Below are positions 1 to 64,000 of a stretch of 64,000 bases of DNA, in pieces. The stretch lies in the IMG/VR virus record IMGVR_UViG_3300036852_000709. One strand, 5' to 3'. A program made the translations under genes and the position numbers. Each line of letters opens with the position of its first letter. Within the stretch, counting starts at the first letter, position 1. Source of the DNA: an uncultured virus (IMG/VR IMGVR_UViG_3300036852_000709). Lineage: Duplodnaviria > Heunggongvirae > Uroviricota > Caudoviricetes. Under the pieces are notes generated by a model. That model searched no databases. It was given only the letters and a program-made list of their open reading frames with translations, and was not told where the DNA came from.

Positions 1-308
1 TGTTCATAAAAGACAAGAACGCCAGAGACGTCGTGCAAGCAACGTCTGTGGCGAAGCTCGCGCTCGGACTGCGCGGGGCGAAGGCGTTCAGCATATCCGG
101 CGAGGTCGACGGCATCATCTCGCACACGGGGCGCGTCTGGACGACGGGCACGATGGCCCGTGTCGTCATTCCAGACGAGCAGATCGATGAGCCCATGTTC
201 GTTTTCGAGCGGGTATTGATGCAGGACCGCGACGCCGGGCAACGAACGAAGATCCGGCTCATTCCAAAGAACGCCTATCAGATAGGCGACATGCCAGAGG
301 GCGGTTAG
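1..308 (+). CDS. Baseplate hub / Mu gp44-like tail protein, C-terminal part (gene starts before the window)
   Basis: Frame open from the window start (FIKDKNARD...). C-terminal pattern 'VDG...GRVWTTGTMARVVIPDEQIDEPMFVFERVL...G.RTKIRL' resembles Mu gp44; lies upstream of spike and wedge genes. Confidence 0.7.
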   Translation, partial: FIKDKNARDVVQATSVAKLALGLRGAKAFSISGEVDGIISHTGRVWTTGTMARVVIPDEQIDEPMFVFERVLMQDRDAGQRTKIRLIPKNAYQIGDMPEGG

Positions 309-526
309 TCCCACGACTGATAATCGATGTCCGCTTGGATCTCGGCTGTGTGCGAGTCGGCGTATTCCAACGCCGCGCCGATCTGCTCCTCCGTCAGGTG
401 CGGATAGACCGCCTTGATGCGTAGGTGCGCACGGCGGCACGTTTCAACGGCCCACACCGTGATCCTCGTGCCATCAATTCGCGCACGACCGCCGCATGTG
501 CCAGGCGTAGCGATAATATACACCAT
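305..526 (-). CDS. DUF433 family protein (winged-helix, antitoxin-like)
   Basis: Signature 'PGTCGGRARIDGTRITV...YPHLTEEQIGAALEY'. Confidence 0.85.
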   Translation of the reverse strand: MVYIIATPGTCGGRARIDGTRITVWAVETCRRAHLRIKAVYPHLTEEQIGAALEYADSHTAEIQADIDYQSWD

Positions 527-529
527 CGC

Positions 530-715
530 TCACCAAGTCTTCGTGAATATGGCCCGCAAAGCCGCGAGTTCATCGTTTAGTTTATCGCATCGGTCCTCTA
601 GCGCTCGAAGACGTTCTCCAATTTCGAGCGCAGTTCCTGGACAGACATCCGCGTGGTCGACCGACGAGTTGTCGTCGAACTGTGTGCCGCAATCTTGGCA
701 TGTGGCTGTTCCCAT
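530..715 (-). CDS. Small hypothetical protein (CxxC, C-terminal coiled coil)
   Basis: 61-aa ORF; ATG lies 6 nt after a TATGGT -10 box (leaderless). Confidence 0.6.
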   Translation of the reverse strand: MGTATCQDCGTQFDDNSSVDHADVCPGTALEIGERLRALEDRCDKLNDELAALRAIFTKTW

Positions 716-721
716 CTCTTA

Positions 722-749
722 ACCATAACCATTCGCGAGCCCACATCAA
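722..749 (-). promoter_or_regulatory. Sigma70-type promoter TTGATG-N16-TATGGT, recurring phage motif
   Basis: Read on the - strand; TGGT precedes the -10; ATG 6 nt downstream. Confidence 0.6.
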
Positions 750-751
750 CC

Positions 752-1267
752 TTGGCAGTCATCGCGCTCTTCTCAAACTTCCGGACCATCTTCTCGGTCA
801 CTGGGACCATCGGCGTCGATGGCTACCCGGCGTGGCCTCTTGCGTCCGTGCGGGCGAGCGGGTTCACGTCGTTCGGGTTGCCAAAGCCGATCGTTCACCT
901 GCCGTTCACCGTGACGGCCAACCCGGCGTCCGCGGGTGCCGTCATTGGCAACGACGACGCGATCATCGGCGTGGACGACTATGACTGGTACGTCTCGCAA
1001 GGAACGGACGTTGCGGCGAAACAACGCCTTGTGGTGACGCAGTACAGCGCCGCGAAGTCGGGCACGATCCAGATCACAGGACAGAAAAGCGTGTACGACC
1101 AGATCATTCCAAAGGCGTCCGCGCTCCAACCACCAGAGGTTCCGCTGCCGGAAGAGACCGCGCTGTTGATGTTCAAGCACGTCACGATCTATGTGCAGAA
1201 GAAAAGCAACAACGCGATCCAGGTCATCCACTTGTACCGCGACTCGTTCTCTAAGTCCGGTCCCTAG
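752..1267 (+). CDS. Hypothetical protein, probably virion structural
   Basis: Probable TTG start at 752; beta-rich composition; + strand between hub and spike. Confidence 0.55.
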   Translation: MAVIALFSNFRTIFSVTGTIGVDGYPAWPLASVRASGFTSFGLPKPIVHLPFTVTANPASAGAVIGNDDAIIGVDDYDWYVSQGTDVAAKQRLVVTQYSAAKSGTIQITGQKSVYDQIIPKASALQPPEVPLPEETALLMFKHVTIYVQKKSNNAIQVIHLYRDSFSKSGP

Positions 1268-1584
1268 GACTTGGGCGCGCACGCGCAGTCTGCGCACATG
1301 CCGACCTTTTGCTCGCCGCCGTCCTGATAGAGACACGACGTCACGCCTGAGCCCTCATTGATGACGCACTGGCCAGCCTCGCACGTGCCATAGGCGCACG
1401 CGCTGTCGATCAGGCAGTCATCGTCAACCGAACACCCCTCCCCGGTTGGACCGCCGCACTGCGCACCGCCTGCACTGCTCACGGGTGAAGCGGCAGAGCC
1501 ACCGCCGCTCGTTGCAGTTTCGTCCTCAACCGACCCGCGGCACCCGAGCCACAACATCGAACAGATCAACGTCGCTATTCTCAT
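1264..1584 (-). CDS. Cys-rich lipoprotein (myxobacterial type)
   Basis: GGAGG RBS; signal peptide with lipobox-like LGC; Gly/Ser linker; CxxDDDC...C...C motif. Confidence 0.7.
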   Translation of the reverse strand: MRIATLICSMLWLGCRGSVEDETATSGGGSAASPVSSAGGAQCGGPTGEGCSVDDDCLIDSACAYGTCEAGQCVINEGSGVTSCLYQDGGEQKVGMCADCACAPKS

Positions 1585-1709
1585 CACAACCTCCACAATC
1601 GCACCATACGCACGTCGCCGAGGAGGCTGCAATACTGACCGGTGGGACATTATAAGGTCGCCTACTAACTGACGTGGCGGCACTGGCCATACTGGTTATA
1701 GTGATCAAC

Positions 1710-2315
1710 ATGTATTGGTTTGAGTCAGACCGCTGCGACCCGATGGTGCGACCCTTGGCGGACAGACACTACAATCGCCAAAGCGTCGGCGCAAAAAACT
1801 TTGCCCCCCCGGGCTCGTGCTATGTTTTGACTACAGTGGAATACGGTGCGTACTGGATCTCATCGTGGCCATTTGCAGAATATGTGAAACACGCGTGGGC
1901 GGGCGCTTGGATTTGCACTGCATTCCGCAATGAGCGCCGTCGACACCCTCTGTCGTCTAGACCGGGGAGGTATCTGTCTAGTGAATTGATCGTGCAGGCC
2001 GTTGCCGCCACGATGCATCAATGGGGCACGCCTCCTCCGTTGGGCATGATCACATTCGTTGATGTGGACGAAACGAAGCCCAAAGAACATCCAGGTAAGT
2101 GTTTCCTGGAGGCTGGGTTTAAGCCTGCCGGGGGATCCAAGGGCGGACTTGTCGCTCTTAAATTAGACCCCGCCGACTTCCCTAACCCAGACGCAGCTCT
2201 CGCTCGCCAGTGCGGCCTATTCGGGGACCGCGTTGGACAGCGGTGGGATGCGGCACTTCTATCTCGTTTGCGCGAGTCGTCCGCGCACGTGGACGTAACG
2301 ACTGTCGCGCCATAA
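1710..2315 (+). CDS. Mom-like / GNAT-fold DNA modification protein (tentative)
   Basis: Motifs 'LADRHYNRQ', 'FRNE', 'SSELI..AVAAT', 'GMITFVD...PGKCFLEAGF'. Leaderless start 7 nt after TGGT-TATAGT (1697-1702). Confidence 0.5.
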   Translation: MYWFESDRCDPMVRPLADRHYNRQSVGAKNFAPPGSCYVLTTVEYGAYWISSWPFAEYVKHAWAGAWICTAFRNERRRHPLSSRPGRYLSSELIVQAVAATMHQWGTPPPLGMITFVDVDETKPKEHPGKCFLEAGFKPAGGSKGGLVALKLDPADFPNPDAALARQCGLFGDRVGQRWDAALLSRLRESSAHVDVTTVAP

Positions 2316-2345
2316 TTCTGCGCCGTCATCAACGCATCGAATACC

Positions 2346-3005
2346 ATGGAAGACCTGGACATCCGACTCGCCGACGTGACAACCTCCGTTGCGGAGAATG
2401 GCGAGGTCACCACCGTGCTCGGACGAACCGAGACGGGCAAGGGCATCACTCGCGGCGTTGTGTACGGGAGCGGACCAGCGTTCGTGTCGCAGCCCAACGA
2501 TCCGAGCGAGGACGGGGCATGCCGCGCGCTTTACATGGTCGAAGGGCAGACCGTGCGCGTATTCGCGATGAGCGATAACCGGTTCAACTCGCAAGCGGGC
2601 ACGCTCGCGAACGGCGACGCCGCGATCGTATCCGACTGCGACGCAAGGTTCTTGCTGAAGCGCGAGGGGAACTCGGTCACGCTCTACACCGTCAACGAGA
2701 AGGATGACCTTAACTCAGTTATGGTCCACCTCAACGGGAAGGATGGGGAGATCCTCATCCTGAACGGCGGTGCGAAGGTTAGCCTCGAGACAGACCGGAT
2801 CGTGCTCGCGGTGAACGGCGGTGGCTCAATCGTGATTGACGAGAACGGCGTCACGATCGGCGGCAAGGAGTTCCACGCGGATTGCGGAGGCGGAACGTTT
2901 GGGCTCATCGGTGGCCAGCGACCTCCGCCGATCCTGAATTCCGTGCTCTACGGACCCAATGGGCAGATCGGTGTAGCGTCGACAACGTGGACGATATCGC
3001 CGTAG
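2346..3005 (+). CDS. Baseplate spike / assembly protein (Mu gp45 / GpV-like)
   Basis: 'DNRF....LANGDAAI' followed by short beta-strand repeats; position between hub and wedge. Confidence 0.7.
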   Translation: MEDLDIRLADVTTSVAENGEVTTVLGRTETGKGITRGVVYGSGPAFVSQPNDPSEDGACRALYMVEGQTVRVFAMSDNRFNSQAGTLANGDAAIVSDCDARFLLKREGNSVTLYTVNEKDDLNSVMVHLNGKDGEILILNGGAKVSLETDRIVLAVNGGGSIVIDENGVTIGGKEFHADCGGGTFGLIGGQRPPPILNSVLYGPNGQIGVASTTWTISP

Positions 3006-3008
3006 TGC

Positions 3009-3359
3009 CTAACTCTCCGCGGGCAGAGGATGCCTCCCTCTCCACCATTTGCGCCACAGTGGATACGCGAGGAACACGCCGCAGCCGACAAGCGCGGACC
3101 ACGCGCCGACCGCCACGAAATAGAAAAACCAAGCGGCCTCCTTTGCCAGAAAGAACCACGTGGACAGCCGATGACACTCCACCGACGGGACTGGCCTCGC
3201 CGCCTCACGCTCCCGCATGCGCTCAACAATCGACGCGTGGCAAAACCCGCAGAACACAGCCAGAGCGCCTACCAACTCCACGCCTCGGAATCCAGTCAGC
3301 GCCCACGTGCCCAGGAGCACTGCCGCCACAACGCCGTTTTCGACGTGCCAAGTCTTCAC
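3009..3359 (-). CDS. Membrane protein, hypothetical
   Basis: Probable GTG start overlapping the upstream stop; several hydrophobic segments. Confidence 0.6.
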   Translation of the reverse strand: MKTWHVENGVVAAVLLGTWALTGFRGVELVGALAVFCGFCHASIVERMREREAARPVPSVECHRLSTWFFLAKEAAWFFYFVAVGAWSALVGCGVFLAYPLWRKWWRGRHPLPAES

Positions 3360-3904
3360 CACCAAAACCTCCCAATGACTGATGGTTCCCAACTCGCGCC
3401 CGTCCACGCGAGTGTGTCCACGTAACGGACGGAACACGATGCGCCGATAGCGAGCACGCGGTTGGTGTAGTAGGCTACGCTCAGATTGGCGGACGGAAAC
3501 AGGCCCACATAGCGCAGACAGAGGCCCCAATCGTTGCAGACGGGGATCCGACCGACGCTGGCCGCGAACGCGAGCGAGACCGCTACGGGACCCGACCATG
3601 GGCGCGCGCTCCCGCTCACCGTCGGGCCTCCGAGGATGCCAATCCAGCGAGTCTCGCTGCCGAAGCCGAACGCCCCGAACTCTGCCCCAACCGCGACGTC
3701 GCCCACGTCACTGAGCAGCCACGTGTGCCGCGCCGCCGCGAGAGGCATGAGCCCGCCAGTGGCGCGCTCGCCGCCAAGCACGACGTAGGCTGCGCGCACA
3801 TCGATCTCCAAGCGTCGAGCGAGGTCACCGACTTGTGCAACCGCAGGACTGTGGCCGAGGACGCCTGCCGACACCAGGCAGATAGCCCACCACCTCATTG
3901 CCAA
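3356..3904 (-). CDS. Small outer-membrane beta-barrel-like protein
   Basis: N-terminal signal peptide; amphipathic beta-strands; aromatic C-terminus (GRFWW). Confidence 0.55.
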   Translation of the reverse strand: MAMRWWAICLVSAGVLGHSPAVAQVGDLARRLEIDVRAAYVVLGGERATGGLMPLAAARHTWLLSDVGDVAVGAEFGAFGFGSETRWIGILGGPTVSGSARPWSGPVAVSLAFAASVGRIPVCNDWGLCLRYVGLFPSANLSVAYYTNRVLAIGASCSVRYVDTLAWTGASWEPSVIGRFWW

Positions 3905-4575
3905 TCACCTCCGCTTGATGCCGCGACGGACGATGCGCCAATCGGAGCATCGGGGCATCCCCAATCAGCACCGAGCGCGCACAGCGTTGGAAGAATGGCC
4001 TCGAGCACGATCAGGCCACCAGGAAGCGGAGGCGGAACTGGTGAGCCGATAAGCGCCTTGATGATGTCGTCCGTGGTTAGTAGTTCGATCCGGTTAGCGT
4101 CGCCCTGATTGACCGACGTCTTGTCGAGCGCTTCGGCGGTTACTTGATCGGGCTCGAAACCAACGTCTGGCACACCGCGGCATGTTCCCCAGATGCCATT
4201 CGGGTTGGTCATGTCGTTCTGCTTTCGCGCACGAGAGGCTCGGTCATCTGCCTCCGCCTCGAAACACTGAAGATACGTGAGGGACGTTGCTCCCATACAC
4301 AGCGCGATATCCTCTGCAAGGACATAGAACGCAGTCCACCAATCATCAGACAGGCCGAATCCCTTGCACTCAATCTTGCCGATTTGCCTGCTCGTGCCCA
4401 ACCTTTCAAGGTATTGCCTCACGCGCTCGCGCAGGGCCCACTCCTGAAGCTTTTGCACCACATCGGGAGGCATCGCCTGTATTCGCGCGCGAAGGTCGTC
4501 CATGTCGCCACCGTCTGGCACGGAGCAGGCACACAAGCCGACGAGCATGGCGAGAGCGGCAACGAGTACCCTCAC
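3895..4575 (-). CDS. Lipoprotein, hypothetical
   Basis: Signal peptide with lipobox-like LCAC; several Cys. Confidence 0.6.
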   Translation of the reverse strand: MRVLVAALAMLVGLCACSVPDGGDMDDLRARIQAMPPDVVQKLQEWALRERVRQYLERLGTSRQIGKIECKGFGLSDDWWTAFYVLAEDIALCMGATSLTYLQCFEAEADDRASRARKQNDMTNPNGIWGTCRGVPDVGFEPDQVTAEALDKTSVNQGDANRIELLTTDDIIKALIGSPVPPPLPGGLIVLEAILPTLCALGADWGCPDAPIGASSVAASSGGDWQ

Positions 4576-5167
4576 GACGACTCACCGTACACGTCGCCCG
4601 CGTGTATGCAGTTTTTGACCAGCCAAGCCGCCGCAATGCACGAGAGAACGCCGCCATGGCTGGCGCGCCGCCAGACGACCACTCGATGACAGGCGCATCT
4701 TCATCATCCCGCAAGGACACGAATCCGCGCGCCCTGGTTTCCGCGGGAGATGGCCATGTGCCAGGATCGTCGAGAGCGACCACGAAGGCCATCTCGCCGC
4801 CGTCCTCACTTCCCTCGAACATGCATTCTTTAGCGCACAGCGCGCGAAGCGTTGGCCCGATGCGCCATAGCCTGCACGCGGGGAGATTCATCAGGTCGTT
4901 ATTCATGATGCACCACGCGTGAACCAAATGAACCCAACGCACAGGCGCAACTCCCCGCCCTCGCCGCCAATGTAAACCAGGTGGCGCTTGCGCACTTGCA
5001 GAAGGCTCGCTCCTTGGACGTGCAGCTCGTTGGTTTTTCTGCGAAAGGCCTGCGCGGCGATGACTGACGGCCATCCTCGGTACATCAGACGCCCGAGTTT
5101 GAGCCCGAAAAAGTCAGCACCGGCAAAGTCGAAGTGGTCAATAATATTGATCGGCATGGTCATTTGT

Positions 5168-5410
5168 TCACCTTGGTTGCAGCACAAGTCGTAGCACGCT
5201 GCTGTGTTCATCAATAAATCGGTCAGACCGTAATGTTTCGCGCAGAGAAATCAGGATCGACACCCCTTCGATGTTTCCATCGTCTCGACGCAGCACATCT
5301 TCTATCGCTGCGAGGAGTCCAGCGCGCCATGTTCGCTGATTGTCAGACGGACCACGCACATACTCCCGCACAATGTCAGCTATCCCGCATGCATACTCAG
5401 TGTCTCCCAT
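5168..5410 (-). CDS. Hypothetical protein
   Basis: 80-aa ORF heading a - strand cluster. Confidence 0.5.
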   Translation of the reverse strand: MGDTEYACGIADIVREYVRGPSDNQRTWRAGLLAAIEDVLRRDDGNIEGVSILISLRETLRSDRFIDEHSSVLRLVLQPR

Positions 5411-5466
5411 GTGTATATAGATGCCGTTCGTCAGCGAAGTGATCGCGCCAGGCTATCTTTATTGCC

Positions 5467-5784
5467 ATGCCCTGCAAGTTCCTCCCGTTCTCGCTGTCGT
5501 TGCCCAGCCCTGGCCTGCCAGGTCTTCTACCGGCGCTGCCGCCACTCGGATTGCCATCGGCCAACCTCGGCATTCCAGCGAAACTTGTGCCGTTTTCACT
5601 GTCGCTGCCGAGCCCAGCGATCCCTAGCCTGCTCCCGACGTTGCCCCCGCTTGGTCTGCCGACCGCGGACCTAGGCATCCCCACGAAGTTCATCCCGCTC
5701 TCGATCTCACTGCCAACGCCGGCCATCCCCTCACTCCTGCCCACCCTGCCGTCGTTCGCGCCGCCTACCTGCCCGATCGATTGA
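5467..5784 (+). CDS. Pro/Leu-rich protein with three 35-aa tandem repeats
   Basis: 105-nt period (units start about 5476, 5581, 5686); many differences fall at third codon positions in this frame. Confidence 0.7.
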   Translation: MPCKFLPFSLSLPSPGLPGLLPALPPLGLPSANLGIPAKLVPFSLSLPSPAIPSLLPTLPPLGLPTADLGIPTKFIPLSISLPTPAIPSLLPTLPSFAPPTCPID

Positions 5785-5785
5785 G

Positions 5786-7830
5786 TCAGTGGCAACTTCG
5801 CCGGATTGCGGGAATCACGGCGGCTGGATTAACCTCAGTCTGGTCGAAAACGATCCCGGTATAGGCATAGGTGACACGCGCGTGCCTGCCCTCAAACACC
5901 GCGACATCGCCAAGTTGTCTATACAGACATAACACCGAAAGCGGGTGAGCGTCTTGCGTAATGGACGGGTACACTTTCGTACCAACGACCGACGGAGACA
6001 TCCACGCCTCGTTGCCATTCGGCAGGAGCCCGATCTCTGCATCCGGATATGCGGCCTTCACCGCGCGCGCCCGCGCGAGCAGACCCCCCAACTCGGCGAT
6101 CTTCTCGTCGACTGTCATTTGTTCCTCGGCACGAGAGACATCTTCACATCGCACTCAGTGACCACGCCGTGATTGATAATCAGGCCCGTGTGCGAGTCAC
6201 CGCTCTCCCACACGAATACGACCTCGACTCGGCCGTTGATCATCGGCGCTATCCGCTCAACAAGCGACTCTTGATAGAACTTGGCGCTGCGTTCGCCGGA
6301 CCACCAGAACTTGCGCAAACGAACGCGGTTCCCCTCTCGCTCATAGCAATCGTCGTACGCAAGAAACGAGCATTCAGGCAGGCCATTGCGCAACTCATCG
6401 CGCAGTCGATGAAAGTCGTCGGCCCACATCCACGCGTTGAGGACAAGCGCATTGGTGCTGGTGATGTTGTAACTCACGCTGTCATCCTCGCCCGTTCCGC
6501 CTTGCCCATTTCAATGCCGCGCAGGATCGCTGATTCGACTCCGCCATCAGTCGAGTTTGCGGCACGCCGCTCGAGCTTTTCGAGATCTTCGCCACGGAGC
6601 GCCTTGTGCCATGCTCGCGTCTCTAACTTCGACAAGTAGTCGATCCGCTCTTCTCCTGTGGAGATGGATGGCTTCTTCCCCTTCCGTCTCTTGGCAGGCC
6701 GCACCCAAGCCACGGCTTTATCAGCGTCTCGCTCGTGGCACCAAACGAAGTGGCCAGCGCCATGCTTGAGCGTGAACCACGGACACATTTTTGGCGCGCC
6801 ATTCTTTGATTTGCCATCCTCTCGCTCGCCAACCCACATTGACGAGACATAGAACGTGGACGACTCGCCCTCATCAGGCTCCCATCGGTGAGCCCACCCG
6901 AACTCAGAGCGCCCAACATCGACGAGCCATCCGCGGACTCCCGTCTGCCGCATGACACGCCAATGGTGCTCGCCGCTGGCACGCCCATGCGTATCGAGCA
7001 GGATCTTGGTCTTGTCCGCACGCACGCCTCGCATGTGCGAATACGGCGGCGGGCCAACTCCTGAGCCTATCCAATCGAGGCTGACGTATTCCTCAACCTC
7101 GCCCGAGTCGGCGATGAAGAACGATGGGCCGTTCCGGTGAACGGCGCGTCCTTCGCCGAGCGTCGGATGACAGGCGCGGTCGACCGTTTGACGGGGACCA
7201 ATGGCGGGAGCGGTCATTGCTCAGAGCCCACAGCAACGATCGCTGCCACCAATGCCGCGCGATGCTCATCCGACAGACGCGCGAACACCTTGTCAATTGG
7301 CGCGAGAAGGACTCGGGATGAATCCAGTGGGTTTTGCTGCAAGACGTCCGCACAGCCGCTGCTACATCGCAGGACTAGAGATATCTCGTGCGATTTTGGG
7401 TGACTAGTTGCGTCAATAGACAGGTTTGGGCAATTTTTGACAAGGCCGGAAGCGATAACCGTCCCGTATCCGGGCCATGCCCGCGCGTACGCCGCGTCTG
7501 GGAATCGCGCCGCGATGTCCTCAGCCTCGGCCAATCTAGCACGTCGCTCGCCCACCAACTCATCAATGCCCATCACTTCGCCTCCCTAACGTAGAACCGC
7601 ACATCCCGCTCGGCGGTCACGGTGAAACGCCTCACGACACCATCGTCCGCGACGTGAATCTGCTGCGCTGCAGGATAGTCCGCCTCGTAATAGCGCCGCT
7701 CCCCGAAGACGTCGGCGGCGTCCTCCGCGTCGTATGCATCGACGCTGGATGCGTCATCACCGCTCGCCCCATCGTCCGGGCACCAGACTAAGAAACTCCG
7801 CCGCCTCAGCGGCATGCACGCAGCCACATC
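5786..7830 (-). CDS. Cluster of five small hypothetical genes (about 5786-6118, 6115-6477, 6474-7217, 7214-7576, 7573-7830)
   Basis: Overlapping stop/start junctions indicate a translationally coupled operon. Confidence 0.65.
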
Positions 7831-7844
7831 GCCACCTCTCACGG

Positions 7845-7872
7845 ACCATAACCACCCATGGCACTCACGCAA
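7845..7872 (-). promoter_or_regulatory. Promoter TTGCGT-N16-TATGGT (recurring motif)
   Basis: Same architecture as 722-749; overlaps the start of the divergent + strand gene at 7858. Confidence 0.6.
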
Positions 7873-8175
7873 GGCACGGTCACTGTTTCGGCAAACGGAA
7901 CGGTCGGAGGTGCAGGAGCAGCCCGCAGCCTCTACAACATCCTCGAGGCTACCGCAAACGCGTCAATTCCTGGCGGCATTCCGGCAGGTAGCACGGGCTA
8001 CAAGATCAAGATCGGTATGGCCAACCAGGCAAACGATTTTGCGCAGTGGATGGTTGAGGAGATCACGCTGAACGCGAAGGCAACGATCGCGGCTGCGTCA
8101 ATCGCTGTGACCGTCGATCCAATAACGCACGCCGGGGTCGCTCCACCTGCGCCAGTCCTCGCCTCTATCATCTAG
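7858..8175 (+). CDS. Small baseplate/spike-associated structural protein (tentative)
   Basis: Ala/Gly/Thr-rich; directly precedes wedge genes. Confidence 0.5.
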   Translation: MALTQGTVTVSANGTVGGAGAARSLYNILEATANASIPGGIPAGSTGYKIKIGMANQANDFAQWMVEEITLNAKATIAAASIAVTVDPITHAGVAPPAPVLASII

Positions 8176-8208
8176 TCGTGCCATGCCCGCCACCAACGAG
8201 ACAGACAA

Positions 8209-8610
8209 TTGAGCTACGGCACAGGCCCGTTCGGGAGCAGTCTTGGATTCACGATCCCATCGCCCGATCCAGAGAACCATTCGCCCCTGCGTTCGTCACG
8301 CAGGATCGACGGCCGAACGAGGCGATACGTAATCGACGACCTCGGTGGTTTCGAGGGCATGAACGACACGGCGCAACGTGTCCTGCTCCTCGTGTCGTTC
8401 GAGGTGAGGCGCACGCCGTTGCTCACGGATCGCTCGCTCGAGGAAACGAAGCAGCGGATCACGAAGGCGCTCAAGCCGCTCACCGATGGCGCCGAGCCGT
8501 ACATCAATAAACTCCAAGTCAGCGTCAGCCACGACAAGAAAGAAACGAGTTACATCGCCGTGTCATTCTTCGATCTGCGCCGCAACGAGAGCGCTGGGGT
8601 CCAGGTCTAG
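8209..8610 (+). CDS. Baseplate wedge protein (gp25 / GpW / Mu gp46-like)
   Basis: 'AQRVLL...KQRITKALKPL...I..LQVSV' pattern; immediately upstream of baseplate J. Confidence 0.65.
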   Translation: MSYGTGPFGSSLGFTIPSPDPENHSPLRSSRRIDGRTRRYVIDDLGGFEGMNDTAQRVLLLVSFEVRRTPLLTDRSLEETKQRITKALKPLTDGAEPYINKLQVSVSHDKKETSYIAVSFFDLRRNESAGVQV

Positions 8611-10073
8611 TGGCGACGTTTCCAGTTAGCGACGCAGCGTACCCGACGCCCGATGAGATACGCGATATCATTCTCGCGGCCATTGCGTTTGCGTACGCGA
8701 CCGAGGGTGTCGTAGCGAACGTGCTGCCCGGGTCTGACCACTACATCCGGGCGACAGGATACGCCGACCAACTCTCGATCCCGATCCAAAACAACAAGCT
8801 CGCGCTTGCGGCGATATCTCCGCTTACAGCATCGGGCGACGACCTTGTGACGCTCGCGGCCGTGTTCGGCGTTGCGAAGCGCCCAGCCGTTGGGTCCTCA
8901 GGCTTGGTCATCATTCGGACCACTGGCACGGTCACCATACCCGCCGGCTATCAGTGCACAGCGGCCAACGGGCTCAAATATCAGACCGTCACGATTGAGA
9001 CGGAGCCTAACCTTGGCAAGGTGCTCATCCAAGCGGTGGGCACTGGCATCGCCACCAACCTTGCTGCGGGCGCGCAGGTCAAGTGGGACGCGTCGACCGT
9101 TGGCGGATTGAAGCCAGTCGCCAATGTCGACATTGGCGGCATCGACGGTGGGGCAGAGGCAGACACGGACGAGACGCTACGCAGGCGCCTATTAAACCGT
9201 CTTGCATTCCCAGGCGTGGGTGGGAACTCAGCGCAAGTCATACAGCTCGCGGAAGGGGCGTCCGCGGGCATTGAGTACGCCTTCGTCTACCCAGCCGCAC
9301 GTGGGCCAGGTTCGTACGACGTAGCGATCACGATCGCGGACGGGGACCGCACGGCCAGCGTCCTCCTGCAATCCCAGGCAGCCGGCGCGATCGTAGCCCA
9401 ACTCCCAGGGCACACGAGCCTCAACCTGACGTCTGTATCGAAGCAGGAAGTAGACATCGTATTCGAGGCGACGCTGCCTTATCCAGCCAATGCCGGGGGC
9501 CCTGGCGGCGGATGGCGCGACGGGGTTCCGTGGCCGACCGAGATCACCAAGATCACGAGCCTCGCACTTCCAGCGGTCATCGTCGATGCCACCGTATCGC
9601 CCGTAATCGGCCAAAACATTGGCATGTGGGACAACGTTGCGCAGGTCATGCGCGAGTACACGATCACGGATGTAGGCGGAGGTCCAGGGGCCTACGAGAT
9701 AGAGGTCCAAGGCGGGTTTCAGGGCGACTTCGCGGCAGGATCTTTCATAAGCGCGGGCGCAGTCGGACTCACCCAATACGCGACGGCAGCGCTGGCAGAG
9801 TTCAATAAACTAGGGCCTGGCGAGAAGACCGACAACCCAGACATCCTACCTCGCGGGCGACGCACGCCGAGCGCAGATGTTCTCGCACCACCGAACATCG
9901 GGAGCCGCATCATCACCGGTATTGAGTCGCAGTTCTCGGAGATCGAATTGACGTACGCCGCGCGCTACGTCACTGGGTCCACGACGACGATCACGGGGCC
10001 TAGCCTTCCGCCGAGCACGAGCGACCCACCGCGGATTATCGTGCTCAAGCATTTGGCTTTCACAGCACCTTAA
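8610..10073 (+). CDS. Baseplate J / Mu gp47 family protein
   Basis: 'PLTASGDDL..LAAVFGVAKRPA', 'GGAEADTDETLRRRLL', 'GGN', 'AFVYP..RGPGS.DV'. Confidence 0.92.
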   Translation: MATFPVSDAAYPTPDEIRDIILAAIAFAYATEGVVANVLPGSDHYIRATGYADQLSIPIQNNKLALAAISPLTASGDDLVTLAAVFGVAKRPAVGSSGLVIIRTTGTVTIPAGYQCTAANGLKYQTVTIETEPNLGKVLIQAVGTGIATNLAAGAQVKWDASTVGGLKPVANVDIGGIDGGAEADTDETLRRRLLNRLAFPGVGGNSAQVIQLAEGASAGIEYAFVYPAARGPGSYDVAITIADGDRTASVLLQSQAAGAIVAQLPGHTSLNLTSVSKQEVDIVFEATLPYPANAGGPGGGWRDGVPWPTEITKITSLALPAVIVDATVSPVIGQNIGMWDNVAQVMREYTITDVGGGPGAYEIEVQGGFQGDFAAGSFISAGAVGLTQYATAALAEFNKLGPGEKTDNPDILPRGRRTPSADVLAPPNIGSRIITGIESQFSEIELTYAARYVTGSTTTITGPSLPPSTSDPPRIIVLKHLAFTAP

Positions 10074-10088
10074 CGAATAGCGAGTTCA

Positions 10089-10562
10089 ATGCTAGCCGAA
10101 ACAATCCAGGGCCTAGGAGGCGTAAAAGTCGACCAGGCACCTGTTAAAAACCCCGCATCGCAGGCATCGGCGGACGAGTACAACCGCGTCCTCGAATACG
10201 TGGCGCAGATGTCCCGTACGGTACCGCGCGTGATGGCGTCTTTCCCAACGACGCTTGCCGCCAATCCTGTACTCACCGACCATGCAACGGTCTGGGGTTC
10301 CGGAATTGATCAAACGCCTACCATCGTGCGCACGGGCGCGGGGGTGTATACGGTCACATTTGCCGCCTCGTATCTCGACGGGCTGAACGTGTCCGAGAAC
10401 GTGTCCTTCCTATTCGGTTGGGGCAACGTGGCGGGCGCTACGTTCGCGCATCCGCAGGTCGAGGTCACAAGCGCTGCCGTCCTCACGCTGCGATTGTTCG
10501 ACGCGGCAGGGGTTGCCACGGACGCGGGCGGCGGTGTACTCGTGACGGTGTTCGCGAGGTGA
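10089..10562 (+). CDS. Putative tail/baseplate structural protein
   Basis: 'IVRTGAGVYTVTF' beta motif common in tail-fibre domains; lies between J and gp48. Confidence 0.55.
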   Translation: MLAETIQGLGGVKVDQAPVKNPASQASADEYNRVLEYVAQMSRTVPRVMASFPTTLAANPVLTDHATVWGSGIDQTPTIVRTGAGVYTVTFAASYLDGLNVSENVSFLFGWGNVAGATFAHPQVEVTSAAVLTLRLFDAAGVATDAGGGVLVTVFAR

Positions 10563-11221
10563 GTTCATTCGGCGCATTCGGCGGGTTCCCGTTCACGCTC
10601 GGCGGGGATGACGAAGCGGAGGAGGTCGCGTACCACGCGCTGCTCAGCCGGCTCGAGCCCGCGTACGATTCTCAGGACGCGTTCATCCAAGGCGAGGTTG
10701 CCGCGCATGCCGCCGTTGTGCGCATCGCGTGGGACGTCAGTGCGCGGCTCAGGAATCAGGTCGTCCCCGAACGGATGATGGAGGCCCTGCCAGATTGGGA
10801 GCAAGCCCTCTATCTTCGCCCAACGCCAGAGCAGACGGACTACGAGCGGCGCGCGGCCGTCGCCGCGAAACTCCGCGGAGTGCCGAACAACGCGTTGGCA
10901 GACATCGAGGAGGCCATGGTCAAACTCCTCGGCAACACCTTCGTGGCTCTCAAGGTCGTGGCGCCAGCGGACGAGATTGTCTTCTGGCCTGGGGTCAACC
11001 CTGGACCGCCTGGATTCGAGTGGTCGTCCAATCGGCGAATTGTCGCCGTCCAGTTGACCAAGGCGGGCACGCCGGATGACGCGCTCTTCGCGCGCAAGAT
11101 GGCAGCGGCGAAGGCCTTGCTCGGGAGTATGCTGCCAGCAGACATGCTCGGAGTGACGCAAGTCGGTTTGGGCGCGATCTATGACATTGCGATATACGAT
11201 GAGGATTTCTACGGGCCATGA
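10559..11221 (+). CDS. Baseplate protein, Mu gp48 / YmfQ (DUF2313)-like
   Basis: 'P....EALPDWEQAL.L......YERRAAVAAKLR' and 'LPA' near the C-terminus; GTG start overlaps the upstream stop. Confidence 0.8.
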   Translation: MSSFGAFGGFPFTLGGDDEAEEVAYHALLSRLEPAYDSQDAFIQGEVAAHAAVVRIAWDVSARLRNQVVPERMMEALPDWEQALYLRPTPEQTDYERRAAVAAKLRGVPNNALADIEEAMVKLLGNTFVALKVVAPADEIVFWPGVNPGPPGFEWSSNRRIVAVQLTKAGTPDDALFARKMAAAKALLGSMLPADMLGVTQVGLGAIYDIAIYDEDFYGP

Positions 11222-11230
11222 CGTCGACCA

Positions 11231-11258
11231 TTGACAGTACAAGCCTAGTGGTTATCTG
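11231..11258 (+). promoter_or_regulatory. Promoter TTGACA-N16-TATCTG upstream of the methyltransferase
   Basis: Perfect -35; GTGGT precedes the -10; ATG 7 nt downstream. Confidence 0.6.
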
Positions 11259-11265
11259 ACGTAGA

Positions 11266-12621
11266 ATGGACGACGCGTTCCCCACGTGGGACTATTGCAA
11301 TCCGAAGCGGATGCCTTACCCGTATTTCGGGGGCAAGTGGACGATCGCTGATAAGGTGTGGGCCGCGCTTGGTGACGTGCCGAATTACGTCGAGCATTTC
11401 TGCGGCAAGGCGGATGTCCTCATGGCCCGGCCGCACGCCGGCAAGGTCGAGACGATCAACGACGTTAATGGCTTCGTCACGAACGCGCATCGGGCAATAA
11501 AGTACGCCGCGGAGGCCGTAGCCGACGTGTGCGATTGGCCGGTAGCGGAACTTGATTTGCACGCGCGGCATCGGAGTCTCATAAGGCAAGCACGCGAGAC
11601 AGATCTTATCGAGCGACTGCGGCAAGACGAGACGTTCTATGACGCCGATGTCGCCGGCAAGTGGATATGGGGCGGGTGTTGCTGGATTGGGAGCGGGTGG
11701 TGTGACGTGTCCGCTACATCAGGCAGCGAACAGGTTCCGTTTTTAAACAGGCCTGGCCAAGGGATCCACCAGGCGGCGCTCCGAGAGCCATCCGATCGCA
11801 TGCCAGAGATCGGCGGTTGGACTGTGCATGGCCGAGGCAATCCCCGCCTTGGCAAGGGTGTCCACGGCGAGACGTTCCGCGAGCCGAGTCCCCAAATACC
11901 GTTCATCGGGAACGGCGGACGGAGCATTCCCAGCGGTGGTGTTTTGCGTCCCCCCAGCGATCAACTGCCGTCGCTCGGTGGCACCAACGAGATCGGGCGC
12001 GGTGTACACAGTGGCGTGATGCGCGATCAACTGCCGCATCTTGCTGGTGGTGGTGGCACGGGGGTTGGTTATGGGCGCGGCGTGCATTCATCAATCGCGC
12101 GGGATGCTGGTAGCCACAAGATCCCAGATCTGTACAACGGCTCAGGGCGAGGGGCAACATCGACCGATGTGCGCCATAACCTCCATGATTACTTCCGCGC
12201 GCTCGCCCAAAGACTGCGCTACGTCCGCATTGTGTGCGGCGACTGGAAGCGACTGCGTTCGTATTCGGCGCTGACGGCACATGGGCTCACGGGCTGTTTC
12301 CTCGACCCGCCTTATAAAGGTTATGAAGATGTTTACGGCGCAGGCTCGGGCAACGTATCCGCCGAGGTCTCCGAGTGGTGCCGCGAGGTTGGCAACGACC
12401 CGATGATGCGCATCGTGCTTGCTGGATATGAAGGCGAGCATGACCTCCCAGGTTGGCGGTGTATCCCGTGGAAAGCGCGCGGTGGGTATTCGTCGATCGC
12501 GAAGGGTGGCAGCAACGGGAACGAGCATCGCGAGCGGCTGTGGTTGTCTCCGCATTGCCTCGATCCTGACGCCGCGAAGATTGCGCCGGCACAGGCTTCA
12601 TTGTTTGAGGACGTGGCGTGA
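11266..12621 (+). CDS. DNA adenine methyltransferase (D12 / Dam class) with a Gly-rich repeat insertion
   Basis: 'PYFGGK', 'YVEHFCG', 'ETINDVNG', catalytic 'FLDPPY', 'ERLWLSPHC'. Confidence 0.88.
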   Translation: MDDAFPTWDYCNPKRMPYPYFGGKWTIADKVWAALGDVPNYVEHFCGKADVLMARPHAGKVETINDVNGFVTNAHRAIKYAAEAVADVCDWPVAELDLHARHRSLIRQARETDLIERLRQDETFYDADVAGKWIWGGCCWIGSGWCDVSATSGSEQVPFLNRPGQGIHQAALREPSDRMPEIGGWTVHGRGNPRLGKGVHGETFREPSPQIPFIGNGGRSIPSGGVLRPPSDQLPSLGGTNEIGRGVHSGVMRDQLPHLAGGGGTGVGYGRGVHSSIARDAGSHKIPDLYNGSGRGATSTDVRHNLHDYFRALAQRLRYVRIVCGDWKRLRSYSALTAHGLTGCFLDPPYKGYEDVYGAGSGNVSAEVSEWCREVGNDPMMRIVLAGYEGEHDLPGWRCIPWKARGGYSSIAKGGSNGNEHRERLWLSPHCLDPDAAKIAPAQASLFEDVA

Positions 12622-13106
12622 TCGCTGACACCGCGAGGCACGGGCAGCGGTCACTCATCGGTCAACACGCGTCCGCTTCCGCCGAATGGTGGAGCCCGCC
12701 GGAGATTGTCGATCCTGCGCGCGCGGTCTTTGGAGACTTCGGCCTCGACCCGGCATCCTGCGCGGAGGCTAACGTATACATTCGCGCACGGCGAATATAC
12801 ACCGCGTCGGACGACGGGCTCCGCCGTGGATGGGACGCTGATGCCGTGTGGTGTAATTCGCCATCCAAGCGCGGTGAGGAAAGCGCTGCGCGCGTTGAGT
12901 TCCGCGATAGGGTGAGATATCTTCGCGCGCCTGTGTCGCTGGGTCTGCCATCCGTTGACGGCGCTCATGCGGAGCGAGGCGATGCGCCGCCGCACGGAAG
13001 TGCTATCCTATTGCTGACGGATAACTCGGTAGAACGGAGAGCGTTCGCCGATGCCTACGCGCATCTTGGCGACGCGTTGCTACCGTACAATCCGCCGCAT
13101 AGATAG
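12618..13106 (+). pseudogene. Phage N6-adenine methyltransferase, degenerate or internally deleted
   Basis: 'EWWSPPEIVD.AR.VFG...LDPASCAEAN...DGL...W...VWCN' but NPPY is replaced by NSPS and the central part appears short. Confidence 0.55.
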
Positions 13107-13123
13107 TTGATCGGAGGGGCGCG

Positions 13124-15412
13124 ATGATTCGTAAACCATGGCTTATTGGGCTCGTCGCGGGCGCAGCGCTCACTGTGGTCACGTGCTCCGCGGCTACGTC
13201 GCTCGCTGCACCGTTGAAGGAGCGCGCTATGGTAGCTCCAACGCCGGCTATCTCACGTGCCTCCCATGTCAGCTCGTCATGGATCGAGATCACTCTGCCC
13301 GAAGACGCCTTCGATGAAGGCAATGTCAAGGATGTCGCGCGCTACGCCATTACGAGCACCAACGACGCCGACTTTACGGTAGCCGTTACGCCAATCGAAG
13401 TCCACCGCAGGTACTTCCCCGAGTCCGCCCCATACGACAAACTCGGAAGCGACCCGTGCAAGATCGTTGTCGCCTACCGGATCTTCCTGAAGCTGCCAGC
13501 CGCAAAGAAACTCAAGGATGGCAAGGCGTACAAGGTGACGGTCGACGCTGCCGTTGGCATCGCGGGGCCGTACACGTTCCAGTTTAATGGTGCTGCGCCG
13601 AACGATGCGGTCCATGCAAACCAGGTCGCCTACCTCCACGACGGCCCAAAGATCGCCTACCTCTCGGCGTGGACTGGCGAAGGCTCGGTCGACTTCGGCG
13701 GGATACCAAAGTTCAAGCTCGTCAGCATGGCGACCGGTCAGCCTGTGTTCGAGGGCCCCATTCACCTGGATGTGCTCGCCGCGAATGAGCCATGGTCAAA
13801 GAGCAACGTCTACTCGATGGACTTCTCGACGTTCGTGGCGGAGGGCACGTACCGGGTCTACGTTCCTACCGTCGGTTCATCTCGCCCGTTCGCGATCACG
13901 AAGCAGGCTTACAACACGATCGGGTATACTCTCATCCGCGGGCTCTCAATGCAACGCGATGGGGCGCACGGGCTCAACAGCCCCAGCGTGACGCACTGGA
14001 CACGGCCATCGGCGCACCTCGACGACGCGATCGTAGAGAGCACCGGCAAGCGCGCTGGCATCGTGGGCGGGCACATGGACGCGGGGGACAGGGGCAAGTA
14101 CTTTCACAACGTTGGCGACGTCGCGGCTGTGATGCTCACGGCGATGCAACTATTCCCCGTGCATGTCGAGGCGCTCAGCGAGTCGCTCGACCTACCCGAG
14201 TCGCAAAACGGCATGCCCGACTTTATCGATGAGGCTGTCTACGAGCTAGAACTGCTCCGCAAAGCCGTGATGAGCACGCCCAAGGATGGGACGCTGCCGT
14301 TTTACATTCGCCCGCAGAATCAGGACGGCAAGGGTGGCTACGAGATGAATCAGCCCCTCGCCGGCAAGAAGGACCGTAAACTATACGACGCGACGCAGGG
14401 GCCCAATCGATCGGAGACACTGTACGCGGCGGGCGCGCTCGCGATGGCCTACAACAACGCGCTGATCAAGCAGTACTTGCCAGCGGCGAAGTCCGACGCT
14501 TACCTTGCCGCTGCCAAGCGTGCGTTCTCGGGATACGTGAAGCATCGCAATGACGTCGCCTATTGGAAAGACGCGGGCTGGTACGACCCGTGGACGGCTG
14601 GACCGCAACCGTGGGCCGATGAGATGCTGGTCGCGGCGGTGAGCCTCTACCAAGCGACGGGAGACGCTGCATACATCCCGTGGATCAAGGGCGCGCTACC
14701 TGCGAACCTCGCGACGATGAAACATTGGGGCTGGCAGCTCACCGGGCCGTGGCTCCCAGCATTCGTTGCGCTTTACTCCGTCACACGCCCAGGTCTCGAG
14801 GCTGCTATCCCAGGCATCAAGGCAAAGGCGTACGCTGCGATCGTTGATTGGGGCGACTCGACAATGAAGCACGACGGCAAGGTATACCATGCGCCGTTCG
14901 GCTCACCACTCCCGACGCACGTGCAGAAGAACGTCGGATGGTTCTTCACCGGGGAGCAGATCGCATATCCGTTGATGGTGGCGTACGGCGTCACTAAAGA
15001 TGCGAAATACAGAACCGCGCTCATTAAGTCGTGGAATTACCTGCTCGGTACGAACCCGCTGAGCCGGTCATTCATCAGCGGCCTCGGCGATCCACAGCGA
15101 AGTCCGAGGTGGTTCGTGCACGAGATCAGCCACCTTCAGTATATGCTGTTCAAGACGAATCCGCAGACGGGATGGAGCGAGGCGATCCCTGGTATCCCGA
15201 GCGCGGACATTCAAAGCGGCGACTTTGACGGCTTCCTGTCGAACGCGTGGAACACGTCGCGCAAGGCGAAGACCTCCCCAGCGCTCGCCGATTACCCTGC
15301 GCTGTACCGCTACCACGACAGTTGGACAGTGAAGAACGAGTTTACCATCGACCGGCTGACACGCGGCGCGGTCTCGATTATACCGCTGGTCGCACTCCCC
15401 GCCGCACCATGA
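13124..15412 (+). CDS. Glycoside hydrolase family 9 (cellulase-like) with N-terminal Ig-like domain and signal peptide
   Basis: 'VHANQVAY', catalytic 'GGHMDAGDRGKY', 'NYLLGTNP..RSFISGLG', C-terminal 'YHD....NEFTI'. Confidence 0.85.
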   Translation: MIRKPWLIGLVAGAALTVVTCSAATSLAAPLKERAMVAPTPAISRASHVSSSWIEITLPEDAFDEGNVKDVARYAITSTNDADFTVAVTPIEVHRRYFPESAPYDKLGSDPCKIVVAYRIFLKLPAAKKLKDGKAYKVTVDAAVGIAGPYTFQFNGAAPNDAVHANQVAYLHDGPKIAYLSAWTGEGSVDFGGIPKFKLVSMATGQPVFEGPIHLDVLAANEPWSKSNVYSMDFSTFVAEGTYRVYVPTVGSSRPFAITKQAYNTIGYTLIRGLSMQRDGAHGLNSPSVTHWTRPSAHLDDAIVESTGKRAGIVGGHMDAGDRGKYFHNVGDVAAVMLTAMQLFPVHVEALSESLDLPESQNGMPDFIDEAVYELELLRKAVMSTPKDGTLPFYIRPQNQDGKGGYEMNQPLAGKKDRKLYDATQGPNRSETLYAAGALAMAYNNALIKQYLPAAKSDAYLAAAKRAFSGYVKHRNDVAYWKDAGWYDPWTAGPQPWADEMLVAAVSLYQATGDAAYIPWIKGALPANLATMKHWGWQLTGPWLPAFVALYSVTRPGLEAAIPGIKAKAYAAIVDWGDSTMKHDGKVYHAPFGSPLPTHVQKNVGWFFTGEQIAYPLMVAYGVTKDAKYRTALIKSWNYLLGTNPLSRSFISGLGDPQRSPRWFVHEISHLQYMLFKTNPQTGWSEAIPGIPSADIQSGDFDGFLSNAWNTSRKAKTSPALADYPALYRYHDSWTVKNEFTIDRLTRGAVSIIPLVALPAAP

Positions 15413-15598
15413 GGACACCATGAACGACCAACCAGATTCAGACCGCACGCCATTGCCGTACGTGGTTCACGTCATCCCGTCGAGCGACACTAAGTTCGCT
15501 TACGATGATGAGCCTGTGACATTGCGCGACGAGCAATCGCCGCTCACACGCGAGATCCTCGACGTGTGCGATCGTCACTTTCGCGAGTCGTCGTTTTG

Positions 15599-15853
15599 AT
15601 GGCATCCTCAACCACGCTCGAGACATGTTGGTGTTACGAGTGCCTTGACGATCCTTCGATGGGGATGAGCAACCCGGCGACGCAGAGGATGATCGTGTGT
15701 CCCGACTGTGGCAATAAGCGTTGTCCGCGGTCGGATAGCCATAACAATGCCTGCACTGGCTCGAACGAGCCAGGCCAGCGCGGGAGCAGGTACGAGCACG
15801 ACGTGGCGAGCACAAGCACCAAGACGCCTAAGCGGGGTGGTGAGCAATGGTGA
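15599..15853 (+). CDS. Small Cys-rich (Zn-binding) phage protein
   Basis: 'CWCYEC...RMIVCPDCGNKRCP...H..ACTGSNEPGQ.GS.Y'. Confidence 0.6.
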   Translation: MASSTTLETCWCYECLDDPSMGMSNPATQRMIVCPDCGNKRCPRSDSHNNACTGSNEPGQRGSRYEHDVASTSTKTPKRGGEQW

Positions 15854-16362
15854 CTGACAACCAGATGGTTTCGGCTGACGTCAAGGCGGACCTCGCGAGC
15901 CGTGTTCCTCCGCCCGTGGCCGCTGTAGTAGTTCGCCTGTCCGCCGTAATGCGGGACGTGGCGCTCCGGCTCCTCGCTGCCTCGTGTAGGCTCCACAAAC
16001 CAGAGCGCGTCGAGGAAGGCGTCGTCCTGCCCGATGTGCCGTTGCATGAGCGCGTGGACGTCCAGCTACCAGACACGGACGCGCTGCTCTCGTGTGTTCC
16101 GCTCGGCTACATCGCCGCGCCTGGATCGCTAAGCATCTCGAGGCGCTACGTCGTGGCCCCACCGTTAGCCCACGGCGCGAGAACCAAAACCATCCTGTTC
16201 CGCAACGCGAGCGACTTCGATGTGAGGCTCTTCAACGTTGGCTCGAGCAACGATTTCGCCGTCGTATCGCCTGGGGACTACGCCTCGATCGCCTTCGATA
16301 AGACCACCAATCAATGGCTGTGCGGCACGAGCGGGAAGATGGAGACTACGGGCACCCGATAG
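15847..16362 (+). CDS. Hypothetical protein
   Basis: 171-aa ORF coupled to the upstream gene; beta-rich C-terminus. Confidence 0.5.
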   Translation: MVTDNQMVSADVKADLASRVPPPVAAVVVRLSAVMRDVALRLLAASCRLHKPERVEEGVVLPDVPLHERVDVQLPDTDALLSCVPLGYIAAPGSLSISRRYVVAPPLAHGARTKTILFRNASDFDVRLFNVGSSNDFAVVSPGDYASIAFDKTTNQWLCGTSGKMETTGTR

Positions 16363-16777
16363 TGAAGTGCCCCGCTGGACCGTCGTAGGTCATAACGAGC
16401 ATGCGCAAGAAGTCTCGCCCAAGGATCCCATCGTAATCGTTGGCCCCGTTCGGCAATGTCTGAATGGCCATCTGCTTGGCTGACTTCCTCGCGCCGTCTC
16501 CTTCGCCAAACGCGAGTATGCCGGTGAATGTCTGCACATCGACCTTCCCATCAATCCCAAACGCCACGAAGCGATCGGTGTGCGCGAATGGCGTGGTCTG
16601 CTGCGCGATCGTCGGGCGAATCGCGGACATCGTTGCACCAGTGTCGACCAGAAACTTGACCGTCATGGGCTCTGAGAACGAACCGTCCGCTTGCATCGCC
16701 GAGAATTCGACGTCCACAACCACGCCATACTCTTGAAGAGACGCGGCGCCTGGGTACCGATCAGCGACGTCGATCAT
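16346..16777 (-). CDS. Retropepsin-like (clan AA) aspartic protease, copy 1
   Basis: 'FLVDTGATMSAI' and 'GILGRDFL'; GAGG RBS before ATG 16777. Confidence 0.85.
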   Translation of the reverse strand: MIDVADRYPGAASLQEYGVVVDVEFSAMQADGSFSEPMTVKFLVDTGATMSAIRPTIAQQTTPFAHTDRFVAFGIDGKVDVQTFTGILAFGEGDGARKSAKQMAIQTLPNGANDYDGILGRDFLRMLVMTYDGPAGHFTIGCP

Positions 16778-17061
16778 GTCTTCCTCACCACGCGCGGCTC
16801 GACCCTCGTGATCACACATGCCTTGTTGGGACCGACCACGCGCACCCGATCGAACGCGGCCACCATCTCGTCGTCGTAGGTGGCCACGACCTTCCCGTCC
16901 GTGAACATGACCACCTTGCCCGCGTACGCAGGGTCGGCGAGCAGGGCAGGATGTGCATCCACGTAGCGATTGAACTCCTCGTGAAACGCACGCAACTCAG
17001 CCTTGTATTTCGGGCTCGCGGTGGGAAACGTGCTCTCGATTCTTTGGTCAATGCTGTCCAT
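16774..17061 (-). CDS. DUF5678-like small protein, copy 1
   Basis: 'LLADPAYAGKVVMFTDGKVVATYDD...A'; coupled to the protease. Confidence 0.6.
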   Translation of the reverse strand: MDSIDQRIESTFPTASPKYKAELRAFHEEFNRYVDAHPALLADPAYAGKVVMFTDGKVVATYDDEMVAAFDRVRVVGPNKACVITRVEPRVVRKT

Positions 17062-17111
17062 AAATTCTCCGCTCCTTAGATATCACGCCCGCGCAGAACT
17101 GGGCCACTTCG

Positions 17112-17534
17112 CTACGGCATCGTGATCGTGTAACGCCCGTTCGGCCCGTCGTACAAGAGCACCAGCCTGCGCAGCACGTCGCGGCCAATGATGCCGTCGT
17201 AGTCATTCTCTCCGTTGGGAAGAGTATGAATCGTCATCTGCCCGCCGATGGTCTGATCGCCGCAGCGGATAATCCCATAGAACGACGGCACTTTCACCGT
17301 TCCGTCGATGCCCGTCGCTTGCAATTTCTGCTCGTACAGAGGCGGCTTGAGTTGGTCCGCGATCGACGGCCGGATCGCGCACATGGTCGACCCCGTGTCC
17401 ACGAAAAACTTGACCCGCACAACGGGCGATGGTTCACCGTCGATGGGGAATCGTTCCAGATCAAGATCCACTAAGACGCCCGAGTATTGCAGTTCCGACG
17501 CACCTGGTGATCGGTCTGCGAGGACGACGCTCAT
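17112..17534 (-). CDS. Retropepsin-like aspartic protease, copy 2
   Basis: 'FFVDTGSTMCAI' and 'GIIGRDVL'; clear paralogue of copy 1. Confidence 0.85.
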   Translation of the reverse strand: MSVVLADRSPGASELQYSGVLVDLDLERFPIDGEPSPVVRVKFFVDTGSTMCAIRPSIADQLKPPLYEQKLQATGIDGTVKVPSFYGIIRCGDQTIGGQMTIHTLPNGENDYDGIIGRDVLRRLVLLYDGPNGRYTITMP

Positions 17535-17818
17535 ATCTTCACCGGCTCGCCGTCGCCGACTCTTGTGATGACAACCCCGTCGTGTGTTCCAACGACGCGG
17601 ATGACGTCCTCCGCTGCGGAGCAGAAGTCGTCGTAGGTACCGCAGACCTTGCCCCCGTGAAAGATGATGTATTTGCGGGCGAGTTCTGGCTGAGCAGCGA
17701 TCGTCGGATAGGCGTCCACGTACGCGTTCCAGCCCTCGCATCCGGCTCGCAGGTGCGCGCGATACTTGGCGTCCGCGGTTGGGTGCAGCCTGTTAATTCT
17801 CTCTTCAATTGTGTCCAT
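17531..17818 (-). CDS. DUF5678-like small protein, copy 2
   Basis: 95 aa, paralogue of 16774-17061; AGGAGG RBS. Confidence 0.6.
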   Translation of the reverse strand: MDTIEERINRLHPTADAKYRAHLRAGCEGWNAYVDAYPTIAAQPELARKYIIFHGGKVCGTYDDFCSAAEDVIRVVGTHDGVVITRVGDGEPVKI

Positions 17819-18011
17819 AAATCCTCCTGTCCATTCGTATCACGCCCGCGCAATTTGGCCAACTTCCTCCCCATCCACTGAACGCCCGTCGCATTCTTGT
17901 ACAAGCCAGCGTGTGAGTGTGTTATGGGGTGAGCGCGGTGATTGACCGCCAATAAGTGACCCCCGCGAGCCGCCAAGCTCCGGGGGTCTGGAAGCCCGAC
18001 AGGAGGGCCTC

Positions 18012-18992
18012 GTGATCAAGGTAGTTGAGTGCAAGACGTGTGGCAAGGACTTCGAGTGCGAGCCAAAGGCGCACGGACGACCGAGGACGGTTTGCTACCC
18101 ATGCCAGCGGATACGTAAAGCCTACGATCTGTCGACGACGAAACAGTGCATCCAGTGCGGAGGGCCATTCCACCCTCAGTATGGCAACGCAAGTCTATAC
18201 TGCGGGCGAACCTGCTACCTAGAAGCAACGACGAAGTACGCCGAGATCCCGTGCGCTGAATGCGGCACGCCATTTATGCCGAGTGTTATGACGCAGCGGT
18301 ATTGCTCTCGCCGATGCTACTTCGGCGAACACGAGACAAGGGCATGTGAGACGTGCGGCGTTGAGGTGTCACGCGCTGTCGGAGGGTTCCGGTACGAAGG
18401 CGTTTTCTGCGGGCTGCCATGTTATTGGCAGGCGCGGCACGACCGGATAAAGACGATCGGCCCGGAGCCAATGCCTGTGCCTGGCGCCGCGTGGTTGCGT
18501 CTGACAAACGGGTACTTTACTCTAGTGGACGAGGACGTGCTCGGTGCGCTGAAGGACCAAAACTGGGCAGCGCGCCCGTCCTCCGGTCTTATATACGTGA
18601 TTCGATCGGTTGGTAGTGACGAGACACCAGAAGCGCTGCACAGAGTGCTTATGGGCGTCGTGGATCCGAGCGTCGAGGTAGACCACATCAACTGCGACAC
18701 GCTGGACAACAGGCGTTCCAATCTGCGAGCCACGGACGATACCGGCAATGCGATGAACCAGCGCAAAACCAGACGCCGGTCTAGATCAAGGTTCAAAGGC
18801 GTCGGGTGGTTCGCTAAGATCTCGAAGTGGGGCGCGCAAATCACTCACAACGGGTCCAAGCGCTACTTGGGCGTTTTCGTCAACGAAGTTGACGCGGCTC
18901 GAGCCTATGACGCTGAGGCCAGGCTGCATCACGGCGCATTCGCGCGTTTGAATTTTCCGAATCCAGGCGAGCAATCGGCGCTCCGTCTATAG
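18012..18992 (+). CDS. HNH endonuclease with C-terminal AP2 domain and N-terminal CxxC repeats
   Basis: 'VDHINCDTLDNRRSNLR', 'SRFKGV...KW.AQI...YLG.F..E.DAARAYD..AR..HGAFARLNF'; AGGAGG RBS. Confidence 0.9.
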   Translation: MIKVVECKTCGKDFECEPKAHGRPRTVCYPCQRIRKAYDLSTTKQCIQCGGPFHPQYGNASLYCGRTCYLEATTKYAEIPCAECGTPFMPSVMTQRYCSRRCYFGEHETRACETCGVEVSRAVGGFRYEGVFCGLPCYWQARHDRIKTIGPEPMPVPGAAWLRLTNGYFTLVDEDVLGALKDQNWAARPSSGLIYVIRSVGSDETPEALHRVLMGVVDPSVEVDHINCDTLDNRRSNLRATDDTGNAMNQRKTRRRSRSRFKGVGWFAKISKWGAQITHNGSKRYLGVFVNEVDAARAYDAEARLHHGAFARLNFPNPGEQSALRL

Positions 18993-19007
18993 CACCAAAG
19001 GGATCAC

Positions 19008-19790
19008 GTGGCTCTACCTACCTTCGCGCCGGAGACGGCATCGATATCTGTCCTCAGCAGTTCCAAAATGAACACGCTCTATGCGGCGTTGCCTTTGGCG
19101 CTGGATCCCGTCGGAGGTGGTTCTTGGACGACGGCGGCAACCAGCACTGTAAATGGTGCCCATACCTTTACATTTGGCTGCCCGGTCGCGATATCCGGTG
19201 CCGTGAACATGTCCGGCACGGCGTCCGTTACTGGCACGATTCAGACGACAAGCACCGGAACGATCATCATCGTCAACAATTCAGACTTGGAATTGAACGG
19301 CGCGATGCTAGTGGACCCATCCACCGGAACCGTCGAATATGCAACGCCAAAAAGTTTCACGCGGGTGCTCAGCACGCCGATCATTGATGAAGCTGATGGC
19401 ACGTCCAGCCACATCTCACGCTCGATCGGTGTTGGGCAGTTCGGCACCCAGGAGATAGATCTCCCTAACGGTGCCACGATAACCGCGATCACTCTGTTTG
19501 TCGACCCAGACGACGGTGGGAGCCCGGTCACCAAAGTGCAGGCGCAACTAATCCAAAAGCAGATGTCGACGGGGACGCCTGGGGTCCTTGAATCTCTTGT
19601 GGACCCAACGGCGTCCGGCGGTGCATATGACGCGTATCACTCGTTCACAATGACGGTATCGCCGACGCAGGCGCTCGACACCACTTTGTATAAATACTAC
19701 GTGCAATTGAACGGAGAGGACACGTCGGCAGTGTCCTGGCACGGTGCGTCGGTTACGTATACAGTTGGAGAAGTTGATCTAGGCCACTGA
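19008..19790 (+). CDS. Putative tail-fibre / virion structural protein
   Basis: Thr/Gly/Ser-rich beta composition; 'LPNGATIT' motif. Confidence 0.55.
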   Translation: MALPTFAPETASISVLSSSKMNTLYAALPLALDPVGGGSWTTAATSTVNGAHTFTFGCPVAISGAVNMSGTASVTGTIQTTSTGTIIIVNNSDLELNGAMLVDPSTGTVEYATPKSFTRVLSTPIIDEADGTSSHISRSIGVGQFGTQEIDLPNGATITAITLFVDPDDGGSPVTKVQAQLIQKQMSTGTPGVLESLVDPTASGGAYDAYHSFTMTVSPTQALDTTLYKYYVQLNGEDTSAVSWHGASVTYTVGEVDLGH

Positions 19791-19794
19791 CGCG

Positions 19795-20499
19795 TCAGTC
19801 TTCGAGGCAGACGCCAGATGAGCAATGCCCAACACCATCAGCAAGCGCGCATTGGGCGCCATCGACAAGCCCCACATGGTAACACGTGTATGGAGCAGGC
19901 GACAGGATATCGCACAGATCGCTTGTGCACGAATTGGCGTCGGAGCATATTGGGTCCGCGGATGTTTTGCACACCTGCTTGCACGCGCCGCCTACGCAGG
20001 CCAACGACTCGCCGCATGATGTCCCATCGGGCTTCGGTGTCTTGATGCACACAGTGGGACTGCCAAGAACCGCGTCAATGCACTCTGTCGGCGCGCATTC
20101 AACTGGTTTGGCTTTGGCGACGCACTCGCCACTGTCATTGCACACGCCGTCTTTGCTGCTGACAGTACACGGCTTCCCGTTCATCTCTGGTATTGGTGTG
20201 TCCACACACGCCGCGCCGAACGGCCCGTAGTACACGGACAACACACACGGGTTGTTGCTCTCGCAGAAGACGGCTGAGCACCACACGGACGAGTCACCCT
20301 TGTACTCCTCAGCGGGGAAGTAGCCGACGGGCTCGTAACCGTCCTCGCACACGAGGACATCGGCATCATCTGGGCACTGCGCCATCTCGACTGTGACCAC
20401 GCCACGAACACATGGCGCTGGCAATTCGTTAACATGAGTGAGGTCGCTGCTGCACGCGAGCGCCTGGCATACAAGCCAGGCCAAGGCAACATGTCGCAT
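19795..20499 (-). CDS. Cys-rich lipoprotein (myxobacterial type)
   Basis: Lipobox LAC; repeated 'DG..C......C..G.C' and 'C.D.NSCT.D.C' units; GGAGG RBS. Confidence 0.8.
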   Translation of the reverse strand: MRHVALAWLVCQALACSSDLTHVNELPAPCVRGVVTVEMAQCPDDADVLVCEDGYEPVGYFPAEEYKGDSSVWCSAVFCESNNPCVLSVYYGPFGAACVDTPIPEMNGKPCTVSSKDGVCNDSGECVAKAKPVECAPTECIDAVLGSPTVCIKTPKPDGTSCGESLACVGGACKQVCKTSADPICSDANSCTSDLCDILSPAPYTCYHVGLVDGAQCALADGVGHCSSGVCLED

Positions 20500-20524
20500 A
20501 ACACACCTCCTGCTCAGCCATTAG

Positions 20525-21592
20525 CTAAGGATTACAATCGCCGATTATGTGAGCGGCGTACGGGCGCAGGCCCTGACCGTCGCCGCCACCAACGTACTTA
20601 AATGGGACAGGAACTCCTCCTGTCGCATACGACATACTGGCTTTCGGAGCCACTTCGTCGCGATGACTGATCCAATACTTGTCTCCTGCATTCAACTGCA
20701 GCGGGATAGGCGTGTTGTAATATGTCCACTGTGGCGGGGACACGTTTGGTAGTAAGCCATTTATGTGAAGAGGCCCTGGCGCGCCATTAGAGTCACTATA
20801 AAGCCTAACGAACCCGGAGTCGGTAAACAATCCAATGTTAGTGATTGTTATGCTGCATGTCGGGGTAAACGCCCACGCCACCTCCTCGGCGTCGAGGGGC
20901 GGCGCAGACGGGTCGCCTTGGCCGATATTGACACCATCTTCACAACATTTAGGATCTTGCAGGCACTGGCCCTGATCGCAAAAACTGATTAAATCACAGT
21001 CATTGCCGCAAAATGAACAGTGGTTGTTATTCGACGCCAAATCTACACATGTGGAGTAGCAACACGATTCGCCGTCGTTGCACACTTTGCCACACGATCC
21101 GCAATTGCTAGCATCTAGGACTAGGGTTGCGCAATACGCCCCGCATGAGGTTTGCGGAGGGTCGCATTTTAGCGGCTCGCATACACCCTGCGTGCACACC
21201 GTGGAACAGCAATTATCGGACCCCTGACACGGGGCGCCGTCATCGCCGCAAGCGCCGCACTTTCCAGCGTAGCAGGTGAGTCCGACGCAACAGCCCTCTC
21301 CGCAGGCAGTCCCGTGGCCCGCGCACGGGGCGCACATACCACCAGCGCATGAGCCAGAGCAGCATTCGTCGAAAGACGCGCACGCTTCGCCGCCAGGCTT
21401 GCACACACTTGTAGCGCCGCCGGTTCCTCCAGATCCCGCAGCACTTGCAGAACCAGTTACACCAGTGGCTGTCGCATTGGTGGCCCCTTGTGCTGTCGAT
21501 CCACCAGCGCCACCATTATCTATCTTCTGTTCACTGCCACATCCCCCAGCGAGGCATACGAGCCCCACGACCGCCATTCGCTTCATAACCAC
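20525..21592 (-). CDS. Cys-rich lipoprotein with Stig1-like repeats and C-terminal beta domain
   Basis: Lipobox-like AGGC; Gly/Thr linker; 'CCS..C', 'D..NCGSCGKVC', 'NHCSFCGNDC'. Confidence 0.8.
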   Translation of the reverse strand: MVMKRMAVVGLVCLAGGCGSEQKIDNGGAGGSTAQGATNATATGVTGSASAAGSGGTGGATSVCKPGGEACASFDECCSGSCAGGMCAPCAGHGTACGEGCCVGLTCYAGKCGACGDDGAPCQGSDNCCSTVCTQGVCEPLKCDPPQTSCGAYCATLVLDASNCGSCGKVCNDGESCCYSTCVDLASNNNHCSFCGNDCDLISFCDQGQCLQDPKCCEDGVNIGQGDPSAPPLDAEEVAWAFTPTCSITITNIGLFTDSGFVRLYSDSNGAPGPLHINGLLPNVSPPQWTYYNTPIPLQLNAGDKYWISHRDEVAPKASMSYATGGVPVPFKYVGGGDGQGLRPYAAHIIGDCNP

Positions 21593-22072
21593 GTCCTTCC
21601 TGAGCCAATACCACTAGTGCAAATCATAACCACGCTACTTCAGTCCGTCGCCGCCGACGTTCCACCGAACCCAACTCCGAGCGATCTGCAGAGCGCGTTA
21701 GACCGAATGAACCTCGAGGGTGACACGATCCGCTTGGCCGACGTGCTCCGGGTTCATCTCACCGCACGCGCGCTTTGCGAGCACGCGGAGCGACGTGTCG
21801 CCGCTATGCGCTTCCTGTTGACCCTCGAAGCGCATCGAGTTCTTTCCTGAACGCGGCAAGACGCTCGATATTGGCGTCGATGATCGATCGCCAGTTGCCA
21901 CTCATCAGCACCTCCGCGCTGGATAGCGTCAGCCCGAAGTGAACTTAGTCACTCAATAAGGACCGTGTAAGGGGTGAAATGTGGTGCGCGGTACACGTGA
22001 CGCGGAGAGCAGCGGCTCGCCTGAACAGCGAGTCAACTGTGCAGTTGCCAAGGACATCCGTTCGTGGTGGCG

Positions 22073-24349
22073 CTATTCCTCCTTGACAATCAGGACGGCT
22101 TGCCCATAGAGGGTCGCCTGCTCGTGCCCGTACATCGCGAGGTGGGCTCTCGTTCGCTCGAGCGTTCGCGCAAGAGCAGCACGGCAAGCGCCATCCACGA
22201 TCGCGTTGGCGACGCCGAGCAGCAGCGTCATGTCCTCAACCCACCCACGCTTCGAAGCAGCTCCGGCGAGCCCGCGTAACGCCATCGCGGCGAGTTGTCG
22301 CCTGTCCGGCGGCGGCGGCTTCGTGGGCTTCTTCGGCGCGCTAACCTTGCGACTTCGGCGGCGCATGGGATCGGGGGCGTGCGCGGGACCGGACAACTGC
22401 AGCCACGGTGGCGCCGTACGCACCAGACGTGAGGACGCGCTCGGAGCACATCAGCCTCACCGTCGCGAGCGCAAGAGGCCCCGGCGGCGCTGAGGACGGC
22501 ATGCGTGCGAGTGCACGCCGCACCGACCACACAGCGTCGGCAAGAAGGCCAGCGTCCTTGATGTTGCCCTTGTCGATCACGGATTCGATTTCTGACATTG
22601 CGACCTCCACATCGGTAAGCCTGTGCAGGCCGGTCGGGAGGGGCAATACCACCGCTCCATGTCCACTGTCATCCTCGCCATCCTGATTTTGACCACGGTC
22701 CACGGGCGTCCCCTTCCCCGCGTCCGGCGCCTAGCGCGAGCACAAGCGGCATAATGCCGTAACGTAAGCCGGTCGTGGTGACATAGCAATGCCTTAGACA
22801 CTGCCCGTGCGCTTCATCATCGATGGCCGCAAAGTGTAGGCGCATCGCGGCGAGCCCTACGGGAGGTCGCGCACTCGATCGCACTCCTCCCAGGCGGCGA
22901 ACACCTCAGCGTTAGCCTGACGGGCAAGGTGGAGGTCCTGACGTGCAAGATGCAGATCTTGCTCGAGACGGACACAACGCTCCCGCCATGACTCGACGCG
23001 CACAAGGACGTCATCGACGTAGCACCTTAGCGACTCCCACATCGCCAGGCGTCCAACGACGTCATCCTCTGGCAAGGACATCGGCCAAAGGCATCGCGCC
23101 CCCTCATCGACCTCGAACGGCTCGCTCCCGTCCACAGGGTAACAGCGGACGTTCACGAAGCGCTCGATCTGTACCCGATGGCAGCGCAGATGGCCACGCG
23201 CTCGGCGACGGTAGCATCCTCAGAATCTGCGTACAGTGCGGCGTGTTCAGCGTTGCAGAAGTCAAGGTCGTTGCCCGCGACGAGAAACCCCAGCGCGTTA
23301 CGCACGTACCGATGGGCGCTCTGCCCACGCCCGGCAGTGATCATCGTGCGGCACTGGTCGCAGATCGTTCCGCCGTTGCCGTTGTTGAACACGCTGCTCA
23401 TAGTTCGATGTCCTCCAAGATCGCGACACTGAGCGCCGCGCCACCTACCGCTAGCACAAGCAGCGGCAACGCGTGCCACGCCGGCATCACCACGAAGGCT
23501 TCGTGCGCGAGGAGCAAGGCGGCGAACATGGATATGCACGCCAATAGAATGTGAGCAATGATGGCCATAGTCATTGGCTCCGCCAAGCCCATTCGACGAT
23601 CCTGGCGATCCCAACGAGCGCGAACAGCGACACGAGCATAGCTGGCACCATAATGATGTAGCCAGTCCACGCCGGCAATGTCTTGATCGCTGCGTGCCAG
23701 AAAAGGATCGCGAGCGTCGCGGCAACGGACATGATTACCAGACGAGTTAAGACGGACATTCATACCTCCACGATGTGTAGTGGCCTGCTTTGGATTCACG
23801 TCTCGTCACCGTGGTTGACAGCCAGACGATCCATACTCTCAACAGCGGCGACCGCGAGAGCGGCAACGCGGATCAGTTGCCGCCTTTTCACAGCACGATC
23901 ATCATGCTTGCGTACTGCCGGATGGAGGTATCGAGCAAACCTACTCGCGGCCTCGTCCTGCATGAGCGTGTTGTCAGTGAACGCTTTCGCTAGGTGGCGA
24001 ACGATGTACTCAGCCCAATCGCCAGAGGTGTGAGCATCGTCGTGCGGCGGGCCTCCCCAGCGTTCGTTTTGGTTCGCCCGTTCCGCTCGGATTTCGTTGT
24101 AGATATTAATGGGCATAATCAACTCCGTTGTTCACAAAGACCAAAGGCGACATGCCCCATGCACATCGCCTCTAGTGCCTTGGCTCAAGACCAAAGGTGA
24201 TTGGAACATAATCACGGACGGGCGCGGGTCAACCACGCGTGAGAGCGAGACCAAAGGCGGCGAGAGCCAAGCCGGTTTGCCGCGCACAATAGCGAATCGA
24301 AGAATGCGCGCGCCTCCGCGTTCGTCACGAGCGTATACCGGATGGCGCT
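22073..24349 (-). CDS. Cluster of about eight small hypothetical genes, including two small membrane proteins (23398-23759)
   Basis: Contiguous or overlapping - strand ORFs; no family recognised. Confidence 0.5.
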
Positions 24350-25346
24350 CATGGTGCCTTGATGAACTCGGCGCGGAGCCGCTTTCCGACGTCGATGAAT
24401 GCTTCCGTCCCGCCCCAATCATAAGCGTCGAAGCCAGTCATCACGCCGTCTATTTCGTGCACGTCCAGCCCCGTGCGATCAACGAGTATGCTTGTCGGCA
24501 CAGGCCTGTTGTCATCGCGGACAGCCATATCGCGATGCCAAACGACAGCTCCGATTGCACAACAACCAGTGACGACCCGCTTGCCACGCACCGTTTCACG
24601 GCGGAACATCTCCCCGCTGATGATCTCGAGTCCGTCCGCCTTCGCCTTGAGGATGCTCGCCCTCAATATCGCGTAGCATTCATCCGGCGTCATCGACGAA
24701 CTCCTTGCGCAGACGAGCGCCGATCAATTCGTGTGAAGTGGCGACGGAGAAGTTGGCCAAAGCGGGGGCGTCGAACCCGTTCGCTATATCCCACGCTTGT
24801 CCGTATGAGATGCCAAGGCGCTCGGCGGCGGGCCTGAAGTCGCCGACCCCGCGGGGGTCCCACTGATCCACGACCACAGCCCCGATGGCGCAGCACGCCT
24901 TGCCATTCGCCAACTTTCGAAACGATCCTCCTGGCGCGATGATGAAGCCTGCGTCCTTCGCCGCCATGATGGCCGCTCGCACGAGGTCGTAAACACGATC
25001 AGCATCCATCGATAAACTCCTTCCGAAGGCGAGCGCCGACGGCGACGTACTCTGGTAACAATGATTGCGGATCGATCACATCGTCGAAGCCCATTACCAC
25101 AGAGTTGACCTCGACTCTTGTTGCGCACATGCGGCTTGCCACGATCTCGTAAAGACGAGCGATGTCGCACAACAGATAGTTGGGCGAAAAAAACTCAGCA
25201 ATGCATGCCCCTGCCGCGCAGCACGCCCGCGACTCGCCGCTGTTCCCAAACAGCGCACCAGACCTGATTATGTACCCAAGTCGCTTGGCCTCCAAAATCT
25301 TCTTCCGCACATACTCATAACACTCATCCGGCGTAGCATTCGGCAC
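24349..25346 (-). CDS. Three tandem paralogous proteins of about 110 aa (24349-24693, 24680-25009, 24999-25346)
   Basis: Shared motifs 'Y..(L/V)R..I..AK..G..I..G..F', 'CCA(I/A)GA', 'GFD', 'G.RLR.EF'. Confidence 0.8.
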
Positions 25347-25362
25347 GTCAACCTCCGTCTAA

Positions 25363-25390
25363 ATCATAACTATGCCATCACTCACCGCAA
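25363..25390 (-). promoter_or_regulatory. Promoter TTGCGG-N16-TATGAT (recurring motif)
   Basis: Upstream of the GGAGG RBS of the paralogue cluster; overlaps the divergent start at 25372. Confidence 0.6.
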
Positions 25391-25923
25391 CGATAACCGC
25401 CGTCCTCCTCGCGATGGTCCGCCCGTCTGTGTCGTGGGCGCCTGTGCCGAACGACCGCATCGAGATCATCGCCGACGACATCGCGCTTGCCGCGCAGCTC
25501 CACGACGGCGCTCCGTTCACTGGGCCAGACCGCGTGCTCAAACTCGCGTTGGCTGGCTCGGTCATCGCGCTCCACGAAAGCAACCTCGCAGAGAAGGTCG
25601 TGTCATGCCGGTACGACGGCGATCCGCTCCGAGGCTGGGAGCCTGGCCGAGGGCGCAGCATCACGCATTTCCAACTTCACAAAGGCGCCGCGTGGTTCGG
25701 ACACACGAAGGCGGAGATATGCCGCAGTGGTCCACTGTCCGCATACCTCGCGCTTGGCATCCTCGGCCGACACACGGGCGTATCGTCGCCTCGCGCCGCG
25801 TTCAATGCGTACGCGAGCGGCAGCGCAGCCAGATACTCGAAGGCTGCCGGGCGTCAATGTGCTATGTGGGAACGCGCTGGGAAGTTCGTCGGGATATCGA
25901 CGGCGTGTTGGTCGAGACTTTAG
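25372..25923 (+). CDS. Lysozyme-like / lytic transglycosylase (candidate endolysin)
   Basis: 'IALHES' catalytic Glu motif followed by 'G.S...FQL', later 'AYASG'; N-terminal signal-like segment. Confidence 0.55.
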   Translation: MPSLTATITAVLLAMVRPSVSWAPVPNDRIEIIADDIALAAQLHDGAPFTGPDRVLKLALAGSVIALHESNLAEKVVSCRYDGDPLRGWEPGRGRSITHFQLHKGAAWFGHTKAEICRSGPLSAYLALGILGRHTGVSSPRAAFNAYASGSAARYSKAAGRQCAMWERAGKFVGISTACWSRL

Positions 25924-26095
25924 CACGCCGCTTGGAACGGCGCTCATGGTCATACGGCTAGCCTACCCGAGAACGGGCGCACCGATTTGTCGCGAACCAC
26001 CGGTCAGTGCACGGCACATGACATCCTCCTTTCGCCGAGTAACGATCATTCGGATCGCCATCGACGTACATTCACCATAACCACATCAGAGGCCA

Positions 26096-26422
26096 ATGCA
26101 ACTCGGGTCACTCGTTCTCATGCCCACGCTCGCTATCATCGCCTGCTCATCTGGCGCAACCACTGAAGACCCTGGCAGCCAGTCAGCAGGCGGCGGCGGC
26201 GAAGGGGGCGTCATTGCCGATGCAGGTAGCGATGCCGCAGACGGCGCCAAGCCAGTCGAATGCAAGACCGCAGACGACTGCCCGCCGAAGTTCAAGTACT
26301 GCGTTGATCCCGTGTGCTCCAACGGAGCGTGCACAGAGCAATACATGCCCGTCGATACGCCGTGCCCGTTAGACGCCGGCTTCGGAGTGTGCCGCGGCGA
26401 TGGGGAATGCGTCTCTCAGTAG
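26096..26422 (+). CDS. Cys-rich lipoprotein
   Basis: Lipobox IAC; Gly linker; 'C.TADDCP....C....C.NG.C'. Confidence 0.75.
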   Translation: MQLGSLVLMPTLAIIACSSGATTEDPGSQSAGGGGEGGVIADAGSDAADGAKPVECKTADDCPPKFKYCVDPVCSNGACTEQYMPVDTPCPLDAGFGVCRGDGECVSQ

Positions 26423-26787
26423 TACCCAAGCCCACGGAGGATGCGGGCGAGTGAGATGACAGCGCATTGGGCGTAGTCGGCGGGGGCATCGTCTGGAAGC
26501 GCTAGCGCTGTGACGGCAAGCCGCGTGTACGCGCTGGCGTTCGCGGCCCAGATATCATCCTTACGCGACCCGCCGTTCGTCTCGAATGCGTGACGGGCGA
26601 GCGTGGCTATGAGCCATTCGGATGGCGCTGGGGCATCGCCATCGCCTAAATACCTGGTGCCAGAGGCAGCCACAACCCAGGCCCAGCTTTTACGAGCGTC
26701 CTCGTCGCCAATACGGAGTGGGCAACCAGGTGGCACCATCCACCACTGTCCAACCTCCACGCGCTCAGGCTTCGGTAGCATCGCCAT
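26416..26787 (-). CDS. Hypothetical protein, paralogue of 40228-40701
   Basis: 'LPKPERVEVGQWW...YLG.G....PSEWLI...ARHAFE'. Confidence 0.65.
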   Translation of the reverse strand: MAMLPKPERVEVGQWWMVPPGCPLRIGDEDARKSWAWVVAASGTRYLGDGDAPAPSEWLIATLARHAFETNGGSRKDDIWAANASAYTRLAVTALALPDDAPADYAQCAVISLARILRGLGYY

Positions 26788-28539
26788 CCTCCAATCGCAC
26801 CCGCCCCTCGTAGAAGTCCTCCCAGAAAACGTACGTGCCCGTCGGCATGACAACCCCGTGCTCTATCCAACGCACCCATGCGGTCCACGGATATACGCGT
26901 TGATCGTCGCTGTCTTCCACGCGATCGACCACGCAGCGAGCGCCATGGTACCCTGTGCGCAACCACACGAGCCGGTCGCCAACGAGAGGTCTGTGTTGCT
27001 CAGGGTTAGGCCAGCCCATGCCTGGTCTCCTGCGAGGATGTACGACATCTGCTGATTCGAGCCAGATGCTCATTGACGACGGAGCAAATCTCCTTGCGCC
27101 TCTCCGTCACGTCGTCGTGGTGACAGCCGACCAGATGGGTGGTCGTGGCGTCATAGATCTTGCCACCGAACCCGAGTGCTCCGCGGAAACGCCACTCGCG
27201 CGGAGGTCGGTCGGACATGTGCGCATCGAGGAAGTCCTCGCGTTCAAGGTCCAACGCCCCCGCGTGCTCCACGAGCACGGTGTAGATATCGTTTAGGTAG
27301 GCGAGACGGTCTTGCATTAGATCTCCGAAATGCGTGACATGGCGTAGGTGAGGGCGTTGGATTCGTGCTCGGCTTGAGAGGCAAATGAGAAGACCGCGAG
27401 GCAACCATCGCCGCCGACGCCCACCTCACCGTCGTCAAGCGGGATCCTAGACGGCCACTTGCCAGTCAGGTCGCGCACGACGTCCTCGCAACTGAGCGCA
27501 TCGCCACGCGCGCCATGCTCTGGATAGCACGTGGCAACGACGTGCACGGGTCTCGATACGGCGTGGCCTTGGAAACACTCGAACGATATCGTGTCATCGG
27601 TGGATGGCCTGATCTCGATTGAGCCGCAGCGAGAGCACGCTGAACTTGATGCTCTGCCGAACCACTCCCGCATGGGCTCGAGTGGGCCGAGTTGGATAAC
27701 CATGGCAGTGTCGCGACAGCGCTTGCACACGATGTATCCAGGATGGGACTCTCCTGGTGGATACCTGGGCTCGCATCCATGGCACTCGGTGCATCTGTCT
27801 CGTCCGGCCCACGGAGCAACCGGCGCGAGTAGGACGATTCCGGATACACGCTCTGCCATGTCCGGCGCCATCTCCGACAGTGCTTGCGCGAGAGCGCCGC
27901 ATTGCCCACCAGCGCCGATCAGCACGAGCTGTCCATGTTTCGGCGGCGGGATGCCCATGGCTGCGACGATGCCGCCCGGCGCGCACTGCGCGATGGCATT
28001 TGGATCGACGCCATAGGTGAGGAAGATGGGGCTCATCTGCACATCTCCGCCCACGGGTGACGGCTCCGAGGCACGCGTAGGAACTCGTTTAGCAACCGAT
28101 CCTCGCGAGCGACCGAACCCCGAATATCTTCTCGTGGCGATCCAGGCGTGCCCATATGAAGGCCAGCGCGGCGTGCCGCCTGTGCTTCCGATGGCGCCGA
28201 CCGCCAACACCAATGCGGGTGGACACGGCAGTCACGCGGGCACCGCGATCCACTCACGGTCCACGTGAATGTGCATCACTTCGGCTCCAACGTGAAGATG
28301 GTCGACTCTGACTTGCCATCGGCCCGCTCCCAACCGCATCTCCACCCGCCGCGAGAGTAAATGTTCGCGATGTCGGCCCGCCGGATGTCCGTCAACCCAA
28401 TCACGCGTGCCAGGTCGACACGAATAGCGGAAGTGTCCGTCGCCCTGTCGAGGTGTTCGTCAATGATTTCCTCAGCTTTGGTGACTACGGCGATCGCGTC
28501 TATGCCCAACCTCGTAACAACGTCGGAAACTGTTCTCAT
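26765..28539 (-). CDS. Cluster of hypothetical genes
   Basis: Contiguous - strand ORFs; the first gene starts 7 nt after TACCTT of promoter TTGCCA-N16-TACCTT (28547-28574). Confidence 0.5.
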
Positions 28540-28567
28540 CTCGCCAAAGGTAACCACCTAATAGCCC

Positions 28568-29581
28568 ATGGCAATAGAGACCTCCCCAGAGTGGCCCGTC
28601 CCCGGCGATGAGATCACGCTATCGATCGACCCTGTGCTTGGCGACGCGACAGCCACGCGCTTCGAGTTGACGTCCGTGTCGGACGAGAGCGCGCTTGAGA
28701 CAGGCATGCTTGTCGACGCGGCGGGGGCGTACATTCAGACGTTCACGCCCGATGTCCCAGGCGAATACGGGATCCGGTCGTACGACGTCCAGGCGTTCGT
28801 GGGGCTAGCGGGGTTCGACGCAGACACGGCTGCAGGTGTGCGCGAGGTGTTCTGCGCGACCGCGACGACGACCGTGTACGTCGGCTCCGCAATGCTCCTC
28901 CGAATGCGGACCATTCCGGGGCACGACGCGACGCTCAGGCTCGTCGTGCACGACAGCACCGTGCGCGCGGCAAGCATCGTCGATCCTGCAACAGATCTTG
29001 CGCGAGCGGCAATTCTCGACTCGGCGGTTGCGACGGCTGTGACGACCACCGAGGGTATTGCGGTGTCTGCGCTTGCACCGACGTTGACGACACGCGTTGC
29101 CGCGCTCGGCGCAGCGTATCAGGGGCATATTGCAAATACAACAGCGCATGACCCGGACGGAGATACGGTCAACGGCATCATTAGAGACGTCCCATACAGC
29201 GACGAAGCTGCACTGCTCACGCTCGCCGAGATTTACGAGAAACTGCTCGCGCACCTACCGTCAGGCGTGGACAATTGGCACAACGCCGACGATACGCTCC
29301 ATCAACCGATCACGCCGAAGCCTCTCACGAAGGAGGACGCGACCGTGTGCGCTAGCGACATTGAGGAGCGCGTGTATGAACTGCACCGCGTGACCGTGGC
29401 CGGACCGCCCGATGTTCACGACGTCGCTGACACAACCAACGTTCTTGCGGCGCCTCCACCGCTGACGTCCGCGATAGTCGCCTACCTCAACTACATTGCG
29501 AGCAATGATCCGTCAGGGCCGACCGGCGAAAACGAAGGCGCGGTCGATGCGGAGGGGCGGTTTGGGATGAGCGTTGGATAA
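28568..29581 (+). CDS. Putative virion structural protein
   Basis: 337 aa; 'FTPDVPGEY' Ig/PKD-like motif; Thr/Ala/Asp-rich; + strand like the other structural genes. Confidence 0.5.
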   Translation: MAIETSPEWPVPGDEITLSIDPVLGDATATRFELTSVSDESALETGMLVDAAGAYIQTFTPDVPGEYGIRSYDVQAFVGLAGFDADTAAGVREVFCATATTTVYVGSAMLLRMRTIPGHDATLRLVVHDSTVRAASIVDPATDLARAAILDSAVATAVTTTEGIAVSALAPTLTTRVAALGAAYQGHIANTTAHDPDGDTVNGIIRDVPYSDEAALLTLAEIYEKLLAHLPSGVDNWHNADDTLHQPITPKPLTKEDATVCASDIEERVYELHRVTVAGPPDVHDVADTTNVLAAPPPLTSAIVAYLNYIASNDPSGPTGENEGAVDAEGRFGMSVG

Positions 29582-29598
29582 TCGCGACTCGGGCGCGC

Positions 29599-31045
29599 TC
29601 AAAACTTGTTAGCGTTCAGCCACGTTGCAAGCACCCACGCGTGGGACATCGGACCGTTTCTATCGACGCCACGCCCGGTGCCCCAATCGCGGAGCAGTAC
29701 GTGGCCGGGCCATACTCGAGCCTCAGCAATGCATGCTCGGACATCGGCGTCATCGAGCCACGACTTGATGAGCGCTGCGTATGCAGGAAGATAGATCGCG
29801 CGGCGCGCCTCGCCCGGGCTCGCAATCGGATCGCCGTGAACTTGCCCATCGGGATCGAGATCATCCGTCGGCCCGACGCACCCCATGGCCGATGGCTTCC
29901 TTTATAACGAAATGGAGCGGGTCCCCTGTATATCCGTCACATTCCGACGACGCGCAGAACCTCGACCCCAGGTCTCGAAGGAACGCGGCCGGCTCGCCGC
30001 CAAGCCTGAGCACGCGAAGTACGGCGTCTTCCGGCAGGCCGACGTTGACAGCGATATCATCGGCCTCGATTCGCAGCATCCGCTCAAAGCGCTCCGCTTC
30101 CATGGCCTTCAGCCACAGCGCGAACTTTGTTATGCCAGACACGATCGCGAGTTGTTTACGCGCTTCTGACCACGGAAGATCCGGGCCGTCTGGATGTAGT
30201 TTCATACGCCGTACCTCCGCCTTAGTTTGATGTCCTCAGCGAAATCGCAGACGCGGTGCACGTCGTCGACGGATAGCCCGCCGAACAAGCCGCGTGTTCG
30301 ATCCAATGCGCGAACCATGTCGGCTCGCGCAGGCTCATCGTTGGGCAGTGAATAGACTTCCGTACTGCGCCACGTTCGGCGCATATATTCGTCGAAGGCG
30401 GCGGCGGAGGCGGCCAACTTGGCAGTGAACCGCCGCGCCTTTGCCGCTTCATGTCTGGCCAACAGCACAATCGGAGCGAGGACCACGGCAAGCATCGACA
30501 GCGCCGTAAGCCACGACTGCCACGGAATATCAAGAACGCCCATCAATCCTCCACAACCCTGAGCCCTATCGACTCCAACCCGGCCCATCGATCGCTGGCA
30601 TGATCGTAGCGCCACCGGAATAGGGTGGCATCGTCTCGGCGGTCACGCCTCGGGGTGGTGTACGAATCGTAGGGCCCGCCGTACGTTGGCACCCATCCGA
30701 GGTCCGGATGGTGGATGGCCATAAAGAATTTCTCGCCTGTCACGGGGCATGGTTGCTCGATGGCCTCTTGGAGGATGCGGCGTTGCTCGCGTAACTCCTC
30801 ATTCTCTCGGCGCAGATCGTCGTACCTCATTCGGCAGGCTCAAACATCTTGACGTTGGCGGGCCCCGTCGCCACGCCGTGAACGATTGTGCCGTCTACCA
30901 AGCCGTCTGCCACGTCGGCTGTAAGTGCGATTAAGCGCGCTAGCGCTCGCGCGCCATCAGTCCGAAAGCAAATTCGTCGGTTGGCCACGTGCTCATCAAA
31001 CAACAGCGCCACCGTGTCTCCGTCAACTTCAACTCGAATGTTCAT
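29599..31045 (-). CDS. Cluster of five small hypothetical genes
   Basis: Overlapping - strand ORFs; leader gene starts 6 nt after TGGT-TATCAA. Confidence 0.5.
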
Positions 31046-31079
31046 CTCTCTTTGATAACCATCTCAACCAGGACACGCA

Positions 31080-32879
31080 ATGCCTCCTAGTGCAGCATTC
31101 TCTCTCAACGGTGGCGCGCCGGGCGCCAAACTCTCGATCGCGGCGGCAGGTACAGTCACCGCCGAGCTGGACGACCTCTCGGGCGTGCGTTACGTCGAGT
31201 GGGAGATTGTCTCCACCGACGAGACGACCGAGCCCGCAGACTACACGCTAAGCGTCACAGCGGGCGCGATCCCAGGTGCAGAGACCACCACATTCACGGC
31301 AGGCGCGGCGGGCACGGCAGGCATCCTTCGCGCGCGCATCAACAATGGGCGCGATCTGCAGACGGGCGAGACGGAGGAGGCGGCGACCACATCGACGGCG
31401 AAATGGTTTGTGCCGTCGTCTGGCTCCGCACTTGAGGTTGGCGCCGCTCGCGAGAACGACCAAAGCGATTCGACCTTCGGATGGACAGGCATCGTCAACT
31501 CGGCCATTCGCGCGACGGCTGCATTCGCAGGCGCGGACGCCGATCCGACACCTGACACGATCCTTCTTCGCGGGGCGAGCGGCGAAGCCAAAGCGGTCTG
31601 GTACACGGACGGCTCAGCGAACGTTGCGACAGTCGGTCTGATTCGCACGGCCAACAACTTCGTCGCCGTCGCTGCGAGGAACGCGGGCAACACCGCCGAC
31701 ATCACCGTTCTTTCGACGAACGCATCGAACCACATCGTCATTGGCGAAGCGACGGATTGCGTGCGCGTTGTTGCCAGCGTTGCAACCGGTGGTGTGTTCG
31801 AAGTCTTGGTCAACTCGGCGTCGGCAACCACCGTCGGCGCTGATATAACCATGACCTCGACGTCTGGGAAACTCAGGATTGGCGGCGTTGACGCGGTAAC
31901 TCTCGCGGGAGGCGGGCTCACGTATGCGAGCGATAGTGTCGCGGGCACGAACTACCGCACGGCCAGCGGCCAATTCCACACGTGGTACGTGGACAATGTT
32001 GCTGAGATGACTCTCGGCGCGGCCGGGCTCACGTTGCTGGATCCGGTCACGGCATTGTCATTTACGTCCACGACTGGTACGCCGGCAGGCACAGGGCTGC
32101 TGAGGTCTGAGAAGAACACAACCGCTGTTGCGTTTCGCAATGATGGGAATACCGCGGATATTCGCGCTGTGCGGATGGGTGCGACGAACCATTTGCTCTT
32201 CGGCGATTCATCCGAGGTGGTGAATACCGAACACCACGTCAAAGCGGCGGGCGAGCACCGGTTCTACGTGGACTCGACTCTTCGCGCGACTGTTGGCGCG
32301 GCTGGGATCGCCGTGCCTGGAGCGGGCGCCGCAGTAAGCGTTGCTGGCAACCCCGCCATCACTGAGGCCGGTGGTACTCTCGTTTTTGGTTCGACGACGG
32401 GATCCGAGGTCACGCTTGCTGGCGACGGCCCTTCGATTGTCCGCGCAGGCGGGAATTCGGTATCGTTGGAGACAGCATCTGGTGGCTTGATTTATGCGTT
32501 TATAAACGGTGTGGCACAGGTGACGATCGCGGCGGACGAAGTTGGGTTCCGCAACAACGTGTCCGTCGGCGCCGCCAATGGCTCCTACGGCAGCGCTGCA
32601 AAGGCGATGTTCATCGCAAACGGCACCGCTCCGTCATCCAATCCGACAGGCGGCGTAATCATCTACGCCGAGGCAGGAGCCGCTAAGGTCCGCGGGTCAG
32701 GCGGTACCATAACGACGTTTGGTCCGGCCGAGCCGCATTGTCCGAAGTGCAAAGATGACTTCGTTGTAGACTTCGAAAACGGGGACAAGCGCTTGTCAAT
32801 TTGCTTCCCGTGCCTGCTCGGCGCACTTGCCAAGTCAGGCATTCAAACAGACGAGTTTGCGTTCAGGCACAAGGTTTAA
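31080..32879 (+). CDS. Tail fibre / receptor-binding-like protein
   Basis: 599 aa, Ala/Gly/Thr-rich; internal repeat 'G(L)(I/L)R...N..AVA.RN.GNTADI'; C-terminal 'IAN...PSSNPTGG..IYAEAGA.K.RGSGGT.T' motif seen in phage fibres. Confidence 0.65.
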   Translation: MPPSAAFSLNGGAPGAKLSIAAAGTVTAELDDLSGVRYVEWEIVSTDETTEPADYTLSVTAGAIPGAETTTFTAGAAGTAGILRARINNGRDLQTGETEEAATTSTAKWFVPSSGSALEVGAARENDQSDSTFGWTGIVNSAIRATAAFAGADADPTPDTILLRGASGEAKAVWYTDGSANVATVGLIRTANNFVAVAARNAGNTADITVLSTNASNHIVIGEATDCVRVVASVATGGVFEVLVNSASATTVGADITMTSTSGKLRIGGVDAVTLAGGGLTYASDSVAGTNYRTASGQFHTWYVDNVAEMTLGAAGLTLLDPVTALSFTSTTGTPAGTGLLRSEKNTTAVAFRNDGNTADIRAVRMGATNHLLFGDSSEVVNTEHHVKAAGEHRFYVDSTLRATVGAAGIAVPGAGAAVSVAGNPAITEAGGTLVFGSTTGSEVTLAGDGPSIVRAGGNSVSLETASGGLIYAFINGVAQVTIAADEVGFRNNVSVGAANGSYGSAAKAMFIANGTAPSSNPTGGVIIYAEAGAAKVRGSGGTITTFGPAEPHCPKCKDDFVVDFENGDKRLSICFPCLLGALAKSGIQTDEFAFRHKV

Positions 32880-32883
32880 TAGA

Positions 32884-33192
32884 ATGAAGATATTGGTCAT
32901 TGCTTTGGTGGTTATGGCGGCAACATGCTCCACGCCACAGGCGGACGTCACCACAGCCACCAAAGATTTCATAGGCCCCGCTCCGTACACCTGCCCCGCC
33001 CCGTTCGCTGAGCCGTGCATAGTGCCATCGCACTGCGTGGCCAAGTATGGGCCTGCAAAGGAGTGCCACACGTGGGCGTGCGGCGAACTCCACTATGAGC
33101 AGGGCGACCTGTGTTGTATGCAGCTCGCCATGACGTCCGTGCCGTGTCTTGACGGAACGTGCATCGATGGCGTATGTGCGAAGTCGAATTAA
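32884..33192 (+). CDS. Cys-rich secreted protein or lipoprotein
   Basis: Signal peptide ending in Cys; C-terminal 'C.DGTCIDGVC'. Confidence 0.7.
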   Translation: MKILVIALVVMAATCSTPQADVTTATKDFIGPAPYTCPAPFAEPCIVPSHCVAKYGPAKECHTWACGELHYEQGDLCCMQLAMTSVPCLDGTCIDGVCAKSN

Positions 33193-33212
33193 TTACACCC
33201 CACGGAGGTCCG

Positions 33213-33803
33213 ATGAGAAGCGTATTGTTCATCGTTGCAATGATTACGTCGTCATGTTCTCCGCAGCGCAGAGACTATGCTCGCGCCCATGTCGAGCCGA
33301 TTGTGTTTCCGGCGGCGCCCATTGTTCTCGCGGAGGCCAGCCAAGACAACTGTCCCACGCCCTCCGATCCTGACCCGTACGAGATGTGCATCATGCGCGA
33401 CTGCGAACTACACGCATGCCAGATGGCATGGGCCGCGCCTGAGATCTCGCACAGGTGTGGGCTAACGTGTCTTGATGATTGGTTGGAGCACGCGCATTGC
33501 CCGGTAGTTGGCGGTAAGGTGACGGCGTTCAAGATCTGCGGTGGACAGGCTCCGCCGCTCGACGCGTGCATGGTGTTTGGTCCTCCACTAGGGTCGTCTG
33601 CGTCGAAAGCCTATTGCTGCACGGACGATGCTAGCCCGCTGGCCGTTGACTGCACTGTGGACAACGACTGCCCATCGTGGGGCACGTGCCAGTTTGGAGT
33701 ATGCGATAGCGGACGGTGCGAGGTGCGATTCGAGTCAGATGGCGAATCGTGCAACGCCGATTCGGTGTGTTTCGACGGGGCGTGTCAGCCGCTGCCCGAG
33801 TAG
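33213..33803 (+). CDS. Cys-rich secreted protein or lipoprotein
   Basis: GGAGG RBS; signal peptide with Cys; 'CTVDNDC....C..G.C..G.C....DG..C....C.DG.C'. Confidence 0.75.
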   Translation: MRSVLFIVAMITSSCSPQRRDYARAHVEPIVFPAAPIVLAEASQDNCPTPSDPDPYEMCIMRDCELHACQMAWAAPEISHRCGLTCLDDWLEHAHCPVVGGKVTAFKICGGQAPPLDACMVFGPPLGSSASKAYCCTDDASPLAVDCTVDNDCPSWGTCQFGVCDSGRCEVRFESDGESCNADSVCFDGACQPLPE

Positions 33804-36800
33804 TATTGGTTGTGCGGCGATAGCGCGCGCAAGGTGGACGCGGGCGAGTGGCGACGAGAGGCGCATGGCTTGCGCTACAAGGCGCAATCGGTGCACTACG
33901 CGAGGCGAGATCTGGCGAAGATACCTATCTTTCTTGGGCACGACCGCTAGCCATGCGGCAACCGTGCCATGCTACTGGCCTTGGTCGATGTCCGTTAGCG
34001 CCGCGCACAAGATCTCTGCGAGGTGGACCGGTGCTTGATCCCTCGCAAGCTGCGAATTGTGGTAGAATCCAAGCGTTCCGCACCGTCCATCGTAAGAGCC
34101 GCGCGTCCAGGCGTACCAGTCAGCTCGCCACCCAACGGCGGCGGGCTCTATTGATATTCCGAATGCCCCGGCTCGCGCACGCCAGATCCGGCCAGGGTTC
34201 TCTCGGTCCTCAATCCACTCGATGGTCATGACGGCACATGGGTCAGGAATGCTTGAATCACTTCGCGCAGTCCGTAGGCTTTGACCACATTGACGTGCAG
34301 CGTCGACGGTAGCCGGTCGCACAAGTACCGGCGAACAAGCGTGCATTCATCCGGTGTAAATGGCGGAAGTCCACACACAGTAACAGCGCCCGAGGGCGGA
34401 CCGGCTATCGCCAAGATCTGTCCACGGTACATCGGCAATGGCTCGCGAGCCATGCTCGCGACGTATTGTTCGCTTAGGACATCCGGCTCGATCATGTCCG
34501 TGCTCCGTTGGCCATCCATTCCGCGGCGCGGATCACTGCGTCGCATGTTTCGCTGTTCCCACACGCAGCCGAGGCAAGGTACAATTGAGACGCGGCGCAT
34601 GAGCGAGCAAGGCTTCCGTTCTCGACCCTGTTTCGGATCTCGTCCAGATCTCGAGCAACAGCGTGGTCGCTGTAGTAAGCAAGGTTAATGGCGTACTGCA
34701 GCGGAGTCACGTCGTCGAACGCGTCTGGCTTCGGCTTCACCGATTTCACTTGTCCCTCGCGTACCGCTCGTCGATTTCGTGGATCTTGTCGAGCAATGTT
34801 CGCAGACGCTCAATCTCGATAATCAGCGCCTCGACGTCCTTCTGGTCGTCGTCGATGGCACCAACCGGAGAGGTGAGCCCCCATCGTATCCTAAACTTGT
34901 CCAGGTTCATGGCGCGACATTCCCGAGCGAGTCGTCGATCGCGTCCACCCATTGACGGAGTATCGCTAGAGCCTCGGCTTTGGCCGCTTCGAGGTCCTTC
35001 GCTCGGAGAACGTGTTGGCAGTGCGTCGCTGGCTGAGACGACAGGAGCCACGTCTCAGGCGGGTGGTGGATGTGATGATGCACGGTGACGCGGAGCCCGT
35101 GCCCCAACACCATGTTGGACTCCGCGCGGTCGTCAATCCACACGCCCGTCTTTGGCTTCGACGTTGGGACACCTGGCTGCCTACTTCGTCTCATCGTCGT
35201 CCCCTCCTCTGTAGGCTCGCCAACTGCGCAGCAAATCGTTGTGGGCAGACCACGCAGCGACTGTCGCTGGACTACGCCGATCGGCGATCCATCGCTGAAA
35301 CAATGCCGCAAGTGCCAGTTTAACGCTCGGCGTATTCTCCTCGTCAAGCCACATCATCCAGTCGTTCTCGATGTCCCACCAGAAGTTTGTGCGCGACAGC
35401 GCATCGTCAAGGCCGGCGCGCTCCTTAAGCTGGTGGCTGCGATCGCGAATCATCGGGATCAGTCGGAACAACTCCTCGCGATCATCAGGCTTGCAGAACA
35501 GGATCAGCGCCCGCCCGTCCTTAGCACGCATGTCCATCGTCCACGTTGCGTAATCGGAGAGCGACGCGACGATGCGCCTGAGTGACTTCGGCAAGCCGCC
35601 GAACTCAAACTCGGACGAGCCCATGTAGTCGAACGAGAGCAGCGAGTCGATGCCTGTAATGTCGGCGTCGCTGGCGATGTCCTTGAACGAACCGCGATGG
35701 ATGAGATATGGTCGAGTGGAAAGCATTGGATCTCCTGAACTGAATGTAATCACGTGCGGCGCGGTGTCTATCGGTCCGCCACGACTAAATCGGGCGCAAC
35801 TCGGCCGGCGCCCATATGGCAATCCTAGACATGGCCCGAGCCTCGAGTTGTCGCGCGCGCCGCGCCTCCGCTTCAGTGCTTGCAATGTGCCGCGACATCA
35901 GGTCCTCGAAAGACGGTGTGCCTCGAACGTAATCCGCCTGGTCACCGCGACGGATGGTGATGGTTTCGAACCGCGGCCCAATGCTCATCGCGGACAGCCG
36001 CACATCGAAGAAGAGTTCATCGATCGCGCCCGAACGCAGACGCTCGAGCAGCGCTTCACTCGCCTCGGCGCGACCACGCGCAAAATCTCGAAGCAACTCC
36101 AGCGTCACGGTGGAGTGTTCGACGGGCAGATGCCGACGCCCAGGACACTCGCCAACGATCCACCCTGTACCGGGGCGTCCTCGTCGTGGCACGGATCGAA
36201 GATGTAGATCTCGAGCGCGCCGAGTTGGACATCGCCAAGATGTGCAATGACGATGTTCACGTTATCGTCCCTGGACATAACCGTTTGGCGGGTGGTGGTC
36301 CTCGCGGTTTAGTCGCGTGGTTTCCTCCCCAAAACAGCCGTCCACGTGGACGGCCTCCGGTTTGCCGCAGTTCCAACATAGAGCCCTGGGGGAGGGGTAT
36401 GCCAGCGTCGCCGTCCACCCACGCTCGAGCGCCCATGCGGCCCGGCCCCCGGGATGCGCCGCGGAGTCGTTCTCCCGCTCGTGCTCGGCGACGATCTCCA
36501 GAGCCTCGTCCTCAGAGTCAGCGTCAACGGCGCAGTCGCCGCCATCGCTCTGCGTGTCGACGTCGTACAGGCGGCCAGCGTGGAGCGCCGCCTCGGCATC
36601 AGTTAGCGACAGCCCAGATCGCACGGCCCGCGCGATAATTGAGTCGATATCCATCATCAACACCTCCTGACACCTCAAGCCGGGGGCTCACGGCCTACCC
36701 GGCTGGTGCACACCCCCGCGTGCTCGGGGACAACTGCGACGCTATGCCGATGCCTGCTCCTCGCGCTTCGGCCACGCGCTCGCGTCCGCGCAGAACGCGT

Positions 36801-36912
36801 CCCACCCTTCGTGCGAGAGCCACCCGCGCAGGCTGAGCTGCGCGCAGAGCTCGCGCCGGAGCATCTCGGTGGTCTCGTCCTGACCCGCGTGGTCGCTGTG
36901 TCTCGTCTTCAT
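33735..36912 (-). CDS. Operon of small hypothetical genes, including 35181-35726 (FDYMGSSEFEFG motif)
   Basis: Contiguous - strand ORFs downstream of the triple operator. Confidence 0.5.
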
Positions 36913-36992
36913 GCCAGAGAGCTATTGCGAGGACCGTGCCGAGGATGTCCTACCAGATAATGGCCACGAGCCGGCCGATGTACTCAGTGTGG

Positions 36993-37118
36993 TACGACAT
37001 GGTTGTCATATGTACTGATAATCTGGCCGAATTCTGTATGACATGGTTGTCATAGTAAACCGTCGGTGGCCGTAGCGTCGCGAGATCATTCAGGTCAGGG
37101 TATGACACGGGTGTCATA
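36993..37118. promoter_or_regulatory. Three palindromic operators TATGACA-N4-TGTCATA
   Basis: 36993-37010 (one mismatch), 37037-37054, 37101-37118; adjacent to an HTH gene. Confidence 0.8.
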
Positions 37119-37362
37119 CCCTCTCCACCCTCACCCCCCGCGGATCGATGACGAGGCGCAGGCCAAGGGTGTCAACGACGGTTTTGAGCCTCGATAACTG
37201 GGGGTCGTGCGATCCGTCGAGCAACCTCCTTCCAGTGCGGTTTCGAGTCGACGGTGAACCGTCTGGCAGGAGCGCTTTGCCCAAATCCTGAACGTCTATA
37301 CCTAGTTTGCGTAGTTCCAAGGCGAGGTCTCGTGCGACGCTGAGCGGGTCGATAGTAGCCAT
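37114..37362 (-). CDS. XRE-type helix-turn-helix regulator
   Basis: 'RRLLDGSHDPQLSRLKTVVDTLG'; its stop codon lies inside operator 3. Confidence 0.7.
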   Translation of the reverse strand: MATIDPLSVARDLALELRKLGIDVQDLGKALLPDGSPSTRNRTGRRLLDGSHDPQLSRLKTVVDTLGLRLVIDPRGVRVERV

Positions 37363-37430
37363 GCCTCGTCACCATACACATCCAACGCCAGTTGGACAAG
37401 CGTGGCATGGGTGGTGCATAGGGAATTGGC

Positions 37431-40226
37431 ATGAGCAAGTCGATGTGGGTACGCGTGGCCAAGGGCGCTGTCGTTCGCTGTGAGATGTGCGACTGCCAGA
37501 TTCGATCGAAATACTACGCCGCGTCGCACGGCGACTTCTGCTCCGTTCGGTGTGCGTCATCGTTGCTCGAGCAGACCGTCTCGGAGCGCAAGCGCGACGG
37601 CGGAAATCTCGCCGGGATCTTTCGAGTGTATGACCGTGGCCACGAGCACATCGCGTACGTAAATTCGTTGGACGAAGGTAAGTTGATTCGTGGGGCGTAC
37701 TACATCGCGGCCGATGCTGGCTTGGGACCGGTCGCGGCGGTTAGGGCCAGCGGCAACAAGTGGGATTTCTGAACGGCCAAGCGCAGAGGATTGATGCATG
37801 ACGAGTACATCCCCGCGTCGCTGTAGGTTATTTACTGGCGCGCAACGTGCAATGAGGTTAGCCATGACAACGACAGTCGATGCCATCCGGAATATTAAGC
37901 GCGCCCTTAAAGCAGGGCATATCCTTCATGCAAAGGACACCGACGATTGCGCGATCACGGCCGGGCTCGTGGCCGTTCCTGGCAGCGATGTCAGGTGGAT
38001 GATCATGAGGTGGGTGCCGCTGGCTCGTGATGTTCAGGAGGACGACTGTGGTTCGCTGGAAGGGGTGGCCCGTGTCTTGTGTAGGACATACCTCGGCGCC
38101 TACGTTGCGAATCGCGCTGCTTTGAGGGCACTGGGCGAGGATGTCGTTGAGTGACAGAGCGCTCGCGCGCCCAACGTGGCCCGCCTCATGCACTTAGGAT
38201 CTCCCACGACCAAGCAACTATCGACGACCGACTCTCACGGCAAGACGCTCGGCCAGGCTCGCGAGATCTGCCGGTCTATCGTTGCGAGGCTTGAGCGCGA
38301 CGGGCTCGCGCTGTTTTACAGCGGTGTCGTTTTCGACGTGTACGAGTTCCGGCGTGTGTACGGCATCACGCTCGACGGCAAGACAATCCTGGCGCTGAAG
38401 TAGGCACGCCTTCTGCATTCCAAATCAAGTGCGCCCGCGGTGCTGGTAACACCCGGGCGCTTGGTCAACACCAGTACGAGTGGAGTCGACATGAACAGCG
38501 TATCCGTTTCAACGACATCGATCAAGCACGCAGACGTCGCGACCGCGTTGCCTGAGCACCTTCTTTCGCTCGTCGTGATCCTCACAGACCAACGCGGTCA
38601 GGTCCGTGTCGAGGCGCAGTGCTCGCGTATCCTCGACGCTCAGGTCCTTGCGCTCGAGGTTCGCGAGCGCCTCACGCTCCTCGGTTGGGACTGCGACCTA
38701 GGAGGGGTAGCGGACACCGCAGTCATCCTGTACGCTGCGCCCGTGGCGGTGGTCCAAGCGGTGGCAGCGTGAAACTCGATCCCGAGATCGTGAGGCAGTA
38801 CCTGCGGGCGAAAGGGTGGAAGGATTCGCCTCATGTTCCAGGCGCCATGTGCCACGACGTGGACGGGTACCTGACCGTCGCGTTGCCACCGTTCGCAATG
38901 GTGGACTTCGCCAGCATTGCTGGCGTTGAGGATCGGACAGTTGAGGAGGTGGTTGCCTCAATCGCGCTGTGCGCAGCGGCCAACAACGTGATGAAAGTTT
39001 CGGCCGCATATCGCGCGGACGGCAATCGCATGGGCGGGTTGGGCGCGTGGCCGTCGGACGAGGCGACAGCGAGGTACCACCAGGCCAACGCGGTGTTGTG
39101 CGCCGCAAGCGATCTCCTTCGCCTTGCCGGCGTGGACCCCATTGCATTCGCGCAGGTGGCGTTATGACCTCAATGTACTTTGACGCAGAAGGCAAGCAAC
39201 TGCGCGCATTGCCCGCAAAGTGGATTCACCTGTCTGGCCGGTTCAAGCCTGGTGATAAGATTCGTTTTCTAAAGACACGCAACGTATTCGTAGGCAAGGG
39301 GAAGGCGAGTCAGCCAATAAACCAGGCCGAGTGGCGCGACATGAAGGGCGAAATCGGCGTGGTTGTCAAGGTCAACGATGGACATCGTGTGTGGCCAAAC
39401 CAATGGTACCACGCGGAATCTGAATGCTGGATGACCGATTCGGCCGGTTGGCTCACGGTGCGGTTTCCGTTCGATTTGTATGGTCTCGAGGATGACGGTG
39501 TGACGCCGAAGCCGAGGGCGTGTCGGGCGGAGGATGAGAGCCGCGAGTGGGAGTTTGTGAAATGAACGCAATCCGACCATACAGCGCGGACATGCTGAGC
39601 GCCGCGTTCAAGCGCCATGGTGATGCGGAGTTCGTTCTCAGCGCGAAGGATCTGAAACAGACGACTATACGCGTTGTGGCTGACAACCACCTGCCGCGCA
39701 CCGTTAAGTACCTTCTCAACCTTATGGCGAGCGACGCGCTGGTTGAGGATCATTGCGCGATCCTAGGCGTCGCTCTCGCCGCGGACTATCCGCATTCAGG
39801 CATCCCAGCGAAGGCATGGGAGGAAATCTGTCGGGCGTGGATTGGGGGTGCACCATGACTACGCAGCCGATTGGATTGCATGTCGATCATGGCGCGGACT
39901 TCGGATGCTACGCGCCAGATGCCGTGGGCAGCGTGATCCCGAGTGACGGCGGCCTTGGGCTTCGTTACAAACTCCTTCAGATGCGTCTGCGCGAGATGTC
40001 CGCTGCCGCTTCCAGCGACGGACTCAAGGGCACGGCGGAGACAATCGAGTGGGTCATTGACCGCGTGGATCACCGAGCGCCGAGGGCAGATATCCTGCGG
40101 TGCTTGCTCGACGTATGCAGCGCCAACCATGGGATCGCCCGGCGCATCCCCGCCGAAGAGCCACGCATGCGAGCGTCTGTCACGACGCTACTCGACGTGT
40201 GCAGAATGATCCGCGAGAAGTATTAG
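37431..40226 (+). CDS. Operon of about eight small hypothetical genes divergent from the HTH gene
   Basis: 37431-37772, 37864-38154, 38176-38403, 38470-38772, 38769-39167, 39164-39565, 39562-39858, 39855-40226; several with overlapping stop/start. Confidence 0.6.
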
Positions 40227-40227
40227 T

Positions 40228-40701
40228 CTACCATCGCCCGAATTCCTCGCGGAGCACGCGGGCAAGATCTAGAACAGCGCCCTTTCTAATGCCGAGTTCC
40301 TCGATCGGGACGTACGGGTCCTCTCCGTTCAGAATGCTTCGCGCGTACTCTCGCTCCCGCTCGCGATCCTCTTCCAGCGTGGCGTGCCACATGTGTCGCG
40401 GGCCGGCGTATTCGTGTACCAGCGCAGCCTCCGCGAGGACCTCGTACGCATGTCTCGCGCATTGGTCGATGAGCCAATCGCTCGGCTGTGCGACCTCGCC
40501 TGAGCCGAGATATGTGGCGCCGTCCGCCTCTGCGCTGAACCCACACACGAGCCAGCCGTCGTCACACTCCACATCGTAGAAAGCACCGTCCTCTGGACAG
40601 AACTCGCACGGATGAACCGCGGCGACGCGAAACGGCCGGCATCCCCACATGACGCCCCACCACTGCCCAACCTCTAGCCTTTCTGGCTTCGGTAATATCA
40701 C
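40228..40701 (-). CDS. Hypothetical protein, paralogue of 26416-26787
   Basis: 'LPKPERLEVGQWW...YLGSG....PSDWLI...ARHAYE'. Confidence 0.65.
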   Translation of the reverse strand: MILPKPERLEVGQWWGVMWGCRPFRVAAVHPCEFCPEDGAFYDVECDDGWLVCGFSAEADGATYLGSGEVAQPSDWLIDQCARHAYEVLAEAALVHEYAGPRHMWHATLEEDREREREYARSILNGEDPYVPIEELGIRKGAVLDLARVLREEFGRW

Positions 40702-41471
40702 GTGGACCCCAACCATTCTGGGACGTCGATAACCTCTGCGCCGTCTAGCAGACGACCGGCGGATATGGCGCCAACTTTGATCCAATGCATATCTCCATCT
40801 CTGCGAACTACCTCGGAGATTCGAGCGTCTGACGGAAGTGTGGCGATCGCATCAGGCGATCCTTGGTTGTGCGGCATCCACTCGCCCCACCCAGCGAACG
40901 CCACCGGAACGCCAACCGATCGGCACTGCCCGACGATGCTGCGCACCCAGGCCGGGTGGAGAGGCCATGGCTCGACGACGCGCGCACACGTGGCCTCGTG
41001 CATGGGCTTCTCGTGAAGGCAGATAGTGCACTCGCCTCCGCGCACCGCCGGCCGAAGACCCGTGGACGTGTCGATGTTGCTCTTTGGCGGCGGGACGATG
41101 ACCACGATGCCGATGAGCGGGTTGTCCCTGCGTCCAGATCGTCCGATCGCCAGCGACACACCGACATCTAGAGGCTCGGACGGGCACAGGACAAGCGCTC
41201 TATGTTCAGCGCGCACAGCATCAAGATTCAGGAGACCAGAGATGCCATCTTGCCGCTCGGCATAGAGCGCAGGAATTACACGCGGGTGCAGCGGCCCTCG
41301 GATGTTCCACGCGTCGGGCACGACGAACCACATGCCACGGACGAGAGCCTCGGCCACGGCGACCGTTTGCTCAACCGGCGTTGCCCCTCGCCGTGGTATG
41401 CACACCACAACGCGAGCTTCTGGCATTGGCTCCGTGTCGCGATCCCAGATGGCATACGTCTGCAGCGTCAT
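40698..41471 (-). CDS. Divergent phage Gp37/Gp68 (DUF5131)-like protein lacking the N-terminal Cys motif
   Basis: 'PLHPAWVRSI..QC...GVP..F..WGEW...KVG...AGRLLDG'. Confidence 0.65.
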   Translation of the reverse strand: MTLQTYAIWDRDTEPMPEARVVVCIPRRGATPVEQTVAVAEALVRGMWFVVPDAWNIRGPLHPRVIPALYAERQDGISGLLNLDAVRAEHRALVLCPSEPLDVGVSLAIGRSGRRDNPLIGIVVIVPPPKSNIDTSTGLRPAVRGGECTICLHEKPMHEATCARVVEPWPLHPAWVRSIVGQCRSVGVPVAFAGWGEWMPHNQGSPDAIATLPSDARISEVVRRDGDMHWIKVGAISAGRLLDGAEVIDVPEWLGST

Positions 41472-41656
41472 CTCTTACACCACTCGCTCGAGCGCTGCGC
41501 GTAGATTGGCATTCTCCGCGAGCAGCAACCGCGTCACCTTCGCCAGCGCGGGCGCGTCGCGATGCACAATCATCGTCACCGGCAGCATTGAGCCGGGCCT
41601 CGCGGCATCTTCGATGAGCGCGCAAAGGCGCTCCGCCGCTGTGATCTCGTCGCTGG

Positions 41657-42223
41657 TCATGTGTCCTCCCAATACGTAGCCTTGTCGCGCCACATCGGCC
41701 GACGCTCGTTCAGCCACGCGATGCACTGCGCGTCGAGCCGCTCGTGGACCTTGTATGATGTGTCATCATCCGCAATGAAGACCGGCGCGGTTTCGAATAG
41801 CACCGTTCCGTCTGCGTCAGTCACGCGCCCAACCTGCGGGGCGCCGCGGGGGCTGCCGTAGGATGAGTGGGAATACCGCTGCCGCGCGCTCATATTCGCC
41901 CGCCGGTCATAGAACGCGGCCTTGTAGAAGATCTCCGCTCTGACGCGATCGCTGTCGTCCAGCAGCGATGAGTGCATGGCATGGCCCTCCGCGCGCTTTC
42001 GCCATCCACGCGGTAATTCAATGCGCACAAACAGCGGATCGTCCTGCACTGGGCCGAGGATTTTCACGCCCCACGACTCGAGCAACGCCCTGTCGTTGCC
42101 CATGTCGGCCGGCAACGTCTCATCGTGCACGAGGTCAATTTGCCCCACGCGCTCACTGACCTCGATACCACCCGGTAGTAGCGCCAGCATCATATCGAAC
42201 TCGCCCACCTGTTTGCCCATCAT
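41657..42223 (-). CDS. Phage hypothetical protein
   Basis: 'LP.GW.K....H.MHS.LLD...RA.IFYKAAFYDR.A'; preceded by promoter TTGTCA-N16-TATGGT (42227-42254). Confidence 0.65.
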   Translation of the reverse strand: MMGKQVGEFDMMLALLPGGIEVSERVGQIDLVHDETLPADMGNDRALLESWGVKILGPVQDDPLFVRIELPRGWRKRAEGHAMHSSLLDDSDRVRAEIFYKAAFYDRRANMSARQRYSHSSYGSPRGAPQVGRVTDADGTVLFETAPVFIADDDTSYKVHERLDAQCIAWLNERRPMWRDKATYWEDT

Positions 42224-42247
42224 CCCACCATAACCACAATATTAACG

Positions 42248-42700
42248 GTGACAATGGCTCCTCTGTTTTCGCAAGTGGTTCAACAGATGCAGCAGTCCGA
42301 GGGGTACTTCGTCCCAGGCGCGATCGTCGCCGCGGTGGCCGCCGTGATTACCGTCCTCGGCGGGGTCATAGGTTGGCTCGCCAGGAACAGTTCAGCACGC
42401 GAGGACAAGCATTCGACCGAGCGCACAGCACGCGAAGACAAGCACGCCGCTGAGCGCGCCTCGATCGGTGACGCTTGCGCGAGGGAACGCGCTGAGTTAC
42501 TAAATAGGGCGAACAAAGATCGGGAGGCGGATCGCACATCATTCGACGAAGAGCGCAGGGAATCAAGGGCAGCGCTCACTGAGCTGGCCACCGCAACCAT
42601 GAGAGCAACGGAGCTATCGACCACGTTGGTCAACAAGCCAGACATAACGCCGCCGTCGAGGACGTCCGGTGAACTCCGGAAAGCGAAGGTGCCGCGATGA
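42248..42700 (+). CDS. Single-TM coiled-coil protein (holin-like, tentative)
   Basis: One N-terminal TM helix, then a charged coiled coil with an 11-aa repeat (AREDKH..ER). Confidence 0.45.
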   Translation: MTMAPLFSQVVQQMQQSEGYFVPGAIVAAVAAVITVLGGVIGWLARNSSAREDKHSTERTAREDKHAAERASIGDACARERAELLNRANKDREADRTSFDEERRESRAALTELATATMRATELSTTLVNKPDITPPSRTSGELRKAKVPR

Positions 42701-42890
42701 GTGAGGACAAATTCTATTCGAATATCATGCAAGTCGCTGCGAAGTCCAACGAGCATCTCGACGCGGCTGAACAGAAGGCGAAGTCCAAACGTCCGCCCCC
42801 CGCTGCGACGGCTTCCGCCACCGCGCCATCGCCCGACGATGACACGGCCGCGCAGGACAACTCCTCGTCGCCATCCACGGAGCCTCCGCA

Positions 42891-43607
42891 TTGAGCGCCA
42901 GAATTGTCCAGCCTGGCTCCGGTGATTCGCGCTGGGTTATATGGCTCACGCTGGTTGGGCCTCATGTCGACGATGCTCTGCGCTCGGCTGTGCCCGGTCA
43001 CATCGCTGTCCTCGCGCGTGTGCACGACGGCAAGAGCGCGTCGGTCGCAGCAGACCTAATCGAGGTAGGCTTTCTGCCGGGCCACGTGCCGCAGACCGCG
43101 AGCATTGCCGGCCTCGTGCTCGGCGGTTGGAGCATGGGGGTTAGCGGCGCGCGTGCGCAGTTATTAGCGGCTGCACCAGGCGTCATGCCTCTCGTTCACG
43201 GGCTCGTGCTTATCGACGGTCTGCACGCGCCGATGGCCAAGCGAAAGGCTGACGGGCATATCGCGCTTGGACCGTCGGAGATATTTCGGCCGCATTTCGA
43301 TGCTGCACGCGCGGGCAACGGGCTCGTCGTGGCCACGTGCACCAACAACATTTATACAGAGACGCTTACAAAGGACCCGTTCCTGTCCGTGCAGACGTGC
43401 TTAGGCGAGCTGACAGGTTGGGACATGAGTCCGCCGACGGATGCGCCATACAACGAGCGAGGCGATGGCAACCTGCTCGTGCGGTCCTATGCGTCGATGA
43501 GGATCGACAAGGCTGCGCACATCCGGCAGCAACGCGAGGTCCTGCCTGAGATGCTGCGCGATTGCGTCGTGCCGTTTATTGCGTCCGCGGGATGCTCAAA
43601 GCCCTAG
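42891..43607 (+). CDS. Alpha/beta-hydrolase-fold protein
   Basis: Nucleophile elbow 'GWSMG', 'LVLIDGLHA', C-terminal His. Confidence 0.55.
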   Translation: MSARIVQPGSGDSRWVIWLTLVGPHVDDALRSAVPGHIAVLARVHDGKSASVAADLIEVGFLPGHVPQTASIAGLVLGGWSMGVSGARAQLLAAAPGVMPLVHGLVLIDGLHAPMAKRKADGHIALGPSEIFRPHFDAARAGNGLVVATCTNNIYTETLTKDPFLSVQTCLGELTGWDMSPPTDAPYNERGDGNLLVRSYASMRIDKAAHIRQQREVLPEMLRDCVVPFIASAGCSKP

Positions 43608-44855
43608 TCGCCGCACAACGTCTGCCCATGGCGTCTCCTCATAGTCTTCTCGCACCAGGCCATCCCACATCGCAAAGTGCTTATCGCAGACGGGCTCGCC
43701 CCACCCGCCGTTCACGATCTCATCGGTTCGTGTCGCGATCCTTAGGCAATCGAGCGCCCACACCTTGTGCCCGCCGCTACCGGATACCCACGTCCCAAGG
43801 CAGCGCGGCAACGATTCCGTGAGGGCGCAGAGAGCAATCGCGGCGCCAGCGAGTTCGGCGATATCTGGGTCCGCATTCCATGCCGCATGCTCCCTTATGG
43901 CCGACAGGTTGATCTTCACTTGTCCCATTCGCAATCGATCTCCACCTCGAGGCTCGCATCTCGCGTCCACTCGCCCGCTTCACCGCGCCAGAATTGGAGC
44001 ACGCGCCGCGGCACGCTGTTCATCGTAGGACCAGAGGGACAGCAATCAACATTCGGCGGGTCGCCGTAGTGGATCTCGCCTGACCTGATGTCATCCGCTA
44101 GCGCTGCGCCCACGCGTCCAACAACGATGTCAAGCGCGCTCACCGACATGGCCACGTCAAACGGGCGCCTGCAGTCCTGACAGGCGATTCGAAGAAGGCA
44201 GCACTCGCGCGCGTAGATATCCGCCGTGTCGTGCGGCGTGAACTCACAATATCGAGGTACCGCGTTCTCGTCCCACCAGATGGGAGGCTCCGCGATCTTG
44301 GAGCGGATGTCGTTGTAATGGTGGTTCATTGAACCTTTTCGGCTGCCGGGACGGGCTCCCACGCGCCGCCAAGCTGCTCAGCAAAACACAATATGGCGTT
44401 TAGCGCGCACGACTCGTCCCATCCGTGGGCCGACACCGTGCGGCCATTCGCGTCGAATCCGTATCGAGTCGAGCTAGTTTTACCGCAAGCACCGCAAACG
44501 TAGACCTGGCCATCCGCGGCGTAATCCGTGCCTGAATTCATAATTCAATCTTTCTCGGGATGAAGTCCGTGCGCGAGTCGCATAGCTCGCCGGCATGGCC
44601 GAGTCGATTTGCCTCGGCGAGGATCTGGCGGAGGTGATTGAGCGATCCGGGCTCGTCGCACCACCAGTCGACGCTGTTAGCCCACCTGTCGAACGTGTGC
44701 TCCCATCCGATGTGAACGACGGTCCACGAGTACCGCAGCCGCAGGCCCATGCTTGGGATGCGGGCATAGCCACATTCACCGCCGCCGATGTCCTTGTTGT
44801 CGTGGATCGAGCCGTCAATCCGCGCGCCTAGTTGCTCGAGCCATTGTTCAAGCAT
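43596..44855 (-). CDS. Four small hypothetical genes, several Cys-rich, downstream of the structured RNA region
   Basis: 44538-44855 (RBS GAAGGGGG), 44326-44541, 43916-44329, 43596-43928. Confidence 0.55.
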
Positions 44856-44870
44856 CAATTCCCCCTTCGT

Positions 44871-44945
44871 CGGCTCGGCGGGAGTCGAACCCGCAAACAC
44901 TTCCCTGTCGAGGGAGGCCCGTGCCAACTTGGGCTTACGTTCACC
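44871..44945 (-). tRNA. Degenerate tRNA-like element (4-nt central loop, poorly paired acceptor)
   Basis: D-arm GCCC/GGGC; TCCCT-CGAC-AGGGA; T-arm GCGGG-TTCGACT-CCCGC. Confidence 0.5.
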
Positions 44946-45146
44946 TTGGCACCTGTCAAGCATGTGGCTCGGTGCCATAGCCTTGCTCCAGGTAATTCTG
45001 GCTCCGGGCAAGATCAACTCGCGCGAAGTCGTTACGCCTCGTGCACATGGCACGTGCGCTATCCGCTTCGCCCGTCCTGCAGAACGGACCACCTGCGAGG
45101 TGCGCGTTTCTCTGTCCCGTCGGATCTTCCCGATGGGGATAATTCG

Positions 45147-45220
45147 CGGGGCGACCGTATGGAATCGAACCATATCCGAGCCACTTGCGGCGGCTCTGCA
45201 CGCCATCGTTACCGGTCGCC
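45147..45220 (-). tRNA. tRNA-like element with 8-bp G-1:C73 acceptor and atypical anticodon arm (GCA if read as a 7-nt loop)
   Basis: GGCGACCG/CGGTCGCC; GAGCCGC-CGCAA-GTGGCTC; T-arm TATGG-TTCGATT-CCATA; weak D-arm; ends CCG. Confidence 0.55.
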
Positions 45221-45447
45221 TTAGCAACATCTCTCGCCCCCGTGGCACCACACCATCTCTTCTCCACAGGCGCTTGAGCGTATCACTTGCTGACGGGTAC
45301 GATGGTTGATCCGCCAACCCGGAGATTAAGGTTCCGCCCACTCCACTTTGCCCCGTTTCGAACCGGAACCACCCGCGGCGGTGTACTCACATCGCGCCGA
45401 GCCTTATCAGGACTCTTCCGGTTATCAGCCGGGGATCACGATGTGAA

Positions 45448-45574
45448 TGGGGCAATCGCCTGGGCTCGAACCAGGATCCGTGTTGCGCCACCGCGCCGAC
45501 GAGGTACCTCTATCGTACGCGCGAAGCGCAAGTCCAGCTCAACGCTGGTGCACTACCATTGTGCTACGATCGCC
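45448..45574 (-). tRNA. tRNA-like element on a His-type scaffold with a 5-nt anticodon loop and a 58-nt variable region
   Basis: GGCGATCG-TA-GCAC-AATGGTA-GTGC-A-CCAGC-GTTGA-GCTGG-(58 nt)-CCTGG-TTCGAGC-CCAGG-CGATTGCC-CCA. Confidence 0.75.
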
Positions 45575-46095
45575 ATTAAGCCGCGGGACCTCACTGATTT
45601 TAAATCAGTTCAGATGCGGCACCCATCCTGACATCCGCCCAACGGTTGCCCGTCGCTCGGAGCCGAGGCGCGCGATTCACTACAGCGGCTCTGTACATTA
45701 TGTCCGCCAAATCGCGCACCCCGTAGGGTCCCCTGCCGATTTGCGGCAAGCCCGCTCGTGAACCTTTCGATCCGCAGGAGGCGTCACCTGTGGTACTTCC
45801 CAACATGACCGGTGACCCGTCGACACTACCCGATTCGCACGGGCTCGCCTCTTTGCTTGCTTTACGCTTCGTGAGGTCGCAACCAGGTCCCGCCCTGGCA
45901 TCGTCCGGATGTTCCGCCCCGGTCGGCGTTGTGCGCGATTCGCACGCGCTCGGGAGATGTGTATACGGCGCGCACTTGGTCACTCAGGATCGCCCTGAGA
46001 TTTATTGACGGCGTGGCGCACATACTCCTCGCAACAGGTTTTATCGATCCAGGCAAACGTCCCCAGGCGCTGGGGTCAGCGCCGTTGGTATCAGG

Positions 46096-46123
46096 AACAT
46101 AACCCATCTATTGGGCACGTCAA
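46096..46123 (-). promoter_or_regulatory. Promoter TTGACG-N16-TATGTT upstream of the structured RNA region
   Basis: Matches the recurring phage promoter architecture (TGGGT before the -10). Confidence 0.7.
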
Positions 46124-49100
46124 TGGTCATCGTCCTCGATCGGATAGTTCGCGAGCGCTTCCAACTCGCCGATGGTCATTCTGGAGCAAGGCGGTATTCC
46201 GCGCGCGGTCTCCATCGCAAGGACGTCGCCAAATTCGTCAGGCGTGATGAGCCGTCTCGTGCACCCAACCCACGCGTCGACATCAAGCGCGGCACCCTGG
46301 CAGAGATACTCGTAGGCGATGCGTAGCCAATTGGACGCTGACGACGCCAAGACGGGCAATGACGTTGCCCGCTCGACATGTGCGCGATGATGCCGCTCAG
46401 CCCATTCGATGGCGTCGTCGGCGTACACTGGAGCGACCATGCGAATTGTTGTATGAAGCCGGTCTCGTTCTCTAAGTTCCTTAGACACGGCTTGCATTCG
46501 CGCGTGATACAAATCGGTTATGGTGTAAGCAGACCAGAGGCATGGTTCGACGCCAAGCGCTCAGCGTCTGCCACGCTGCGACAATGCGGGTTATTGGCGC
46601 CAAAATCACGCGTGAACACGGCGGCCCGCTTTGTTCGGAACGGCCCAATCACGGCGCCGAAGGGATGTCCGTGTGACTCTGCGGTGGGCAGTGCATCAGA
46701 TGTGAAAATCGAGCGCGCGCCGCTCGCCAGTCCGACGAAAAATCTACAGGTCATTGCGGCTCTTCCTCGTGCCCGTCTTGCTGATTAATCGGCCCGCCGT
46801 GTCGCGCTCGGTGCGCTCAGACGTGCCGTCGGAGTATCCAACCCAGGACCTGTAGATAACAGGTCGTCGCGGGCGAAGGTAAGCCACGCCGCATAGGAAC
46901 GCCCATTCCATACCCGGCGGAGGCGCAGGCAGGATGGTCATCGCTCTGCCGTCCGTTCGTAAGCCCCGCGCCCACAGCGCTTCCAGTAGTCCGCGGCGGA
47001 ATCGTAAACCCTCGTTGCTCGTCGTTGTCCGTCAGCGCTCAGGTGATCCACTGGCGGCATCGGCTTCGCCCACAGTGCCGCCTCGACGGCGGCGACGAGC
47101 GTATCCGGGGACGGGAACGGCATGTCGTACGTCTCGTGAAACGTGCGACCGATCGCGCGCGTGCTTATGTCCGCCATGCGATTCGGCCCGTTGTCGACTG
47201 CGCACACGAAGTAGTCCACGTTTGGATCGTAGGCTACGCACAGGTACAATCGCTCGTGCTTGAGGTATCGACCAACGTAGTGCGCGATTCGCAGGTTCAT
47301 TTTGCCACCTTAACCACGGCATCGCTCTTCGCCACGGGCTCGTAACCCTCATCGACCAACGCAAGCGAATACCCCAACGCTCTCAGAATTCTCGCCACCG
47401 TCTCTGGACGAGCTTCTCCGTGCATCGGGCTCAGTGCCCTCGATATGTTCGCCTGGTCCACACCAGAGCGCGCGGCGAGGGCATCCTGCGTCAGTTCAAG
47501 ATCGACATCGAGGCGAGAGGCGTAGGCGATGCGGAGGAGAGCCTTGAGCGACACGGAGGGCGGCAAGTCGGTTGGCTCCCAGCGAAGCCCGCATGGCGTG
47601 CACCATTGTTCGTACCCGAGCGGCGCGCCGAATTTTGTCACGCGCCGAGTCTCGTTCGAGGAGCAGCGCGGGCATTGAGCGTGGTGTTCTTGCCGGCTCA
47701 CGTCGGCTCGGTCCATCGCACTGGCAACGCGATCCTCGGATGTCTGTGCTCGGCGATCTTCGTAGCGTCGGAATATGAGGCGATGTCTTGCATAGCGATG
47801 GGCTGGTTCAGTACCCGCGCAACCGCACATGCTTCACGATGTAGCGCTCCTCCGAAGCGGACCACGCGATGTCGTACTTGTCAGTCAGTCGATTTCCCAT
47901 CCCACACCTCGAAGTAATGGTCTCGCGGCACAGGGCCCTCGATCGCGAAGTTTTCAGGATGCGTCCAACCGGACAGACACGATGAGCACACGGCGGTCTC
48001 CTTCGCATCGTCCTTGAACAGCGGGATCCCGCACGGACGGACCTCCCATTCGTGGACGTCTGACCTCGTAAGATCGCCAGCCGCCATATCCAGCGTGCCG
48101 TGCTTCACGAGGCAGCATCGGAGCACGCGGCATCCATGAGGAATGAGCCGCGGCTTTATGCTCGCCAGCCATCGCTCTCCATCGGCGTTGCCACCCGGAC
48201 CAAGGCGACCGTAATCCTCCACCTCGACGCGCTCGGTTTTCCTGGCCAGGCGCTTGGCGGTGGCCACGTCCGCGCCATGCACGAACACGGATCCTTGGCG
48301 CTCGATCTGATCGAACAAGGCCCGCTCCCTTGCGGTCAACGCGCGCATCGTTCCTCCGAGTCACTGCGGCCGATGACCTTCCACATGTCGGCGGATATGC
48401 CCAACGGCATTCCGTAGCGCTGCGAAACTTGCCTCCTCGCGCGTGCGAGGACTGACTCATCCTCCTCATCTGAATCGCAGTTCACGTTGACGATGCCGCT
48501 GTATTGCCCGATGTCGTATTTGACCGTCGCGATCATCCCGTCCTCCTACGCATGAACATCTGCAAGTCGAATGCTGCGAGACCGCCAAGTACCGTCATAT
48601 CGCCAACGCTCCGCGGGGCATCATACTCGGCACCTACGTAATGCAAGAATCTCATGACCTGATCGTCGGACGCGCGGACGAACACCACGTGGTCACCGTC
48701 CGTCCATGCATCGCATGTCACCATATACGGATGCACGTCGCGCCCGCGAACGATGTGTAACAGCGCTGGCTCAATGCCAATTTCGCCGAGCGCGTGGATC
48801 TGTTCATCAGTGAATGCCATGGTCGTCTCTCCTCACATCTTGAATTCGCGGTCGTCGTCGTACCAGCGGAGGATGGCCTTGCCGTCGACGGTCGCGGTGT
48901 GGTAATTCGTCGCGTGCCCGCGGAACATCGTGCACCTGTAGCCGTCGTGCTCAGCGCCGCAGTATGGGCTGACGTCGCGTTTGGTCTCGTTCTCGGCTTC
49001 GCGGCCCAGACGTTCCCCATCTCGCTTGGTCTTCATGGGCCCACCGTGCCTCGAAGGAGGCCAACGATTTCGTTGTCGGGTTTTCCCGCGAGCAGCCTTG

Positions 49101-51096
49101 GCCATTCCGTTAACGCTGGCCTTGCGCCGTAGCAGCCGAGACCATCCATACGCAGCGACGACATGAGGATCTCTATCCGAGCGCGAAGCGTGTCTATGGT
49201 GTCCTGAGACGCCTCGTCGAGACCTTCATCGAGGCCTAAAACATCCGCGATGTATGCATACGAATCGTCTTCCTCCGAATCAAAGCCGTCGATTCCGTGG
49301 GCCACCGCACACGCCATTAGGATCTCGTCGTCCGTCACGCCCGCTACTGTTTTGCTCATCCCCGCAACCTCCTAATGCCAATGGCCGGCCACGGCTTGAC
49401 CCGTGTTCCGGCGATCGGCGTCTGCCTGAATTACTTGTCAGTGCGCCTAACGCTCCCGTCCTCGCCTACCACGTAGGAGCGGTACGGCATCCAGACGCCA
49501 AAAGACCCGCGCCGTGGCTTTAGGTGCGCTCGGTTCACAGTTCGAACGCGCTCGATCCGGATCGTGGTACCAACCGGCCTATCGCCTTGCGCAAGCGCAT
49601 TGGCGACAAACTCGTTCGCCCCGCCAAGCTGGCCCGGAGACCACGGAGCGTACCCGGGGGTCTGTACCCAGGCGCGATACTGAAACATGCCCACGTCAAC
49701 CCGCGGCATTCGCATCCGCCGTTTTTTGCGGATGCGTGCGGCCAATGTATTCGGCGCCAGAACCCTCGCAGTGCACGTTGCGAGCGCTACCGAATGAAAG
49801 CTCGTGACACGTGGCGGTTCTGGCGTGGTCCTCCCAGATCAGTTTGTCGGCACAAGTCAAGAGTGTTCGCGGCAACTCACACCACGGACAGACGGCAAGG
49901 TAGCTGCCAAAGTTGACATCCACTACTCCGGTCGACTTGCAATGATCGCCGTTCGGCCTGCCAACTGGCGCGCGTACTCAGCGCTCGCCGCGGGCTCGCC
50001 TTCGTGAACAATTTCCAAGCGCGCGGGAGACCTCCCGCCTCCCAGACAGCGGGGGCAACGGGCCGGCTCCCCGCCGCATTCGATCTCGCCACCGCCAGAG
50101 CACAGCGCGCAAGGCTCACCGCCCGTCCACCGGACGACGCCGACGAGACCGGCCCTAACGGCCGCGGCCTCGTGCGCCCCGTGCGTGGCTTCCAACGCGC
50201 ACGGCTGGCCGTTAGGGCCGCGCGACGAACATTTTACGCTATCAACAGCTCGCATAATCCCTCCAACACCATCGTCGATTGTTCCAACTATTGGCCAACC
50301 ATTGCAGCTACCGACGGCAACATTGCTTTCCACGCGCTCCCAATCTCGCTCGGTTGTCATTGGCCACATCCTTCTAGACTGGTCTGATGCCATGAACGCC
50401 TCCTAATATCCGCAGTCGCCGTTGCAGGTTGGATCGCCGCAGTTGCTCGGGTTGGGACATCGCGAGCCCAAACCAAGCGGTCGCACGCCAGATCCGTACC
50501 TCGATTCCTGCTGTTGCCAGAAGCGTTCGTTGTCCGCCGCGATGCTCGCTCGAGCAAAGTCGCCATTGCGATAGATAGTCGCTGGCTTCGACGCCGATTC
50601 GCTAGCGCACGAGAGGCACCTGGCAGGCTGCCCGCGCGACCACTCAACGGTTTGGTTGACATGGATCTGCTGTCCACATCCAGGGCACGTGCTCGCGTAT
50701 TTGGCCGTGATTCGCATGGTCTCACCCTTCTAACGCCAATTGCCTTGCCTAGAACCAAGACCGCTTGCCGATGACGTGGTCCGCGAGGGCGTCGAGATCC
50801 GAAGAGCGCGCCCAACCCGTTTTGCGGTCGCCCACGATGGCCTTGAAGGAGGCCTGACGATTGACGCCACGGCTCGGAAGCACCTCGGCGTAGCGCACAT
50901 GGACGTCGCAGGTCTCAACGGCGGCGGTCACGTATGGGCCAGTGCGTGGGTAGTCAGCGGCGATGGGGTTGCCGTGAGCAGCCTGCGCCGCAAGGCAGTC
51001 AGCCTTGCTCGTATTGTACGCGGCGCGGATGGCAGCGAGGATGGCAGCGAGGACGGAGGCTTTGGACGGCTGCGCGGGCGCTGTCGTCGTCTTCAT
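46120..51096 (-). CDS. Long run of small hypothetical early genes
   Basis: About 14 contiguous - strand ORFs with overlapping junctions, divergent from the integrase. Confidence 0.55.
47297..47830 (-). CDS. Zn-ribbon plus XRE HTH regulator
   Basis: CxxC...CxxC, then 'LTQDALAARSGVDQANISRAL...RPETVARILRALG'. Confidence 0.75.
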   Translation of the reverse strand: MCGCAGTEPAHRYARHRLIFRRYEDRRAQTSEDRVASAMDRADVSRQEHHAQCPRCSSNETRRVTKFGAPLGYEQWCTPCGLRWEPTDLPPSVSLKALLRIAYASRLDVDLELTQDALAARSGVDQANISRALSPMHGEARPETVARILRALGYSLALVDEGYEPVAKSDAVVKVAK

Positions 51097-51227
51097 GTCC
51101 AGAATTATGCGCCCTGCGCCATCAAAGCACAAGAGCCCTCTTGTCGATTGTTGCTAAGTGTGCGTAACGCCTACAATCTTAGTTGTAGACCTTGCCCGCG
51201 GCTCGGCCTGTGGTCTAGGGTCGCCCG

Positions 51228-52487
51228 ATGCCCGCGAAACGCACAGGGTCGATCAGGCGAAGGGCCGACCGATGGCAGGCCAGGGTCTACGTTGGCGACG
51301 GACGGCAAAGCCACGTCAACCTACCCACGTGGATGACCGAGGACCAAGCGAGGGAGCGAACTGGCTTGCTCGCCGAGGTTGCACATCAGGTCATCGCGGC
51401 GGGGCAAGGCACGTTTCTGTCCGATGTCCTTTCTGCCGTTGCCGAGACACGAGTCGTTGGCAAGACGCTCAGCCAGGTTGATGCGCTGTGCACGCGCGGG
51501 GTGGAGCACGTCAAGCCTGCCGCCGTCGTGACGTTCGGCGACGTCGCGGAGCAGTGGACATCGGGCGTCCTCGCGAGGAGATATCCCGACCACGTTCGCG
51601 AGAAGCCGGGGAGCGTCAAACAGGACATCTATCGCCTGAATGCACACGTTTTGCCGCTTGTCAAGAACGTGCCTGTCTCGTCGTTCACGCTTGATCATGC
51701 GGACGCTGTGATGCGTGCGCTGACGCCGATGTCTGCGGGCTCGCGGCGGCAAGTCGCGCTCCTCCTTCATCGAGTACTCGCGCTTAGTGTGTTCCCTATG
51801 CGGCTGCGCGAGGCCAACCCTATCCCGCCAAAGTGGGCCCCTCGACCAGCGGGCGAGATCGCCAAGCAATGGCTCTACCCCGACGAGGACGCGATGCTCC
51901 TCGGTTGCACGGCCATCCCGCTCGGGTACCGTGTTCTGTACGGCTTCCTTGCGCGCGAGGGGCCGCGCGTATCCGAAGCGCTATCGTTGACCACGGCCGA
52001 TGTGGACCTAAAGCGCGGAGTCTTGACGCTGGATGTGAACAAGACTGACGATCCGCGAGCGTGGGTTCTCGACGTCGGCGTAGGGAAAGCGCTCGAGGCA
52101 TGGCTCAAAATTTGGCCTGGGCCGTCGCTGTTCAACGTGGGCGTCGAGCTGAACGAGGGACACCTCGCGAAGCGGTTCCGTGAGCACCTCGCGCTCGCAG
52201 GCACCACGCGCCCGCAACTATTCGCCGAGCGGACAGAGAACCGCATTCCGATCCGCGCGCACGATCTGCGAGCGACGTTCGTAACGCTCAGCCTTGCGCA
52301 CGGGAAGAGCGAGACGTGGGTTGCCGATCGCACGGGGCATCGCTCGTCGCAGATGATCAACAAGTACAGGCGTGCGGCGAGGACGGCGGCGGAGCTTGGG
52401 CTGCCTGCGCTTACGCTGATGAATGAGGCGATACCTGAACTGAGGGAGCGGCGGCTCAGGCTCGTGTCGCACCAGAACTCTGGTTGA
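51228..52487 (+). CDS. int: Tyrosine recombinase / integrase
   Basis: Catalytic 'GPRVSEAL', 'HDLR', 'TGH.SSQMINKY'; ATG 6 nt after TAGGGT (leaderless). Confidence 0.93.
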   Translation: MPAKRTGSIRRRADRWQARVYVGDGRQSHVNLPTWMTEDQARERTGLLAEVAHQVIAAGQGTFLSDVLSAVAETRVVGKTLSQVDALCTRGVEHVKPAAVVTFGDVAEQWTSGVLARRYPDHVREKPGSVKQDIYRLNAHVLPLVKNVPVSSFTLDHADAVMRALTPMSAGSRRQVALLLHRVLALSVFPMRLREANPIPPKWAPRPAGEIAKQWLYPDEDAMLLGCTAIPLGYRVLYGFLAREGPRVSEALSLTTADVDLKRGVLTLDVNKTDDPRAWVLDVGVGKALEAWLKIWPGPSLFNVGVELNEGHLAKRFREHLALAGTTRPQLFAERTENRIPIRAHDLRATFVTLSLAHGKSETWVADRTGHRSSQMINKYRRAARTAAELGLPALTLMNEAIPELRERRLRLVSHQNSG

Positions 52488-53164
52488 GAGCCGCCGTATA
52501 TTCAGCGAGCAGCGCTCGTGCCCTCATAGATACATCATCGCCGCGTTTGCTCAGTTCAGTCCGTGCTTCAGCCAGTGCGCGGTCGTGAAGGGTTTGCAGG
52601 GACAAATCGTGCGCTATTCCATGAAACGTCGCCCAATCCACGGGTCCGACTTTGTCAATCGCTGCTTGCAGTTGTTTCCTCAGTGCTACCAGGTCCATGA
52701 CACTCCATAATGTTGCGAGAATTCAACCAACGTGCTCCGCGTTCAAACACTCTTTCGCGCCGCACCTTTGGCAAGGCTGCTCAGAACACCACATGCACCA
52801 CGTGATATGTGAGGCGATGGGCATGCCGTAGCGAATGACTGAGCAGCCTCGCGTGTACTCGGCCATCGGCTCAATCCAGCCCTTGGCAACGAGCGACAGC
52901 AGCGTGCGCTCGGCATGTCCGCCGTCGTTCCCGATCGATATCTCGCCCAGCACTCGGCGCTCATTCGCCGTGAGCCGATCGATGTCGGCTTGATTGAGAG
53001 CCTCCACTGCTGATGCCTTGGCCATCGCGGTCTTGATGCGGTCGATGATCATCAATACTCCGTCGAGCAAAGCAAACCGGGGCCGTTGTCGCGGATCCAC
53101 TCCTCGGCCGTCTTCGTCACGCGCTGCCTGTAGGTGTCGAATCCGTTCGTCCATAATCGGTAAT

Positions 53165-53440
53165 TCATCGCCGCTCCTCGTGTGTCACCACGCCCCCCGT
53201 GCCCGCTACAGCCCCGCTGACCGCCGCCGTTGCGCCCCATGCGATATGTCGCTCTCGCCACACACGGCAGTTCTCCGCCACCTGGTCGAAGTCGCACACC
53301 GACCCCGCTGGGCACGCGCCCTCCGGCTCGGCCGCTCTTCGTGTCGGCAGCGCTGAGCAGCCCACCGTTGACATGACAATGCACATCGCCACGATGATGC
53401 CGAGCGCCGCAACCATATCCCAGATCACACCTTGCTTCAT
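53165..53440 (-). CDS. Small lipoprotein
   Basis: Hydrophobic N-terminus with lipobox VGC; further Cys. Confidence 0.5.
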   Translation of the reverse strand: MKQGVIWDMVAALGIIVAMCIVMSTVGCSALPTRRAAEPEGACPAGSVCDFDQVAENCRVWRERHIAWGATAAVSGAVAGTGGVVTHEERR

Positions 53441-53934
53441 CGCCTTGTCGACCTCATCTTCGCTCGTGTCGTCGCCGTCAATTCACCAAGCATGGACACC
53501 GTAATCACCATCCTCGGATCGTGCGTCACGTCCTCAATGGTCACGTGCGCATCGCGGATCGCGCTATCGTTCGCCCAAAGGGCCGGCGACTCTCGAGTCG
53601 GTAGCAGATCGACCACGCTACCCGCTCGTCGCTTGCGCCTCGCCGGCTGGCACGAATCCCCCACCCCCCGCGCGTAGTTATCCCAGTCGCCCCGCTCGAT
53701 AGTGCGGTAGACATTGACCTCAATCCCGTACCTCGCCCAATCCGTCCTCCACCACGGCGGGCGTGCAGCACGAGCGCACATCGCAAGCAGGGCCCGGTAC
53801 CGCTTCGTTTTCGTTGGGGTGATGCTGCCCATCTTGGCTGAGCCGTCCTCTTTGCATCCTCGAACGAATGTCCTCGCACGTGCGCATGGGACGGGCTCGC
53901 CTGGAACGGTGAATGTAAAGCAGCGATCCGTCAC
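53437..53934 (-). CDS. rusA: RusA-like Holliday junction resolvase
   Basis: 'FTVPGEPVP..RAR', 'DWDNYARGVGD', 'W.NDS.I'. Confidence 0.75.
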   Translation of the reverse strand: MTDRCFTFTVPGEPVPCARARTFVRGCKEDGSAKMGSITPTKTKRYRALLAMCARAARPPWWRTDWARYGIEVNVYRTIERGDWDNYARGVGDSCQPARRKRRAGSVVDLLPTRESPALWANDSAIRDAHVTIEDVTHDPRMVITVSMLGELTATTRAKMRSTRR

Positions 53935-54404
53935 GTGGCACCGAGATCGGCCGGTTCGATGCCAAGGCGCCGTTCCCTTTCTGTTCGATGATTACTCACG
54001 CGGCACCATCGCAATCAACTCCTCGTTGCTCTTTTTCGCCGTGGCCATTCTCACGAGATACGCGCGCAACTCTTCGGATACCTCCCGCCGCAGCGTGTCC
54101 CACGCCGGATCATCGTCTGCCACATGCTCCACAGCCACGCCCGTTGGTTGGCCATTCTGCGTCACGCCAAGCACGGATACCACCACCCTGGACCCTCCAT
54201 TGCGCGCGCTAGGCTCATCGACGACGGCGATGCACTTCGTCGACCGCAGACGATATTGCGTCTCTCCGCTCGGCGTCTTCCACCGCAACCGGTGGGCATC
54301 GTGCACGGCCACTTCCAGCATCGCGCGAGCGGACTCCGCGAGCATATCCGGGCGAGCGCGCTCAATCATTCGGTCAACCGCGTGGTCTGTGATCTTCCAC
54401 GTGC

Positions 54405-54953
54405 TCATAACTTGGCGTTCAGCTCCTGAGCGTATGTCCACAGACGACCACCGAGGCATAGTAGCGCCTTGGTATACCCCGCTCGGTACTCTGATGCCGT
54501 ACCGTCGTATCCGGATATAATCGCGGTCACTCCCATTGCCGTCAGCCCGTATCGCTCTCCGGAACCATACACCGTCGGAATCAGGCCGCGGGGCGTTCCT
54601 AGCGCGCAGCACTCCTTCGCGCGTCGGTCTCGTGTGGTGCCCTGCACAAACCTCCACCCATCCCGGTGCGCCGCCTCCATGTCCGCCCGGATCCGCGTCT
54701 CCGCGGCAGTTACATCGACGGCTGCATCCTTTGGCTTTCGTGGAACGAGGCGAATGAACTTGAGACAGCCTTTCCACGCAAATGGTACGCCACGGACAAA
54801 CACTCTGAACTCTTCTTGGTCAGTGAACCGCAGCGCGTTGGTTCGCTTATTCACCCACGATGTGCAAGTGGCGTTGGTGGTTGCTCTACCAATCCACACG
54901 TTGTCGTCGTGAGACGCAGCGTTCCACTTCACCACCAAATTGCGCGGCTTCAC
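54405..54953 (-). CDS. Hypothetical protein whose C-terminal half resembles the 24349-25346 paralogues
   Basis: 'ECCALG...YGL....V.AIISGYD...LGGRL'. Confidence 0.55.
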   Translation of the reverse strand: MKPRNLVVKWNAASHDDNVWIGRATTNATCTSWVNKRTNALRFTDQEEFRVFVRGVPFAWKGCLKFIRLVPRKPKDAAVDVTAAETRIRADMEAAHRDGWRFVQGTTRDRRAKECCALGTPRGLIPTVYGSGERYGLTAMGVTAIISGYDGTASEYRAGYTKALLCLGGRLWTYAQELNAKL

Positions 54954-55493
54954 TTATCCACCTCGACGCACTGACAAGGGGTCCGCGGCGTCCTCCACGC
55001 GTCAATTACGGCAACGCCCAGGCCGGCAACCAATCCCATAGCGATCATCCACAACCACCACTTCTGCTCACCGTCCATCGCTACACAATAACCATTCAGC
55101 ACGTGGCCGCAACTACAGATAGGCCCATCCGCCGAGCGGAGAGAATGATCCGGTCGATAGTGAGGGCTGGCACAACTCGACATCCGACATGACCTCGATG
55201 GCAGACAGCAACGTCGCCGCCACAACGCCTTCCCATTCCAACTCACGCCTCTGACGCCCATGCAGCCTCATTCTTCTGTCATCAAATCGAGCCGCCATCT
55301 CGCGGCGATGGCAGTCACTGCAGCTAGACAGTCTACCGCGACGTAATAGGTCGTTACGCACCAAACCTTCGCTGCCGCAGTCACACCGCATAATCGACTG
55401 ACTGGCACCCCATTCAGTGGCATGGCCATGGCCAGTCACGACGCGCCGGCCGTATCGATCTCCGATATTAAGCGGCTGTTTTGGTCCAGGCAT

Positions 55494-56327
55494 CTACGCC
55501 GCGCCGTACTTCCGTGATGGGGCTGATATCCCATGGCCGTCGTGTTGTTGGTACGGGTCCGAGCGCATCCTGATTTTCACGTAGCCAGTGCAGGCCGTCG
55601 GACACCGCGCCGGAGCGCCGGAGCGAGTTGCCCACGCGTTCACACAATTGGCGTATCGATCGCAGGCCTCGAGTCTATCGCCTCGCCCATGCCTGAAGCC
55701 CGGTGTTGTTTCGTCGTTTGGCTGGGACGGCCGCGCCTCGTGCGTTCGGCAGTCGAGCTGCGGCGTGTCGATCTTTGGCGAGCCCGACGTTCTCGCGTGA
55801 CGGTCGATTCCTGAGCGGACCACGCCGTGGCCCATCGCCCACGTGCGGGCGATCGACGTCATTGACACGCCGCTCTTCACGAGATCGTACCATGCGTGAT
55901 TGCGCGCCTTGCGGTCGCTAGTGCACACAGCCATGTCGTCGAGCCCGTGAAACCTACCTACAGCGCGCACGATGCGGCGCTCATCGAACGACAAGTCTGC
56001 CAGAATATCTGCCCCGGATACATTGGACACCGCGTACTCGCGCCACGGTGGCCTGTTGGCCTTGTGCAGGCGCATTGCCTCTCTCCACTGAATACCAGCG
56101 CTGAACGCGTACTTGCGCATCCCTTCGTGAACGGTCGTCCTCGATGAGTGCCCCTCGCGCGCGATCTGCGCAACGCTCATCGATCCAGATTCGTTCACGT
56201 ACAACGCGTACCACGCTTCCCATCGTGCTTCGTATCGCGCGTACTCCGTCATTAAAACATGCGCGTCGGAATGGCCATGCTTCGCTGCAATAGGCGACAG
56301 GAGCGCCAGTTGTTGGTCGTTAAGCAT
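55494..56327 (-). CDS. Protein with two DnaA-domain-IV-like HTH repeats
   Basis: Twice 'AR..AWY.L....G.MS...IAR....H..V..G..(K/R)'. Confidence 0.5.
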   Translation of the reverse strand: MLNDQQLALLSPIAAKHGHSDAHVLMTEYARYEARWEAWYALYVNESGSMSVAQIAREGHSSRTTVHEGMRKYAFSAGIQWREAMRLHKANRPPWREYAVSNVSGADILADLSFDERRIVRAVGRFHGLDDMAVCTSDRKARNHAWYDLVKSGVSMTSIARTWAMGHGVVRSGIDRHARTSGSPKIDTPQLDCRTHEARPSQPNDETTPGFRHGRGDRLEACDRYANCVNAWATRSGAPARCPTACTGYVKIRMRSDPYQQHDGHGISAPSRKYGAA

Positions 56328-56907
56328 GTGGCATCTCCGCCCAGTGCCGACCATCGAGCATCGGCAGGCTAACCTTATGGCCACGCTCGTCCAGTCGTTG
56401 CTTGTAGAAGAATGGAACACCTTGGGCAAGGCACTGATCGCGAATCGACCGTACCCAATCCTCACTCATATGGCGAGCGCCATGACCGGATTCGCAGCCG
56501 ACGATTACCCAACCGATGCCAGTCAGATCGATGTCCCCAATATCCTCGAGCAATGGCTCAATCGAGAGAAACCGAACGGCGGCGGGAACGTTGCGCAGAT
56601 CGTCGATCCGAGGCACGCCGTATTTGCGATCCTCGACCGAGACCGGGCAACCGAAGTTCGCTCGTCGCTGACCTATGCTCCGCCCTGTCTTGTCCCCGTC
56701 AACGTGGTGAACATGCTCGCCCTTCCGGAGGCGCCTTCCAAGTTTCGCTTCTGCTACGACGCGATGCTCGTAGGCATATCCGCGAACGTCGGCCAATAGG
56801 TGGCCCACCCCAACGCGCAGAAGGATGTAGCCGTTAGAGGCCAGGCTTCGTCCACCGCGCCAATTCGAATTGGTTGGCCCGAGCCCATTACATTTTACGC
56901 CCATCAC
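56320..56907 (-). CDS. Chimeric ORF: truncated HNH nuclease fused to a Gp37/Gp68 (DUF5131) C-terminus
   Basis: 'GYAYEHRVVAE..LGR.L..GEHVHHVDGDKT' followed by 'SVED...RID.LR.VPAAVRFLSIEPLL...WVIVGCESGHGAR...GVPFFYKQ'. Confidence 0.75.
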   Translation of the reverse strand: MMGVKCNGLGPTNSNWRGGRSLASNGYILLRVGVGHLLADVRGYAYEHRVVAEAKLGRRLRKGEHVHHVDGDKTGRSIGQRRANFGCPVSVEDRKYGVPRIDDLRNVPAAVRFLSIEPLLEDIGDIDLTGIGWVIVGCESGHGARHMSEDWVRSIRDQCLAQGVPFFYKQRLDERGHKVSLPMLDGRHWAEMPHA

Positions 56908-57485
56908 TCAAATCCTTCCGGATACAGCGCGTCAATCAGCGTTTCGTGCGCCCACACGTCGAGCCCTAGCGCCATAGCCTCGCGCTTCGAATGCCAGATA
57001 TCGAGATATGCTTTGAACTTCAGAACCTCGGCACGATCGTGTTCGGACAACTCAGTGATCTGCTCATCGAATGTCATACATGAACCTCGCGCCAAATCCT
57101 CCGGATGCCGACGAACATGTGTGACCACGAATCCTTGGTGCACTCAGTCGACACCTCGAACCCGTCGCCCACCACGTCGCCGTCAATGTCGGGGCCCTTG
57201 CCCGCTGGCCTCATGGTGGCTAGCCACTCCCACGCGAATTGCGTTAACGCTTGTTCGCGCTGCGGAAACGGGAGTTGATGGGCGTCTGCCGCTGGCGTAG
57301 ATCCCCAACCAAAGTAGACCCATCCATCGTGGATTCGATAGCACGTGGCTTCGCAACCAGTAGCCTCAGCGAAGGCTAACATCATCGCGTTACCAAATTG
57401 CTCGCGCGTCTCACCTCGCACGTGCACGAAGTAATTACTCATTGCCATACGATCACCATAACCACACGCCACCCAGGCGCCACCT

Positions 57486-58346
57486 TCACCACAGGTCAAT
57501 CACGCTTCCCATGTCTGTTATCCTGCGGATCATTGCCTCACCGTATCGCTCGTGCAGCTCGGCCATCCTCGCACCGCTGGTCACGATCATCGGCCTCTTT
57601 GCGCCGTACCTGTATCGCTCGTAGATGACATCGCGCACGACCTGAGGGTCGAACTTCGTTGCTTCGTACGCGATCTCGTCGAGTATCAACAGCGACGCAC
57701 ACTTCGCTTCGCGAATAATACGGGGCTCCGCGTCGCTCCTCGCCCGGTCAGAGCGAGCCCTGGCCAGGTCGATTGCCGATACGAACCGCAGCTTCGAGGC
57801 GAATGCAAACCCCGTGGCGTCAACCTTGCCCGCCTCCGCTTGGTCGAGAATGCGATGGCCAATGGCAACCGCGCACGATGTCTTGCCCATTGACGTGTCG
57901 CCGAGGATGAGTACGTTCCCGTCCGCTCGCTGCCACCCAGCGGATCCAATGATCCGCCTTGCAAAGCCGTCCTTCCCCGCCGCTAGTCCGCCGCGGACCG
58001 CAGCCCGATATGGCTTCGTGCCAGCCCTCAGGAGGTCCGTCGCGCCCTCCGGCGAAAGACTCGCCCGCGCCTCGGCGAGATGTGCCGCACGAATCGACTT
58101 CGCATGTGCGTTGCCGCATTCGTCGCACCACACTCCGCGCTTTTTCTGGGGCTTCCCGCAGCCGCCAGTGCACTCAAGCACGCTTGGCGGCAGGCCCTCA
58201 CACGGCGAGGCCGGCTCGACAAGCGATGCTATCGGGCTTGGCTGCTGGATTTCAATGCCAACCGCCACGGCCGCGCGCTCCCGCATTCGAACTTGCGCCG
58301 CCTCGAGTATGGCCATGTCATCCGGGGTTAGATCATTCAGGCTCAT
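57486..58346 (-). CDS. DnaC / IstB-like AAA+ ATPase (helicase loader)
   Basis: Walker A 'GDTSMGKT', Walker B 'LLILDEI', 'ERY....PMIVTS', 'YG....RRI'; follows the initiator gene. Confidence 0.85.
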   Translation of the reverse strand: MSLNDLTPDDMAILEAAQVRMRERAAVAVGIEIQQPSPIASLVEPASPCEGLPPSVLECTGGCGKPQKKRGVWCDECGNAHAKSIRAAHLAEARASLSPEGATDLLRAGTKPYRAAVRGGLAAGKDGFARRIIGSAGWQRADGNVLILGDTSMGKTSCAVAIGHRILDQAEAGKVDATGFAFASKLRFVSAIDLARARSDRARSDAEPRIIREAKCASLLILDEIAYEATKFDPQVVRDVIYERYRYGAKRPMIVTSGARMAELHERYGEAMIRRITDMGSVIDLW

Positions 58347-59247
58347 CGGCGATACCGCCCTCCCATAACGGCGATTTGCGCGAATGGTCGTAGCCGTTGC
58401 TACGCTGGACCGGCGGACCTTGCGCCCGCTGTGCACCACCCGAATACCTGCCGACACGCCGAATCCAGGTCCTTGCAGCCGCATCCCAATCTGCAAACCG
58501 ATTACCATTGGCCGTGTGATGATCGCGGAACGTTGCAAGTTCAGCGTCTACGGCGCGGCGGTCAAGCCCTTTCTCGACCCCGATGGCATACAGGTCTGCC
58601 TTTGGCTTCCAGGATTCTGGGAAATCGGATAGTTGTCGGCGTGGTCTCCGCGGCGGTGCCGCCGTGGTATCAGGGACCAGCGCCAGTTGGGTTGGTTTGC
58701 CCCCCGGGGGGACCAAGGGGGGATCCTCTCCTATACTCTTCTCTTCTCTTATCGGATCTATCCTGCGCGTCCATGAAGATCCTGACGTTGTGGCTGAATG
58801 ATTACCGCAACTTACCTCAACTTTCGTTTCCGAGTCGTTACCGGCTCGTGATCGGTTCGTTGCTGACTCGTTACTGGTTCGTTGCTGACTCGTTACTGGT
58901 TCGTTGCTGACTCGTTCACGGCTCGTTGTGTGATGTTGCTGACGCTCTTTCCGCCTTTGCGCCGTCGAAAAGTTGGCCACGACGATACTGTTGTCGTCGA
59001 CCTTGAGGTACCCGTCCTCCAAAAGCATTGGAACAAAGCCGCGTAGGAGCCTACGATCGCTCGGCGTAGCTCCGCATACTCTTGCGATGGCGAGCCATGG
59101 CTCGTCGCCGCAGAGAGGTAACCGGCCATCTTCATCGACGAACTTGAGCAATTCAGCGGCCAATCCACGAACCATCAAGGGCAGTCGAGCGAATGTGCCA
59201 AGCTCCCGAACGAAAAGTTTGACCCACGGCTCGCGGTCCCACCTCAT
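58333..59247 (-). CDS. Phage replication initiator protein
   Basis: Internal tandem repeats; C-terminal DnaT-like 'F.DHH..NG....DWDAAARTWIRR'; upstream of the DnaC-like gene. Confidence 0.75.
   Translation of the reverse strand: MRWDREPWVKLFVRELGTFARLPLMVRGLAAELLKFVDEDGRLPLCGDEPWLAIARVCGATPSDRRLLRGFVPMLLEDGYLKVDDNSIVVANFSTAQRRKERQQHHTTSRERVSNEPVTSQQRTSNESATNRSRAGNDSETKVEVSCGNHSATTSGSSWTRRIDPIREEKSIGEDPPLVPPGGKPTQLALVPDTTAAPPRRPRRQLSDFPESWKPKADLYAIGVEKGLDRRAVDAELATFRDHHTANGNRFADWDAAARTWIRRVGRYSGGAQRAQGPPVQRSNGYDHSRKSPLWEGGIADEPE
58824..58928. repeat. Ten 11-bp-period repeats (TCGT core), candidate iterons / origin
   Basis: TCGT at 58824, 58835, 58846, 58857, 58868, 58879, 58890, 58901, 58912, 58923. 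Confidence 0.75.
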
Positions 59248-59570
59248 GTTACATCCGCAACCGCCACATCACGCGGCATTGCCCTCTTGAGAGCGTTGAT
59301 CACTGTCACGCAATCAACCCCGAAGATGTCGCCTATCTCCCATAGCGAATACGAGCGCCCTGGAAACGCGCGCACTGCCGCCATCATCTCATGTCGTGCG
59401 GCGATGATGTTTTGATATCGGACGCGGCTCACCACGGTCTCAATGTTTTCGCCGCGACGCTTGGCGATCGCCTCGCACATATCAAACAGTTCCGCGCGCT
59501 TAAGCGCTTCGATCACCTGCTTAGGGGTGCGCTTGATGGCGCGACGAGAATGACGAGAAGTGTCGCTCAA
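59244..59570 (-). CDS. Stand-alone DnaA C-terminal (domain IV) HTH protein
   Basis: 'VSR.R...IIAARHEMM...R.....SLWEIGDIFGVDCVTVINAL'. Confidence 0.7.
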   Translation of the reverse strand: MSDTSRHSRRAIKRTPKQVIEALKRAELFDMCEAIAKRRGENIETVVSRVRYQNIIAARHEMMAAVRAFPGRSYSLWEIGDIFGVDCVTVINALKRAMPRDVAVADVT

Positions 59571-60667
59571 GGCGCTGACCTGTACCCCAGCATGTCGATC
59601 AACCGATCGATAGGGACCGACGCGAAGTACTCCACGAAAGAGTTTACTCGCCCAGAGCGCACCGCGAACAGTGCCGCAGGGCACCTAGTCTTTACAGCGC
59701 GCAGCGCAAAGTCCTTCTGTGTCTCTATAGATCGGAGTGGCTCATACTCGACGGACGTGGTTTCACATAGTGAAAATAACCGCGAGCGGGCATCTTCAAG
59801 GAGTGAGCGCAACTCTGGGAAAGCAGCAAAGACCTCCGTCTCCTCACCTCGCCGAGCAATGTCAACAATAGCTCGTTGACTCATCCCTTCTCTTGCGTGA
59901 TGAAGCGCCACATATCCTGGATGTTTGACCTTGACCCTATTCCACTGGCCATCGACCACGACGTACCCCTCTTGAGAGAGTGGCGACATGGTGTCAAAAG
60001 ATCTTGCGATGTCGGCAAATGACGATAGTGGGAACTCGCGAACAATCTCCACGGCGACATCGGCGCCGATATAAATACGCGCATGATCAGCGCTTAAAAA
60101 TTCGCCAGTTGTTCTCACGCGGGCGCCTAGCAGGACTACGCGCGGGCGCTCGTGCACCACAACAACCCTGTTGAGTGGGCCCATAAGCTCGAACAGGAAG
60201 CACAGCGACGACTTCGAGCAACAGAGTTCGCCGCGGTCGGGCCCGAGAGTGTTCCAGAAGTAATCCGAAAACACAACCCCGCTACCATTAATGTCACCAC
60301 CGGCATCTGGTGTACCAGTGGTCGCGACCCTCCACGCACCATCGTAATGGTACAGCGTGCAAAGCGACCCGTCTAGCTTCTCCTGAACCCGAGCTGCACT
60401 CCAGTCTATCGAAGCCGCGCCTGGCTCACCGTAGTTGAAAAACTTATCGAACCCTCGAGCGACAACGCTCCAGTCTTCCTCCTCATCGAGGATAAGACCT
60501 CGACACTCGCGGACGATCTGCTTTTCGAACGGTGACAGAAGTTGGTTGTACTTGAAAAGCAAAAGATTCGGATAGGCCGGATGGCGCTTTGCCCCAACGC
60601 CAAGATCCACGAGAAGTCGCTCTGGCGTGCCACCGGCTCGAAGGTATGCCTGAATGGCGAGCGTCAT
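59567..60667 (-). CDS. T4 Rnl1-like RNA ligase
   Basis: 'FKY', 'RECRGLILD', 'FDKFFNYGE', motif I 'EKLDGS', 'FEL', 'EGYVV', 'RVKVK..GY'. Confidence 0.88.
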   Translation of the reverse strand: MTLAIQAYLRAGGTPERLLVDLGVGAKRHPAYPNLLLFKYNQLLSPFEKQIVRECRGLILDEEEDWSVVARGFDKFFNYGEPGAASIDWSAARVQEKLDGSLCTLYHYDGAWRVATTGTPDAGGDINGSGVVFSDYFWNTLGPDRGELCCSKSSLCFLFELMGPLNRVVVVHERPRVVLLGARVRTTGEFLSADHARIYIGADVAVEIVREFPLSSFADIARSFDTMSPLSQEGYVVVDGQWNRVKVKHPGYVALHHAREGMSQRAIVDIARRGEETEVFAAFPELRSLLEDARSRLFSLCETTSVEYEPLRSIETQKDFALRAVKTRCPAALFAVRSGRVNSFVEYFASVPIDRLIDMLGYRSAP

Positions 60668-61303
60668 TGCAGGATCTCCGCCGCTTTGCACAAATACGCG
60701 GCGACCCTGCCCATGTCGAGGTTGGCGCACCCATCCCCCTCGTCGCGAAGGCGACCCCCCGCGTACGACGGACAGGAGCCAACGCCCGTGGGGGGAGCGC
60801 AAACCCAGCCCGCCAACACTCCAGCATGTGCCTGTCCCTCGCCGTCGAGCCAAAGCCGAACACCCATCACACCCTCTAAATCAGAAAGCCTGAACAAACT
60901 TACCGGTTGACGCCACACCGATCGGATGCATGTTGGTCACACATCCGATGGAGACGCCGTTAGCCCAGAGACATCCGACGCCGAGCCCGCTCGAGGTGCT
61001 CCGCGATGATCGCCGCAGCCGGGTTTGGCGCATCGTCGCCGCGCGGCAGGAGCCCAAGCGAGGTCATGAGCGCCCGCACGGCGGGATCGCTCTCGGGGTT
61101 CTTCCTGGGCGCCGCGTGAGGCAGTTCGAGGTAGCGGCCATCCTCCACGCGAAGCGACGCAGGCTCGGCGTGCAGCCATGCCAGAACCCGTTCTGTAGGG
61201 ATGCCGCGGTCTGCACAGCGAGAGATGATCTCGTCTTCATGCAGGCCGAACGGCCCCGACGCGCGAAGCTCGCCGATGACGACGGAGGCGAGGTCGATCG
61301 GGA

Positions 61304-61525
61304 TCATGCCTCGTCCTCTCCAAGGATCACGGAGGGGCGGACATCGAGCGCGTTGGCCAGTTTCTCGACGGCATCGAGTCCAGGGTTGCGGATGTGCCCA
61401 GCAAACAGGTTCGACACGTAGGAGTGGCTGAGGCGTGCCGCGCACGACAGCGCTCGAGCGGAGAGTCTCCGCTCAATCATGAGCCGCTCCACGCGCGCTC
61501 CCAGTGCAACGATGTCAATAGCCAT
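61304..61525 (-). CDS. Cro-like XRE HTH regulator
   Basis: 'LSARALS..ARLSHSYVSNL..G.IRNPGLDAVEKLANALDV'; heads the replication operon; upstream TTGACA-N17-TAAAGT. Confidence 0.85.
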   Translation of the reverse strand: MAIDIVALGARVERLMIERRLSARALSCAARLSHSYVSNLFAGHIRNPGLDAVEKLANALDVRPSVILGEDEA

Positions 61526-61558
61526 GCTTGTCTACCACTTTAGGCATGGATTCTGCGA

Positions 61559-62002
61559 GTGTCAACCGTGAACGGTGACAGCGGTGCAGATGGGGGCCAT
61601 CATACAGCGAGCGTGTCGACCCTACACGATAGGATTCTGTACGTCCTTCAGACCACAGGCTGGTCCCAGCGCGAGTGGGGCCGTCGTTCTGGCTTGGCCG
61701 AGCAGTTCATCGGCTCCTTGCTCACGCGGCTCAAGGCAGACCCGAACGCGGACGTCGGCCTCGTCGCACTGAGGGCGCTGGCCAAAAGCTCTGGGGTGTC
61801 GCTGTGTTGGCTCGTCGGTGTCGACAGCGATCCGGGGCGGCTAGACGCTCGTCAGTCCGCGCTCGACGCCGCTGTGGTGGTTGCCAGGATGAGCGGGCTG
61901 CCAGAGAGCGCCATCCAAGCCGTGGTGCGCGAGCCCAGACAATCCGACGTCACCCCACTCGACCACCTCGACAGCATGCGGGCGAAGGCGATCCTAGGGT
62001 AA
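61559..62002 (+). CDS. CI-like XRE HTH repressor (no peptidase domain)
   Basis: 'WSQREWGRRSGL...I..L....L.ALAK..GVSL.WLVG'; divergent from the Cro-like gene. Confidence 0.75.
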   Translation: MSTVNGDSGADGGHHTASVSTLHDRILYVLQTTGWSQREWGRRSGLAEQFIGSLLTRLKADPNADVGLVALRALAKSSGVSLCWLVGVDSDPGRLDARQSALDAAVVVARMSGLPESAIQAVVREPRQSDVTPLDHLDSMRAKAILG

Positions 62003-62300
62003 GACATGGTCCTACTTATTTTCGTCGCGCCTGCTTGCCACAGTTGACTAGCGCGGTAGGCGCGTCTAGGTTGGGTGGCATGCGGCGGGACAATCCGATG
62101 AACGATGCGGTGCTCGCGTGGCGCGCGGACATCATCCGGCGCCTGGCAACCATGCTTGATGGCCGAGTCGAGATCGTGGCCGACGATGACGACGCCACCG
62201 TGATCACAATCACCGACGTCGGCCCTGGCCGGTTCGCCGAGATGGCCGTGTGGGTCGATGGTGACGCCGAGGATTTAATGTACGCGGAACTCGATAGGAG

Positions 62301-63125
62301 ATGACCATGAGCGAAGAGAAAAGAGATCCGAAGGTGCTGCGTGTTGGCGCAGAAAAACGTGGGAATGCGTTTACCTTCGACCCTGCGAAATTGATCCTGC
62401 GCTCCGAGCCTGGGCACGACGACTACGATCCACGCTCCGCGATCGACGAGTCGGATCCGCGATTTCAGCGGCTGCTGAAACAGATTCGTCGCGTCGGCTA
62501 CGTGATCGAAAACATCGTCGTACGCCCGATTCCTGGCGACACGATCTGCGCCAAGGTGATTGAGGGGCAGCAGCGGGTGCGATGCCTGCGGATTATCAAC
62601 GACGAGTTGATCGCGAAGGGGATGAAGCCGATCCTGATTGTGGGAACTCCTGAGCGCGTTGAGAGCGAGGGCGCAAGCGCTGAGATGGGCGTCATGCTCA
62701 ACAACACCCGTGTTGTGAGCACGTGGGCCGAAAACGCCGCGCAGGTGCGCCTGTTCCAAAAGCAGGGTCGTTCGACCGAGGAGATCGCCGAGATGTTCGG
62801 CCAAACGCCGAATACGATCCGAGTCTGGCTCCGAAAGGCGGATGCAGCCGAGGCTGTGGCGGCAGGGGCGAAGCCCGTCGAGCCCAAGAAGTACGAGAAG
62901 CGTCTTCCCCCCCGCCGCGACGCCATCCGCCTGCAAACGGCGATGGCCGAGCAAGGGGTCAATGGCGAAGCGCGCGCGCTAATGAACTACCTCCTGACGG
63001 GCGAGATCGATGCCCTCGCGTCGTGTCCAAACCTCGAGGCGGCGGCGAGGCAGGCAACAGGAGATGCATCCGGCGCCGAGGGCGGCATTGGCGCGAACGG
63101 CGCAGTGGAGTCGGCTGCGTCATGA
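62301..63125 (+). CDS. ParB/Srx-like N-terminal domain protein with HTH
   Basis: 'L...IRRVG.VIENIVVRP...VIEGQQRVRCL', 'N..R', 'G.STEEIAEMFG.T..TIR.WL'. Confidence 0.7.
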   Translation: MTMSEEKRDPKVLRVGAEKRGNAFTFDPAKLILRSEPGHDDYDPRSAIDESDPRFQRLLKQIRRVGYVIENIVVRPIPGDTICAKVIEGQQRVRCLRIINDELIAKGMKPILIVGTPERVESEGASAEMGVMLNNTRVVSTWAENAAQVRLFQKQGRSTEEIAEMFGQTPNTIRVWLRKADAAEAVAAGAKPVEPKKYEKRLPPRRDAIRLQTAMAEQGVNGEARALMNYLLTGEIDALASCPNLEAAARQATGDASGAEGGIGANGAVESAAS

Positions 63126-64000
63126 GTACGAGCGGCGCGGCAACGCTCGGCTCCATCCGGCGGGTGCTGCGGGTTGGCGGCATCCCTTGCACGGGCGACC
63201 CGCGGCAGTGCGGTGTGATGGTCGTCGAAAGCGGATTGCGCGCAACGGTGGAACCGATCGTTTCGGTGGAAGATCCGATGGGCGAGATGAAGCCTGAGGA
63301 CGTCGCCGCGATGCTCGCGTGGGCAACTGTGGTGCTTAGGCGTGCGGGGTATAAGGCACACAACCACGGTTGGAAGATCACAGTTATGGAGCGGCGCACG
63401 ATCGCCGCGTGAGGAACGATGGACATCAACCAATGGTATTGGACCAAGCGACGTGAGGACGAAAAGCGTCCGCACAACAACCGCAAGCCCACGCGGAAAG
63501 AACTCGCAGCAAAACTGGCGTCCACGTGGATCGTGGTTCCGCCGCCGATGCGCGGGCATCGATCGAGGCACAACAAAGTGACCATCGCATCGATGCGGAG
63601 AAGGGCATGAAAGCGCGGCGAGTGTCGGACATCCTAGCCGACCTGACAGGCGAGCAGGTTGACCGCGTGACCAGCGGGCTCGAGGCGTTCGTTCGATTCG
63701 CCGCGCGAGGATCAGCGCCTGTGCCTCGGCTCAAACCGGAGGAGTGGGATATCGTCGAGCGGTTGGTTGATGCCCCCGATGACATGACCTGTGACGACGT
63801 GCTGCACTCGCTCGCGATGCGAGGCTCGCGGGAGATGAGGGCGTGAAACAGGCAAAGGACGTGGCCGCCGAAATGCTCGACGCCGAGCACGTGTACGACA
63901 AGCATGGCGATGGATGGCGCGTTCACATCAGCGATGATGTCGATTACATCGGGCTCGAGGTCCAACTAAGCGAGTGCCTCGGTGAGCAGATACGAGGCGA

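Follow-up and report, generated by a model that had tools for sequence, protein, structure and literature searches.

What is a phage doing with two copies of the tRNA-Ile(GAU) anticodon loop, side by side on a small RNA fold? The question is posed by a 60-nt stretch on the minus strand of a 64,000-nt window, the whole length of DNA that we analysed. The window is temperate-phage-like and comes from soil. It encodes a tyrosine integrase (51228-52487), along with a baseplate J protein, a DnaC-like loader, RusA and several HTH regulators. The 60 nt, which we refer to as the junction, sit amid non-coding DNA peppered with tRNA-like pieces. Our preferred reading is that the junction is a tRNA-Ile-derived, non-decoding structured RNA module that may offer anticodon-arm mimics as a competitor or decoy, and we put its probability at about 0.35. 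The best explanation of its surroundings is that the junction would be one unit of a cluster, roughly 0.7-1.25 kb long, in an accessory or early region of a temperate soil phage. Several other readings have to be weighed on the way to this one, and at least one of them is a serious contender.

The letters of the junction (45446-45387, minus strand) are exactly as first described, and the sequence, strand and two-hairpin fold of the original prediction could all be reproduced there. A closing helix is built from a 5' strand at 45446-45437, TCACATCGTG, which is followed by ATCC, and a 3' strand at 45396-45387, CGCGATGTGA, which is preceded by GG. Between the two strands stand hairpin 1 (CCGG, 45432-45429; CTGATAA, 45428-45422; CCGG, 45421-45418; then AA) and hairpin 2 (GAGTC, 45415-45411; CTGATAA, 45410-45404; GGCTC, 45403-45399), all on the minus strand. 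Across both strands of the 64-kb window the heptamer CTGATAA occurs six times, and two of those copies are the loops of these hairpins. The closing stem had been drawn with 10 bp, and it is present at that length with a single U.G pair; in RNAfold it reaches 12 bp, one of the added bases being the final A of the CCA that lies upstream. The three-way junction of closing helix and two hairpins, delineated from the sequence, from RNAfold and from a count of such junctions, occupies 45387..45449.

The minimum free energy (MFE) of the junction is -28.3 kcal/mol, with a z-score of -3.56, and just one of 200 shuffled versions is as stable in RNAfold. When 401 nt are folded as context, no pair of the closing stem or of hairpin 1 falls below a probability of 0.96, and hairpin 1 itself reaches 0.98. 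The strand matters too. Folding of the minus strand is favoured over that of the plus by 4.1 kcal/mol (-28.3 versus -24.2 kcal/mol) because U.G pairs on the minus strand turn into A.C mismatches on the plus, and one such pair is found in hairpin 2. This stretch of DNA encodes a three-way-junction fold, and the fold is biased to the minus strand. Hairpin 2 is the troublesome partner. In the energy model, the two inner pairs of its 7-nt-loop register have a probability of 0.05-0.07, and 0.92 goes to a slipped register in which a U is bulged and the loop has 4 nt (a GAUA tetraloop). Hairpin 2 may thus lack a 7-nt loop, which leaves it uncertain whether the junction is bivalent. The expectation of two identical 7-nt loops stands as far as the letters go, both being CTGATAA, and gives way in the predicted fold of hairpin 2.

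Could so small a structure be an accident? One can imagine an inverted repeat arising by chance in GC-rich non-coding DNA that happens to contain a repeated 7-mer, and some of the numbers are friendly to this idea. We counted all junctions in which two 7-nt-loop hairpins are enclosed by a helix of at least 8 bp. The window has six of these, and the mean for 40 shuffled windows is 6.7, so shuffled windows are equally rich in them. By our own arithmetic, 1.26 kb should contain about two cases of a 7-mer repeated within 30 nt, and the larger surroundings of the junction fold with modest z-scores of -0.9 to -2.3. What shuffling does not deliver is identical loops: they occurred in none of 269 shuffled junctions, and the closing helix here was the longest. 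Moreover, the stretch of about 1.26 kb around the junction holds two hairpin pairs with the same loop, CUGAUAA twice and UGCGAAU twice. When the stretch was shuffled, one such pair appeared in 58 of 2000 versions and two pairs in none. The double hairpin exceeds chance expectation. That 20 nt of loop and flanks match a real anticodon arm, and that four T arms surround the junction, speak against accident as well, an explanation we consider very improbable.

The anticodon arm in question belongs to Pseudomonas phage PHB09 (OK040171.1), which came up when GenBank phages were searched, first with a query of 256 nt and then with one of 30 nt. Together with its flanks, hairpin 1 (45433-45414, minus strand; CCCGG-CTGATAA-CCGG-AAGA) is identical in 20 out of 20 positions to the anticodon arm of that phage's tRNA-Ile(GAU). 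The matched stretch carries no annotation in the PHB09 record; ARAGORN calls the tRNA-Ile(GAU) at 16195-16268, and the 20 identical nucleotides span anticodon stem, loop, stem and the first bases of the variable loop. Hairpin 1 has the 5-bp stem of a tRNA-Ile(GAU) arm, including the C27.A43 position, and the loop C32-U33-G34-A35-U36-A37-A38. Given the 20/20 identity, it is indistinguishable from a genuine anticodon arm of the tRNA-Ile type. The 30-nt query matched 186 GenBank phage records in all, and a tRNA-Ile, tRNA-Met or tRNA-Arg was annotated under 11 of the 30 matches listed.

Hairpin 2 (45399..45415, minus strand, 17 nt) also has the makings of a tRNA-Ile(GAU) arm by its sequence, with the predicted register slipped. 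The equivalent query for hairpin 2 matched nine GenBank phage records, every time within a protein gene. In 185,579 GTDB genomes, its 17-mer has 15 exact matches, 14 of them in coding or other sequence. The one remaining match lies in a tRNA-Ile(GAU) called by ARAGORN in a metagenome-assembled genome of a rumen Firmicute, where the 17-mer is the anticodon arm; there is thus a real tRNA in which these letters can make a 7-nt anticodon loop, uncertain as their register is in the junction. Going by these matches, the stem of hairpin 2 is not that of a tRNA-Ile from any likely soil host, a point against the mimic reading. Between them, the PHB09 and Firmicute arms bear out the proposal that the loops are of the tRNA-Ile(GAU) type. 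The two loops are identical in all seven positions, and the stems have nothing in common. Unrelated stems make a recent duplication unlikely, which leaves either selection on the loop or two separate origins from tRNA-Ile. What was originally seen as a constant loop on variable stems, suggestive of selection, is at present a pattern of two seemingly paralogous hairpins in one genome.

Immediately upstream of the junction is a module that is tRNA-shaped in its own right. This is TL1 (45448..45574, minus strand), which goes uncalled by ARAGORN. The Rfam tRNA model (RF00005) scores 40.5 bits on it at 45573-45451, against a gathering score of 29; TL1 escaped Rfam when gathering mode was run with the fast filters. 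Its four stems are intact, all 21 pairs of the cloverleaf are kept and the cloverleaf is the MFE structure. What it presents at the business end is a 5-nt loop, GUUGA, instead of a 7-nt anticodon loop (there is an alternative of 7 nt, with G33), and a well-paired hairpin of 55 nt is inserted in the variable region. TL1 therefore has neither the 7-nt anticodon loop with U33 nor the variable region of normal length that would make it a tRNA. An archaeal-type bulge-helix-bulge intron in the insertion was considered and rejected by eye on the predicted fold. At the other end of TL1, G-1 (45574) stands opposite C73 (45451), making an 8-bp acceptor helix before the CCA. A G-1 opposite C73, with an acceptor helix of 8 bp, is the hallmark of bacterial tRNA-His; the loop of TL1 differs from the His anticodon.

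The encoded CCA of TL1 is found at 45450-45448, followed by one spacer T and then the junction. It had been claimed that the junction begins directly after the CCA of a tRNA-like module, and this is right to within that single base. The claim came with the thought that processing could release the junction. In the model worked out for E. coli, the RNase E cut reportedly falls 1-3 nt past the CCA (PMC2190699). The bases 1-3 nt past the CCA of TL1 are predicted to be paired, which speaks against a simple release of the junction.

TL1 has company. The non-coding stretch that contains all the modules (44856..46110, minus strand, about 1.25 kb) is flanked by minus-strand genes and shows no codon-position GC signal: GC3-GC2 lies between -0.06 and +0.06 for all nine ORFs over the stretch, compared with 0.18-0.30 for three flanking genes, and on this GC phase a coding reading of 44856..46110 was rejected. 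Near its start is a promoter-like TTGACG-16-TATGTT (46096..46123, minus strand), recognized by its match to the consensus. ARAGORN at its default settings finds no tRNA gene in the 64-kb window. There are, all the same, four T arms of the GGTTCGA type within 600 nt on the minus strand, at 45475, 45367, 45174 and 44894, and no other TTCGA-type arm with five of five pairs on that strand of the 64 kb. The one that lies 20 nt downstream of the junction is a T-arm-like hairpin with four of five pairs (TCCGG-TTCGAAA-CGGGG, 45351..45367, minus strand).

Further downstream comes TL3 (45148..45220, minus strand), tRNA-like, in which both the acceptor stem of 7 bp and the T arm are perfect, the D arm is weak and the tail is CCG. 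ARAGORN finds it at a relaxed threshold only, in a register in which the loop contains GCA and is without U33; its Rfam scores, 23.7 bits for tRNA-Sec and 22.2 bits for mascRNA-menRNA, are both under gathering. The last of the series is TL4 (44868..44937, minus strand), a T arm (GCGGG-TTCGACT-CCCGC, 44894-44878) in a short tRNA-like context, which ends just ahead of the ribosome-binding site of the next gene. In Rfam it has a tmRNA match, over the 17 nt of the T arm, and a weak match to the Tymo tRNA-like family. A Terracidiphilus genome, which we reached via a chance match, has a tmRNA whose T arm is identical to that of TL4 in 19 of 19 positions. Beyond the T arm the 3' sequence of TL4 diverges from tmRNA, and TL4 is thus neither a tmRNA 3' end nor an attP core. 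An attP or tmRNA-integration site was rejected for this module, the strand after the T arm having no continuation into a tmRNA end. A tmRNA reading was rejected too: the match is to the T arm only, and ARAGORN -m gave permuted candidates at the 80% threshold only, with implausible tags.

The 5' half of the stretch has its own pair, two T-loop-like hairpins on the minus strand that share the loop UGCGAAU (45949-45933, GCGCG/CGCGC; 45844-45828, GCCCG/CGGGU). Their 5' sides are identical in 16 of 17 positions, and a change in the 3' arm compensates for the lone difference. No Rfam family falls on this half of the stretch, nor was there any Rfam match on the junction (45320-45460) at E<=10. Over the junction ARAGORN yields two weak tRNA-Ile cloverleaves that are mutually inconsistent, and these at the 70% threshold only. 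The junction has neither a covariance-model match nor a default ARAGORN call that would make it a member of the tRNA family (RF00005). The four T arms and the tRNA-shaped modules with disabled anticodon loops, of which there are at least two, nonetheless suggest that the junction is one module of a tRNA-derived, non-decoding cluster. It is more aptly described as part of such a set, none of whose members is able to decode, than as a spacer.

Whether this cluster does anything is another matter. It may be a relic, what decay and rearrangement have left of a phage tRNA array of Gln/His-, Ile- and Cys-like genes, in which the junction is functionless tRNA-Ile(GAU) debris, its anticodon arm duplicated and its D arm lost. 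Much of what has been set out above would follow. ARAGORN makes no tRNA call in the window, every tRNA-like module has a non-canonical loop or lacks an arm, and hairpin 1 looks descended from a genuine tRNA-Ile arm. The two inconsistent tRNA-Ile cloverleaves seen over the junction with relaxed ARAGORN and the degenerate T arm 20 nt downstream fit this picture, and the junction is unique, as expected of an accident particular to one lineage. The structures do not look decayed, however. Random decay should disrupt stems, and TL1 retains 21 of 21 cloverleaf pairs and a well-paired 55-nt arm; the stem change in the UGCGAAU hairpins has been compensated. The junction is closed by a perfect helix of 10-12 bp that is absent from any tRNA, and hairpins that share a loop in 7 of 7 positions and nothing in their stems are unlike a recent duplication. 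We take the relic seriously because none of the modules is sound as a tRNA and because the junction is unique. It is doubtful, and yet nearly as likely as the mimic module.

The layout of the junction also recalls phage antisense RNAs. The C4 RNA of P1 and P7 and the CI RNA of P4, which are immunity RNAs matured by RNase P, both have a terminal helix and two loop-presenting hairpins, and YUNR is a U-turn motif. C4 antisense RNA is reportedly a substrate of RNase P, in work by Hartmann et al. from 1995. If the junction were a regulator of this type, its CUGA loops, which fit YUNR, would start pairing with UUAUCAG-type targets in phage or host mRNA. The resemblance takes in the temperate-phage origin, the terminal helix with two loop-presenting hairpins and the neighbouring tRNA-like RNase P signal, and HTH regulators are encoded upstream. 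The loops of the junction are identical, whereas C4 and CI have two different antisense boxes. Nor is there anything nearby to pair with: TTATCAG, TTATCA and TATCAG are all absent from the minus strand between 42 and 49 kb, and paired TTATC targets occur nowhere on the minus strand of the window. Rfam, with the C4 family included, has no match on the junction at E<=10, and lacking both that match and loop-complementary boxes at 42-49 kb, the junction does not belong to the C4 family. The absence of nearby targets and of an Rfam match makes an antisense regulator unlikely to our minds. Judged by its letters, the junction is placed outside the tRNA, C4 and tmRNA families alike.

A second way to do without decoys is to do without the RNA. 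The two TTATCAG copies, 18 bp apart, might be sites at which a phage protein (an integrase arm-binding domain or a regulator) binds DNA, or the hairpins might form in single-stranded DNA. Some neighbouring features have a bearing here. Located 20 nt upstream of TL1 is a perfect 17-bp palindrome, ACTGATTTAAAATCAGT (45593-45609), which has ATCAG in common with the TTATCAG repeats and could be an operator; counted from the repeats it is 170 bp upstream. A third CTGATA occurs at the promoter-like site, so that three of the nine minus-strand CTGATA in the 64 kb fall within 1.27 kb, and an integrase is encoded in the window. The third CTGATA is non-significant on its own (about 0.14 expected by our own arithmetic) and the integrase gene is 5.7 kb away. 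More to the point, direct repeats do not explain why each copy should have its own, different inverted repeat or why a closing helix of 10-12 bp should enclose them both, and the G.T pairs favour a minus-strand transcript. We think it quite improbable that the locus works as DNA.

How does the junction compare with RNAs that phages and bacteria are known to make? Set beside the tRNA-Ile(GAU) of PHB09, it has the 20/20 identical anticodon arm and lacks acceptor, D and T arms in tRNA register and an Rfam tRNA match; the arm is duplicated and enclosed by the helix of 10-12 bp. The tRNA cluster of phage T4 includes stable RNAs that are not tRNAs (species 1 and 2, or RNA C and D), which have tRNA-like features, are co-processed with the tRNAs and have no known function. 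Like these, the junction would be a small structured RNA co-located with phage tRNA-type elements; unlike it, the T4 RNAs sit among functional tRNAs, and there are no functional tRNA modules here. A piece of RNA next to the CCA end of a tRNA precursor also has a precedent in 3'ETS-leuZ, a small RNA derived from a tRNA spacer which is reportedly an Hfq-dependent base-pairing sponge (10.1101/2021.04.25.441314). Release of the piece is putative in our case, and RNAs of the leuZ type act by base pairing whereas the junction would mimic an anticodon arm. A last comparison is with the phage tRNAs that reportedly resist host anticodon nucleases or make good the tRNAs cut by them (PMC10264068, PMC11555353), tRNA-type molecules aimed, as the junction may be, at tRNA-targeting defence; those are full, decoding tRNAs and the junction is an isolated arm, or two, that does not decode.

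We looked widely for relatives of the junction, and that none came up in IMG/VR, GenBank phages, GTDB genomes or 26 related metagenome loci counts against the mimic reading. A blastn search with 44400-46400 had no match among 50,697 GenBank phages. The protein encoded directly downstream of the stretch has no viral relative and is alone among 5.8 billion proteins in matching itself; the one encoded directly upstream has no viral relative either. A third nearby gene, P0003, has relatives, 33-57% identical, at one locus from a virus and 26 from metagenomes. At these 27 loci the non-coding stretch is absent (no blastn match at E<=1), as are the T arms and the other neighbouring genes. One IMG/VR/JGI phage has its P0003 homologue in two pieces, residues 1-38 and 37-136 being about 1.5 kb apart (2350-2463 and 4001-4315 in locus L001; 3350-3463 and 5001-5315 in L023), which suggests an inserted element or an intron in the gene.

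The original prediction had called for a pattern search, stem-CTGATAA-stem twice inside a closing helix, and no second example came to light in IMG/VR. In a complete scan for double CTGATAA at a spacing of 10-12, none of 147 matches (100 stretches) had both stems of at least 4 bp, and with wide spacing the same was true of the 159 matches listed (119 stretches); these scans covered variants with G or C at the positions next to the stem. The two-UGCGAAU pattern had no match in IMG/VR. The 17-mer of a single UGCGAAU hairpin matched there 11 times, about the number expected by chance, with a 5-bp stem in one case and extended similarity in none. In 401 genomes from the phylum of the Terracidiphilus genome mentioned above, there were matches of 26-43 nt only, at chance level, in 11 genomes. 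The sequencing runs that contain the DNA are two soil-metagenome DNA runs, possibly its source, with no RNA run among them; their contigs are identical to the window and so offer no variation in which covariation might show. What we have is one example, from a metagenomic phage that is itself an orphan. It is a lead rather than a result.

The rest of the window provides some context. It encodes an Rnl1-type RNA ligase (PF09511, phrog_562; 59567-60853, minus strand) adjoining the replication genes, which we count as context for the mimic reading. No polynucleotide kinase/phosphatase was detected beside the ligase. A look through the window for anticodon nucleases, polynucleotide kinases and tRNA-modifying enzymes brought up none, which counts against the mimic reading. 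Other features caught our eye in passing. Within the replication-initiator gene (58333-59247, minus strand) there are about ten head-to-tail 11-bp repeats, TCGTTnCnGnn (58824-58933), probably origin iterons. In the tail and baseplate region, a 762-aa protein (13124-15412) combines glycoside hydrolase family 9 and CelD N-terminal domains; it may be a tail-borne depolymerase of the cellulose type. Two adjacent genes (16346-16819 and 17112-17741, minus strand) encode proteins like retroviral-type aspartyl proteases (PF13975, PF13650). A DUF433 protein is encoded at 305-526 (minus strand), 45 kb away from the junction; members of the DUF433 family are antitoxin-like partners of PIN-type toxins.

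How might an anticodon-arm mimic work? The cluster would be transcribed leftwards with the flanking genes, either from the promoter-like sequence at 46123-46096 or by read-through. Its tRNA-like modules would draw the host's tRNA-processing enzymes, RNase P and those for 3' trimming, and the junction would last as a stable RNA, either by itself or with TL1 attached. In that form it could present one or two mimics of the tRNA-Ile anticodon arm to a factor that reads such arms, for which it would then be a competitor or decoy. The most plausible factor would be a nuclease or toxin aimed at anticodon loops; a t6A enzyme or IleRS is a less plausible one. There are enzymes with such tastes. The anticodon loop of tRNA-Ile(GAU) is a secondary target of HepS (PMC13043305), and CdiA-CT EC536 cuts it between C32 and U33 (PMC11724271). 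Phage tRNAs have been proposed to counter tRNA-cutting defences (PMC10264068, PMC11555353).

The mimic reading can be pushed further, and at this point we are speculating. TL1 might be a handle that recruits the processing enzymes, and the junction a bivalent decoy for an oligomeric HEPN/HepS-like anticodon-loop nuclease or another arm reader, which would spare the host's tRNA-Ile, on which the phage depends. The neighbouring modules with disabled loops might be further members of an RNA-based anti-defence cassette. As a complete scheme this is a long shot, unlikely to be right in all its parts.

There is much current research on defences that cut tRNAs and on phage tRNAs as a counter to them. 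The phage counter-measures that we know of so far are whole, decoding tRNAs or repair enzymes. An anticodon arm by itself, offered twice as bait, would if true be a new and very cheap principle of counter-defence. It would also, if true, explain what the odd tRNA-like pieces are for that recur in the tRNA regions of phages.
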